Source: Pyrobaculum aerophilum str. IM2
Lineage (GTDB): Archaea; Thermoproteota; Thermoprotei; Thermoproteales; Thermoproteaceae
Assembly (NCBI RefSeq): GCF_000007225.1
Contig: NC_003364.1
Coordinates: 90,001-122,000 of the forward strand
Direction: 5' to 3'
DNA length: 32,000 nucleotides
In this document: positions 1 to 32,000 of the stretch, piece by piece
Layout: each line of letters starts with the position of its first letter
How positions within the stretch are numbered: position 1 is the first letter of the stretch
The notes under the pieces: model-generated
What the model was told of the DNA's origin: nothing
The model's input: the letters and a program-made list of their open reading frames with translations, nothing else
Databases searched by the model: none
Made by a program: the position numbers and the translations under genes

Positions 1-1
1 C

Positions 2-745
2 CGGGGCAGGGACTACGTCCTCTACCCCCTGTCCTTCGCCGCCTTCGCCAAACTGGCCGGAGTGCCAGAAGGCGCTGATCCGGCCGCGTGGCGGAGCAAA
101 CTCGCCGAGTTATTAGAGCTATATTTAGACTGCGGCGGCATGCCCACGTCGGTTATTTCATGCCTCACAGGCCGCGGCGCCGATTCGCAGACGTGGCAGA
201 TTTTCATATCCTCGCTCTCCTTCGACCTGGCACGGCTTGGGAGGAGCGAGGCGTATGTTAAGAGGCTTCTGAGAGCAGTTTTGCGAACGGCCCCCAGCCC
301 CGTATCCCTCAGCGCCCTTGCTAAAGAGGCCGAGCTCACTTCTCACAAAATTGCATTTACCTATCTAAACTTACTGGAGGGGCTTTACATCTTGAAACAA
401 CTGTTCTGGGTGAACCCCTACACCCTCGAGGAGAGCTTTAAAAAGCCCAGGAAAATACACCTACAAGATCCCGCAATGTACTCGGCCTTCGCCCGCTGGG
501 TCGGCGTCGACCCCCCCGGGGCCGAGGTGAGATTAGAGGCGGCGGTGGCCACGCACTTGGCGAGGAAGTACCGAGTGGGCTACTGGCGGGACGGCCGGGA
601 AATAGACGTAATTATACCAGAGCTGAAGGCCGGAATAGAGGTGAAAATAGGGAGGGCTGGCGCCGGGGGGAGGGTGGGGCTGGTAAAATACAGAGAGCTG
701 TCCCTGCCAGACGCCGCGGAATACCTATTCGGAGAAGTGCCGTAA
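2..745 (+). CDS. AAA+ ATPase, DUF4143-type C-terminal region (5' end lies outside the window)
   Basis: The frame is open from the window edge (RGRDYVLYPLSF...), so the listed Met at 62 is internal. It has a KIHLQDP..Y segment and the C-terminal REIDVIIPE...GIEVK (D..ExK-like) pattern typical of archaeal AAA_14/DUF4143 ATPases. Confidence 0.55.
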   Translation, partial: RGRDYVLYPLSFAAFAKLAGVPEGADPAAWRSKLAELLELYLDCGGMPTSVISCLTGRGADSQTWQIFISSLSFDLARLGRSEAYVKRLLRAVLRTAPSPVSLSALAKEAELTSHKIAFTYLNLLEGLYILKQLFWVNPYTLEESFKKPRKIHLQDPAMYSAFARWVGVDPPGAEVRLEAAVATHLARKYRVGYWRDGREIDVIIPELKAGIEVKIGRAGAGGRVGLVKYRELSLPDAAEYLFGEVP

Positions 746-759
746 GTAAAAAGCCTTTT

Positions 760-972
760 CTAAAGCGCCGCCTTTCTCAACCTGCCGCCTGCCCCGGCGT
801 CTTGATTACGAGTCCACTTGGCCACAAACTGCTTATAACACTCCCTGGAGCAGAAGACCCAGGGCTTATTTACGCAACAAGTCTTCACTACAATAGCGCC
901 CTCTCTAATCAGCCTCCCGCAGTTAGTACACCTCAGCTCAGTGGGCCTCTGGACTTTAAGCTCGAACGGCAT
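760..972 (-). CDS. small zinc-binding protein (CxxC ... FCSxxC, TRASH/zf-FCS-like)
   Basis: 70 aa with CTNCGR and [11 protein letters not shown] motifs. Its start overlaps the 3' end of thi4 by 17 nt on the same strand, suggesting co-transcription. Confidence 0.45.
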
Positions 973-1741
973 GGGCCTCCGCCATTAAGTCTTTATACAC
1001 TACCTCCGCCACTTTCTTTCCCGACATTAACATACCGCCGAAAATCGGCCCCATTCTGGGCAGGCCGTAGACGGCGCATACGGCAATCCCCGCGACGTAC
1101 AGACCCGGGGCCACCCTCCCCGTGTGCTCCACCACGAGCTTCTCAGAGACCTCAGACCACGCCGACTTCTCCCCCACTACTTGTATCCCCAGCTCTGGCA
1201 CTTTCCTAGCCGCCACGGATACAACTTCGGCGTCGTGGCCAGTGGCGTCAATTACGGCCTTTGCCTGCGTGTAGAGGGGATCGACGTGCATCCCCGACAT
1301 TTGAATAGGAGTCCAGATCCACAAAAGCCCCGTCACCCTCGGGGGATCTCCTCTGAAAATCACGTCGTCTACGTGAACGCCCAGTATAATTTTAGCGCCG
1401 GCGTCCACAGCCCCCGCCGCCAGTTTCGCTATCAGCTCCGCTGGATCCACAGTGTATAGGCCGTCTTCAGCCGGCTTGTACCTGACTTTAAAATCCCTCA
1501 GTATGGGAACCGCCTCCTCTTGCACCACGATCTTCGGCAACATATTGCCCCCAGGCCCAATGCCGCCGCCAAAGGAAAACCTCCTCTCGTAAACCACCAC
1601 CTTCAGCCCCTTCTCGGCGAGGTATCTAGCAGCGGTCAGCCCCGCGGGCCCCGCGCCGACAATTGCCACGTCCACATCGCTGTATTCGTCCAAGTCCTTT
1701 AGGGCGTGACTAATTATCGCCCTCCCGATTTTCAGCTCCAT
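956..1741 (-). CDS. thi4: thiazole synthase Thi4 family (FAD/NAD-binding)
   Basis: Dinucleotide fold [17 protein letters not shown], plus DATGHDAEV and C-terminal [16 protein letters not shown], all hallmarks of archaeal Thi4. An AT-rich TATA-like tract lies about 25 nt upstream of the ATG. Confidence 0.9.
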
Positions 1742-1827
1742 AAGCCAATATTCAAATCTAAATAAAAATATTATCTCGGCGATTTACGCCGGAGAAAAAT
1801 TTATTATTGAATTCGGATAATTACTTT

Positions 1828-3081
1828 ATGCAGTGGAGGGCCGTGCACTGGAAGCTCTTTATAATAATAAGCGCCAGCTTTTTCCTCGACGGCGTCCTCT
1901 TCAGCCTAGTCCCCGCCACGTTTTACCTGGTGGAAGAGCTGGCCCAGAACGCGCCTATTATATTCGCCGCCAACTCCTTGGCCTTTATGCTCGGGGCAAT
2001 AGCGCTGGGGAGACTGGGAGACTCCCTGGGGAGGCGGGCGGGGCTAATCCTCTCCCTGGCCATTTACACCGCGGGGACTCTCTGGTTTGTAGCGGCTTTC
2101 TGGGCCGGGGGGCTGAGCCTCGCCTTAGCAATAGCGTCGACCTCTGTGATAAACTTCGGAGTAGGGGGAGAAGTAGGGCCGGCGTACTCAGCCCTGGCGG
2201 AGTACCTGCCCACTAAGAGGAGAGGCGCGGCCTTAATGCTCGCGGCGAACTTTTGGAACATCGGCGCAGTTATTATTGCAGTGGCCTCGCTCTACTACGC
2301 CCAGATAACGGGGGACGTGAGGACTGCGGTGTTGTACACCTTCGCCACGGCCCTCGCCCTCGCTGTTTTAGTCTTTATCGCTAGATACCACATACCCGAG
2401 TCCCTCAGGTGGCTAATTGCCAAGGGCAGGACGGCAGAGGCAGAAGCCCTGGCGAGAAAATACAGCGTCTCCCTCCCTCCGCCGCAACCCCCAAAGGCCT
2501 CTCTAAAAGGCTACTGGGGGAGAGTGGCCGTGCTCGCCACAGCCTTCACCGCCCAGCTCCTCACTTACAACATAGCCGCGTACTACCTCCCCTACGCCCC
2601 CGGCTTTGCCTACGGCTATGAATACGCCCCCATTAACGTGGCGGTGGCGAACCTAGGCGCCTCAATAGGCGCCTTCCTCCTACTGCCGCTAATAGACAAA
2701 TCCCGCAAGTGGTCCTTCACGGGGGCCTTCGCGGGGGGCCTCGCCACAGCCACAGCTCTCGCCGCAACTCACGGCGCCTCCCAGGAGGCGTATACAGCCG
2801 CCCTCTTCTTCAACCTAGTCTTCTCCGAGTGGGCCTGGGCCTCTATAAGCGTGTTAGAAAGCGAGCTCTTCCCCACGGCCGTGAGATCTACAGCAGTGGG
2901 CCTAGTCACGGCAGCCGCATGGTTAATAAACACGGGGGCGGTGTTCCTAGAGGGAGTACTCGGCGCCGGGGCCTTCCTCGCCCTACTTATCGCCCTCTGG
3001 GCAGTGGGGCTTGCAGACGCCGCCGTGTGGCACGCCAAGGGCGTAGAAAGCGCGAGGAGAGAGCTGGAAGAATTGGCCTAG
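1828..3081 (+). CDS. MFS-type transporter
   Basis: Highly hydrophobic with about 12 predicted TM stretches. It has the MFS loop motif GRLGDSLGRRAG. I prefer the ATG at 1828 (MQWRAV...) because AAAAATTTATTATT sits about 25 nt upstream; the ORF track starts at the TTG at 1807. Confidence 0.8.
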   Translation: MQWRAVHWKLFIIISASFFLDGVLFSLVPATFYLVEELAQNAPIIFAANSLAFMLGAIALGRLGDSLGRRAGLILSLAIYTAGTLWFVAAFWAGGLSLALAIASTSVINFGVGGEVGPAYSALAEYLPTKRRGAALMLAANFWNIGAVIIAVASLYYAQITGDVRTAVLYTFATALALAVLVFIARYHIPESLRWLIAKGRTAEAEALARKYSVSLPPPQPPKASLKGYWGRVAVLATAFTAQLLTYNIAAYYLPYAPGFAYGYEYAPINVAVANLGASIGAFLLLPLIDKSRKWSFTGAFAGGLATATALAATHGASQEAYTAALFFNLVFSEWAWASISVLESELFPTAVRSTAVGLVTAAAWLINTGAVFLEGVLGAGAFLALLIALWAVGLADAAVWHAKGVESARRELEELA

Positions 3082-3172
3082 CCCAGGAGAGGCCTTTTTA
3101 AAACCCCGCGCCGATTTTATACCCCGCCGTATATAACACAAAAGATATATTTGGAATTTAAAAGTTTGTACT

Positions 3173-3466
3173 ATGAAACTCCTTGTTATCTTACTGGGTA
3201 AGTGCCGCACGTGCGGCGAAGAGGTAGAGGCTGTGTCTAAAGGGGATGCGAAGTGCCCGAAGTGCGGAGGACCCGTGGAGTTCTACGGCGGGAAGGAAGT
3301 GGTGAAATTACTAGACTGCGAAATTAGAGACTGGGAGAGGATCGCGGTGCTGAGCCCCACGGCGCAACAAATGGTACTGCAAGCGCTGGAGTCCGGCACG
3401 GCGCCTAAAGAGCTCTACCCCCTCCTCCTCAAGTTAAAAGACGCGGGGGCGCTGATATGTACGTAG
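3173..3466 (+). CDS. zinc-ribbon protein, unknown function
   Basis: 97 aa with CRTCG...CPKCGG (a four-Cys ribbon) at the N-terminus and a helical C-terminal half. Confidence 0.5.
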   Translation: MKLLVILLGKCRTCGEEVEAVSKGDAKCPKCGGPVEFYGGKEVVKLLDCEIRDWERIAVLSPTAQQMVLQALESGTAPKELYPLLLKLKDAGALICT

Positions 3467-3513
3467 ACTTCCCCTCAGTCTGGCGGTATTTTAAAGACTA
3501 CATAAGCGCCTCC

Positions 3514-3524
3514 GGGGGGGGGGG
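3514..3524 (+). repeat. G11 homopolymer tract
   Basis: Eleven consecutive G read directly. It sits exactly where frame 1 (ATG 3457) and frame 2 (ORF 3587..4363) exchange. Confidence 0.95.
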
Positions 3525-3586
3525 TATTTGAGCTGAAAAAAGCCCTCGACTGGAGCGTTTGGTACGCCGCCAAGTGGTGGCGGGAG

Positions 3587-4363
3587 GTGAGAGAGGCGGG
3601 AGCCGCCAATTTAAAAAACCCCTTTGTAAAAGCGCTTTATACAGCGCTGAGGGCCAGAGGGATAATAGACGATGAAGGCCGGGTTAAGAAAGAGGTGAGC
3701 CGCCCAGAGATGCCCAAGGGCCTCTACGCCAGGGAGTGGGTAGAGATGCACAAAAACTTCAACGAAATAGGGGCGGTTAAAGTGGCGAAAGACGAGGCGG
3801 ATAGAAACGCCCTAGACCTCTTCTACAGCGACATACAAATCCAGGGCTGGCACAGAATAATGGTAAAGGCCTTCCTAAAAGCCGCCGGTTTTACAGACGG
3901 CCTACGCGTCTTAGAGCCCTACAGCCGCGAGGGGCATCTGGCCGTGATAATACACGACGAGTACAAGCCCGCGGCGTATTTAGGCTACGACCCAAACCCG
4001 GACTACGTCCAAGTGGCCAAGTCCATGGCCCCCACGGCCCAGTTCACAGCCGCCCCAACCGCCTGCCACCTCACCGGAACATACGACGTGGCAATCCTCG
4101 TTGAGAAAATGCAGTGGATGGCAGACCCCCTCTACGAGCTGGAATGCATAAAAAAGTTGCTCAAACGCCCCGGAGGCCTCTTGTTAGTAGCCCAGCCAGT
4201 GGCCGAGTCCATGCCGGGCTACCTCGCCATTTTATCCGCCATAGGGGCGCGCCAAGTATACACTTGGCGAGAGGCGGAGAACATACTGAAAATGAGGTTC
4301 AAACTGGCCAAGAGGCTAATACGCACCCTGCCCTTTTACGGAGCCGTATTTGAAAACCCCTAA
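3587..4363 (+). CDS. class I SAM-dependent methyltransferase-like protein; probably extends to ATG 3457 across a frameshift
   Basis: Methyltransferase-like motif series: LRVLEPYSREGHLA (degenerate motif I), YLGYDPNPDYVQVAK, YDVAILVE, LKRPGGLLLVAQP. The frame is open upstream to 3506. See the finding on the G11 tract. Confidence 0.55.
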   Translation: MREAGAANLKNPFVKALYTALRARGIIDDEGRVKKEVSRPEMPKGLYAREWVEMHKNFNEIGAVKVAKDEADRNALDLFYSDIQIQGWHRIMVKAFLKAAGFTDGLRVLEPYSREGHLAVIIHDEYKPAAYLGYDPNPDYVQVAKSMAPTAQFTAAPTACHLTGTYDVAILVEKMQWMADPLYELECIKKLLKRPGGLLLVAQPVAESMPGYLAILSAIGARQVYTWREAENILKMRFKLAKRLIRTLPFYGAVFENP

Positions 4364-4404
4364 AAACGCGCCGATATAGCCGGCGCCTGCAACACGCCGA
4401 CAGC

Positions 4405-5193
4405 CTAACCCCGGTCTGTAGCGCCGGGGCACTCCAGCGGCGTCACCCTCACGGCCCCAAGCCCCATGCCCCTCCCAGTCCCCACGTTGAACACCTCGGC
4501 CACCCTCAGAGCCCTCCACACGTCCGCCAGCCTCCTCCTCCCGAAGGCGCGGTAGAGGGCCCACCCCACGAAGCCCCTGGCCACGCCGCCGCCCAGCAAC
4601 TTCACAGTCCTCACGCACTTCCCCCAGCAACCGAAATCAGTCAAAGCCACGTATGTATAAACCCAGCGGAGGAAGGGCCCGCCGAGGCGCAGAAGCCCCA
4701 AGGCCCTCCCTTGCCTTACAGCTGACTTGAAGAGGTTCAGCGGCCTCGGGGTGAAGTCAAAGAGGGCGCGCCTCCTCTTGTAAAGAGGCTTGACGGCAAA
4801 GCGGGTGGGAGACAGGAACTCCACTTTAAAACACGGCGTGGAGGGCAACGGCTCGCTGGAGACGTCCCTAAACTCAAGCTCCGCCAGCTCAAGCGGCTTG
4901 CCGAATAGAGTAACGCCGCCGCTGAGCGAGTCCACAAAGCGAAGCGCCAGCAACTCGTCGGCAAAGCCCACGCGGAACTCCACCTCAGTCCCCTGCCCCA
5001 GGGCGGCGCCGTCTAACACGGGCCTCCCCCCGGCGAATAGGGGGGAAACGGCAAAGGGCTTGGGCTTGGCGTCGTGAAGCCATCCCCCCAGTCTAGACAC
5101 CACAAGAGACTCCACCAGAGTGCCGGAAAACCCAGTCAACACCACTCCCCCGGCCAGCCTGCCCAGAACTCTAACTCTCCACACAGCCCGCAC
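4405..5193 (-). CDS. cas6: Cas6 CRISPR repeat endoribonuclease (copy 1)
   Basis: 262 aa with the C-terminal glycine-rich loop GTGRGMGLGAV typical of Cas6. GTG start. It is divergent from, and directly adjacent to, the CRISPR leader. It is a paralog of ORF 21770..22546. Confidence 0.8.
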   Translation of the reverse strand: MRAVWRVRVLGRLAGGVVLTGFSGTLVESLVVSRLGGWLHDAKPKPFAVSPLFAGGRPVLDGAALGQGTEVEFRVGFADELLALRFVDSLSGGVTLFGKPLELAELEFRDVSSEPLPSTPCFKVEFLSPTRFAVKPLYKRRRALFDFTPRPLNLFKSAVRQGRALGLLRLGGPFLRWVYTYVALTDFGCWGKCVRTVKLLGGGVARGFVGWALYRAFGRRRLADVWRALRVAEVFNVGTGRGMGLGAVRVTPLECPGATDRG

Positions 5194-5244
5194 AACGCCC
5201 CCATATTAAACTACCCCTCTATATACTCTATATATTTCTTGGCG

Positions 5245-5268
5245 TTTAAAAATCGTCGTACACAACTC
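5245..5268 (+). repeat. leader direct repeat copy A (TTTAAAAATCGTCGTACACAACTC)
   Basis: Matches copy B at 5332..5356 with one substitution and one indel. Begins with a TATA-like box. Confidence 0.85.
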
Positions 5269-5331
5269 TCTTTACAAATTCCCATATTTCAACTGTCTTT
5301 CCGAGTTAAAAATTGTAAAGAGGGTATCCAA

Positions 5332-5356
5332 TTTATAAATCGTCGTACAACAACTC
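5332..5356 (+). repeat. leader direct repeat copy B (TTTATAAATCGTCGTACAACAACTC)
   Basis: Second copy, 87 bp downstream of copy A in the same orientation. Confidence 0.85.
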
Positions 5357-5530
5357 GGCGCACCCCGGCGCCGAGAGGCAAAAAACGGCATTCAACTACC
5401 GGGAATAGAGTCAATCTCCAGAATAACAGCCACAAACCCCTAAAAACGACACAAGAAAAAACCGCCTCCAAAGACAAAACAAAAGGAGAAAAACTTAAAA
5501 ACCCCCAAAAACACAAATCCAGAGATCCCA

Positions 5531-8500
5531 GAATCTCAAAAAGAGGATTGAAAGTATTCAGAGTACTCTAGGCCGGTATACAGAGGGCCTAAAAGAATCT
5601 CAAAAAGAGGATTGAAAGAACACGTCAGCCAGCCCTCCCCATGTGGCCCTGGCTGTACACAGGAATCTCAAAAAGAGGATTGAAAGAAAATTTGTAAAGT
5701 TAGAGATAGCGAGCCGCGAATTGAGAGCGGGAATCTCAAAAAGAGGATTGAAAGTCTTCGGACAATGACGCGCTTAGAATGGGCGATTTATTCAACACGT
5801 ACAGAATCTCAAAAAGAGGATTGAAAGCAATTACTCTTAATTCAGAGTCTCCCTCACAGACGGCAAAATACTCAGAATCTCAAAAAGAGGATTGAAAGAT
5901 GTTAATTGAAGGGCCTGAGAACGCTGTTCAGTTCATTCTCAATGAATCTCAAAAAGAGGATTGAAAGCGTCTTTCTTCTTCGACACCTTGATGTTCAACG
6001 CCTCTACAGGAATCTCAAAAAGAGGATTGAAAGGTTCTAAATATACCGACGGCCGCGACATTTACTAATTCTCTGAAGAATCTCAAAAAGAGGATTGAAA
6101 GTTATATACTTGGATCTGTACGTCCCCTTCCGTATATACACCCTGCCGAATCTCAAAAAGAGGATTGAAAGTTGACAATTCAGCCCAAAGTGTAATCCGT
6201 TGATATGGTCGGGAATCTCAAAAAGAGGATTGAAAGTCGGTAAATTAGTCAGTGAGAGCTTGTTAGGTATACTCCCCCCTTCCGAATCTCAAAAAGAGGA
6301 TTGAAAGATACTAATTGTGGCGGGGTTCAACCGTCAGCTGTTCCAGGTGAATCTCAAAAAGAGGATTGAAAGGTCCGCAGTCAACAGCCAAAAAGAGGGG
6401 GAAATAAACGGAATCTCAAAAAGAGGATTGAAAGCTTTATCAACGTAGACCCTTTTGTATATCAAGCTCTTTCCGAATCTCAAAAAGAGGATTGAAAGCA
6501 GGTAGAGGTGCGGTTCAACAACGTTGTTGGCCACGTGGACTTTTTTGAATCTCAAAAAGAGGATTGAAAGTGGTTAATTCCAAGCTGAGGCAGGTCTGTG
6601 GACCCGAATCTCAAAAAGAGGATTGAAAGCCCGCGGGCCCCGGCCGCGCCAGCGGCCACCTTGTTTTTGTTGTGAATCTCAAAAAGAGGATTGAAAGGCG
6701 CCGTCCATGCGAGCACGGGGAAGACTGCCGAGGGGTCGAATCTCAAAAAGAGGATTGAAAGATTATCTTGACTAGCATCGCCACGGCGGCGAGCCCTGCG
6801 AGCTGAATCTCAAAAAGAGGATTGAAAGATCCTAGGCATTGGGATGTACACTGCGATTTCCCCCTGCGGAATCTCAAAAAGAGGATTGAAAGAGAGTCCC
6901 TCCAGCTCCTCGAGGGCGGCGCACACTACGCACATGGAATCTCAAAAAGAGGATTGAAAGTGCTGTCTGGAGTTTCGGTTGTGCTGGCAGCTGTCTTTGG
7001 CGCCTGAATCTCAAAAAGAGGATTGAAAGGCTGTATGGAGAGCCAATGCGCATGCGGCGTAAGACTGTATATACGAATCTCAAAAAGAGGATTGAAAGGC
7101 AAAAGGCCTGCGGAATAGCCAGCCATCCCCCCGCCTGGCGGAATCTCAAAAAGAGGATTGAAAGCCTCAATTCGTCTACCATGGTCTCAGGGTCGATAAT
7201 AAACTTCTGAATCTCAAAAAGAGGATTGAAAGAGCTTTTTAAGGGCCTCATTTTTCTGGGCCTCAGTAATAAAGCGAATCTCAAAAAGAGGATTGAAAGT
7301 ATGCGTTGACCCGGGGCCCTACACAGCTCTCCTACTTACCGAATCTCAAAAAGAGGATTGAAAGATGCGTATCATATACGCCGCACCCGCACAAACTAAT
7401 AACCGCATTGAATCTCAAAAAGAGGATTGAAAGATACGGTGTACTGCAACGGCCGCGATTTGACTGAATGTACAAAAACCGGAATCTCAAAAAGAGGATT
7501 GAAAGTAGGTACGTATTTGAGGCGGTCTGCCCTCTGTGCGTGTCCAGTGGAATCTCAAAAAGAGGATTGAAAGGGGAGGCTCAGCAAACAGGACACACAG
7601 CTTCCTGGGTACCCGGAATCTCAAAAAGAGGATTGAAAGGCCACCTGCTTAGCCGCCTCCTTCGCCCTCTCAGCCCGGCTGGCCTCCGACGGGAATCTCA
7701 AAAAGAGGATTGAAAGCGGTGGCGGTGTACCAAATGTTCTACCTAGCCGGCGTCCAGCCGCCGGAATCTCAAAAAGAGGATTGAAAGATTTTTCAGTTCT
7801 CCCGCCGAAGTGCTTGAGATACTCGCAACCGTGAATCTCAAAAAGAGGATTGAAAGCTAGACGGAACTCTCACCAGCTCCTCCTCGGCGCGCTTGCGCGC
7901 CGAATCTCAAAAAGAGGATTGAAAGCTATTCCAGTGGCGAACTCGGCCGATATCCTAAGCCCTGCGAGGAATCTCAAAAAGAGGATTGAAAGCAGTTGGG
8001 ACATGTTTGAGAAGGAGCTGGCCAGGGCTAGGAGTGCTGAGGAATCTCAAAAAGAGGATTGAAAGGTACGGATACAGCGCCACTGCTTGCAGCGGCGCGT
8101 CTACGCCGTTGAATCTCAAAAAGAGGATTGAAAGTCGGCACTGGGATCGTCCTGGCCATAGTCGGCATTTTCATGGGGAATCTCAAAAAGAGGATTGAAA
8201 GCGCGTTCTCGACACTGTGATGGATCTGATCCGCATGGATGCAGTGGGAATCTCAAAAAGAGGATTGAAAGACTCGTTGCCCAGAGAGCGCCTCTGGAAC
8301 CTAGCCAGCACCGAATCTCAAAAAGAGGATTGAAAGCACAATTGCGAAAAACGCGGCCCATTTGTATATAGCTCTCCCCGAATCTCAAAAAGAGGATTGA
8401 AAGCTAATTTCAGTGATAAGTCCATACGGCCCAATTTGACGACATAAGAATCTCAAAAAGAGGATTGAAAGGCGAGGAGATTGCGCAGGAAGAGAACTCC

Positions 8501-11005
8501 TGCAAGCGCCGTTGAATCTCAAAAAGAGGATTGAAAGAACTATATAACAAAACTAGAGCCGCTGTTGAGGAAGGCTAAGAATCTCAAAAAGAGGATTGAA
8601 AGCTTGAACTCAACGTCTCCAAGCATTTGTTTATACACGAGCACGCGGGGGAATCTCAAAAAGAGGATTGAAAGCGACGCCCGTATCGTCTACTTTCACG
8701 GCGGGCTTCTTGACAACGGGAATCTCAAAAAGAGGATTGAAAGCACTATTTTGAAGAGTGGCATGTCCATTTTGGCGTCTCTCTTTGAATCTCAAAAAGA
8801 GGATTGAAAGGTGCCCCCTCGTGGCCCGGTACCGGGCCCTGACGGCCGCGAGAGAATCTCAAAAAGAGGATTGAAAGCGCTGTCCCAGTTGCGGCGGGTT
8901 GGTGTTGGCGGTCGGCGGAAGAATCTCAAAAAGAGGATTGAAAGAGCCGCGGCGCCTCTTCACGAGCCCGATGGCGGCGAGCTGCCGAATCTCAAAAAGA
9001 GGATTGAAAGGAAAAACAAACCTTTTTCAAGAAACTACACCAGGCCCTATAGGGGCCAGGAATCTCAAAAAGAGGATTGAAAGCTGAGTTGACTGATAAG
9101 TTCATACGGCCCAATATGACGACACGAATCTCAAAAAGAGGATTGAAAGCCTCAAAGCCGCTACAATAATCATCGAGGAGTATTCAAAAGAAGAATCTCA
9201 AAAAGAGGATTGAAAGTTGAGACTGTGGAGTTCGACATGGTGCGAACAGTGGCTGGTCTCGAGAATCTCAAAAAGAGGATTGAAAGTTTACCTATGTTGA
9301 AACTGATATGCGACTAGTGGACTGTATGGAATCTCAAAAAGAGGATTGAAAGTGTCCAATGAGCACATCTTCAATAGAGGCACCTCTATGCGGAATCTCA
9401 AAAAGAGGATTGAAAGAATACGCCTTCCTCGACTCGTGGTCGGCGTAGCACATAATCGTCGAATCTCAAAAAGAGGATTGAAAGAAGATTTTAGTCATCT
9501 CCTCCGCCACCAGGAACACTATCCTTGCGGGGGAATCTCAAAAAGAGGATTGAAAGCGGGAGATTGGGCAGGTTCGCCGCCTATGGGGACAATATCATCT
9601 TGAATCTCAAAAAGAGGATTGAAAGTATCTAAATCAGCTTGTGCGTGGCTTGATAAGCAAAAACATGCTGGGGAATCTCAAAAAGAGGATTGAAAGGTGA
9701 CGTCTAGATTGGGCAGGAGTGTTTTAGCCCTCTCCCCCGCCGAATCTCAAAAAGAGGATTGAAAGTGTACTGCTGAGTGGCGTTTATCTTGACGGCGATG
9801 TAGGTCTCGGTGAATCTCAAAAAGAGGATTGAAAGAAGATCCTCAAGCCACACCACTCTGCCGCAGAGCGGCGTCCCTGGTGAATCTCAAAAAGAGGATT
9901 GAAAGTTCTGCCTTTCGGGCACCCTTCTCATTTGGCCCCGCCCGAAGCGAATCTCAAAAAGAGGATTGAAAGTCTGGCGAGAACTGTGTAACGACTACTA
10001 CCACACAGCCACAGGGAGAATCTCAAAAAGAGGATTGAAAGGAGGTATACTCGGCGGCGTATACATATATAGCCCTAGAGCGCTGAATCTCAAAAAGAGG
10101 ATTGAAAGACCATCGTGGAGTGCCAAGTTCGCACCCATCGAATTTACACTAGGAATCTCAAAAAGAGGATTGAAAGAAGCACGATTTGACAAAACAAGGT
10201 AAAGGGACTTGGGTTCGCCGTGAATCTCAAAAAGAGGATTGAAAGGTCCCTATACCCTGCTCCGTCCCAGTCTGTAGATGGGTCCTTGAATCTCAAAAAG
10301 AGGATTGAAAGCTGGCGAGATTGATGTTAGAGCACGCGGACGCCGTTATTGAAATACTGAATCTCAAAAAGAGGATTGAAAGGCGTTTTCATCAACAACA
10401 ACGCCCCCGTACCACTCAAGAATAATAGAATCTCAAAAAGAGGATTGAAAGGTTCAATACGTTTGAAGTTGTCTGCAATTTCCTGAACGGCCCTAGAATC
10501 TCAAAAAGAGGATTGAAAGTCTCTGTCTCGTACCTTGTAAATGTATGGCGTCTTCACAACCTGAATCTGAATCTCAAAAAGAGGATTGAAAGGTAAAAAC
10601 TATATTAACATGCCCAAACGTTATGACCGCCGTGAATCTCAAAAAGAGGATTGAAAGTGGACATTTTCGCCTCTGCTTCGGGCCCATATGATTGGACGAG
10701 AATCTCAAAAAGAGGATTGAAAGGTGGCGTTGATCTCCGCCCCGAAGCCCATGCGCGCCCCCAGCTCGGGAATCTCAAAAAGAGGATTGAAAGACACTGC
10801 AGTACCGTGCTTACATGGAATATAGAAGTAGCGCTTACCGAATCTCAAAAAGAGGATTGAAAGTCCGGCACCCTCCCAGTGTGCCTCTTCATAAGGGCGA
10901 TTAGGTAGATGGCCCGAATCTCAAAAAGAGGATTGAAAGGATCTTCGCGCTGAACAGGCGCAACATGTTCTCGCTGAGTTCGAATCTCAAAAAGAGGATT
11001 GAAAG
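5531..11005 (+). CRISPR. CRISPR array: 81 x 24-nt repeat GAATCTCAAAAAGAGGATTGAAAG with 80 spacers of 35-53 nt
   Basis: I located every repeat by reading the sequence, from 5531..5554 to 10982..11005, and noticed no variant copies. The repeat 3' end ATTGAAAG is the 8-nt crRNA 5' handle known for archaeal type I-A/III systems, which implies + strand transcription. Confidence 0.98.
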
Positions 11006-11053
11006 TTAGAAATAAGCTACGGGAAACAAAGCTCAATGAGTTTGTCTAGCCGA

Positions 11054-11079
11054 TTTTGGATTGTTGGCTTAGATTTTTT
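11054..11079 (+). terminator. oligo-T tracts downstream of the array (possible pre-crRNA terminator)
   Basis: T4 (11054-11057) and T6 (11074-11079) follow the last repeat on the + strand, and archaeal termination uses oligo-T. The T6 lies inside the 3' end of cas4 on the other strand. Confidence 0.3.
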
Positions 11080-11641
11080 CTACGTGGGGAGATGTGAAGC
11101 CGCAGTATTTACGGTACCAGCAACTGGGGCATTTGGCCGGGTGGTAGGCGGGTGTGGGGGTCCAGCCGTTTTGTATTTTCCTTATCTGCTGGGCCGTATG
11201 TTTTACTAGCTCTACGAGGTCGCGGGTCAGGGCTATGTATTTTACCTCTCCTGTCTCCGTGTAGTATATATAGGCCGAGGCGACGGCTTTGCCGTAGTGG
11301 TGTTGGGCGGCGACTGCGTAGGCCGCGGCTTGTGCCTTGTGGTGGACGGGAATTTTCCTGGGGGGCTTGGCCAGTTTTACCTCTAGGGGGGCGGGCCTTC
11401 CTCTCAGCCACAGCACTGCGTCTACTACTCCGCACAAGCCTCCTCCCTCTAGGCGGGGGCTGTGTTCTATTTTCTCGGCGCCTAGGGCCTTTGCCACCGC
11501 CTCTACGGCCTCTCTCTGCACCTCCTTGCCGGCCCTCATGCGCTCAGTGGGGGGCTCCGCGGCGCCGGTCATTATGTAATAGGCCGCGGCTGGGCAGTAG
11601 AGGTATTGTCTAATCAGCGAGGGGTTAATACAAGTCGACAT
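11069..11641 (-). CDS. cas4: Cas4 RecB-like nuclease with Fe-S Cys cluster
   Basis: N-terminal YLYCP Cys, D...LEVK (D/ExK) motif, QAAAY (QxxxY), and C-terminal CPSCWYRKYC. Overlaps cas2 by 17 nt. Confidence 0.85.
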   Translation of the reverse strand: MSTCINPSLIRQYLYCPAAAYYIMTGAAEPPTERMRAGKEVQREAVEAVAKALGAEKIEHSPRLEGGGLCGVVDAVLWLRGRPAPLEVKLAKPPRKIPVHHKAQAAAYAVAAQHHYGKAVASAYIYYTETGEVKYIALTRDLVELVKHTAQQIRKIQNGWTPTPAYHPAKCPSCWYRKYCGFTSPHVEKI

Positions 11642-11900
11642 TTTTCCTCGCCGGCGGGGGCGGGCCTATTCTTATCGCCGTGTCTATGGCCCGCCTGTCG
11701 ACTTTAAAGATAGTGATGTCCGCATTCGCCCCTTTGGTAATCCGCTTGAGCCTCTCCACGAGGTCTTTTAAAAGGGCTGGGTTTATGCGGCCGACGAAGA
11801 CAGAGCGTTGTATTCTCTCCAGGCCGTAGGCCTTTAGGGCGTCTGCCACTTTATTTCTAACTTCGTCTTCTGTTATGTCGTATGCAACTACGACGTACAT
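11625..11900 (-). CDS. cas2: Cas2
   Basis: 91 aa with MYVVVAYDI...RIQRSVFVG, the ferredoxin-like Cas2 signature. Overlaps cas1 by 13 nt. Confidence 0.9.
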   Translation of the reverse strand: MYVVVAYDITEDEVRNKVADALKAYGLERIQRSVFVGRINPALLKDLVERLKRITKGANADITIFKVDRRAIDTAIRIGPPPPARKNVDLY

Positions 11901-12775
11901 AAAGCCTTGGCAATAGACCTCGCCTCTCTGTGTATCTCTGCCGAGAGGGGCCTCCCGGTTGCGTTGAACTCCTCCAGCACAGCAGCCGCCAGCCTCAGCC
12001 TGGACTTGTGAGTTAAGAGGCCGTTTTCCGCCTCAAGCTCCTCCGCCAATTGGGCCACCACGGCGTCGACTCTGGGCCTCCACTGCTCCATGAAGTCTAG
12101 GACTAGGGAGGGCCTCCCCGATTTGTCCGCGTGGAGAAAGCCCACGTAGGGGTCCAGCCCCGCCAGGAGTATTGACTTAAAGCATAGGGCCTTTAGAATG
12201 CCGTAGCCGTAGTTAAGCCCTGCGTTTACAGGGTCGCGGCCTTCTTGATCCCTGCCGGGGAATCCAGTTATTTCCCGGTAGGCGGCCCAGTAGGCCTCCG
12301 CGGCGGCCGCCTCGGCCTCCATTACCTCGCGGGGCGTCGCGGCTGAGGCCAGGGCGTTTATGGCCTTGGAGATAGACTCGGCGTATGTGCCGTACTTCCC
12401 GAGCCGCCTCCTCCACCTCTTTAAATTCTCCAGCTGGCCGCGGATTTTAAGCCAGACCCACTTCTTGGCCAGCTGTAGCCCCCTCCCGTCTGTGGCCGCT
12501 GCGTATTGGCACAGCCTCTTGGCCCCGGTGGCGTCTCCCACAGGCTTCATGAAAATGCCCAGGGGCTCGCCCCTCTGGTCGAACACAGCCACCACTGCCC
12601 CTGCCCTCAGCAAGGCCCTCAAGGCCCTAGTCGATATAGAAATGCCGCCAGTTAAGAGCAACACCTCGTCTACTTGGTGGAGGGGGTACTCCCGCCTCCC
12701 CTCCCTCCCCTCCACGATTAACAGCCCCTTCTTTGCCCTTATTCTCGCCCCGTAGCTAGCGACTACGATCTGCAT
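11888..12775 (-). CDS. cas1: Cas1 integrase
   Basis: Motifs NAGLNYGYGIL, GFLHADKSGRPSLVLDFMEQWRP. I prefer the start at MQIVVASYG (12775). The ORF track's upstream Met (12820) would add a Pro/Ala-rich 15 aa that overlaps csa1. Confidence 0.9.
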   Translation of the reverse strand: MQIVVASYGARIRAKKGLLIVEGREGRREYPLHQVDEVLLLTGGISISTRALRALLRAGAVVAVFDQRGEPLGIFMKPVGDATGAKRLCQYAAATDGRGLQLAKKWVWLKIRGQLENLKRWRRRLGKYGTYAESISKAINALASAATPREVMEAEAAAAEAYWAAYREITGFPGRDQEGRDPVNAGLNYGYGILKALCFKSILLAGLDPYVGFLHADKSGRPSLVLDFMEQWRPRVDAVVAQLAEELEAENGLLTHKSRLRLAAAVLEEFNATGRPLSAEIHREARSIAKALCTS

Positions 12776-13604
12776 GGCAAATGTGGTAGAAGGGGCAGGT
12801 CTTGGGGCAGTCGGGCGCAACCCCCGGATCCCTCCCGGCGATTACAATGTCAATAGCCTCATCCCTAAGCTCTAGGAATTTCGTCCTCGCCGAGTCTCCC
12901 AAGGGGTACGCAGTGGCTTTATACTCAACTGTGCTGTTGACTGTTATTTGGACGTGGATGCCGTAGTCTATGGGGACTCCCCAGTCGGCCTCTATAGCCA
13001 TGGCGTATCCCGCCAGCGCCGCGTCGACGTTTTGAGCGGGGCCGAATTTAAACTCAATCACCGCGCCCAGCGCCACCCCGTCTGCGACCACGTAGCTCAT
13101 GCCCAGGGGTGATCCGTCCACGGCGACTTGCGTCGCTATTGGAGCGGTGTAAAAAACGGCTGAGTCTCTGCTCCTGGCGAGCCTAGCCGCCGAGACGTAG
13201 CTGTGCTCTCCAAGGAGCCTAGTGGCGACGTATTTATACAACGCCTCTGCCTTGGGCCTCACATCCTCCGGCACGCCTTCAAAACTGGGGGACATGGGGT
13301 GTCCCGAGTAGGCGTATTTCTTGTAGTCCTCCAAGGCCTTGAACAGGGCTTGATGCAGGGCTTGGCCCTCCACAAGGGCCTTAACGGCCGCCCCCCTCTC
13401 TCCCAATACATATTTCAGATAGATATTCCGCCCCGTTGGGCAGTACCCGTAGGCGAAGTCCGATAGGGCGAGGCCTAGGTAGGCCGGAGGCTTGACGGGG
13501 GGCTTGTCGTAATTCCAGCCCCTGTATTCGGGACTGATCTCCACGGGGCCCCAGGTGATCTTGGCCCTCCTGAGGAGGCGGGCGATTTCCTGAAGAGTTA
13601 ACAC
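12756..13604 (-). CDS. csa1: Csa1 (Cas4-family RecB-like nuclease of type I-A adaptation modules)
   Basis: 282 aa with VIEFKFG (ExK) and C-terminal CPKTCPFYHIC Cys cluster. It lies immediately upstream of cas1, as in known I-A loci. GTG start. Confidence 0.7.
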   Translation of the reverse strand: MLTLQEIARLLRRAKITWGPVEISPEYRGWNYDKPPVKPPAYLGLALSDFAYGYCPTGRNIYLKYVLGERGAAVKALVEGQALHQALFKALEDYKKYAYSGHPMSPSFEGVPEDVRPKAEALYKYVATRLLGEHSYVSAARLARSRDSAVFYTAPIATQVAVDGSPLGMSYVVADGVALGAVIEFKFGPAQNVDAALAGYAMAIEADWGVPIDYGIHVQITVNSTVEYKATAYPLGDSARTKFLELRDEAIDIVIAGRDPGVAPDCPKTCPFYHICHADRSR

Positions 13605-13682
13605 AAAGTTTTAGTAATCTCCCCGTATTATCCGTTTAGTTCTGCAGTGGAAAAAGTTTTATTTGCAGGTGCCTGCAGTTTA
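13605..13682. promoter_or_regulatory. divergent csa1 / csa3 promoter region
   Basis: 78-bp intergenic region. AAAAAGTTTTATTT (13651-13664) lies about 25 nt upstream of the csa3 ATG at 13683. GATAATA on the - strand lies about 30 nt upstream of the csa1 GTG. Confidence 0.4.
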
Positions 13683-14288
13683 ATGCGCCTAGCAGTTACT
13701 GTGGGGTTTGACGCACGGCTAGTTGTAAGAGCCTTGGCCAATATACCGGCGCGCGAAGTAACCCTCGTACGCGGTGCCACGGGCAACGAAGGCGACGCCA
13801 AGTCCAAGGAGGCGGTAGCGGAGATTATAAAGGCTTTAGGCAAAGGCACTGAGTATGTAGTAAATCTCCGCGATCCTGCAGAGGGCTTACGGCAATTTTA
13901 TTCTCTCCAATTCGATGAGATTGCTCTAGCTGGCGGCCCCCGACTCCTCATATTGCTGGGATTTGTTGTTGCAGCGTTGAAAAAGGCGAGGATATTCGTG
14001 GTACCCGAATACAGTAGTGAGGCGATAGACGTCAGCGGACTTGCCGCAGTAACAAAACTTTTTGGGCTGTCTAGAAGAAAACTGGAAATTCTCGCCGTTT
14101 TGGACGGCGAAAAAGATGTCGATACTATTGCACGAGAAGTGGGGCTGGACAACTCCACCGTATACCGCCATTTAGTGACTTTAGAGGAGGAAGGCTTAAC
14201 AAAGAGTGTGGGTAAAAGGGGAAAAAGATACCACACTGACAAGCTGATTTCGACACTTTCCTCACTAATCTTAAAGACGGAGCCATGA
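13683..14288 (+). CDS. csa3: Csa3 CRISPR-associated transcriptional regulator (CARF + winged HTH)
   Basis: The N-terminus MRLAVTVGFD is typical of Csa3 CARF domains. The C-terminal wHTH is LEILAVLDGEKDVDTIAREVGLDNSTVYRHLVTLEEEGL. I prefer the ATG at 13683 over the GTG at 13647. Confidence 0.8.
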   Translation: MRLAVTVGFDARLVVRALANIPAREVTLVRGATGNEGDAKSKEAVAEIIKALGKGTEYVVNLRDPAEGLRQFYSLQFDEIALAGGPRLLILLGFVVAALKKARIFVVPEYSSEAIDVSGLAAVTKLFGLSRRKLEILAVLDGEKDVDTIAREVGLDNSTVYRHLVTLEEEGLTKSVGKRGKRYHTDKLISTLSSLILKTEP

Positions 14289-14863
14289 AATGCCCCTGTA
14301 TTGCGAGAGTTTGCCGAGATGGTGAGGAGAGGCTATCTTCAGAGTCACATGGGGGTATAACACACTCCAACACAGACAAACATGACATAAAGATTCCTCT
14401 GTCTAAAACTCTGTATCTTCGATTGCCGTGTATGGAGCTCCACGATTGCAATGTAAAAGAACACTACAGTAGAATTGTATATGACTATGATGTCGTTAAT
14501 TGTTGCAATGAATGTTGCAAAGGGAATGCACTAGTCGATTGTGTGTTGAAATGTAGTGATAAGATGGTAGGCATTGAGTTTAAAGGATTATGCAAAGAGG
14601 TCATGCGCATCGACGGTCAGAGGGACAAGGATCTGTCAGAGGAATTATGCAGGTATATTACTGAAAAGTCTGAGCAAAAGAAGAAAGTAGGTTGTGGTTT
14701 AGCCGTAGATAACATAGCAGTAATATTTGTTAGCTCTCACCTATATTGGTATATGTTTGCCTTGAAATGTTTTAATAAAGAAGTCAAGATTGTTTCTCTA
14801 CGTAATATTTGTAATGTAACTAGTAATTTGTGTGAAGGGGGAATTTTCTTTGCTAAATTATGA
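14285..14863 (+). CDS. cysteine-rich hypothetical protein with PD-(D/E)xK-like motif
   Basis: 192 aa with 17 Cys, including CCNECC (73-78). Contains D85-x12-E98-F-K100 (LVDCVLKCSDKMVGIEFK). Its ATG overlaps the csa3 stop (ATGA). By eye, the lowest-GC segment I noticed. No family recognised. Confidence 0.5.
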   Translation: MKCPCIARVCRDGEERLSSESHGGITHSNTDKHDIKIPLSKTLYLRLPCMELHDCNVKEHYSRIVYDYDVVNCCNECCKGNALVDCVLKCSDKMVGIEFKGLCKEVMRIDGQRDKDLSEELCRYITEKSEQKKKVGCGLAVDNIAVIFVSSHLYWYMFALKCFNKEVKIVSLRNICNVTSNLCEGGIFFAKL

Positions 14864-15754
14864 AATCTTTATTATTTTAACGCCGTATATTGCAGCAATA
14901 GTTTCTGTATATGTTTCAATATATGCCGTAAGTGGGCTATAGCGTTCTGCTTTTCTATCCTTAATAACATATAATACCGAATCCGCCTCAACACTTATAC
15001 CTTTAACTAATTCACTCATTCGGCGAGGACGTGCTATCATATCTACGAAAAAGACATCGTGTGTGGATGCTATTACGTATTTGCCACAACTGGCAAGGCG
15101 GTGGATAAGATATGCCATAAGCGCCTTTGCCATTGGGTGAAGACCTGCTTCGGCATCGTCTATTAGGATAATATCATAATCGTCAAGAAGCCCTCTGTTC
15201 ATAGCGGCTAGCAACACGCCGAGTTTCACTACAGCAGTAGAAGAGTGGATAATATCTATTAAATCACCGTCTAATTCTTCGCTGAGTTTGAGACCAGTAG
15301 GTACTACTTTATACTCGGTCTCAACTACTAAGGGGCACTTTGGCTTGCGTGTGAAACGAATCTCTAATAAGTTTAAGAGCTGATTGAAAGAGTAGTACGG
15401 CTCGTAAGGAGGTACAAAATGGTGTTTTACAATTGTCTCAACCTCGTTTGGGAAGAATAGCGTGTTTAGACTAAGCGATCCCACAGCTGTGCACTCCTCC
15501 TTAGAGCAATGTACCTCTAGCTCTTCATTGCCCCTTTTGGCTTGGAGGAGCGTCCACTCTTCAGCGCGTTTGATTGTCTGTGTTATGAGTATTAGATCTT
15601 TCGGCACACGGCCCTCCCTCTTGAGGTAGAAGGCGTCGTAAATTAGCCTAAGGAGTGTAGTCTTCCCCGACTTGGGGGGTCCGAGCAAGAGCGTAACCGG
15701 GGCCAGCTCTAGCTCCACTTCAAGTCTTCCGGGCAGGTTTATTTTAATTTCCAT
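14858..15754 (-). CDS. ABC/SMC-like (AAA_21-type) ATPase, not a core Cas protein
   Basis: Walker A GPPKSGKTT, Walker B-like IILIDDAEAGLHP, H-loop-like IASTHD. Its start lies 16 nt inside the 3' end of cas8a2 on the same strand. Its stop codon abuts the stop of ORF 14285..14863. Confidence 0.8.
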   Translation of the reverse strand: MEIKINLPGRLEVELELAPVTLLLGPPKSGKTTLLRLIYDAFYLKREGRVPKDLILITQTIKRAEEWTLLQAKRGNEELEVHCSKEECTAVGSLSLNTLFFPNEVETIVKHHFVPPYEPYYSFNQLLNLLEIRFTRKPKCPLVVETEYKVVPTGLKLSEELDGDLIDIIHSSTAVVKLGVLLAAMNRGLLDDYDIILIDDAEAGLHPMAKALMAYLIHRLASCGKYVIASTHDVFFVDMIARPRRMSELVKGISVEADSVLYVIKDRKAERYSPLTAYIETYTETIAAIYGVKIIKIS

Positions 15755-16782
15755 GTAAATAGAATTTCAGCTAATATATCAACTTGTCTCCAATCCTCGG
15801 CGCATTTACCACTAGTAGATAGAGCCCTCACTACGGTGTATTCATCGCCGCCGAACAACACGACCTCGGTTAGTTGCGCTAATATCTCGGGACCTTCTAA
15901 GGCTAGGCATTCTACAAATTTAGGCCATCCCCTCGTCTTGTTCTTGACCTCGGCTATGAACTCCATTATTCTGCTTAGATCGAGCGCCATCGCGTCGGTA
16001 ACCCGTTGGAAGTTCCCACGCTTCTCGGTTACCCATACCAAAATGTCCAGAGATTCCTCCGTGGCGTATAGGGTCTCTCCGGTTGAGAGCCAGTAGAGGG
16101 GATAGGCCAGTGTGGGCATCTCCTGGCTCCTGACGAGATAACCCTCCGTTAGTCTCTGGAGGAGAGCTAGGTCGGCTATAGATATGCGCCCTCTTGGCGC
16201 TGGTGTCAGCTGCACTACCCTCCTCCCATCACGTGTGATTATGACTATTGTAGTCGCTCCGTATAAAAAGCCTATATTCAAGTAGGCGAAACACGTATGA
16301 CAAACGCCGAAAGCCTTATTCTCTTTTGCCACTCTGTTTTCAATAAAATACTTACCATATATCGGCGACAGCGTGAGGTATACCGTAGACAGCCTTCTGG
16401 AGGCTGTCCTTCCCTCTCTGAATTTCGCCTTGTGGTCCAGGGTAAATACGCTGAGTTCCGCGTTCACCAATGCCTCGCTGAGCTGGGCGAGCCAGCTTCT
16501 CGTCGCGCTGATGTTTATGTTGGCGTCAAATATCTTGCGGAGACGGCCCACGGGCTCTTCTCCATCTACGACGTAACGCTCTATTTCGAACAAGAGGAGC
16601 TCAACGGATTCGATATCGGCCAAGGCTCGGGGTTCGCCCTCGAACGATATCTTGTACCTCTCGCCCAGCCTTTCGACGTATCCCTCGACGATGCCGGAGG
16701 CCGCGAGGTGCCTCACAACGCCGTGCATTATCAATGTGTCGGCAAATACGTCGTGGCCCGGGGTGTATATCTCCTTCAACAT
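15739..16782 (-). CDS. cas8a2: Cas8a2 (Csa4/Csx9) large subunit of type I-A Cascade
   Basis: Called mainly on position (downstream of cas3'') and size (347 aa from MLKEIYTPGHD), plus an internal CHTC motif and LSPIYGKY. The ORF track's upstream Met at 16875 would overlap cas3'' by 100 nt. Confidence 0.6.
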   Translation of the reverse strand: MLKEIYTPGHDVFADTLIMHGVVRHLAASGIVEGYVERLGERYKISFEGEPRALADIESVELLLFEIERYVVDGEEPVGRLRKIFDANINISATRSWLAQLSEALVNAELSVFTLDHKAKFREGRTASRRLSTVYLTLSPIYGKYFIENRVAKENKAFGVCHTCFAYLNIGFLYGATTIVIITRDGRRVVQLTPAPRGRISIADLALLQRLTEGYLVRSQEMPTLAYPLYWLSTGETLYATEESLDILVWVTEKRGNFQRVTDAMALDLSRIMEFIAEVKNKTRGWPKFVECLALEGPEILAQLTEVVLFGGDEYTVVRALSTSGKCAEDWRQVDILAEILFTWKLK

Positions 16783-17543
16783 AGCTCCCTCCTCAGCGCC
16801 TCTACATCTAAGGGCTCGGCCCCCTTCAGTGCTAGATCTACGATTTTTGTCCCTTTCTTGTCTCTCTCGTCGCATCCGCAGAGCGACCTACCCACGTGGG
16901 CTGCCACCGAGTCTGAAACTACAAGGGGGTACAACACAGCTGCCGCCTTAGCCCTCATCGCGTGTAAACGCGCCGAGTCTCCGACGGCGGTCTGTACAAC
17001 TATCTCCTTAACTACCTCAAGCATATCCCGCGGCGTTAACCCGCCGTTACCCCAGCGCTCTAGCTCCTTCTTTAACTCGGGGTACTTATTTACCGCATCG
17101 CCTGCCTCGGCCAGCGGGTCGCAGGCTGGGGAAAGGTCATGTTCTTCCAACATCTTCCTCACGGCATATATGGGCAGATACCTCTCGCCGAGCCCTGAGA
17201 TATATGCCGAGGTCAGTATCGGCTCGTGGTGAAGGAGGACGGCCGCGGCGACCACCGCGGCGATCTCATCCCCGACGACGGGCTCTAGGCCTTTGTAGGC
17301 GAAGTAGGCGCTCACCACTTCGTGCGTATATTCCCCTCGCCTCCCTACCTGGTACGCCTTGGCTAGCTTTCCCAAGTCGTGGACTACTATGGCATATTCC
17401 ACGACGTCTAAATCAACCCCAATAGCTCTTCTAACCGCCGGGAAGTATATGGGTCTCAGCTTTTCCCACACCGTCAGGGCCCTTTTAATATGGCGTCCGT
17501 ACTCCTCAACGCACTGGTCCCCTTTCCAAGCGTGACACGTCAT
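16776..17543 (-). CDS. cas3'': Cas3'' HD-domain nuclease
   Basis: HD motifs IVVHDLGKLAKAYQ and VLLHHEP. 255 aa. Located between the cas3' helicase and cas8a2. Confidence 0.85.
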   Translation of the reverse strand: MTCHAWKGDQCVEEYGRHIKRALTVWEKLRPIYFPAVRRAIGVDLDVVEYAIVVHDLGKLAKAYQVGRRGEYTHEVVSAYFAYKGLEPVVGDEIAAVVAAAVLLHHEPILTSAYISGLGERYLPIYAVRKMLEEHDLSPACDPLAEAGDAVNKYPELKKELERWGNGGLTPRDMLEVVKEIVVQTAVGDSARLHAMRAKAAAVLYPLVVSDSVAAHVGRSLCGCDERDKKGTKIVDLALKGAEPLDVEALRRELC

Positions 17544-17625
17544 GTCCTTTTCCCCCTTCTTGATTTCTTGCCAGCTGTTTGCACACTTTTTTCCTCCTCT
17601 GGCCGCCTAGAGGCTTCCTCCACCT

Positions 17626-19311
17626 TTAGTCCAGCTTCGTCGTAGCCCTATCTACGTCGTCGCATAAGATGACAAGCGAGCCTTCGCGGATCCACTCGCG
17701 TGTGCTTACGCGGTTCCAATTATTGAATTTTAATTTTTCGTCGTCTCTCTCCAGTCCGCCCTTTTCGCAAGAGTCAAATAAACCAAGTATGTTTTCGAGC
17801 CTATCCAGACGCCTATAAGAGAAGGAGATCCTCATCCTCCGCCTCAAGAGCTCTTCTCGACTTATTAACAACTCTTTTGTTTCTTTATCCACATCCTTTG
17901 TCGTTAGGAGGTATAAGTCGACGTATAAAGATGGCTTGATCTGAGGGTGAGTCTCAGGTGGTAGAGAGTAGAGGTGGAGGTTCTCCAGATAGTCGAGAAA
18001 CTGCACGTAAAGGCTATCGCCTTTCTTCGACATATCCTCCACTATCTTTTCGTCATAAACTTCATCCAATAGCTCGCCCAGCTTGGCCGCGTCACCCAGC
18101 ATTTTTTCAAGCGAGTCCAGCTTAGGCGCAGTCTTCTCCAACAAATCCTTCCTATAAGGCTCCGGCCTTTCGGGCTGGAACACCAGGATTTCCGCCGGAT
18201 CTCCCCTCCTCCCAACCCTGCCAATTCGCTGAATCAAGCTGTCCAGAGGAGACAGGTCTGTGTATAACCGAGTGAAGGAGTAATCGATTCCAACTTCTAG
18301 CGTCTGAGTGCCCACGACTATAGCCTCGTTAATTCTTTTTTTCTCCTCCAGCTCCTCAAGCTCTCTGAGCGTTCTCTCGCGATCTCCTCGGGTTAGCAGT
18401 GAATGAAGAACATATATTTTCTTTCCTTTGCATTTTTCCTTTAAGTCTTTGTAAAACCTCCTAGCTCTGGGCACCGTATTGACTATTATCAATGCGCCTT
18501 TAGAGCAATCTACGTCGTTTGGAGTCAACTCGGCTTTTCGGAACTCTATATTTACTTTTCTCGGCCTGCTAGATAGGATGCGTTCCTCTACGGTCGCACA
18601 TCGGCTCTTAAACTCTTTGATAAATGCCGTAGGTAGAGTAGCCGAGGAGAAGACCACGTAGGCGCCAGCGTTGACCAAATAGCATATAATTCTGGCCAGC
18701 GCCCTGGGCCCTAGGTAGACCTCGTCTTGCACTAAGTGGGCTTCGTCGAAGACCGTGATTGCGTGCATCATAAGCCCCACGGGCATCGTAAACCTGCCCG
18801 TCAAGTTGCCGCGTTCAATCCATTTATCCACCCTTTGGGCTAGGTATGCATAGGCATAGGAGTCCACTGTTGTGAGGGTAATCGGCGCTGTGTAGAGGTA
18901 GGTCGGTCTTTTGACTTCACCGTGATCTTCCTCCACTTTTACTCTAAAGGCTTTGCCGTATGTTCCAAACCGCTTTGCCATCTGCTCCAAGAGGGCATGG
19001 ACAGGCTCTACTACGTACATGCGGCCGGTGTGCCATACACCGCTAGCGACTTGATAGAAGTAAAGAGATGCGAAGATTTCAGTCTTGCCCGCTCCAGTCG
19101 GCGCCTTAAGCAACACAAGCCTTCCACCGCCGTTGCGGTAGAAACCCCGGAGTATTTCCGCCGCTATCTCTGCTTGTCGACGCAACGCCTCCTCATCTAC
19201 CTTGACTTCCCTTTTATTGGCCCTTTGCCACGCCTTTATCAAGTCTTTGACGATTTCGGCTACCTTCTCGACTTGTACGTCACCAGTCATGACCCGCAGG
19301 AAACGCGACAT
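17626..19311 (-). CDS. cas3': Cas3' superfamily 2 helicase
   Basis: Walker A APTGAGKTE, DEAH box VFDEAHL, SAT motif (SSATLP), motif V GTQTLEVGIDY, motif VI QRIGRVGRRG. Confidence 0.9.
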   Translation of the reverse strand: MSRFLRVMTGDVQVEKVAEIVKDLIKAWQRANKREVKVDEEALRRQAEIAAEILRGFYRNGGGRLVLLKAPTGAGKTEIFASLYFYQVASGVWHTGRMYVVEPVHALLEQMAKRFGTYGKAFRVKVEEDHGEVKRPTYLYTAPITLTTVDSYAYAYLAQRVDKWIERGNLTGRFTMPVGLMMHAITVFDEAHLVQDEVYLGPRALARIICYLVNAGAYVVFSSATLPTAFIKEFKSRCATVEERILSSRPRKVNIEFRKAELTPNDVDCSKGALIIVNTVPRARRFYKDLKEKCKGKKIYVLHSLLTRGDRERTLRELEELEEKKRINEAIVVGTQTLEVGIDYSFTRLYTDLSPLDSLIQRIGRVGRRGDPAEILVFQPERPEPYRKDLLEKTAPKLDSLEKMLGDAAKLGELLDEVYDEKIVEDMSKKGDSLYVQFLDYLENLHLYSLPPETHPQIKPSLYVDLYLLTTKDVDKETKELLISREELLRRRMRISFSYRRLDRLENILGLFDSCEKGGLERDDEKLKFNNWNRVSTREWIREGSLVILCDDVDRATTKLD

Positions 19312-19972
19312 CTCCGGCGCAGAAGACGTCGCTCTTTACTGCTATTTTTGTAGGAGTATAATAGCCTTTTCCACCTGTCGCGAGAGGTACGGCGAAGTCT
19401 GACAGCGTCCCGTCCTCGTCTCCGGCCCTTACCACTAGGTGCGCCCCGCCAGCGACTTTGGCCAGCTTGACGGCCACGTCCACCTCCCCCGCGCCGCACG
19501 GTCTTGCGTTAAGCACTTCCACCCCCCTCACAGAGACATAGGACTCCGTATCGCCAACCCTCTCCAATAACCATAAGGCCTTCTCAAGCCTACCTATGTG
19601 CGCCTCGGCGCTGGGCACCACAAGGACTGCTTTTTCCGCTACGTAAGCGTATTCTCTAACCATGGCATCAAAATAACCTCCTAACTCCTCGCCAGACAGC
19701 GGTAGCTTCCCTTCCTCCAGCACCCCCCTAGCCCTTTTTAACACCACCGGGAACTTGACCGTGGGCGCCGCCACGTCCCTTGCCTTATAGATCCAGCCGC
19801 GTACCTCCGCGAGACAATCCCCCTCACAGAGCCCTCCACGGGCGGCGGCTTGGACAAGCGCCCCCACCACTGTGGACGGCGGAATGAATGGAAGCGTAGC
19901 GGCGACTTGATACGTCTCGTAATGCTTAATTGAAAACAAAGGCAACCTTAACTTCACCAGCAAGATATTCAT
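19280..19972 (-). CDS. cas5: Cas5a
   Basis: 230 aa with an N-terminal RAMP pattern (LPFIPPSTVVGALV). Located directly downstream of cas7 with a 4-nt overlap. Confidence 0.75.
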   Translation of the reverse strand: MNILLVKLRLPLFSIKHYETYQVAATLPFIPPSTVVGALVQAAARGGLCEGDCLAEVRGWIYKARDVAAPTVKFPVVLKRARGVLEEGKLPLSGEELGGYFDAMVREYAYVAEKAVLVVPSAEAHIGRLEKALWLLERVGDTESYVSVRGVEVLNARPCGAGEVDVAVKLAKVAGGAHLVVRAGDEDGTLSDFAVPLATGGKGYYTPTKIAVKSDVFCAGDVAFPAGHDW

Positions 19973-20946
19973 CTAATCCAGCTCTGCACGTCATTAATAA
20001 CGGCGTCTATCAATTCATGTAATGAACCCACCTTCTTAAAGTTTATTTTATTGCCGACCTTGTCAGCGTTACACCTACCTCCATAGTAGTAGAATTTGGC
20101 TGTGTCGCCTATCCCATTTAAGTAGGCGCCCACTGTGTCGATAGATGTCTCACAGTAATCCGGATACACTGCGTGGATTAAGTTAGGCATAGGCTTCTCG
20201 GATACAGCGACCAAAACTTCCCTAACTGCCACTATAGGCAGAGCCCTCGCTTGTTTCGAGCCCGCGCCTGTCAGCAAGGGTAATAATGCCAAGACAGACG
20301 CCTTTGCTCTCCTCTTCCGTTCATCTGACTGGAACTCTGCATTGCATTCATCGAAAAGGGGATTCCCTATATGGGCCAAGTCCATCCTCAGGGCGAATGC
20401 ATAGAGGCCAGTGCCGTATTCCTGCTTAAACAGCATCATGCCCTCACCCTCCTTCTGCTTCACGTTGACAGTAGGGGGCACCACGCGGTTGTGCTGTACT
20501 GCGAACTTAGCCACTGCCTTGAGGTTCCCCTCCTCGAGCACCGGCACAGCGAAAGAGATCTTCACCAAAGAGTCGCGCTTTACGGGTTTCTCCTCTTGCG
20601 GGGACAAGAAGCCGTGAAGATCATTGCAGAAGTCCTTCAGCGCTTCGCACTCGTCCGTTACTGGTTTGGGATTTTTTAGCGTGGAATCGACAGTGAATCC
20701 TCTGAGCCCAATCCCCCTCTTGCACAGCTCGTTGAGCATATTCCCCCCTAAAGCTTGATAGGCCTCTACGGCATATACGGCGTGCCAATGCTTCAAGGCG
20801 TTGCCCGTGATCACCGGCACTTCATACAAGGCGCCGTTGTGGAGGATTCTCGCGGTTGCCACCTGGTTATAATTGCCGATAGCGCCAAGACCGGACAACG
20901 CGCTAACTTGCACCTCCACCCGGGCCGTCACTCTGACGTAGACCAT
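19969..20946 (-). CDS. cas7: Cas7 (Csa2) Cascade backbone subunit
   Basis: 325 aa with the ITGNALKHWHA motif characteristic of Csa2-type Cas7. Positioned between csa5 and cas5. Confidence 0.85.
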   Translation of the reverse strand: MVYVRVTARVEVQVSALSGLGAIGNYNQVATARILHNGALYEVPVITGNALKHWHAVYAVEAYQALGGNMLNELCKRGIGLRGFTVDSTLKNPKPVTDECEALKDFCNDLHGFLSPQEEKPVKRDSLVKISFAVPVLEEGNLKAVAKFAVQHNRVVPPTVNVKQKEGEGMMLFKQEYGTGLYAFALRMDLAHIGNPLFDECNAEFQSDERKRRAKASVLALLPLLTGAGSKQARALPIVAVREVLVAVSEKPMPNLIHAVYPDYCETSIDTVGAYLNGIGDTAKFYYYGGRCNADKVGNKINFKKVGSLHELIDAVINDVQSWIR

Positions 20947-20949
20947 GGC

Positions 20950-21372
20950 CTAACGCCCGGCCCCCTTTCTCTCCATTATTTGCTTGGCCCTTATCGCGCG
21001 ATAGCTCGGCGCCACTGCGAGCGCGGCAAACCTTTTCACCTCGCCCCTAAGGGCTTCCTTATTGATTCTCTCTAGATATTTAATAAACTCTTCCTGGGCA
21101 AGCGCCCAGTTCTCTAGGCTACGCCTTACGCCCTCCAAGGTAGACTGATCCTCTTCACTTAAGCCCCCCTCGTCTAGTCGCTTCTGGACGTCGTTGAGAA
21201 CCTTTGCCGCTAGACGCGAGAGTTTGTATATCGATTCTATATAGCGCTCGGGTGAGCTAGCCAGCTCGTCGACTATGTCGTATGCCATTTCCAAGTGGAC
21301 GACGTAACGCGCCTTATCGGCGAATCGGGCCACTACGTCTTCGCTCGTCTCCTCTGGGGTTTTCGCGGACAT
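20950..21372 (-). CDS. csa5: Csa5 (Cas11a small subunit), called by position
   Basis: About 140 aa and helical, and the first gene of the interference operon as in characterised I-A loci. I prefer the ATG at 21372 (MSAKTPEE) because ATATATAAGC on the - strand (21391-21400) lies about 25 nt upstream, consistent with a leaderless start. Confidence 0.6.
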   Translation of the reverse strand: MSAKTPEETSEDVVARFADKARYVVHLEMAYDIVDELASSPERYIESIYKLSRLAAKVLNDVQKRLDEGGLSEEDQSTLEGVRRSLENWALAQEEFIKYLERINKEALRGEVKRFAALAVAPSYRAIRAKQIMERKGAGR

Positions 21373-21769
21373 AGCAAACAGCTTACCCCAGCTTATATAT
21401 CTTAACCCCTGCAGGTAAGATAAGGTTAACTGCAAGTTTTCTGAAAGATTATAATAAATACAGTGCGACTAAACTGGAGAAACTCAGATATAACAGTGGT
21501 GGGGATCTGCGAATCAACTCGTCGTAGCATTTTAACGGTTAGTTGCCGTAATTAATCAAGATCTTTCGACGCTGAGAAATCGAAGTTGACTTAATGCACA
21601 GACTGTCTTGAATTTTGCGTGAGTTTTGTACAACATTGACAGAATGTTGATGTATCATGCAACTATGTAGAGGAGAGCGTGAGAGTAGTGCCGATTACGT
21701 AGCAAGAAAGACGCTAAAAGCGCAATGTTAGGCATGTTGCTTATGGCAGTAAACACTTTATAGATAGGC
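21373..21769. promoter_or_regulatory. long divergent control region between csa5 operon and cas6 copy 2
   Basis: About 400 bp, AT-rich, with no convincing ORF. TATA-like boxes sit at both ends (21391-21400 on the - strand, CTTTATAGATA at 21756-21766 on the + strand). Contains a perfect inverted repeat CAACATT-N5-AATGTTG at 21631-21649. Confidence 0.5.
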
Positions 21770-22546
21770 TTGTTGAGTGCTGTGTCCGTCGTCGTGGTGC
21801 GGGGAAGGTCGCCCGAGGCGATTCCTCTGCTGGGCTTCACGGGGACTGTAGTGGAGTCGCTTGTAGTATCTCTCCTCGGCCGTGAGCTTCACGACGTCAA
21901 GCCGAAGCCGTTTTCAGTAACGCCATTCTTCGTAGGGGGGAGGCCCGCGGTTGACAAAGCCATGGTCGCTCCCGGAGACTTGTTGGAGTTCCGCGTGTCT
22001 TTCGCCGGGAGGGAGCTTGCGGAGAAGTTCATAGCAAAAATCATGCAAGGCTATACGCTATTCGGCAGGCGCGTTGTGGTGGAGGAGCTGGAGTTCTACG
22101 ACGTTTTCTCTCAGCCCACCCCCCAGACGGGGTGTTTCAAGCTTGAGTTCCTCACACCGCTAAGATTCGCCGTGAAGCCCTTGTACAAGAGAAAACGCGC
22201 TATATTTGACTTCTTGCCGCGCCCCCTCTCCGTCTTTAAATCGGCTGTTAAACACGGCAGAGAGCTGGGCCTCTTGAGGCTTGGGGCGCCTTTCCTCCGC
22301 TGGGTCCACACCTATGTGGCTCTCACGGATTTTGGATGCCCCGGGAGGTGCATCATAACCGTACGGCTCCCAAACGGGGGGATCGCGAGGGGCTTCGTCG
22401 GCTGGGCGTTATACCGCGCCTTCGGGAAGAGGCGACTAGCAGATATGTGGAAAACGCTACGCTTTGCCGAGGCTTTTAATATCGGTTCTGGTCGCGGGAT
22501 GGGGCTAGGAGTGGTTAGGGCGACCCCCCTCGAGTGCCCCAGCTGA
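21770..22546 (+). CDS. cas6: Cas6 CRISPR repeat endoribonuclease (copy 2)
   Basis: 258 aa, roughly two-thirds identical by eye to copy 1. Shared blocks include RFAVKPLYKR, GLLRLG.PFLRWV.TYVALTDFGC and ARGFVGWALYRAFG.RRLAD. Has the G-rich loop GSGRGMGLGVV. The start may instead be the GTG at 21782. Confidence 0.8.
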   Translation: MLSAVSVVVVRGRSPEAIPLLGFTGTVVESLVVSLLGRELHDVKPKPFSVTPFFVGGRPAVDKAMVAPGDLLEFRVSFAGRELAEKFIAKIMQGYTLFGRRVVVEELEFYDVFSQPTPQTGCFKLEFLTPLRFAVKPLYKRKRAIFDFLPRPLSVFKSAVKHGRELGLLRLGAPFLRWVHTYVALTDFGCPGRCIITVRLPNGGIARGFVGWALYRAFGKRRLADMWKTLRFAEAFNIGSGRGMGLGVVRATPLECPS

Positions 22547-22738
22547 CACCTCAAACATGCCGACATGTATAAGCGATTTGTGCGCTCTATGCTTTAGCGC
22601 TATTAACAAGTTGGCACGAATAGAGGGCAGAGTGAATGTGGTATTTTCAACTATCAGCGCTTTTAAATTCTCGCAACGCCTAGCCAATAGCGCGACTACT
22701 GTCCATTGCTCGTCATAAGCTCGCAGTGGTCTTCCCAA
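22505..22738 (-). CDS. hypothetical ORF (possibly the 3' part of a frameshifted gene with 22713..23108)
   Basis: 77-aa ORF with a TTG start. It overlaps the end of the upstream same-strand ORF by 26 nt in another frame, and the end of cas6 copy 2 by 42 nt. Confidence 0.25.
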   Translation of the reverse strand: MGRPLRAYDEQWTVVALLARRCENLKALIVENTTFTLPSIRANLLIALKHRAHKSLIHVGMFEVSAGALEGGRPNHS

Positions 22739-23108
22739 GCCTCAAATAGAGAGATTTAAACCTGCGCCGTGGGCTTATCCGCGTTTGTATCAACGCCTGG
22801 ACGTGGTATAAATCCGCCGGCGCCTCCCCCTTTATGTGCCTGGCGAATATGGCGTATTTCACCTCCCAGCCTGGGGGGATTAAGTGGCGCGCGGCCTCCT
22901 TCAGCTTGGGGAGCACCTCCCCCGGGTTTACCTCTGCCCACATGGCCTCTGCAATCACCGCGAATTTTTTCTCTTCGTTTAGAGCCAGGGCATCGACCCC
23001 GCGTTGTATTCTCGCGCCGCCTTGCCTGACATAGTAGACAGCTTTAACGGCTTTCTGCACTGGGTAGAGCCTGTTGCCGTAGAGTACAGCCATTAGAGAA
23101 AATGACAA
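22713..23108 (-). CDS. hypothetical protein
   Basis: 131-aa ORF with protein-like composition. No family recognised. Confidence 0.4.
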   Translation of the reverse strand: MSFSLMAVLYGNRLYPVQKAVKAVYYVRQGGARIQRGVDALALNEEKKFAVIAEAMWAEVNPGEVLPKLKEAARHLIPPGWEVKYAIFARHIKGEAPADLYHVQALIQTRISPRRRFKSLYLRLGKTTASL

Positions 23109-23165
23109 GGCGGGCGGAATACCACAGAGCGAAGCTTGGAAAAAGTACGGCGGAAAAAGGGGAGT

Positions 23166-23483
23166 TTAAGAGGACAGGACTCTCGTCAATATGTCTGCAA
23201 ATATGTCCGGCATTGGGAGACTGGTCGTCACGTTTGCCGGCTGTAGTCCGTTCCCGGCTACTCTGAACACGACGATGTTTACTCTCCTGTTTGCCAAGTC
23301 GGGGGCTATGCCTTTAATATTCCTCCCGGCGAGCCACTGGGAGAGCTGCTCGTCTAGCACTGTGGACAGTGACCCGGTGGCTCTTAACACAAAGGCGTGG
23401 AGGAGCACGTCGCCTTCATACCCGGAGTCTTTCAGCGCTGTTAGCACCTCCCTCGTGGCTTGGGATATGGCGTAGCTGGGCAC
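23166..23483 (-). CDS. hypothetical protein (frame open upstream to 23579 without a canonical start)
   Basis: 105 aa from the GTG. The upstream in-frame sequence NTRIIVYQGRNQLIRETNAYSPDAVFIAFGGD reads like genuine protein but contains no ATG, GTG or TTG. Confidence 0.45.
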   Translation of the reverse strand: MPSYAISQATREVLTALKDSGYEGDVLLHAFVLRATGSLSTVLDEQLSQWLAGRNIKGIAPDLANRRVNIVVFRVAGNGLQPANVTTSLPMPDIFADILTRVLSS

Positions 23484-23620
23484 GTCGCCTCCAAAGGCTA
23501 TGAAGACGGCGTCGGGGGAGTAGGCGTTAGTCTCCCTAATTAGCTGATTTCTGCCTTGGTATACAATAATTCTAGTGTTTTATAATGACGAAAGTGAGCA
23601 CAGAAGTTAATAATTCACTC

Positions 23621-24325
23621 CTATATACGTGTAAATGTTTCTTTTGTAATTTGTAGTAAGTCTCTATATCTCTCTATTAAGCCGTTGACGTCTTTAGTTT
23701 TTCTAAAATACTCCTTGTCTAAATGCTCGCCGCGGCACAAGAGCCTAAAAGTGTCGCCGGACACCTCGTCCACTAAAATAAGCCTCCCCCCGCGGCGCCC
23801 GAATTCAAACTTGACGTCTATAAAATCGCACCCCGCCCTTGCGTATAAATCCCTCAAAGCTGAGGCGGCCCTCACGGCCATCTCCTCAATAGCCTCAACC
23901 TCCTGAGGGGCGGCCAGGCCGGCCTCAACTACCTCCTGGGGGTATACGAGGGGGTCGTGGAGCGCGTCGTCTTTGTAGTGGAACTCCACGAGTGGCCTCG
24001 ACAGGTGCTGGAGCTCCCTCAGTCTGGGCATCCGCCTCAGTTGACTGCCGTAAGCCTTAAAGCGGACTATTACTTCCACTGGGATAACCTCGGCGGGGAT
24101 CACGGCGAGGGCGTTGGGAGGCTTGTATTCGACAAAGTGAGTCTCCACGACTCGGCTTAGGTATTTGAAGAGCAACGCAGATAGCTCCGCCGTCAAGGCG
24201 CCTTTCCCGGGGGCCTGGGCCTTAACCGCGCCGTCTCCCGCGGTCACCTCGTCTTTAAACTCCATTATGTAAAAATCGCCGTGTTTGTAAACCCGTTTGG
24301 CCTTGCCCTCGTATACAAGCTCCAC
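23621..24325 (-). CDS. purC: SAICAR synthetase
   Basis: LVYEGKAKRVY, HYKDDALHDP, DVKFEFGRRGGRLILVDEVSGDTFRL: classic PurC motifs. Confidence 0.9.
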   Translation of the reverse strand: MELVYEGKAKRVYKHGDFYIMEFKDEVTAGDGAVKAQAPGKGALTAELSALLFKYLSRVVETHFVEYKPPNALAVIPAEVIPVEVIVRFKAYGSQLRRMPRLRELQHLSRPLVEFHYKDDALHDPLVYPQEVVEAGLAAPQEVEAIEEMAVRAASALRDLYARAGCDFIDVKFEFGRRGGRLILVDEVSGDTFRLLCRGEHLDKEYFRKTKDVNGLIERYRDLLQITKETFTRI

Positions 24326-24439
24326 GCCCTTTGTAATTCACCCTAAATTAAATATTTACTTAAACTTTTTCCCGCCCTACCGTCTCAGCTACCGTATTTG
24401 TTTGAGGTAACTATTTAAATCCCCCTCACCGCCTGTGGC
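24326..24439. promoter_or_regulatory. divergent purC / purD promoter region
   Basis: AT-rich boxes AAATTAAATATTTA (near purC) and CTATTTAAAT about 25 nt upstream of the purD GTG at 24440. Confidence 0.4.
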
Positions 24440-25882
24440 GTGGAGAAGGTCTTAGTGATTGGAGACGGGGCGAGAGAACACGCAATTGCGTGGGGTCTTG
24501 ATAAAAGCGGAGTTAAGATATACGCCTTTATGGGGCACCTCAACCCCGGAATTGCGAAAATTGTGAAAAAGACAGGGGGGTTTTACAGAATTGGGAAAAT
24601 CACCGACAGATCCGAGGCCGTTAAAGTCGCTGAGGAGGCGTCGCCGGATTTAATCGTCATAGGCCCCGAGGAGCCTCTATTTGCCGGCGTGTCTGACGAA
24701 CTGCGCAGTAGGGGCTTCGCCGTGTTGGGAGCGCCTTCCCGCGGGGCCGTGGTGGAGCAGAGGAAAGACGTGGCGAGGTACTTACAGTGGAAATACCGCA
24801 TACCGGGCAGGCTTATATACGACGTTTTTAGCGACGTGGCTGAGGCCTACGCCTTCGCCAAGGCCATTGGCTCTGTGGCGATAAAGCCTGTGAGGCAGGC
24901 CGGGGGCAAGGGAGTGAGGCTCGTGTACGGCAACGCCAAATATCTAGAGGGGTCGCTGGACGAGGTGATTACAAAAGGCGCCCGGGAGGCCAAGGAGCAA
25001 TTGGCGTCGTATAAAGACGCCCCCCAGCTGGTGTTAGTGGAGGAGGGGGTGTGGGGAGTGGAGTACACCGTGCAAGTGCTGACTGACGGGGAGAGCGTAT
25101 TCCCCTTCCCCCCAGTGCAAGACAACCCCCACGCCTACGAGCTGGGCCTGGGCCCCGAGTGCGGGGGGATGGGCACGGTGTCCCCTCTGCCCTTTATAGA
25201 GGAGGAGGAGTTTGAAGAGGCTGTGGCCGCGGTTAAGGCCACTGTAGAGGCCGTTTATAAAGAATTCGGGGTGAAGTACGTGGGAGTGCTCAGCGGCCAG
25301 ATGATGTTGACGGCGCTTGGCCCCGTGGTGATTGAGTACTACAGCAGGTTCGGCGACCCGGAGGCGCTTAACGCCATATATCTATACGACGGGGACTTAT
25401 ACGACTTATTTATTAAAACTGTTACTGGCAAATTGCACCAAGCTGAGAGGCGGTTTAAAAACGTATATACGGTAGTGAAGGCGGTGGCCCCCGTTGGGTA
25501 CCCCCTGGATAAGAAAACGGCCGCCGGGAGGCGTTTTGACGTCGACTGGGTGTTAGTGGAGAGGGAGGGGTGCCACGTCTTTTTCGGCTCCGCAGCGCCG
25601 AGCGAGAGGGGCGGGTATGAGACGCTGGGGTCAAGGGCCCTTGAGATATTAGCCCCGGGGAGCACCCCCGAGGAGGCCTATCAAAAGGCCGAGAGGTGCG
25701 CCGCGGCTGTAAAGGGCGATGGGCTTTACCACAGGAAGGACATAGGATCTCCCGAGTATATGAGAGAAATGGCGCGTAGGGCTGAGATGGTTAGGGCTGT
25801 TTACAAGTGGAGGAGGCAGATGGGCCTCTCCGAGGAGAGGCTGGTCTGGGAGCCCGGCAGGGGGCTTATCCGCTATAAGTAG
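24440..25882 (+). CDS. purD: phosphoribosylamine-glycine ligase (GAR synthetase)
   Basis: N-terminal KVLVIGDGAREHAIAWGL with an ATP-grasp central region. 480 aa. Confidence 0.9.
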   Translation: MEKVLVIGDGAREHAIAWGLDKSGVKIYAFMGHLNPGIAKIVKKTGGFYRIGKITDRSEAVKVAEEASPDLIVIGPEEPLFAGVSDELRSRGFAVLGAPSRGAVVEQRKDVARYLQWKYRIPGRLIYDVFSDVAEAYAFAKAIGSVAIKPVRQAGGKGVRLVYGNAKYLEGSLDEVITKGAREAKEQLASYKDAPQLVLVEEGVWGVEYTVQVLTDGESVFPFPPVQDNPHAYELGLGPECGGMGTVSPLPFIEEEEFEEAVAAVKATVEAVYKEFGVKYVGVLSGQMMLTALGPVVIEYYSRFGDPEALNAIYLYDGDLYDLFIKTVTGKLHQAERRFKNVYTVVKAVAPVGYPLDKKTAAGRRFDVDWVLVEREGCHVFFGSAAPSERGGYETLGSRALEILAPGSTPEEAYQKAERCAAAVKGDGLYHRKDIGSPEYMREMARRAEMVRAVYKWRRQMGLSEERLVWEPGRGLIRYK

Positions 25883-25884
25883 CC

Positions 25885-27021
25885 ATGTCGGCGGGCTTAT
25901 TCGCAATATACAGCTTTCAAGGCCCTGTCAATCTTTACCCGTTTGTGTACTACGGGCTCAGGGCCATGGCCAATAGGGGCGATGTGGCGGTGGCGTACGT
26001 CCTCGGGGAAGGCGGCGATTTGCGGAGGGTTGAGGTGGATTTTTCAAAAGAGGCCGCCGGGGAGGCCAGGGGGATTGCCGCCGTTGGTTGCGTGTCGACT
26101 GAGGAGTGTTGCCGCGCCACGGAGGAGGGGGTTTACTGCGCCTTCGGCCGGGACAGGGTGAAGCTGGGAGCGCCATCTGGCGACACTGTTTACGTCGGCC
26201 TTTTAAAAAACGGCGTGGTCTACGCATACCGGCCGCCGCGCCTCTGGCACTTGGCAGTGGGAGCCCACGGCTTTGACTTCGCCATTATCGCCACGGAGAG
26301 CTCAGTAATAGAGATTTTAGGCGGGGACTTGAGGAGGAGCTTGAAAGGCGGGGAGCTGTTGAAAATACATAAATTCGGCGTTGAGAGCGCCGGCGGCGGC
26401 CCCCCGAGGGAGATATGCGCCATGGAGCTGGTCTACGCCTCTCGTTTAGATAGCGTAATTGACGGGGTAGAAATAGCAGAAGTGAGGGCGAAGCTTGGGG
26501 AGGCGTTGGGGAAGAAGGCGGGGAGGGCGGACGTGGTAATTGGAGTCCCAGACACCGGCTTGTACTACGCGGCGTGGGCGGCAAGGGCTGCTGGCGCGTG
26601 GCACGCGCCGGGGTTTGTCTCAACTATTAAAAAGAGGAGCGCCTTGCTCGACGAGGTGAAGGAGAGGATCTCGGCAATACAGCTGAAGGCCAATGTGGTC
26701 AGACACGCAGTTGCCGGGAAGAGGGTTTTAGTAGTAGACGACAGTATTATCAGCGGCTTGACTCTGAGGCACATCGCCCAGCTCATCCGCGTTAAGGCGG
26801 GGGCCAAGGAGGTACACGCCGCCACGGCGGCCCCGCCGCTGAGGTCCCAGTGTCCCTACGGCGTGAAAATGCCGCCTGAGAGCCACATGATATTTAACCA
26901 CCTCGACCTAAAAACGGCGACGGTTGCGTTGGAGCTAGACAGCTTCTTCCACCTAGACGTTGAGGAGTTTGAAAAAACTGTGGGCATGTCTGTGTGCACT
27001 AGGTGTTTTGTGAGGCCATGA
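25885..27021 (+). CDS. purF: amidophosphoribosyltransferase homolog with atypical N-terminus
   Basis: PRTase motif KRVLVVDDSIISGLT, DVVIGVPDTG, and Fe-S ligand-like Cys (ICAMELVY, SQCPYG, CTRC). The N-terminus is MSAGLFAIY rather than MCG... Confidence 0.75.
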   Translation: MSAGLFAIYSFQGPVNLYPFVYYGLRAMANRGDVAVAYVLGEGGDLRRVEVDFSKEAAGEARGIAAVGCVSTEECCRATEEGVYCAFGRDRVKLGAPSGDTVYVGLLKNGVVYAYRPPRLWHLAVGAHGFDFAIIATESSVIEILGGDLRRSLKGGELLKIHKFGVESAGGGPPREICAMELVYASRLDSVIDGVEIAEVRAKLGEALGKKAGRADVVIGVPDTGLYYAAWAARAAGAWHAPGFVSTIKKRSALLDEVKERISAIQLKANVVRHAVAGKRVLVVDDSIISGLTLRHIAQLIRVKAGAKEVHAATAAPPLRSQCPYGVKMPPESHMIFNHLDLKTATVALELDSFFHLDVEEFEKTVGMSVCTRCFVRP

Positions 27022-27842
27022 GGCTAGGGGTGTTGGCCTCTTGGCGGGGGACTAACTTCAAGGCGATTTTAGACCACATACAGCTGGGGGTGCTCAGAGG
27101 CGTTGAGCCTGCGGTTTTAATTTACAGCGACGAAAACGCCCCAGTTAGGGAAATAGCTAGGAAATACGGCGTAGAGGCCCGTTATGTAAAACACAGAGGT
27201 GTGCCTAGGCGCCAGAGAGAGGATGAAATGGCGGAGATTTTGAAAAACGCAGGGGTGGAGGTAGTGGCGCTGGCGGGGTACGACTACATCCTTAGCAAGG
27301 CCTTTATTGACCAGTTTAAGCTGGTATTAAACATTCACCCATCGCTGCTGCCCTTCGCGGGTGGCAAGGGGATGTACGGCATGAGAGTCCACATGGAGGT
27401 GTACAGAGCGGGGGTGAAGGTCACAGGCCCCACAGTGCACGTAGTAGATGAGTCTGTAGACGGGGGGCCTGTGGTGGATCAGTGGCCGGTGTACATCGGC
27501 GACGTCTACGCCATGCCGCTCAGCCCCGAGGATAAGGTGCAGATAATCGCAGACCGGGTACTCATGTTTGAGCACCGGCTCTACTCCAGAGTGCTCCAAG
27601 CCGTGGCCGATGGCCTGCTGGAGTTGGGGGAGGAGAGGGTGAAGGCGCCGAATGTGGTGGAGGAGGGGGGGAGGATAAGGGTGGAGGAGGTGGAGGTGGC
27701 GGTGAAGAGGGCGGTGCTGAGGGTGGACGAGGCGTGGAGGAGGGCCTGGGAGGAGAGGCAGAGGGCATACGTCGAGTTTCAACTAAAAGAGTGGGCCGAC
27801 AAGCCTCTCCACTTAATTCTGCCCCCATGGTTACGTGGATAA
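27018..27842 (+). CDS. purN: phosphoribosylglycinamide formyltransferase with C-terminal extension
   Basis: LNIHPSLLPFAGGKGMYG and TGPTVHVVDESVDGGPVV (PurN catalytic His/Asp motifs). Its ATG overlaps the purF stop (ATGA). About 70 extra charged residues at the C-terminus. Confidence 0.8.
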   Translation: MRLGVLASWRGTNFKAILDHIQLGVLRGVEPAVLIYSDENAPVREIARKYGVEARYVKHRGVPRRQREDEMAEILKNAGVEVVALAGYDYILSKAFIDQFKLVLNIHPSLLPFAGGKGMYGMRVHMEVYRAGVKVTGPTVHVVDESVDGGPVVDQWPVYIGDVYAMPLSPEDKVQIIADRVLMFEHRLYSRVLQAVADGLLELGEERVKAPNVVEEGGRIRVEEVEVAVKRAVLRVDEAWRRAWEERQRAYVEFQLKEWADKPLHLILPPWLRG

Positions 27843-28762
27843 GAGGCGAGGAGCTACACGCGCGGACAAAGGAGTGGGCCAGGAGCCACGTGAAGAGGCT
27901 GGAGGAGGTGGGCATTACGCCTAAACTAGCCGTGTTGTTATTAAACGACGACCCGGTGGAGCTGGAGACGCAGAGGCGCTTTGTCACCCTTAAGGCGCGA
28001 GACGTGAGGGAAATAGGCGGCGAGGTAGAGATATACGAGCTCTACTCCGCGCCTCCTGAAAGGCGGACTAAAGAGGCTTTGAGGCTAATAGAGAGTTTAA
28101 ACAGAAGAGACGACGTGACTGGCGTAATTATACAAAAGCCCCTCCCGCCCTTTGTGGACGAAAAGGCGCTTTTCTCAGCCTTGTCCCCCGAGAAAGACGT
28201 AGACGCCCTAACCCCTGAGAATAAGAAGAGGCTTTTAACAGATTTCGACTTAGACAGAGACGTCCTACCCTGCACCCCGGCCGGGATTTTAGAGCTGTTT
28301 AAGCTCTACGGAATAGATGTCAGGGGTAAAGACGTTGTGGTAGTGGGCAAGGGAGAGCTGGTGGGAAAGCCCCTGGCGGTGATGTTAATGCAGCTAGACG
28401 CCACGGTGACTGTTTTACACGCCCTGTCTAAAGAGAGAGAGCCCTATGTAAAACGGGCTGACATAGTGATATCAGCAGTGGGGAGGCCCCCGGAGCTGTA
28501 TAAAGACAACCCATGGCGCCTAACTGGAGACATGATTAAAGAGGGGGCTGTGGTGGTAGGCGTGGGCGGGAAGGTGGACCCCGCCACTAAGAGGTGGTTT
28601 TTCGACGTGGATGAGAAGTCAGTGGCCGAGAAGGCCTCCTACCTAACGCCTAATATAGGAGGCGTGGGCCTCGCGACCAGGGCGAGGGTATTGAAAAACT
28701 TAATCAGGACTACTTATCAAGTGGCCCAGAGGGTTTTATCCCCCCGCCTATATGAGGTATAA
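27827..28762 (+). CDS. folD: bifunctional methylene-THF dehydrogenase / methenyl-THF cyclohydrolase
   Basis: VVVGKGELVGKPLAVMLMQLDATVTVLH and YLTPNIGGVGLATRA. I prefer the start at MVTWIRGEE (27827), which overlaps the purN end by 16 nt. Confidence 0.85.
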   Translation: MVTWIRGEELHARTKEWARSHVKRLEEVGITPKLAVLLLNDDPVELETQRRFVTLKARDVREIGGEVEIYELYSAPPERRTKEALRLIESLNRRDDVTGVIIQKPLPPFVDEKALFSALSPEKDVDALTPENKKRLLTDFDLDRDVLPCTPAGILELFKLYGIDVRGKDVVVVGKGELVGKPLAVMLMQLDATVTVLHALSKEREPYVKRADIVISAVGRPPELYKDNPWRLTGDMIKEGAVVVGVGGKVDPATKRWFFDVDEKSVAEKASYLTPNIGGVGLATRARVLKNLIRTTYQVAQRVLSPRLYEV

Positions 28763-29684
28763 AGACGCCGGAGTGGATTTGGAGAAGCAGAGGGAAGTGC
28801 ATGCAGTTGCGCAGAGTGTGCTCTCGGGAGGCGCCGGGAGGTATGTGAGGTGGGTGGAGGAGGGCGGGCGCCAATACGCCTTGCACGTCGACGGCGTTGG
28901 AACTAAGGCCCTGTGGCTTTTACAAGCGGGCAAAATGCATGTGGCGGGGTGGGACTGCCTCGCCGTGAATATAAACGACGTTGTGTGCGACGGCTTTAAG
29001 CCCATCGCCGCCGTTGATTACATAGCGGTAGCCCCAGGGCTGGAAAACGCGGCGAAGGAGGCGCTGATGGGGCTCTCAGAGGCGGCCCGCGCAGCCGGGG
29101 TCTATATACTGGGGGGAGAGACGGCGATAATGCCCGACGTCGTGACTGGCGTGGACGTGGTGTGCACAGTGCTGGCGGTTAGAGAGGGAGAGGTGGTGGG
29201 CGAGGCCGAGCCGGGCGATTATATAGTGGGAGTGGAGTCGTCGGGACCTCATGCAAATGGCTTTTCCCTACTGCGGAGGCTCTTCCAACTGGGGGATAAC
29301 ATCTGCGGCACAACTGCCGCAGAAGTGTTTCTAAAACCCGTGGCGATGTACGACAAAGTGCTGAATTTGTATAAAGAGGACTTGATAAAAGCAGCGGCTC
29401 ACATCACTGGGGGAGGGTTTACAAAAATCAAAAGGGTATTGGGGAGCCTCGGGGCGGAGATCGAGCTGGGGCCCTTGCCCTGTTGGGCAGAGGCCGTTTT
29501 AAAAAGGGGCGTGCCAAGGGATGAGGCGTATAGAGTGTTTAACATGGGCGTGGGCATGGCGCTGATCACAAAAACTCCCGGCGACTTGTTAAAAAGGCTT
29601 GAGGACTTGGGCTACTCCGCGAGGCTAATAGGGAGGGTGAAGCCGGAGGGCCCCGTGGTGGTAGACGGGATTCCCCTCGCCTAG
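28752..29684 (+). CDS. purM: AIR synthetase
   Basis: YKDAGVDLEKQ, HVDGVGTK, NINDVVCDG, LGGETAIMP. Confidence 0.9.
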   Translation: MRYKDAGVDLEKQREVHAVAQSVLSGGAGRYVRWVEEGGRQYALHVDGVGTKALWLLQAGKMHVAGWDCLAVNINDVVCDGFKPIAAVDYIAVAPGLENAAKEALMGLSEAARAAGVYILGGETAIMPDVVTGVDVVCTVLAVREGEVVGEAEPGDYIVGVESSGPHANGFSLLRRLFQLGDNICGTTAAEVFLKPVAMYDKVLNLYKEDLIKAAAHITGGGFTKIKRVLGSLGAEIELGPLPCWAEAVLKRGVPRDEAYRVFNMGVGMALITKTPGDLLKRLEDLGYSARLIGRVKPEGPVVVDGIPLA

Positions 29685-30319
29685 CGCCTAAGCCAAGATA
29701 TTAGGCCAAGCCAGAGTTTTAAGCCGCCGGCTCCCCGTCTAGAGACGTGGGGGTCAACGGCCCTCTCTGGGTGCGGCATTAGGCCGAGGACGTTTTTCTC
29801 GTAAACCCCCGCCACGTTGTCATAAGAGCCGTTGGGGTTGTCCACGTATTTAAAAGCCGCCTTGTACTCCCCGGCGGGCACGTAGCGCCCCTCCCCGTGT
29901 GCTATGGGCATATACACCACCTCCCCCTCTTCGTACAAGTAGGTGAAGGGAGTGCGGGTGTCCACTACCCTCACGGCCACCCACCGGGATATAAAGCCCG
30001 GCGGGTCGTTTGGAATTAACGCCCCCGGCAAAAGCCCGGCCTCGGTGAGTATTTGAAAGCCGTTGCAAATGCCTAAAACCGGCACTCCCCTCTCCGCGTC
30101 TTCGCGGACGTGGTCCATCGCCTTAGTGGCTGCGGCTATTGCCCCAGCCCTCAGCCTGTCGCCGTAGGAGAAGCCCCCCGCCAGAACTACCGCGTCGTAT
30201 TTGCCGGCGGCGTAGTCGCGGTACCACACGAGCTCCCCCCTGGCCCCCGCGAGCTCCAGCGCCCTCAACACGTCGTAGTCGCCGTTGGTGCCCGGGAATT
30301 TCAAAACGGCTATTCTCAT
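29681..30319 (-). CDS. purQ: FGAM synthase, glutaminase subunit
   Basis: MRIAVLKFPGTNGDYD, GGFSYGD, GICNGFQIL (Cys nucleophile), MPHPER. The start at 30319 overlaps the purS stop; the upstream Met at 30448 would lie inside purS. Confidence 0.9.
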   Translation of the reverse strand: MRIAVLKFPGTNGDYDVLRALELAGARGELVWYRDYAAGKYDAVVLAGGFSYGDRLRAGAIAAATKAMDHVREDAERGVPVLGICNGFQILTEAGLLPGALIPNDPPGFISRWVAVRVVDTRTPFTYLYEEGEVVYMPIAHGEGRYVPAGEYKAAFKYVDNPNGSYDNVAGVYEKNVLGLMPHPERAVDPHVSRRGAGGLKLWLGLISWLRR

Positions 30320-30570
30320 AGAGGCGCCACTTTTAACACCTCCACAACGTGGACGTTGGGATTGCCCAGCCTCGCCTCCTTGGCAATTTTCAACGCGTTG
30401 GAGGCGGCCTCTTCGGGGCTCTGTGCGTCGATCACTAAGACTAGGCACTTCCCGGCCCGGACCTCAACGGAGTAGCCCAGCCTCCCCAAGAGGTCTTTTG
30501 ATATAGTCTCCCCCTCGGGATCCCGGATGCTGGGTTTGTAAGTCACGTTGAGATACACGGCGTATTTCAT
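30316..30570 (-). CDS. purS: FGAM synthase PurS subunit
   Basis: 84 aa, MKYAVYLNVTYKPSIRDPEGETI, typical PurS. A TATA-like CATATAAATC tract lies about 25 nt upstream. Confidence 0.85.
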   Translation of the reverse strand: MKYAVYLNVTYKPSIRDPEGETISKDLLGRLGYSVEVRAGKCLVLVIDAQSPEEAASNALKIAKEARLGNPNVHVVEVLKVAPL

Positions 30571-30714
30571 ATAGAGGCGTAAACCACATCCATATAAATC
30601 TTAAGGGCCGGCGAGGTCTTTTAACTATTCATTTAAACTAAGAGGCAGTAGAGGCGGCGCAACCCCCTGGATTATTTAAAGGAAATATTTTAAAACTGAG
30701 GTCGGGAGGGGGAC

Positions 30715-32000
30715 ATGGCCTTGAGCCCGGGGGAGTTGGAGCTGATTAGAAGCGCCTTGGGGAGGGAGCCGACAGAAGTGGAATACGCCTTGTTCCGCTC
30801 CCACTGGTCTGAGCACTGTTCTTATAAATCCACTAGGATGTGGCTTAGGCGGCTTCCCTCCAAGGCGCCGTGGGTCGTGAGGGGCCCCGGCACAGATGCG
30901 CCTCTAGTGGAGATAGCCGAGGGGCTATACGCCACTTTTAAAATTGAGTCTCACAACCACCCAAGCGCCGTGGATCCGTACAACGGCGCGGCCACGGGGG
31001 TAGGCGGCATTATTAGGGATATTCTAACCGTGGGGGCCAGGCCCATTGCCCTGTTGGTCAATTTACACTTCGGGCCTCCGTCCCACCCCCACGCGCGGTG
31101 GATCGCGGTAAACGTAATAAGGGGCATCTCAGACTACGGCAATAGAGTAGGCGTGCCGGTGGTGGGGGGAGAGACGTGGTTTCACGAGGACTTCACCTAC
31201 ACCCCCATCGTCTTGGCCACGTGCGTGGGCATAGTGGAAAAAGACGGCGTCCCCCCAGGCGGGGCTGAGCCCGGCGATTTAATCATTGTGGCAGGGCTAG
31301 GCGCTGATAAAAGCGGCTTGGGGGGGTCAGCCTTCGCGAGCAAGACGCTGAGCGAAGAGGCCGAGGAGGACTTGGGCGCGGTGCAAGTGGCAGATCCTCT
31401 AATGGGGAAAAAGCTAATAGACCTCGTCAGAGAGGCCCGGAGTTGCGTTAAGTTTATAAAAGACCTGGGCGGGGGCGGGCTCGCGACAGCCCTCGCGGAG
31501 CTCGCCGAGTGGTTCCAGCTGGGAGTAGTGGCCGAGTTGGACAAAATCCACATGGCGGATAGGGAGATGGGACCCGCCGAGGTGCTGACAAGCGAGACCC
31601 AGGAGAGGATGGTGTTCGTGACAAGCCCCTCAAAGCTGGAGTGCTTAGAGCGGCTGTTAGAGAAATTCGAAGTGCCGTATTCAATAGTGGGGCGTTTCAC
31701 GGCAGAGGGGAGAGTTGTTTTAAAATGGCGCGGCGAAGTTGTCGGCGACTTGCCGCTGAGCCTTGTGGCGAAAGCCCCCGAAACGCCCTGGCCGCAAGAG
31801 CCGTATGCCCCGCCCCCGCTCCCCCACGTCCCAGAGCCGCCTATTGAAAAGGCCATAGACGCCGTGTTGTCCTCCCCAAACGTGGCGTTTAAACAGGCAA
31901 TATACGAGAGGTTTGATTTCGACGTCGGGGTGCGGACCGTCCTAAAGCCCGGCGAGGGCGACGCCGCTGTGTTGAAAATATACGAGAGGGGGAATTTAGG
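30715..32000 (+). CDS. purL: FGAM synthase II large subunit (3' end outside the window)
   Basis: My own translation from the ATG at 30715 gives [40 protein letters not shown]...[28 protein letters not shown]. It is absent from the ORF track because no stop codon is reached in the window. Confidence 0.9.

Follow-up and report, generated by a model that had tools for sequence, protein, structure and literature searches.

A cysteine-rich small protein of Thermoproteales type I-A CRISPR loci is linked to an ABC/OLD-like ATPase and carries a candidate nuclease-like site

We analysed a 32,000-nucleotide stretch of Pyrobaculum aerophilum IM2 DNA (the window) and observed that the cysteine-rich reading frame behind the CRISPR regulator gene csa3 (ORF192) belongs to a family of small proteins whose conserved link is an ABC-type ATPase, not the CARF protein. 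The small gene immediately adjoins the orthologous ABC/OLD-like ATPase gene, inside a type I-A cas locus, in 12 out of 12 lineages, and the two products are probably functional partners. We have high confidence that ORF192 is a real coding gene and that it represents the P. aerophilum lineage in a small Thermoproteales family. That the small protein is a nuclease is a serious possibility, falling short of probable.

The features concerned are the following, in coordinates of the window.

13683 to 14288, plus strand: csa3, a CARF plus winged-HTH regulator (TIGR01884, E 8.8e-51; PADLOC CARF3, E 8e-93).
14285 to 14288, plus strand: ATGA, the start-stop overlap of csa3 and ORF192, with the csa3 TGA stop inside it (sequence).
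14285 to 14863, plus strand: ORF192, the Cys-rich small protein (ORF and composition statistics, homologs, alignments, dN/dS, synteny).
14327 to 14407, plus strand: lineage-specific hydrophilic insertion 1, about residues 15-41 (alignments; boundaries approximate).
14603 to 14677, plus strand: lineage-specific hydrophilic insertion 2, about residues 107-131 (alignments; boundaries approximate).
14858 to 14863, no strand assigned: TTATGA, the 6-nt tail-to-tail overlap of ORF192 and the ATPase gene (sequence).
14858 to 15754, minus strand: ABC-type (OLD / AAA_15 / AAA_21-like) ATPase, 298 aa (exact match to AAL62624.1/PAE0204).
15739 to 16782, minus strand: Cas_Csa4 gene (Pfam Cas_Csa4, E 7.6e-125; start according to the 347-aa call in relatives, L001).

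The csa3 start was taken from the 201-aa gene call in near-identical relatives (L001); the frame itself is open from a GTG at 13647.

The 12 lineages compared are window/L001, L002/3, L004, L005/6, L007, L009, L011, L012, L013/14, L016, L017 and L018. In eight of them the order is cas8a2, ATPase, small gene. In the window, L011, L012 and L013 the small gene follows csa3 and is convergent with the ATPase gene. Start-stop overlaps of the NTGA type with the upstream gene recur in all the homologous loci, as ATGA or GTGA with csa3 in L011-L013, and as ATGA with the ATPase stop in L002, L004, L005, L007 and L009. A natural deletion of 1,063 bp (L015) takes out the ATPase gene along with the 3' third of the small gene. 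An earlier note, made from the sequence of the window, had proposed an ATPase-plus-nuclease module embedded in the I-A locus; the module of ATPase and small protein is strongly supported by the adjacency in every lineage examined, and its nuclease part is only plausible. This module is dispensable, since alleles with the natural deletion and with a frameshift exist. The note had also looked to orthologs adjacent to csa3. The small gene adjoins csa3 in 4 of the 12 lineages, the window included, and follows the ATPase gene in the other eight. As its start overlaps the csa3 stop, ORF192 can be co-translated with csa3, and the proposal that it is expressed together with Csa3 is supported to this extent, with the same arrangement in L011, L012 and L013.

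The ATPase of the window is identical to PAE0204 of P. aerophilum IM2, and its gene comes after cas8a2 in the same direction, overlapping the cas8a2 end. Its Pfam matches are AAA_15 (E 6.8e-7, 29.7 bits against a cut-off of 32.1) and AAA_21 (24.7 bits against a cut-off of 27). Among the PADLOC models it matched HEC-02A (4.8e-11), NsnB (8.5e-10), mad8 (5e-9) and AriA (9e-9), as well as the defence-model ATPases PD-T4-4_A, PtuA, GajA and Old, and the best PDB sequence match was an OLD-family nuclease (6p74, 9.7e-5). The orthologs beside every small-protein homolog are 26-74% identical, and the alignments show conserved Walker A, Walker B and H-loop motifs. A profile search with the ATPase alignment returned at least three relevant loci in the genome contigs, and a metagenome scan returned one. 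In the window and in related loci the small gene is flanked by Csa1, Cas1, Cas2, Cas4, Csa3, Csa4, Cas3, Cas5 and Cas7. The cas3 gene of the window carries a frameshift. A literature search on PAE0204 gave only unrelated Pseudomonas papers.

This gene pair has a published precedent. Vestergaard et al. listed in 2014 a type-I-specific "small RRM protein" of about 150 aa that invariably accompanies a "Cas ABC ATPase"; their Table 5 gives TTX_1256 as the ABC ATPase and TTX_1257 as the sRRM of Thermoproteus tenax, and the label, which came from a profile-profile analysis, is the only published annotation of the family (PMC3973734). We observed that the T. tenax protein CCC81892.1 (P0030) is encoded directly after the ATPase gene that follows cas8a2. 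It matched our family profile with an hhalign probability of 97% (E 4e-11) and ORF192 itself by BLASTP (E 7e-5). CCC81892.1 is almost certainly TTX_1257, a locus tag assigned from the gene order and the table of the paper. The ORF192 family is almost certainly the small-protein half of the catalogued pair and not a new one. The statement of the earlier note that no named family could be recognised thus holds for the curated profile libraries and not for the literature, where the 2014 listing exists. Shared by the two loci are the gene pair, its place downstream of cas8a2 within a type I-A cassette of Thermoproteales, the homology of the small proteins and the orthology of the ATPases. ORF192 differs in being longer (192 aa against 138-161), in its two insertions and its far higher AT content, in being convergent to the ATPase gene and overlapping the stop codon of csa3, not that of the ATPase gene, and in being uncalled in the NCBI annotation. 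In vitro assembly of the T. tenax Cascade used six Cas proteins (PMC4005679), in favour of the ATPase/small-protein pair being accessory and not core.

Next, we examined the reading frame. ORF192 starts with ATG and encodes 192 aa, among them 17 Cys (residues 3, 5, 10, 49, 55, 73, 74, 77, 78, 86, 90, 103, 122, 137, 162, 176 and 183), where the base composition predicts about 6.8. A recount agreed with the earlier note on the length, the Cys number, the CCNECC block at residues 73-78, the LVD85...E98-F-K100 motif (D85-x12-E98) and the ATGA overlap at 14285-14288. The GC content is 0.38 in ORF192 against 0.535 across the window. The minimum-GC stretch of 579 nt (0.345) falls at ORF192, with the runner-up (0.39) in the CRISPR array, in line with the impression that this is the most AT-rich coding stretch of the window. 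An Rfam scan matched CRISPR repeats only, and no RNA across the ORF192 region. At the 3' end, TTA (14858-14860) encodes Leu192 of ORF192 and, read on the other strand, is the TAA stop of the ATPase gene; the TGA stop of ORF192 follows (14861-14863). The TTA|TGA junction had been read correctly as having no intergenic base; because TTA serves both genes, the two ORFs actually overlap by 6 nt, stop codons counted. An arrangement of YTA plus stop is kept at this end in L011 (CTATAG), L012 (TTATAA) and L013/L014 (CTATAG).

As the true start, ATG 14285 is favoured over Met50 because diverged homologs retain the N-terminal motif M-x-C-P-C-x-x-R and the NTGA overlap with the gene upstream; of these two starts, both raised in the earlier note, the comparison thus supports the upstream one. 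The greater length of ORF192 is due to the two insertions. Insertion 1 is absent from all other family members in the alignments, and insertion 2 separates the ExK strand from the conserved K-x-x-G-C-G motif. A transmembrane reading of residues 141-163 was ruled out, as homologs have a short beta-strand there.

We found the family by exhaustive HMMER and two profile searches; a word-index protein search with ORF192 alone returned only a 98%-identical cluster. The family consists of about 15 sequence clusters, all from Thermoproteales (Pyrobaculum, Thermoproteus and Thermoproteaceae among the named sources). The chance of 192 stop-free codons at the composition of ORF192 is P ~2e-7, the remaining five frames over it contain 4-25 stops, and dN/dS was 0.09-0.30 in the homolog pairs with unsaturated dS. 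ORF192 is therefore taken as a genuine gene, and the lack of conservation outside this genome, which the earlier note had named as refuting its reading, is not the case, with homologs in 12 lineages. Residues conserved in the family are, in the numbering of the window, C3, P4, C5, R8, H53, D54, N56, E57, H60, C77, C78, D85, C86, C90, G96, E98, F99, K133, G136, C137, G138, C176 and C183. D54, D85, E98 and F99 are invariant across the 15 aligned members; H53, N56, E57, H60 and K133 are nearly so, E57 being present in 14 of the 15 with the Val57 of the window allele as the exception. The position of K100 is Lys in eight members and Thr in seven.

We then asked what the conserved residues might form. 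The earlier note had matched the D-to-ExK spacing of LVD85-x12-E98-F-K100 to the catalytic core of PD-(D/E)xK nucleases such as Hjc. Hjc has E12/D42/E55/K57, and the D-to-E spacing of the ORF192 family is the same. AlphaFold gave a pLDDT of 36 for ORF192 itself (11-sequence alignment) and of 80.6 (pTM 0.79) for the shorter homolog P0020. In the P0020 model, the conserved Glu (Glu57 in the window) lies in helix 28-36, the Asp (D85) immediately before strand 57-60 and E-F-K at the end of strand 66-72, and a 5-residue turn joins the two strands. The model goes from the helix to the Asp strand with no strand in between, at the place of beta-1 in the canonical PD-(D/E)xK fold. Foldseek with this model returned weak, non-significant matches only, and the top ones are mostly PD-(D/E)xK nucleases (YaeQ, ACE1/Cas4, EcoO109I, AvaII, AdnAB, Exo5, TnsA and NucS in the PDB; VRR-NUC, RecU and resolvases in BFVD).

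Profile searches were negative. Pfam, NCBIfam, PADLOC and PHROG scans had no match for ORF192 or the 15 aligned members, the scans gave no Toprim, HNH or DUF4435 match for any family member, PDB sequence searches with family profiles gave nothing meaningful, and hhalign of the family against the Cas4 and Csa1 alignments from the same loci showed no signal (E 0.64 and 0.47). An HNH or beta-beta-alpha-Me reading of H-D-x-N-E-x-x-H was rejected, the His-to-Asn spacing being far too short and HNH profiles not matching, and an HD-domain reading was ruled out as the P0020 model is beta-rich.

Compared to minimal PD-(D/E)xK nucleases (Hjc, Cas4/Csa1), the family is alike in having a Glu on an N-terminal helix, an Asp at a strand start and E-x-K 13 residues after it on the hairpin partner strand; several conserved Cys recall the Cys clusters of Cas4 and Exo5. 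It is unlike them in having no significant sequence, profile or structure match, in Thr for Lys in half of the family, and in the missing beta-1 after the helix of the model. The Cys pattern (CPC, CxC, GCG) also differs from that of Cas4 (C-x(n)-C-x2-C-x5-C). For the PD-(D/E)xK assignment, which we hold as a candidate, D85 and E98 count in favour, being invariant and lying on a modelled beta-hairpin after a Glu-bearing helix; the variable lysine and the lack of significant profile or structure matches count against it.

The same observations bear on a non-catalytic role, in which the small protein would be a nucleic-acid-binding or adaptor subunit that has no cleavage activity and recruits the ATPase to RNA, DNA or Cascade or anchors it there, its acidic and His residues and Cys binding a structural metal. 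This is the "small RRM protein" reading, and it draws on the sole published annotation (PMC3973734), on the ExK lysine not being conserved, on the missing nuclease profile match and on the order of the P0020 model (beta-alpha-beta-beta-...-beta), which could be read as ferredoxin-like. However, we found no RRM or ferredoxin-like Pfam match in any of the 15 members at E up to 10, and the single RRM-type Foldseek match (Cas6-related 3ufc) was non-significant (rank 21, E 2.3), with PD-(D/E)xK nucleases filling the top ranks. Clusters such as the invariant D/E/D/E/N/H one are also more typically found at catalytic metal sites than on RNP surfaces. We consider the adaptor role unlikely, although it is the strongest of the alternatives; judged from the residues, the conserved core resembles a metal-dependent nuclease site more than it does an RRM.

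A further alternative is that the family functions elsewhere, and the copy of the window is decaying or already an inactive remnant. Val57 and I37 are peculiar to the window allele, the other P. aerophilum-like alleles all carrying Glu and Ser at these positions, and all three of its differences from L001 are non-synonymous. ORF192 is 44-50% identical to its subclade homologs compared to 63-75% for csa3 and the ATPase, a ~2-fold faster divergence, and this lineage has fallen to 38% GC and gained the two insertions. Among close relatives, L022 has a +1 frameshift and L015 the 1,063-bp deletion, by which the ATPase gene is lost as well, and cas3 is frameshifted too in the window. On the other hand, no stop has broken the 192-codon frame for all the high AT content of the sequence (P ~2e-7), every family-conserved residue besides Glu57 is intact, and the common population allele P0003 (12 contigs) is intact with Glu57. 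The three changes are not specific to this ORF, because the rest of the cas locus shows equally high non-synonymous relative to synonymous differences among near-identical genomes (8-9 versus 8). We regard a remnant as rather improbable. Since frameshift and deletion alleles circulate in close relatives, the P. aerophilum copy may nevertheless be weakened or inactive.

In Can1, Can2 and Card1, which work in type III signalling, a single polypeptide holds both the CARF and the nuclease domain. The earlier note had pointed to these enzymes as examples of CARF control and taken ORF192 as a possible nuclease or metal-binding effector expressed together with Csa3. In the corresponding alternative, ORF192 would be a CARF-controlled effector with Csa3 as its primary partner, activated by cyclic oligoadenylate directly or via its expression. 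The resemblance consists of the proposed nuclease fold and the genomic proximity to a CARF protein; four diverged lineages share the NTGA overlap with csa3, and P. aerophilum also has a type III-A system (gene list in PMC3396285), a possible source of cyclic oligoadenylate. This logic did not hold. Profile scans show that ORF192 is without a CARF domain, and Csa3 is a separate CARF-HTH transcription factor (PMC6546367), not an allosteric partner of separate enzymes. The adjacency to csa3 is confined to one subclade, while adjacency to the ATPase is universal in the lineages examined and the gene follows the ATPase in eight of 12. We judge a CARF-controlled effector very unlikely.

That ORF192 is a chance ORF or annotation artefact in an AT-rich csa3-ATPase spacer has a negligible chance of being true: the NCBI annotation of an otherwise identical MAG (L020) calls no gene there, the exact protein is absent from NCBI sources and no curated family library matches it, but the length of the stop-free run, the diverged homologs with conserved motifs in 12 lineages and their purifying selection refute it. 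A viral or anti-CRISPR origin of the family is likewise without support, as tblastn on phage genomes found nothing; a scan of viral contigs returned no locus.

Taken together, we slightly favour as the best explanation a composite one, a real family gene with an ATPase partner and a PD-(D/E)xK-like nuclease site. The small protein would be a partner or effector subunit of the ATPase. Its acidic site would consist of Glu57 on the helix, Asp85 at the strand start and Glu98 on the hairpin partner strand, and Lys100/Thr or Lys133 may complete it. Such a site probably binds a divalent metal and would most likely cleave nucleic acid in a minimal PD-(D/E)xK-like manner. The conserved Cys (CPC, CxC, C86, C90, GCG and the two C-terminal Cys) would give the fold its stability, either as disulfides or by binding a metal. 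The analogy with ABC-ATPase/nuclease defence pairs suggests an ATPase that gates or delivers the activity, which would supplement Cascade/Cas3 interference. In the clade of the window, the position behind csa3 would tie synthesis of the small protein to the CARF regulator, without making it a CARF-activated enzyme.

The pair can be set beside PARIS AriA/AriB, Septu PtuA/PtuB and OLD/Gabija GajA, whose ATPase components are among the best PADLOC matches of the window ATPase. The ATPase gene studied here is paired with a small overlapping gene encoding a nuclease-like acidic motif. Unlike in these systems, the small partner is neither Toprim nor HNH by profile, the ATPase scores fall below the Pfam family cut-offs, and the pair sits at the end of a cas interference operon and is not standalone. 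We know of no abortive-infection or defence phenotype for the ATPase/small-protein pair.

Hyperthermophilic archaeal CRISPR loci carry accessory genes, and this pair had stood in the 2014 table as ABC ATPase and RRM with no follow-up. The present analysis adds that this is a real family, which evolves under purifying selection, occurs only in type I-A loci of Thermoproteales and is strictly coupled to the ATPase, that the P. aerophilum copy is uncalled in the NCBI annotation of a near-identical genome, and that natural knock-out alleles exist. The practical gains are modest: the annotation is corrected, and a few residues and constructs are short-listed; the shorter orthologs of T. tenax, P. 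oguniense and Thermoproteus sp. are the best-behaved candidates, the P. aerophilum copy being aberrant. Bacterial ABC-ATPase/nuclease defence pairs are currently being worked out, and the archaeal pair offers the testable hypothesis of an ATPase-gated nuclease add-on to Cascade.

A more speculative joint reading, which we hold to be improbable, combines a profile-invisible minimal PD-(D/E)xK-like effector, csa3-linked dosage and a Cascade-linked ATPase into a two-input safety switch. If true, the effector would be a previously unrecognised nuclease fold stapled by metal or disulfides. Its gene would have moved behind csa3 in the P. aerophilum clade, so that the CARF regulator, and through it type III cyclic-oligoadenylate signalling, would set its dosage. 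The ATPase would stay under the control of the Cascade operon, and two inputs would guard a toxic nuclease.

The segment is of P. aerophilum-type chromosome, and its 298-aa ATPase is identical to PAE0204 of strain IM2. It carries a type I-A CRISPR-Cas locus with the following features.

5531–11005: CRISPR array of 81 repeats (Rfam RF01354, CRISPR-DR45), adjoining the adaptation genes
Minus strand: cas4, cas2, cas1 and csa1
Plus strand: csa3
14285–14863, plus strand: ORF192 (the small gene), between csa3 and the ATPase gene
Minus strand, after csa3: csa5, cas7, cas5, cas3, HD gene, csa4/cas8a2 and the ATPase gene (14858–15754)

The features that the earlier note had described in the sequence of ORF192 were confirmed. 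Its ATG lies within an ATGA that also contains the csa3 stop, and its 192 codons include 17 for cysteine, where ∼6.8 are expected from the composition. CCNECC occupies residues 73–78, together with D85-x12-E98-F-K100. The GC content is 0.38 against 0.535 for the window, the lowest of any stretch in the 32 kb, as claimed. The junction with the convergent ATPase gene does read TTA-TGA; however, the TTA serves both genes, as Leu192 (the final sense codon) and as the complement of the ATPase TAA stop, and therefore the frames overlap by six bases, stops counted, rather than abutting with zero intergenic bases. At this composition, the probability of so long a run without a stop is ∼2e-7, and the remaining five frames contain 4–25 stops.

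Two other observations concern this locus. On the plus strand at 16297–17232, a 311-aa ORF runs opposite to csa4 and the HD gene; it is most probably an antisense artefact of GC-rich sequence. The cas3 gene (17626–19311, minus strand) has one base fewer than in L001 and other near-identical relatives, with the indel at about 17645; its product has an altered and shorter C-terminus (561 aa versus 590 aa), and the gene does not overlap the HD-nuclease gene (16776–17543) as it does elsewhere. The indel may be a strain-specific frameshift of the interference helicase.

Pfam, NCBIfam, PADLOC, PHROGs and PDB sequences gave no match to ORF192 or any of its relatives. A word-indexed protein search returned only one cluster (98% identical), seven true relatives emerged when 1.84 billion representatives were searched exhaustively with HMMER, and two profile searches extended the family to ∼15 clusters of 113–161 aa. 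Every source with a name belongs to the Thermoproteales: Pyrobaculum oguniense (Pogu_1141), P. neutrophilum, Thermoproteus tenax, and MAGs of Thermoproteus, Pyrobaculum and Thermoproteaceae. The other members come from hot-spring metagenomes. No relative was found in the phage genomes and viral contigs searched. Pairs with unsaturated synonymous divergence have a dN/dS of 0.09–0.30, and therefore the family is under purifying selection. ORF192 is a real gene.

The conserved columns of the 15-member alignment, in ORF192 numbering, are C3-P4-C5 and R8; H53-D54-x-N56-E57-x-x-H60; C77 and C78 (C-x-C in most members); L83-V84-D85-C86 and C90; G96-x-E98-F99; K133-x-x-G136-C137-G138; and C176 and C183. 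Nine of the 17 cysteines are therefore family features. The T. tenax and P. neutrophilum branch lost several cysteines. Two hydrophilic insertions (about residues 15–41 and 107–131) are peculiar to ORF192. Disulfides are common in cytoplasmic proteins of P. aerophilum, and the cysteines may form such bonds or, alternatively, bind Zn or Fe-S.

The family has kept an N-terminal M-x-CPC-x-x-R motif, and in each of its loci the NTG of the small gene overlaps the TGA of the upstream gene, which is the ATPase gene in eight lineages and csa3 in four. The overlap is ATGA in the window and in L011, L002, L004, L005, L007 and L009, and GTGA in L012 and L013, where gene callers picked a later start. At the sequence level, the kept motif and the overlaps favour ATG 14285 over Met50, the other candidate of the earlier note, and support it as the probable start. 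The invariable overlap, whichever gene lies upstream, suggests selection for translational coupling as such.

Comparison of twelve lineages revealed two architectures. In architecture A, cas8a2, the ATPase gene and the small gene follow one another in the same direction with an ATGA overlap. This was observed in Thermoproteus sp. (L002/L003), a Thermoproteales MAG (L004/L008), two JGI metagenome contigs (L005/L006), a Thermoproteaceae MAG (L007), a Pyrobaculum sp. MAG (L009), an ENA metagenome contig (L016), T. tenax Kra1 (L017) and P. oguniense TE7 (L018). In architecture B, found in the window and its near-identical relatives (L001, L019–L022) and in L011, L012 and L013/L014, the small gene follows csa3 and is convergent with the ATPase gene with a 6-nt tail overlap; its final Leu codon changes together with the stop of the ATPase gene, TTA being paired with TAA and CTA with TAG. 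The ATPases are orthologous across lineages (26–74% identity), with Walker A, Walker B and H-loop motifs kept. They resemble ABC/OLD-type ATPases: the scores for Pfam AAA_15 and AAA_21 are slightly under the cut-offs, PADLOC matches are HEC-02A (4.8e-11), AriA (9e-9), NsnB, mad8, PD-T4-4_A, PtuA, GajA and Old, and the top PDB sequence match is the OLD-family nuclease 6p74. The proposed ATPase-containing module embedded in the I-A locus is therefore well supported. The conserved partner of the small gene is the ATPase and not Csa3; the csa3 coupling is real, yet confined to one subclade, and the suggestion of a CARF-controlled effector is not supported.

In L004/L008 (6045–8342), csa3 and a 125-aa csa4 fragment precede the ATPase and small genes; cas7, cas5 and cas3 are absent from the neighbourhood and HEPN/nucleotidyltransferase toxin-antitoxin pairs lie downstream. 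Thus, the pair can outlast loss of the Cascade genes. In L017 (8505–9510, minus strand), 217-aa and 145-aa ORFs lie directly downstream of the small gene; the latter has weak AAA_15/AAA_23 matches, and the two may be a second, split ABC-type ATPase.

ORF192 is 44–50% identical to its subclade-B homologs, whereas the flanking csa3 and ATPase genes are 63–75% identical; when those homologs are compared with one another, the rates of divergence are similar for the three genes. The GC content of ORF192 dropped from ∼0.53 to 0.38. The alleles of P. aerophilum-like loci are as follows.

L019, L020 and P0003 (a family protein, on 12 contigs): common allele, S37/E57/V87
Window: I37 and V57, unique to it
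L022 (ERZ1669369): +1 T insertion after codon 55, at ∼14449 of the window, a frameshift
L015 (GCA_009889515.1): 1,063-bp deletion corresponding to window 14673–15735

V57 means that the window allele has lost a Glu otherwise invariant in the family. In L022, only a 106-aa C-terminal fragment is called. In L015, the deletion takes out the ATPase gene completely, and with it the 3' third of the small gene, whose remnant, with P4L and two in-frame deletions (Y66, NECC), is joined directly to csa4; L015 is a natural knock-out of the module, which is clearly dispensable. ORF192 differs from L001 at three positions, all non-synonymous. Non-synonymous and synonymous changes are about equal in the rest of the locus compared to near-identical relatives, so these three alone are no evidence of decay. 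The window copy may be weakened; that its frame is still open speaks for function until recent times.

The earlier note had also proposed a PD-(D/E)xK nuclease. D85 and E98 are invariant, and E57 is present in every member but the window allele. AlphaFold modelling of the homolog P0020 (pLDDT 80.6, pTM 0.79) placed the Glu within helix 28–36 and the Asp directly before strand 57–60, with E-F-K at the end of strand 66–72 and a five-residue turn joining the two strands. As modelled, this hairpin would have canonical PD-(D/E)xK geometry. Hjc has the same D-to-E spacing of 13 (D42/E55). The top Foldseek matches were mostly PD-(D/E)xK proteins (YaeQ, ACE1/Cas4, EcoO109I, AvaII, AdnAB, Exo5, TnsA and NucS in the PDB; VRR-NUC, RecU and Holliday-junction resolvases in BFVD), each non-significant (best E 0.07–0.15, TM ∼0.2). 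Counting against a nuclease, the Lys of ExK is not conserved (Lys in 8 of 15 members, Thr in 7) and in the P0020 model no strand separates the helix from the Asp strand. Moreover, hhalign gave no signal against the locus's own Cas4 and Csa1, the best fragment aligning VEFK with IEFK of Csa1 (E 0.47). The model of ORF192 itself has a pLDDT of 36. Weighing these points, we therefore tentatively favour, at slightly below even odds, an effector that would serve the ATPase as a metal-dependent, nuclease-like protein; the main rival, a non-catalytic adaptor, appears rather unlikely. The fold is plausible but unproven, and we do not file ORF192 as a PD-(D/E)xK member.

The earlier note recognised no named family for ORF192; this is right as far as profile libraries go, whereas the literature has one. 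Among "Type I-specific" accessory proteins, Vestergaard, Garrett and Shah (2014) included a "Cas ABC ATPase", with five members exemplified by TTX_1256, and a "small RRM protein (sRRM)", with four exemplified by TTX_1257 (PMC3973734). Neither a Pfam scan of the 15 members nor Foldseek supported the RRM label. In T. tenax Kra1, csa3, csa5, cas7, cas5, cas3, HD, csa4 and a 285-aa ATPase gene are followed by that for the 146-aa CCC81892.1, which matches the family profile (probability 97%, E 4e-11) and, by gene order, would be TTX_1257. Five ATPases against four sRRM proteins would fit an unannotated P. aerophilum small gene. Consistent with this, the exact ORF192 protein was not found in NCBI sources, and the list of P. 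aerophilum cas genes in Bernick et al. (2012) passes from PAE0202 to PAE0205 (PMC3396285). In L020 (GCA_013329805.1), a MAG annotated by NCBI, all 192 codons of the copy at 3898–4466 are intact, yet the interval from csa3 to the ATPase gene is left without a gene call; such annotation appears to miss the family systematically. Our literature search found no experimental work on the pair. The in vitro assembly of T. tenax Cascade used six Cas proteins (PMC4005679), which fits an accessory rather than a core role of the pair. ORF192 thus adds a new member, atypical in its arrangement and largely unannotated, to a catalogued, uncharacterised CRISPR accessory pair.

Follow-up and report, generated by a model that had tools for sequence, protein, structure and literature searches.

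Modules that pair an ABC-type ATPase with an effector, such as Septu, PARIS, Gabija and retron-PtuAB, have since 2014 become a central theme in antiviral defence. To our knowledge, type I CRISPR systems are generally held to have almost no dedicated accessory genes. The closest described counterpart of the genes analysed here comes from Vestergaard et al. (2014, RNA Biol 11:156; PMC3973734), whose survey describes a type I-specific pair of an ABC ATPase and a small (~150 aa) protein, lists five examples in its Table 5, catalogues the T. tenax pair TTX_1256/1257 and names the small partner an RRM protein. Comparable pairs are linked to type III modules, namely a Cas ABC ATPase with an sRRM protein (YN1551_2137/2138) and Cas_RecF with RFas, the latter corresponding to cluster 17 with clusters 83/84/108 of Shah et al. 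2019 (PMC6546367). These consist of an SMC/RecF-like ATPase of ~330 aa and a ~160-aa partner without database match, and they likewise lie inside cas cassettes of Thermoproteales and Sulfolobales. The 2014 survey states that the type III pairs are relatives of the type I pair, and Rad50-Mre11/SbcC-SbcD and HerA-NurA modules also occur in cas cassettes of hyperthermophilic archaea (PMC3973734).

The analysed window is a 32,000-nt stretch of the Pyrobaculum aerophilum IM2 genome that carries a type I-A locus. A CRISPR array of ~81 repeats of GAATCTCAAAAAGAGGATTGAAAG (5531-10950), missed by TRF and found by a separate repeat search, is followed by the adaptation module csa1-cas1-cas2-cas4 (11069-13604, minus strand; TIGR01896, TIGR00287, TIGR00372), in which cas2 was inferred from the identical locus L003, and by the CARF-HTH regulator gene csa3 (13647-14288, plus strand; TIGR01884, E 9e-51). 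The interference operon is complete, is encoded on the minus strand and comprises csa5/cas11a (20950-21435; PADLOC Cas11a, E 6e-54), cas7/csa2 (19969-20946; TIGR02583), cas5a (19280-19972; TIGR01874), the helicase gene cas3' (17626-19311; TIGR01587), the HD nuclease gene cas3'' (16776-17543; TIGR01596) and cas8a2/csa4 (15739-16875; TIGR01914, E 4e-136; PADLOC Cas8a). The operon ends with PAE0204 (14858-15754, minus strand; WP_011007096.1), the 298-aa 'Cas ABC ATPase' of type I-A loci, characterised by translation, motifs, AF2 and Foldseek. Its ATG lies 16 nt inside cas8a2 (overlap 15739-15754). An initial annotation of the window had described the ATPase as the last co-directional gene of csa5-cas7-cas5-cas3'-cas3''-cas8a2, and the TIGR and PADLOC models bear out this order; what it overlooked is a conserved small partner gene on the opposite strand (14285-14863, plus strand).

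This gene, probably PAE0203, encodes a Cys-rich protein of 192 aa, recognised by its homology to ATPase-adjoining genes elsewhere (family HMM, E 1.8e-34). It is convergent with PAE0204, the two tails overlapping by 6 nt, and at its 5' end the start codon shares an ATGA with the stop codon of csa3; from the sequence, csa3 probably heads a csa3/small-partner transcription unit. Homologs stand beside the ATPase in loci L011, L015, L012-14, L016, L009, L017/18, L019/20, L024 and L026, with weak homology in L021, and in most of these other loci the partner lies directly 3' of the ATPase on the same strand. No inverted repeats were found around the inverted small gene of the window, so a site-specific invertible switch was rejected.

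Several Cys residues are conserved across the partner family, D85 is invariant and E98-F99 nearly so. For a putative PD-(D/E)xK nuclease, the Lys of the 'ExK' motif occurs only in a minority of partners, and hhalign against Cas4 aligned only the D...ExK stretch, at a probability of 0.1%. The partner has no match in Pfam, NCBIfam, PHROG or PDB, and its AF2 model is unusable (mean pLDDT 38). It is probably a metal-binding subunit that either binds nucleic acid or acts as a nuclease. It probably corresponds to the 'sRRM' family as that is described in the 2014 survey (PMC3973734); the RRM label would favour RNA or ssDNA binding over a nuclease.

PAE0204 is not a chance reading frame, as indicated by an identical protein annotated on 23 contigs, ~16 full-length family clusters of ~300 aa each, and a good AF2 model (mean pLDDT 92.4, pTM 0.90). 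The clusters were obtained by an exhaustive HMMER search, since a word-indexed protein search returned 5 relatives only; the metagenome scan for the family used a C-terminal sub-alignment as query. Two scans with the ATPase of GTDB representative genomes, a set that does not appear to cover the window's own region, gave no match. Structurally, the protein consists of a compact ABC nucleotide-binding head that belongs to the Rad50/SMC/RecF/OLD class. Foldseek matched the model with a probability of 1.00 and TM scores of 0.4-0.57 to Rad50, SMC, RecN, PtuA, OLD and transporter NBDs; the highest-ranking structures include the heads of Rad50 and SMC. Fold and motifs therefore agree with the earlier assignment to an ABC/SMC-class ATPase outside the core Cas proteins, and no Cas model of NCBIfam or PADLOC matches PAE0204.

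The Walker A, Walker B-like and IASTHD motifs reported in the initial annotation were all recovered exactly in place and could be followed through 18 family representatives. Walker A, GPPKSGKTT, occupies residues 25-33, and the P-loop is kept in 15/18 representatives and degenerate in three. The Walker B region spans residues 195-207 (IILIDDAEAGLHP); its Asp (D199) is invariant, whereas the following residue is Asp in PAE0204 and varies among D/N/S/G/K/E across the family. PAE0204 thus lacks the canonical catalytic Glu, which only 3/18 representatives have at this position; position +3 is acidic or Gln in 17/18. PAE0204 also carries an LHP motif. IASTHD lies at residues 228-233, with the H-loop THD at 231-233 and TH(D/N/S/L) in 16/18 representatives. 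Just upstream of Walker B, residues 171-173 form a signature-like (S/A)S(T/S) that the family conserves (SST in PAE0204); it opens a helix (173-186) in the AF2 model, at the position expected of an ABC signature motif, although its sequence is not LSGGQ. Because the catalytic Glu is replaced in most members, hydrolysis is probably slow, and the protein would be no motor but a switch or clamp gated by ATP.

Profile scores for PAE0204 stay just below threshold for both Pfam AAA_15 (29.7 bits vs a gathering threshold of 32.1) and AAA_21 (24.7 vs 27). NCBIfam returned weak matches to CbiO, FtsE, AztA and similar proteins, and automatic naming has labelled some database entries for distant members MlaF or EcfA2. 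Both speak for a housekeeping role, as the ATP-binding subunit of an ABC transporter or as an ATPase of general DNA repair, with a place beside cas genes that is due to chance. However, the NCBIfam matches cover only ~50 residues and score 16-33 bits against curated cutoffs of 190-800; for the best of them, at 33 bits, the cutoff is 212. Genes for a permease or a binding protein are absent from the vicinity, the neighbours are all cas genes, and the tiny family is confined to I-A loci. A transporter or repair role is effectively refuted by these observations and appears extremely improbable; the profile search proposed in the initial annotation found no housekeeping family that claims the protein.

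The best PADLOC matches are to defence proteins, HEC-02A, NsnB, mad8, AriA, PD-T4-4_A, PtuA, Old and GajA, and the Foldseek matches include PtuA, retron Eco8 and OLD. Septu PtuA-PtuB, PARIS AriA-AriB, Gabija GajA and OLD share with PAE0204 an AAA_15/AAA_21-type fold and a DxxExxLHP-like Walker B region, and with the pair a logic of an ATPase with a separate or fused effector. This likeness speaks for a self-sufficient module of ATPase and effector that would serve defence or abortive infection in the style of Septu, PARIS, Gabija or AbiL. It would be lodged in I-A loci without needing Cas proteins, either as the passenger of a defence island or as a guard firing upon Cascade inhibition. The initial annotation had likewise offered an I-A accessory and a captured defence ATPase as alternatives, which we judge to be the right pair of options. 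However, the PADLOC matches are limited to the vicinity of Walker B and the H-loop (~50-70 residues; ~35-50 for AriA and PtuA), and no effector domain, whether HNH, TOPRIM or another, is recognised in the partner. PAE0204 measures 298 aa against ~370-600 aa for the ATPases of those systems, and unlike them it has no coiled-coil/dimerisation insert; the catalytic Glu is not conserved in its family, and its context is exclusively I-A CRISPR. The initial annotation was right that the ATPase, which ends ~65 residues past the H-loop, has neither TOPRIM nor HNH; Pfam, PADLOC and the AF2 model show no sign of the C-terminal TOPRIM nuclease domain of OLD and GajA, and no other nuclease is fused to it. 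Neither of the cognate partners, HNH (PtuB) or TOPRIM (AriB), accompanies the ATPase, and no HMM match to PtuA or AriA spans its full length. The ATPase-nuclease pairs Rad50-Mre11/SbcC-SbcD and HerA-NurA are also tied to CRISPR loci, and Rad50/SMC heads match PAE0204; in contrast to Rad50-Mre11/SbcCD, PAE0204 has neither a coiled coil nor a zinc hook, and its partner is not an Mre11/SbcD phosphoesterase.

The ATPase-partner pair is found within type I-A loci in ~10 independent lineages (Pyrobaculum, Thermoproteus, Ignisphaera), where it is kept with ATPases just 28-45% identical to PAE0204 and where its position and orientation vary. The pair lies 3' of cas8a2 on the same strand in the window, L001, L009, L012-14 and L024, 3' of a cas3''-like gene in L011, divergent from csa5 in L015, between cas7-cas5 and a convergent cas8a2 in L017/18, and between cas6 and a convergent cas8a2 in L021. 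Wherever a lineage offers sufficient flanking sequence, the long-form ATPase and its partner are located inside a type I-A locus and nowhere else, so that the survey of orthologs suggested in the initial annotation revealed strong enrichment near I-A genes.

This confinement argues against a Cas-independent module, and so does the lack of any hit in viral contigs, a phage collection or a plasmid collection. Several features of the loci point the other way: the variable position and orientation, with a promoter of its own in L015, L017 and L021; a GC trough of 0.32-0.45 across the ATPase-partner pair vs 0.5-0.6 in the flanking cas genes; the retention of the pair in L019/20, where a deletion reaching from csa5 into cas8a2 has taken the 5' part of the latter and left just a C-terminal remnant of it beside the pair; and relatives without cas neighbours (L002, L010, L033). 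Among these, L002 and L010 are short contigs in which neither cas genes nor the partner were seen. Together with the L019/20 remnant and ~220-aa short relatives in an MGE-like contig, they leave a strict dependence of the pair on type I-A unproven. On balance, we regard a Cas-independent defence module as possible, though rather doubtful.

The position next to cas8a2 raises another explanation, in which the ATPase would be a regulatory or assembly factor of I-A Cascade-Cas3, e.g., an ATP-dependent loader, recycler or allosteric controller acting via Cas8a2 and translated with it. The 16-nt overlap with cas8a2 is shared by the window and L001, start overlaps occur in L009, L012-14 and L019, and in nearly all cases the pair directly borders the 3' end of cas8a2, in same-strand or convergent orientation. 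However, the ATPase does not adjoin cas8a2 in L015, and a Cascade factor would leave the obligatory small partner unexplained. Judging by the five examples in Table 5 of the 2014 survey (PMC3973734), most I-A systems appear to do without it. The I-A loci of Sulfolobus and Pyrococcus, likewise, are not known to carry such an ATPase. The T. tenax I-A Cascade was reconstituted in vitro and cleaves DNA with six Cas proteins only, and the table of its Csa5 pull-down contains only TTX_1250-1255 and TTX_0235 (PMC4005679). The pair is therefore an accessory and not a Cascade subunit, and a role in assembling or controlling Cascade seems quite improbable. That it is also dispensable is indicated by the same reconstitution, by L028/29, where the ATPase is in fragments and the I-A genes are intact, and by L001 and L008, where the small gene is fragmented.

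T. tenax itself belongs to the distribution of the family. The 'predicted ATPase' of T. tenax Kra1 (CCC81891.1/WP_167828085.1) is 30% identical to PAE0204 (E 7e-19), and TTX_1256 lies directly 3' of TTX_1255, which is cas8a2; the view that the canonical Thermoproteus I-A set has no such ATPase is thus wrong at the locus level. Judged by homology and by the survey's description, PAE0204 and its partner probably represent the kind of pair catalogued for T. tenax as TTX_1256/1257, and PAE0204 is likely among the five published examples (PMC3973734). Further candidates for these examples are the P. neutrophilum protein ACB40061.1 and the T. tenax protein CCC81891.1. Like the type I pair of the survey, they combine an ABC ATPase with an obligatory small protein in crenarchaeal type I (I-A) cassettes, and between the two there is probably no difference (PMC3973734). 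The type III-linked pairs resemble PAE0204 and its partner in architecture and differ in belonging to type III modules, whereas the present pair belongs to I-A. An ATPase beside cas8a2 is, going by the survey's description, already known since 2014, and the novelty implied in the initial annotation was set too high (PMC3973734).

Considering this evidence, we propose, with a probability of roughly 0.5, that PAE0204 acts together with the small Cys-rich gene as an accessory module of type I-A loci, in which an ATP-gated ATPase is combined with an effector or adaptor. The ATPase would dimerise head-to-head upon ATP binding, and its family-specific C-terminal region (~residues 240-298) is a likely docking surface for the partner, which would contribute the nucleic-acid-binding or nuclease function. 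In that case the pair may operate in the manner of Rad50-Mre11/SbcCD, PtuAB and AriAB, each of them an ATPase with its effector, and with a trigger or substrate arising from I-A interference, e.g., DNA ends or ssDNA made by Cascade-Cas3. Its output could be completed destruction of the target, or a feed into the adjacent Csa1/Cas4-Cas1-Cas2 adaptation module.

More specific versions of such an accessory module are unlikely in our estimation. The pair might be a dedicated ATP-gated nuclease or adaptor that processes Cas3 products for spacer acquisition by Csa1/Cas4-Cas1-Cas2, or it might guard Cascade and fire once a viral anti-CRISPR inhibits Cas8a2 or Cascade. Either would add a new mechanistic layer to type I systems, built on the ABC-ATPase chassis that Septu, PARIS and Gabija also use. 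If the pair modulates I-A interference or adaptation, or is an autonomous nested system, the advance would be useful and incremental; PAE0204 and its partner are in any case one of very few candidates for accessory genes of type I. The question is open to experiment, since the pair is present in Pyrobaculum and in T. tenax, whose I-A Cascade has been reconstituted (PMC4005679).

Two smaller observations concern the junction of cas8a2 and PAE0204. The initial annotation had argued that the overlap leaves no room for a promoter and that the ATPase should therefore be co-transcribed with the cas operon. This does not follow, as archaeal promoters can sit inside the upstream gene; in addition, the ATPase of other lineages points away from the cas operon or converges on it and must have its own promoter there, so that co-transcription is not a conserved property. 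An A/T-rich stretch, GATATATTAG, lies within cas8a2 at 17-26 nt 5' of the PAE0204 ATG; it is not conserved in the corresponding upstream regions of L001 or L012 and consequently speaks neither for nor against an internal promoter. At the other end of cas8a2, the TIGR01914 match begins at residue 33, which places the true start of the gene probably at M32.

In the P. aerophilum window, the ATPase gene PAE0204 (14858-15754, minus strand; 298 aa) lies downstream of cas8a2 on the same strand (15739-16875; Cas8a2/Csa4 by TIGR01914, E 4e-136). The two reading frames share 16 nt, as the initial annotation had described, and its motifs GPPKSGKTT, IILIDDAEAGLHP and IASTHD were found in the translation exactly as written. 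The surrounding type I-A locus is complete and is composed of the interference genes csa5/cas11a, cas7, cas5a, cas3', cas3'' and cas8a2 (minus strand), csa3 (plus strand), a csa1-cas1-cas2-cas4 adaptation module (minus strand) and a CRISPR array of about 81 repeats (5531-10950), within which near-duplicate spacers occur at 8404-8444 and 9084-9124 (about 91% identity over repeat and spacer). The longest cas8a2 ORF extends 31-32 N-terminal residues (16782-16875) beyond the Cas8a2 model and overlaps cas3''; gene callers give cas8a2 as 347 aa in identical loci, and the true start is probably M32. PAE0204 of strain IM2 is an exact-sequence match annotated as 'hypothetical protein', and a table of Pyrobaculum cas genes includes PAE0198-0202 and PAE0205-0212 and omits PAE0203/PAE0204 (PMC3396285).

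The gene association is already known. Table 5 of Vestergaard et al. 2014 lists as 'Type I-specific' accessories a 'Cas ABC ATPase (5 examples, TTX_1256)' and a 'small RRM protein (4 examples, TTX_1257)', the sole non-core genes specifically accompanying type I systems, and describes proteins of this type as related to the type III-linked pair YN1551_2137/2138 (PMC3973734). In T. tenax, Cas8a2 is TTX_1255 (supplement of PMC4005679), so TTX_1256 occupies the place behind cas8a2 that PAE0204 has behind PAE0205. The PAE0204 family includes a 'predicted ATPase' from T. tenax Kra1 (CCC81891.1 / WP_167828085.1), which has 30% identity to PAE0204 over 228 residues (E 7e-19). Judging from this homology and the published description, PAE0204 and its small Cys-rich neighbour very probably represent the type I-specific pair of the 2014 survey. 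A literature search found Pyrobaculum PAE0204 mentioned in none of the papers covered (text matches were Pseudomonas aeruginosa identifiers alone), TTX_1256 mentioned in the 2014 survey alone, and no functional study of the pair; for analogous type III-linked clusters of Cas_RecF and a small protein, Shah et al. 2019 likewise left the function open (PMC6546367). The interpretation offered initially was partly right but had overlooked both the small partner gene and the 2014 description.

Pfam AAA_15 and AAA_21 cover the Walker B to H-loop region of PAE0204 with scores slightly under the gathering thresholds, and partial PADLOC matches were obtained to HEC-02A, NsnB, mad8, AriA, PD-T4-4_A, PtuA, Old and GajA. 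AlphaFold2 modeling, with an 18-sequence family alignment as input, gave a mean pLDDT of 92.4 and a pTM of 0.90, and a Foldseek search of the model retrieved Rad50, SMC, RecN, PtuA, retron Eco8, OLD and transporter NBDs (probability 1.0, TM 0.4-0.57). Since these results place it among ABC ATPase heads, PAE0204 is a compact ABC-class nucleotide-binding domain without coiled coil or fused nuclease, in agreement with its original assignment to the ABC class. NCBIfam transporter models aligned over about 50 residues at 16-33 bits, with cutoffs above 190, and a housekeeping role appears very improbable. In the family alignment, Walker A is kept in 15 of 18 representatives, the Walker B Asp is invariant, the ABC signature position holds a conserved (S/A)S(T/S), and the LHP and TH(D/N) motifs are conserved. 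Where the catalytic Glu would normally stand, directly behind the Walker B Asp, PAE0204 has Asp and most relatives have D/N/S/G/K, with Glu in 3/18; this points to slow hydrolysis and switch-like behaviour. A Cys pair on an inserted beta-hairpin (C83 and C90; 15505-15526), kept in most family members, is a candidate for a disulfide or for one half of a metal site between subunits, and a family-specific C-terminal motif comprises Y262, Y272-S273, I279 and Y282-T283.

The conserved partner of the ATPase is the Cys-rich ORF at 14285-14863 (plus strand, 192 aa), for which no family match was found in any profile library searched. It is homologous to the small gene beside the ATPase in L011, L015, L012-14, L016, L009, L017/18, L019/20, L024 and L026, and weakly in L021 (L numbers denote retrieved loci of ATPase relatives). 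In those loci the small gene lies immediately downstream of the ATPase gene, commonly with a 4-nt overlap; in P. aerophilum and L001 the two genes have opposite orientations. The window copy, which carries two insertions compared with its homologs, is convergent with the ATPase gene, their 3' ends overlapping by 6 nt, and its start codon shares an ATGA overlap with the stop codon of csa3, so it is probably transcribed with csa3. The partner family displays an N-terminal CxC, an hDxNE motif, a C-rich stretch, an invariant Asp within 'DC(I/V)xxC' and a near-invariant 'V(G/T)(I/V)EF(K/T/M)' followed by a hydrophobic strand. This motif pattern resembles a PD-(D/E)xK core, although the Lys is usually absent; in hhalign against a Cas4 profile, the PD-(D/E)xK-like motif was the sole aligned stretch (probability 0.1%), and the AlphaFold2 model of the partner (mean pLDDT 38) was unusable. 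Between L009 (1561-1700) and L019 (10017-10155), loci about 93% identical, a segment of about 140 bp within the small gene is inverted; no inverted repeats were found around it, and either a genuine rearrangement or an artefact of assembly could account for it.

A word-indexed protein search recovered 5 relatives of the ATPase, and an exhaustive HMMER search about 16 clusters of full-length proteins (roughly 300 aa), beyond which matches were generic AAA_15/21 proteins aligned in the C-terminal half only. Among clusters whose genomic context was retrieved, the ATPase lies within type I-A loci in the window species and its L001 ortholog (74% identity), in L009, where the fragment upstream is Cas8a2, and in L019/20. 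It follows a cas3''-like gene in a Thermoproteus-like I-A locus (L011), overlaps cas8a2 by 4 nt in Ignisphaera MAGs (L012-14), and in L024 stands in one direction with cas7 through cas8a2 and the small gene. The linkage to type I-A is far beyond chance, and the adjacency to I-A loci proposed as a check was recovered across many clusters. The conserved feature is not co-transcription with cas8a2, which had been over-read from the gene overlap: the ATPase gene is divergent from csa5 in the I-A locus of a Pyrobaculum MAG (L015), and is flanked by a convergent cas8a2 in the I-A loci L017/18 (with cas7-cas5 on its other side) and L021/22 (with cas6 on its other side). In L028 (1611-2417) and L029 (1228-2034) the ATPase is a pseudogene, with fragments of 75 aa and 104 aa flanked by cas4 and a convergent cas8a2; the I-A locus is otherwise intact, and no small partner was detected. 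Together with fragmentation of the small gene in L001 and L008, this fits a dispensable accessory module.

L019 (8656-10342) and L020 (same coordinates) represent a deletion derivative. Directly after csa3 comes what is left of cas8a2, its C-terminal third (residues 253-361), and then the genes for the ATPase and its small partner; the adaptation module is intact, and the stretch from csa5 into the 5' part of cas8a2 is gone. HEPN/nucleotidyltransferase toxin-antitoxin-like pairs occur nearby. Relatives without cas genes are found on contigs just 2-3 kb long (L002, L010, L025), and the small partner is present in L016 and L026, whose contigs are too short to reveal cas genes. A subgroup of shorter proteins (about 220 aa), exceeding the Pfam AAA_15/AAA_21 thresholds, also occurs on contigs without cas genes (L027, L030-L032, L033, L034, L035). 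L033 (16.7 kb; ATPase at 7226-7894), with its co-directional small orphan ORFs and a MoxR ATPase/VWA pair, resembles a mobile element or virus; it had no match in phage and viral collections. In the window, GC falls to 0.32-0.45 at 14300-15500 (small gene and 3' half of the ATPase gene), compared with 0.5-0.6 for the cas genes on either side, which suggests foreign origin or relaxed constraint. The low GC, the pair having promoters of its own, its varying position, its survival beside a mere cas8a2 remnant and the relatives without cas genes all speak for the main rival reading, an autonomous defence module of ATPase and effector lodged within cas loci, which we consider possible but doubtful.

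What the analysis shows is an ABC ATPase head accompanied by an obligatory small partner, both housed in I-A loci. Six T. tenax Cas proteins assemble into I-A Cascade and cleave DNA in vitro without the pair genes, and the Csa5 pull-down table contains Cas proteins alone (PMC4005679); the pair is therefore an accessory and not a Cascade subunit. A role as a Cascade regulator or assembly factor seems unlikely. We favour an I-A-coupled accessory module, to which we assign a probability of about one half. ATP would drive head-to-head dimerisation of the ATPase, with slow hydrolysis, and the partner, a putative metal-binding nucleic-acid-binding or nuclease subunit, may dock onto the family-specific C-terminal region. 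Such a module might act on DNA intermediates arising during I-A interference, or hand them over for adaptation by the neighbouring module. The pair has the interference genes on one side (reduced to the cas8a2 remnant in L019/20) and csa3 plus the adaptation module on the other in the window, in L015 and in L019/20. As a type I accessory pair whose ATPase shares its chassis type with Septu, PARIS and Gabija, it is timely and open to experiment.

The ATPases of T. tenax Kra1 and P. neutrophilum, organisms assigned to different genera, share one 90%-identity cluster (records P0027/P0217/P0218), the Kra1 protein having at least 90% identity with one from P. neutrophilum; such similarity points to a recent transfer of the locus. 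In this branch the Walker B/LHP region is degenerate (LLLDGTLDGLYP).
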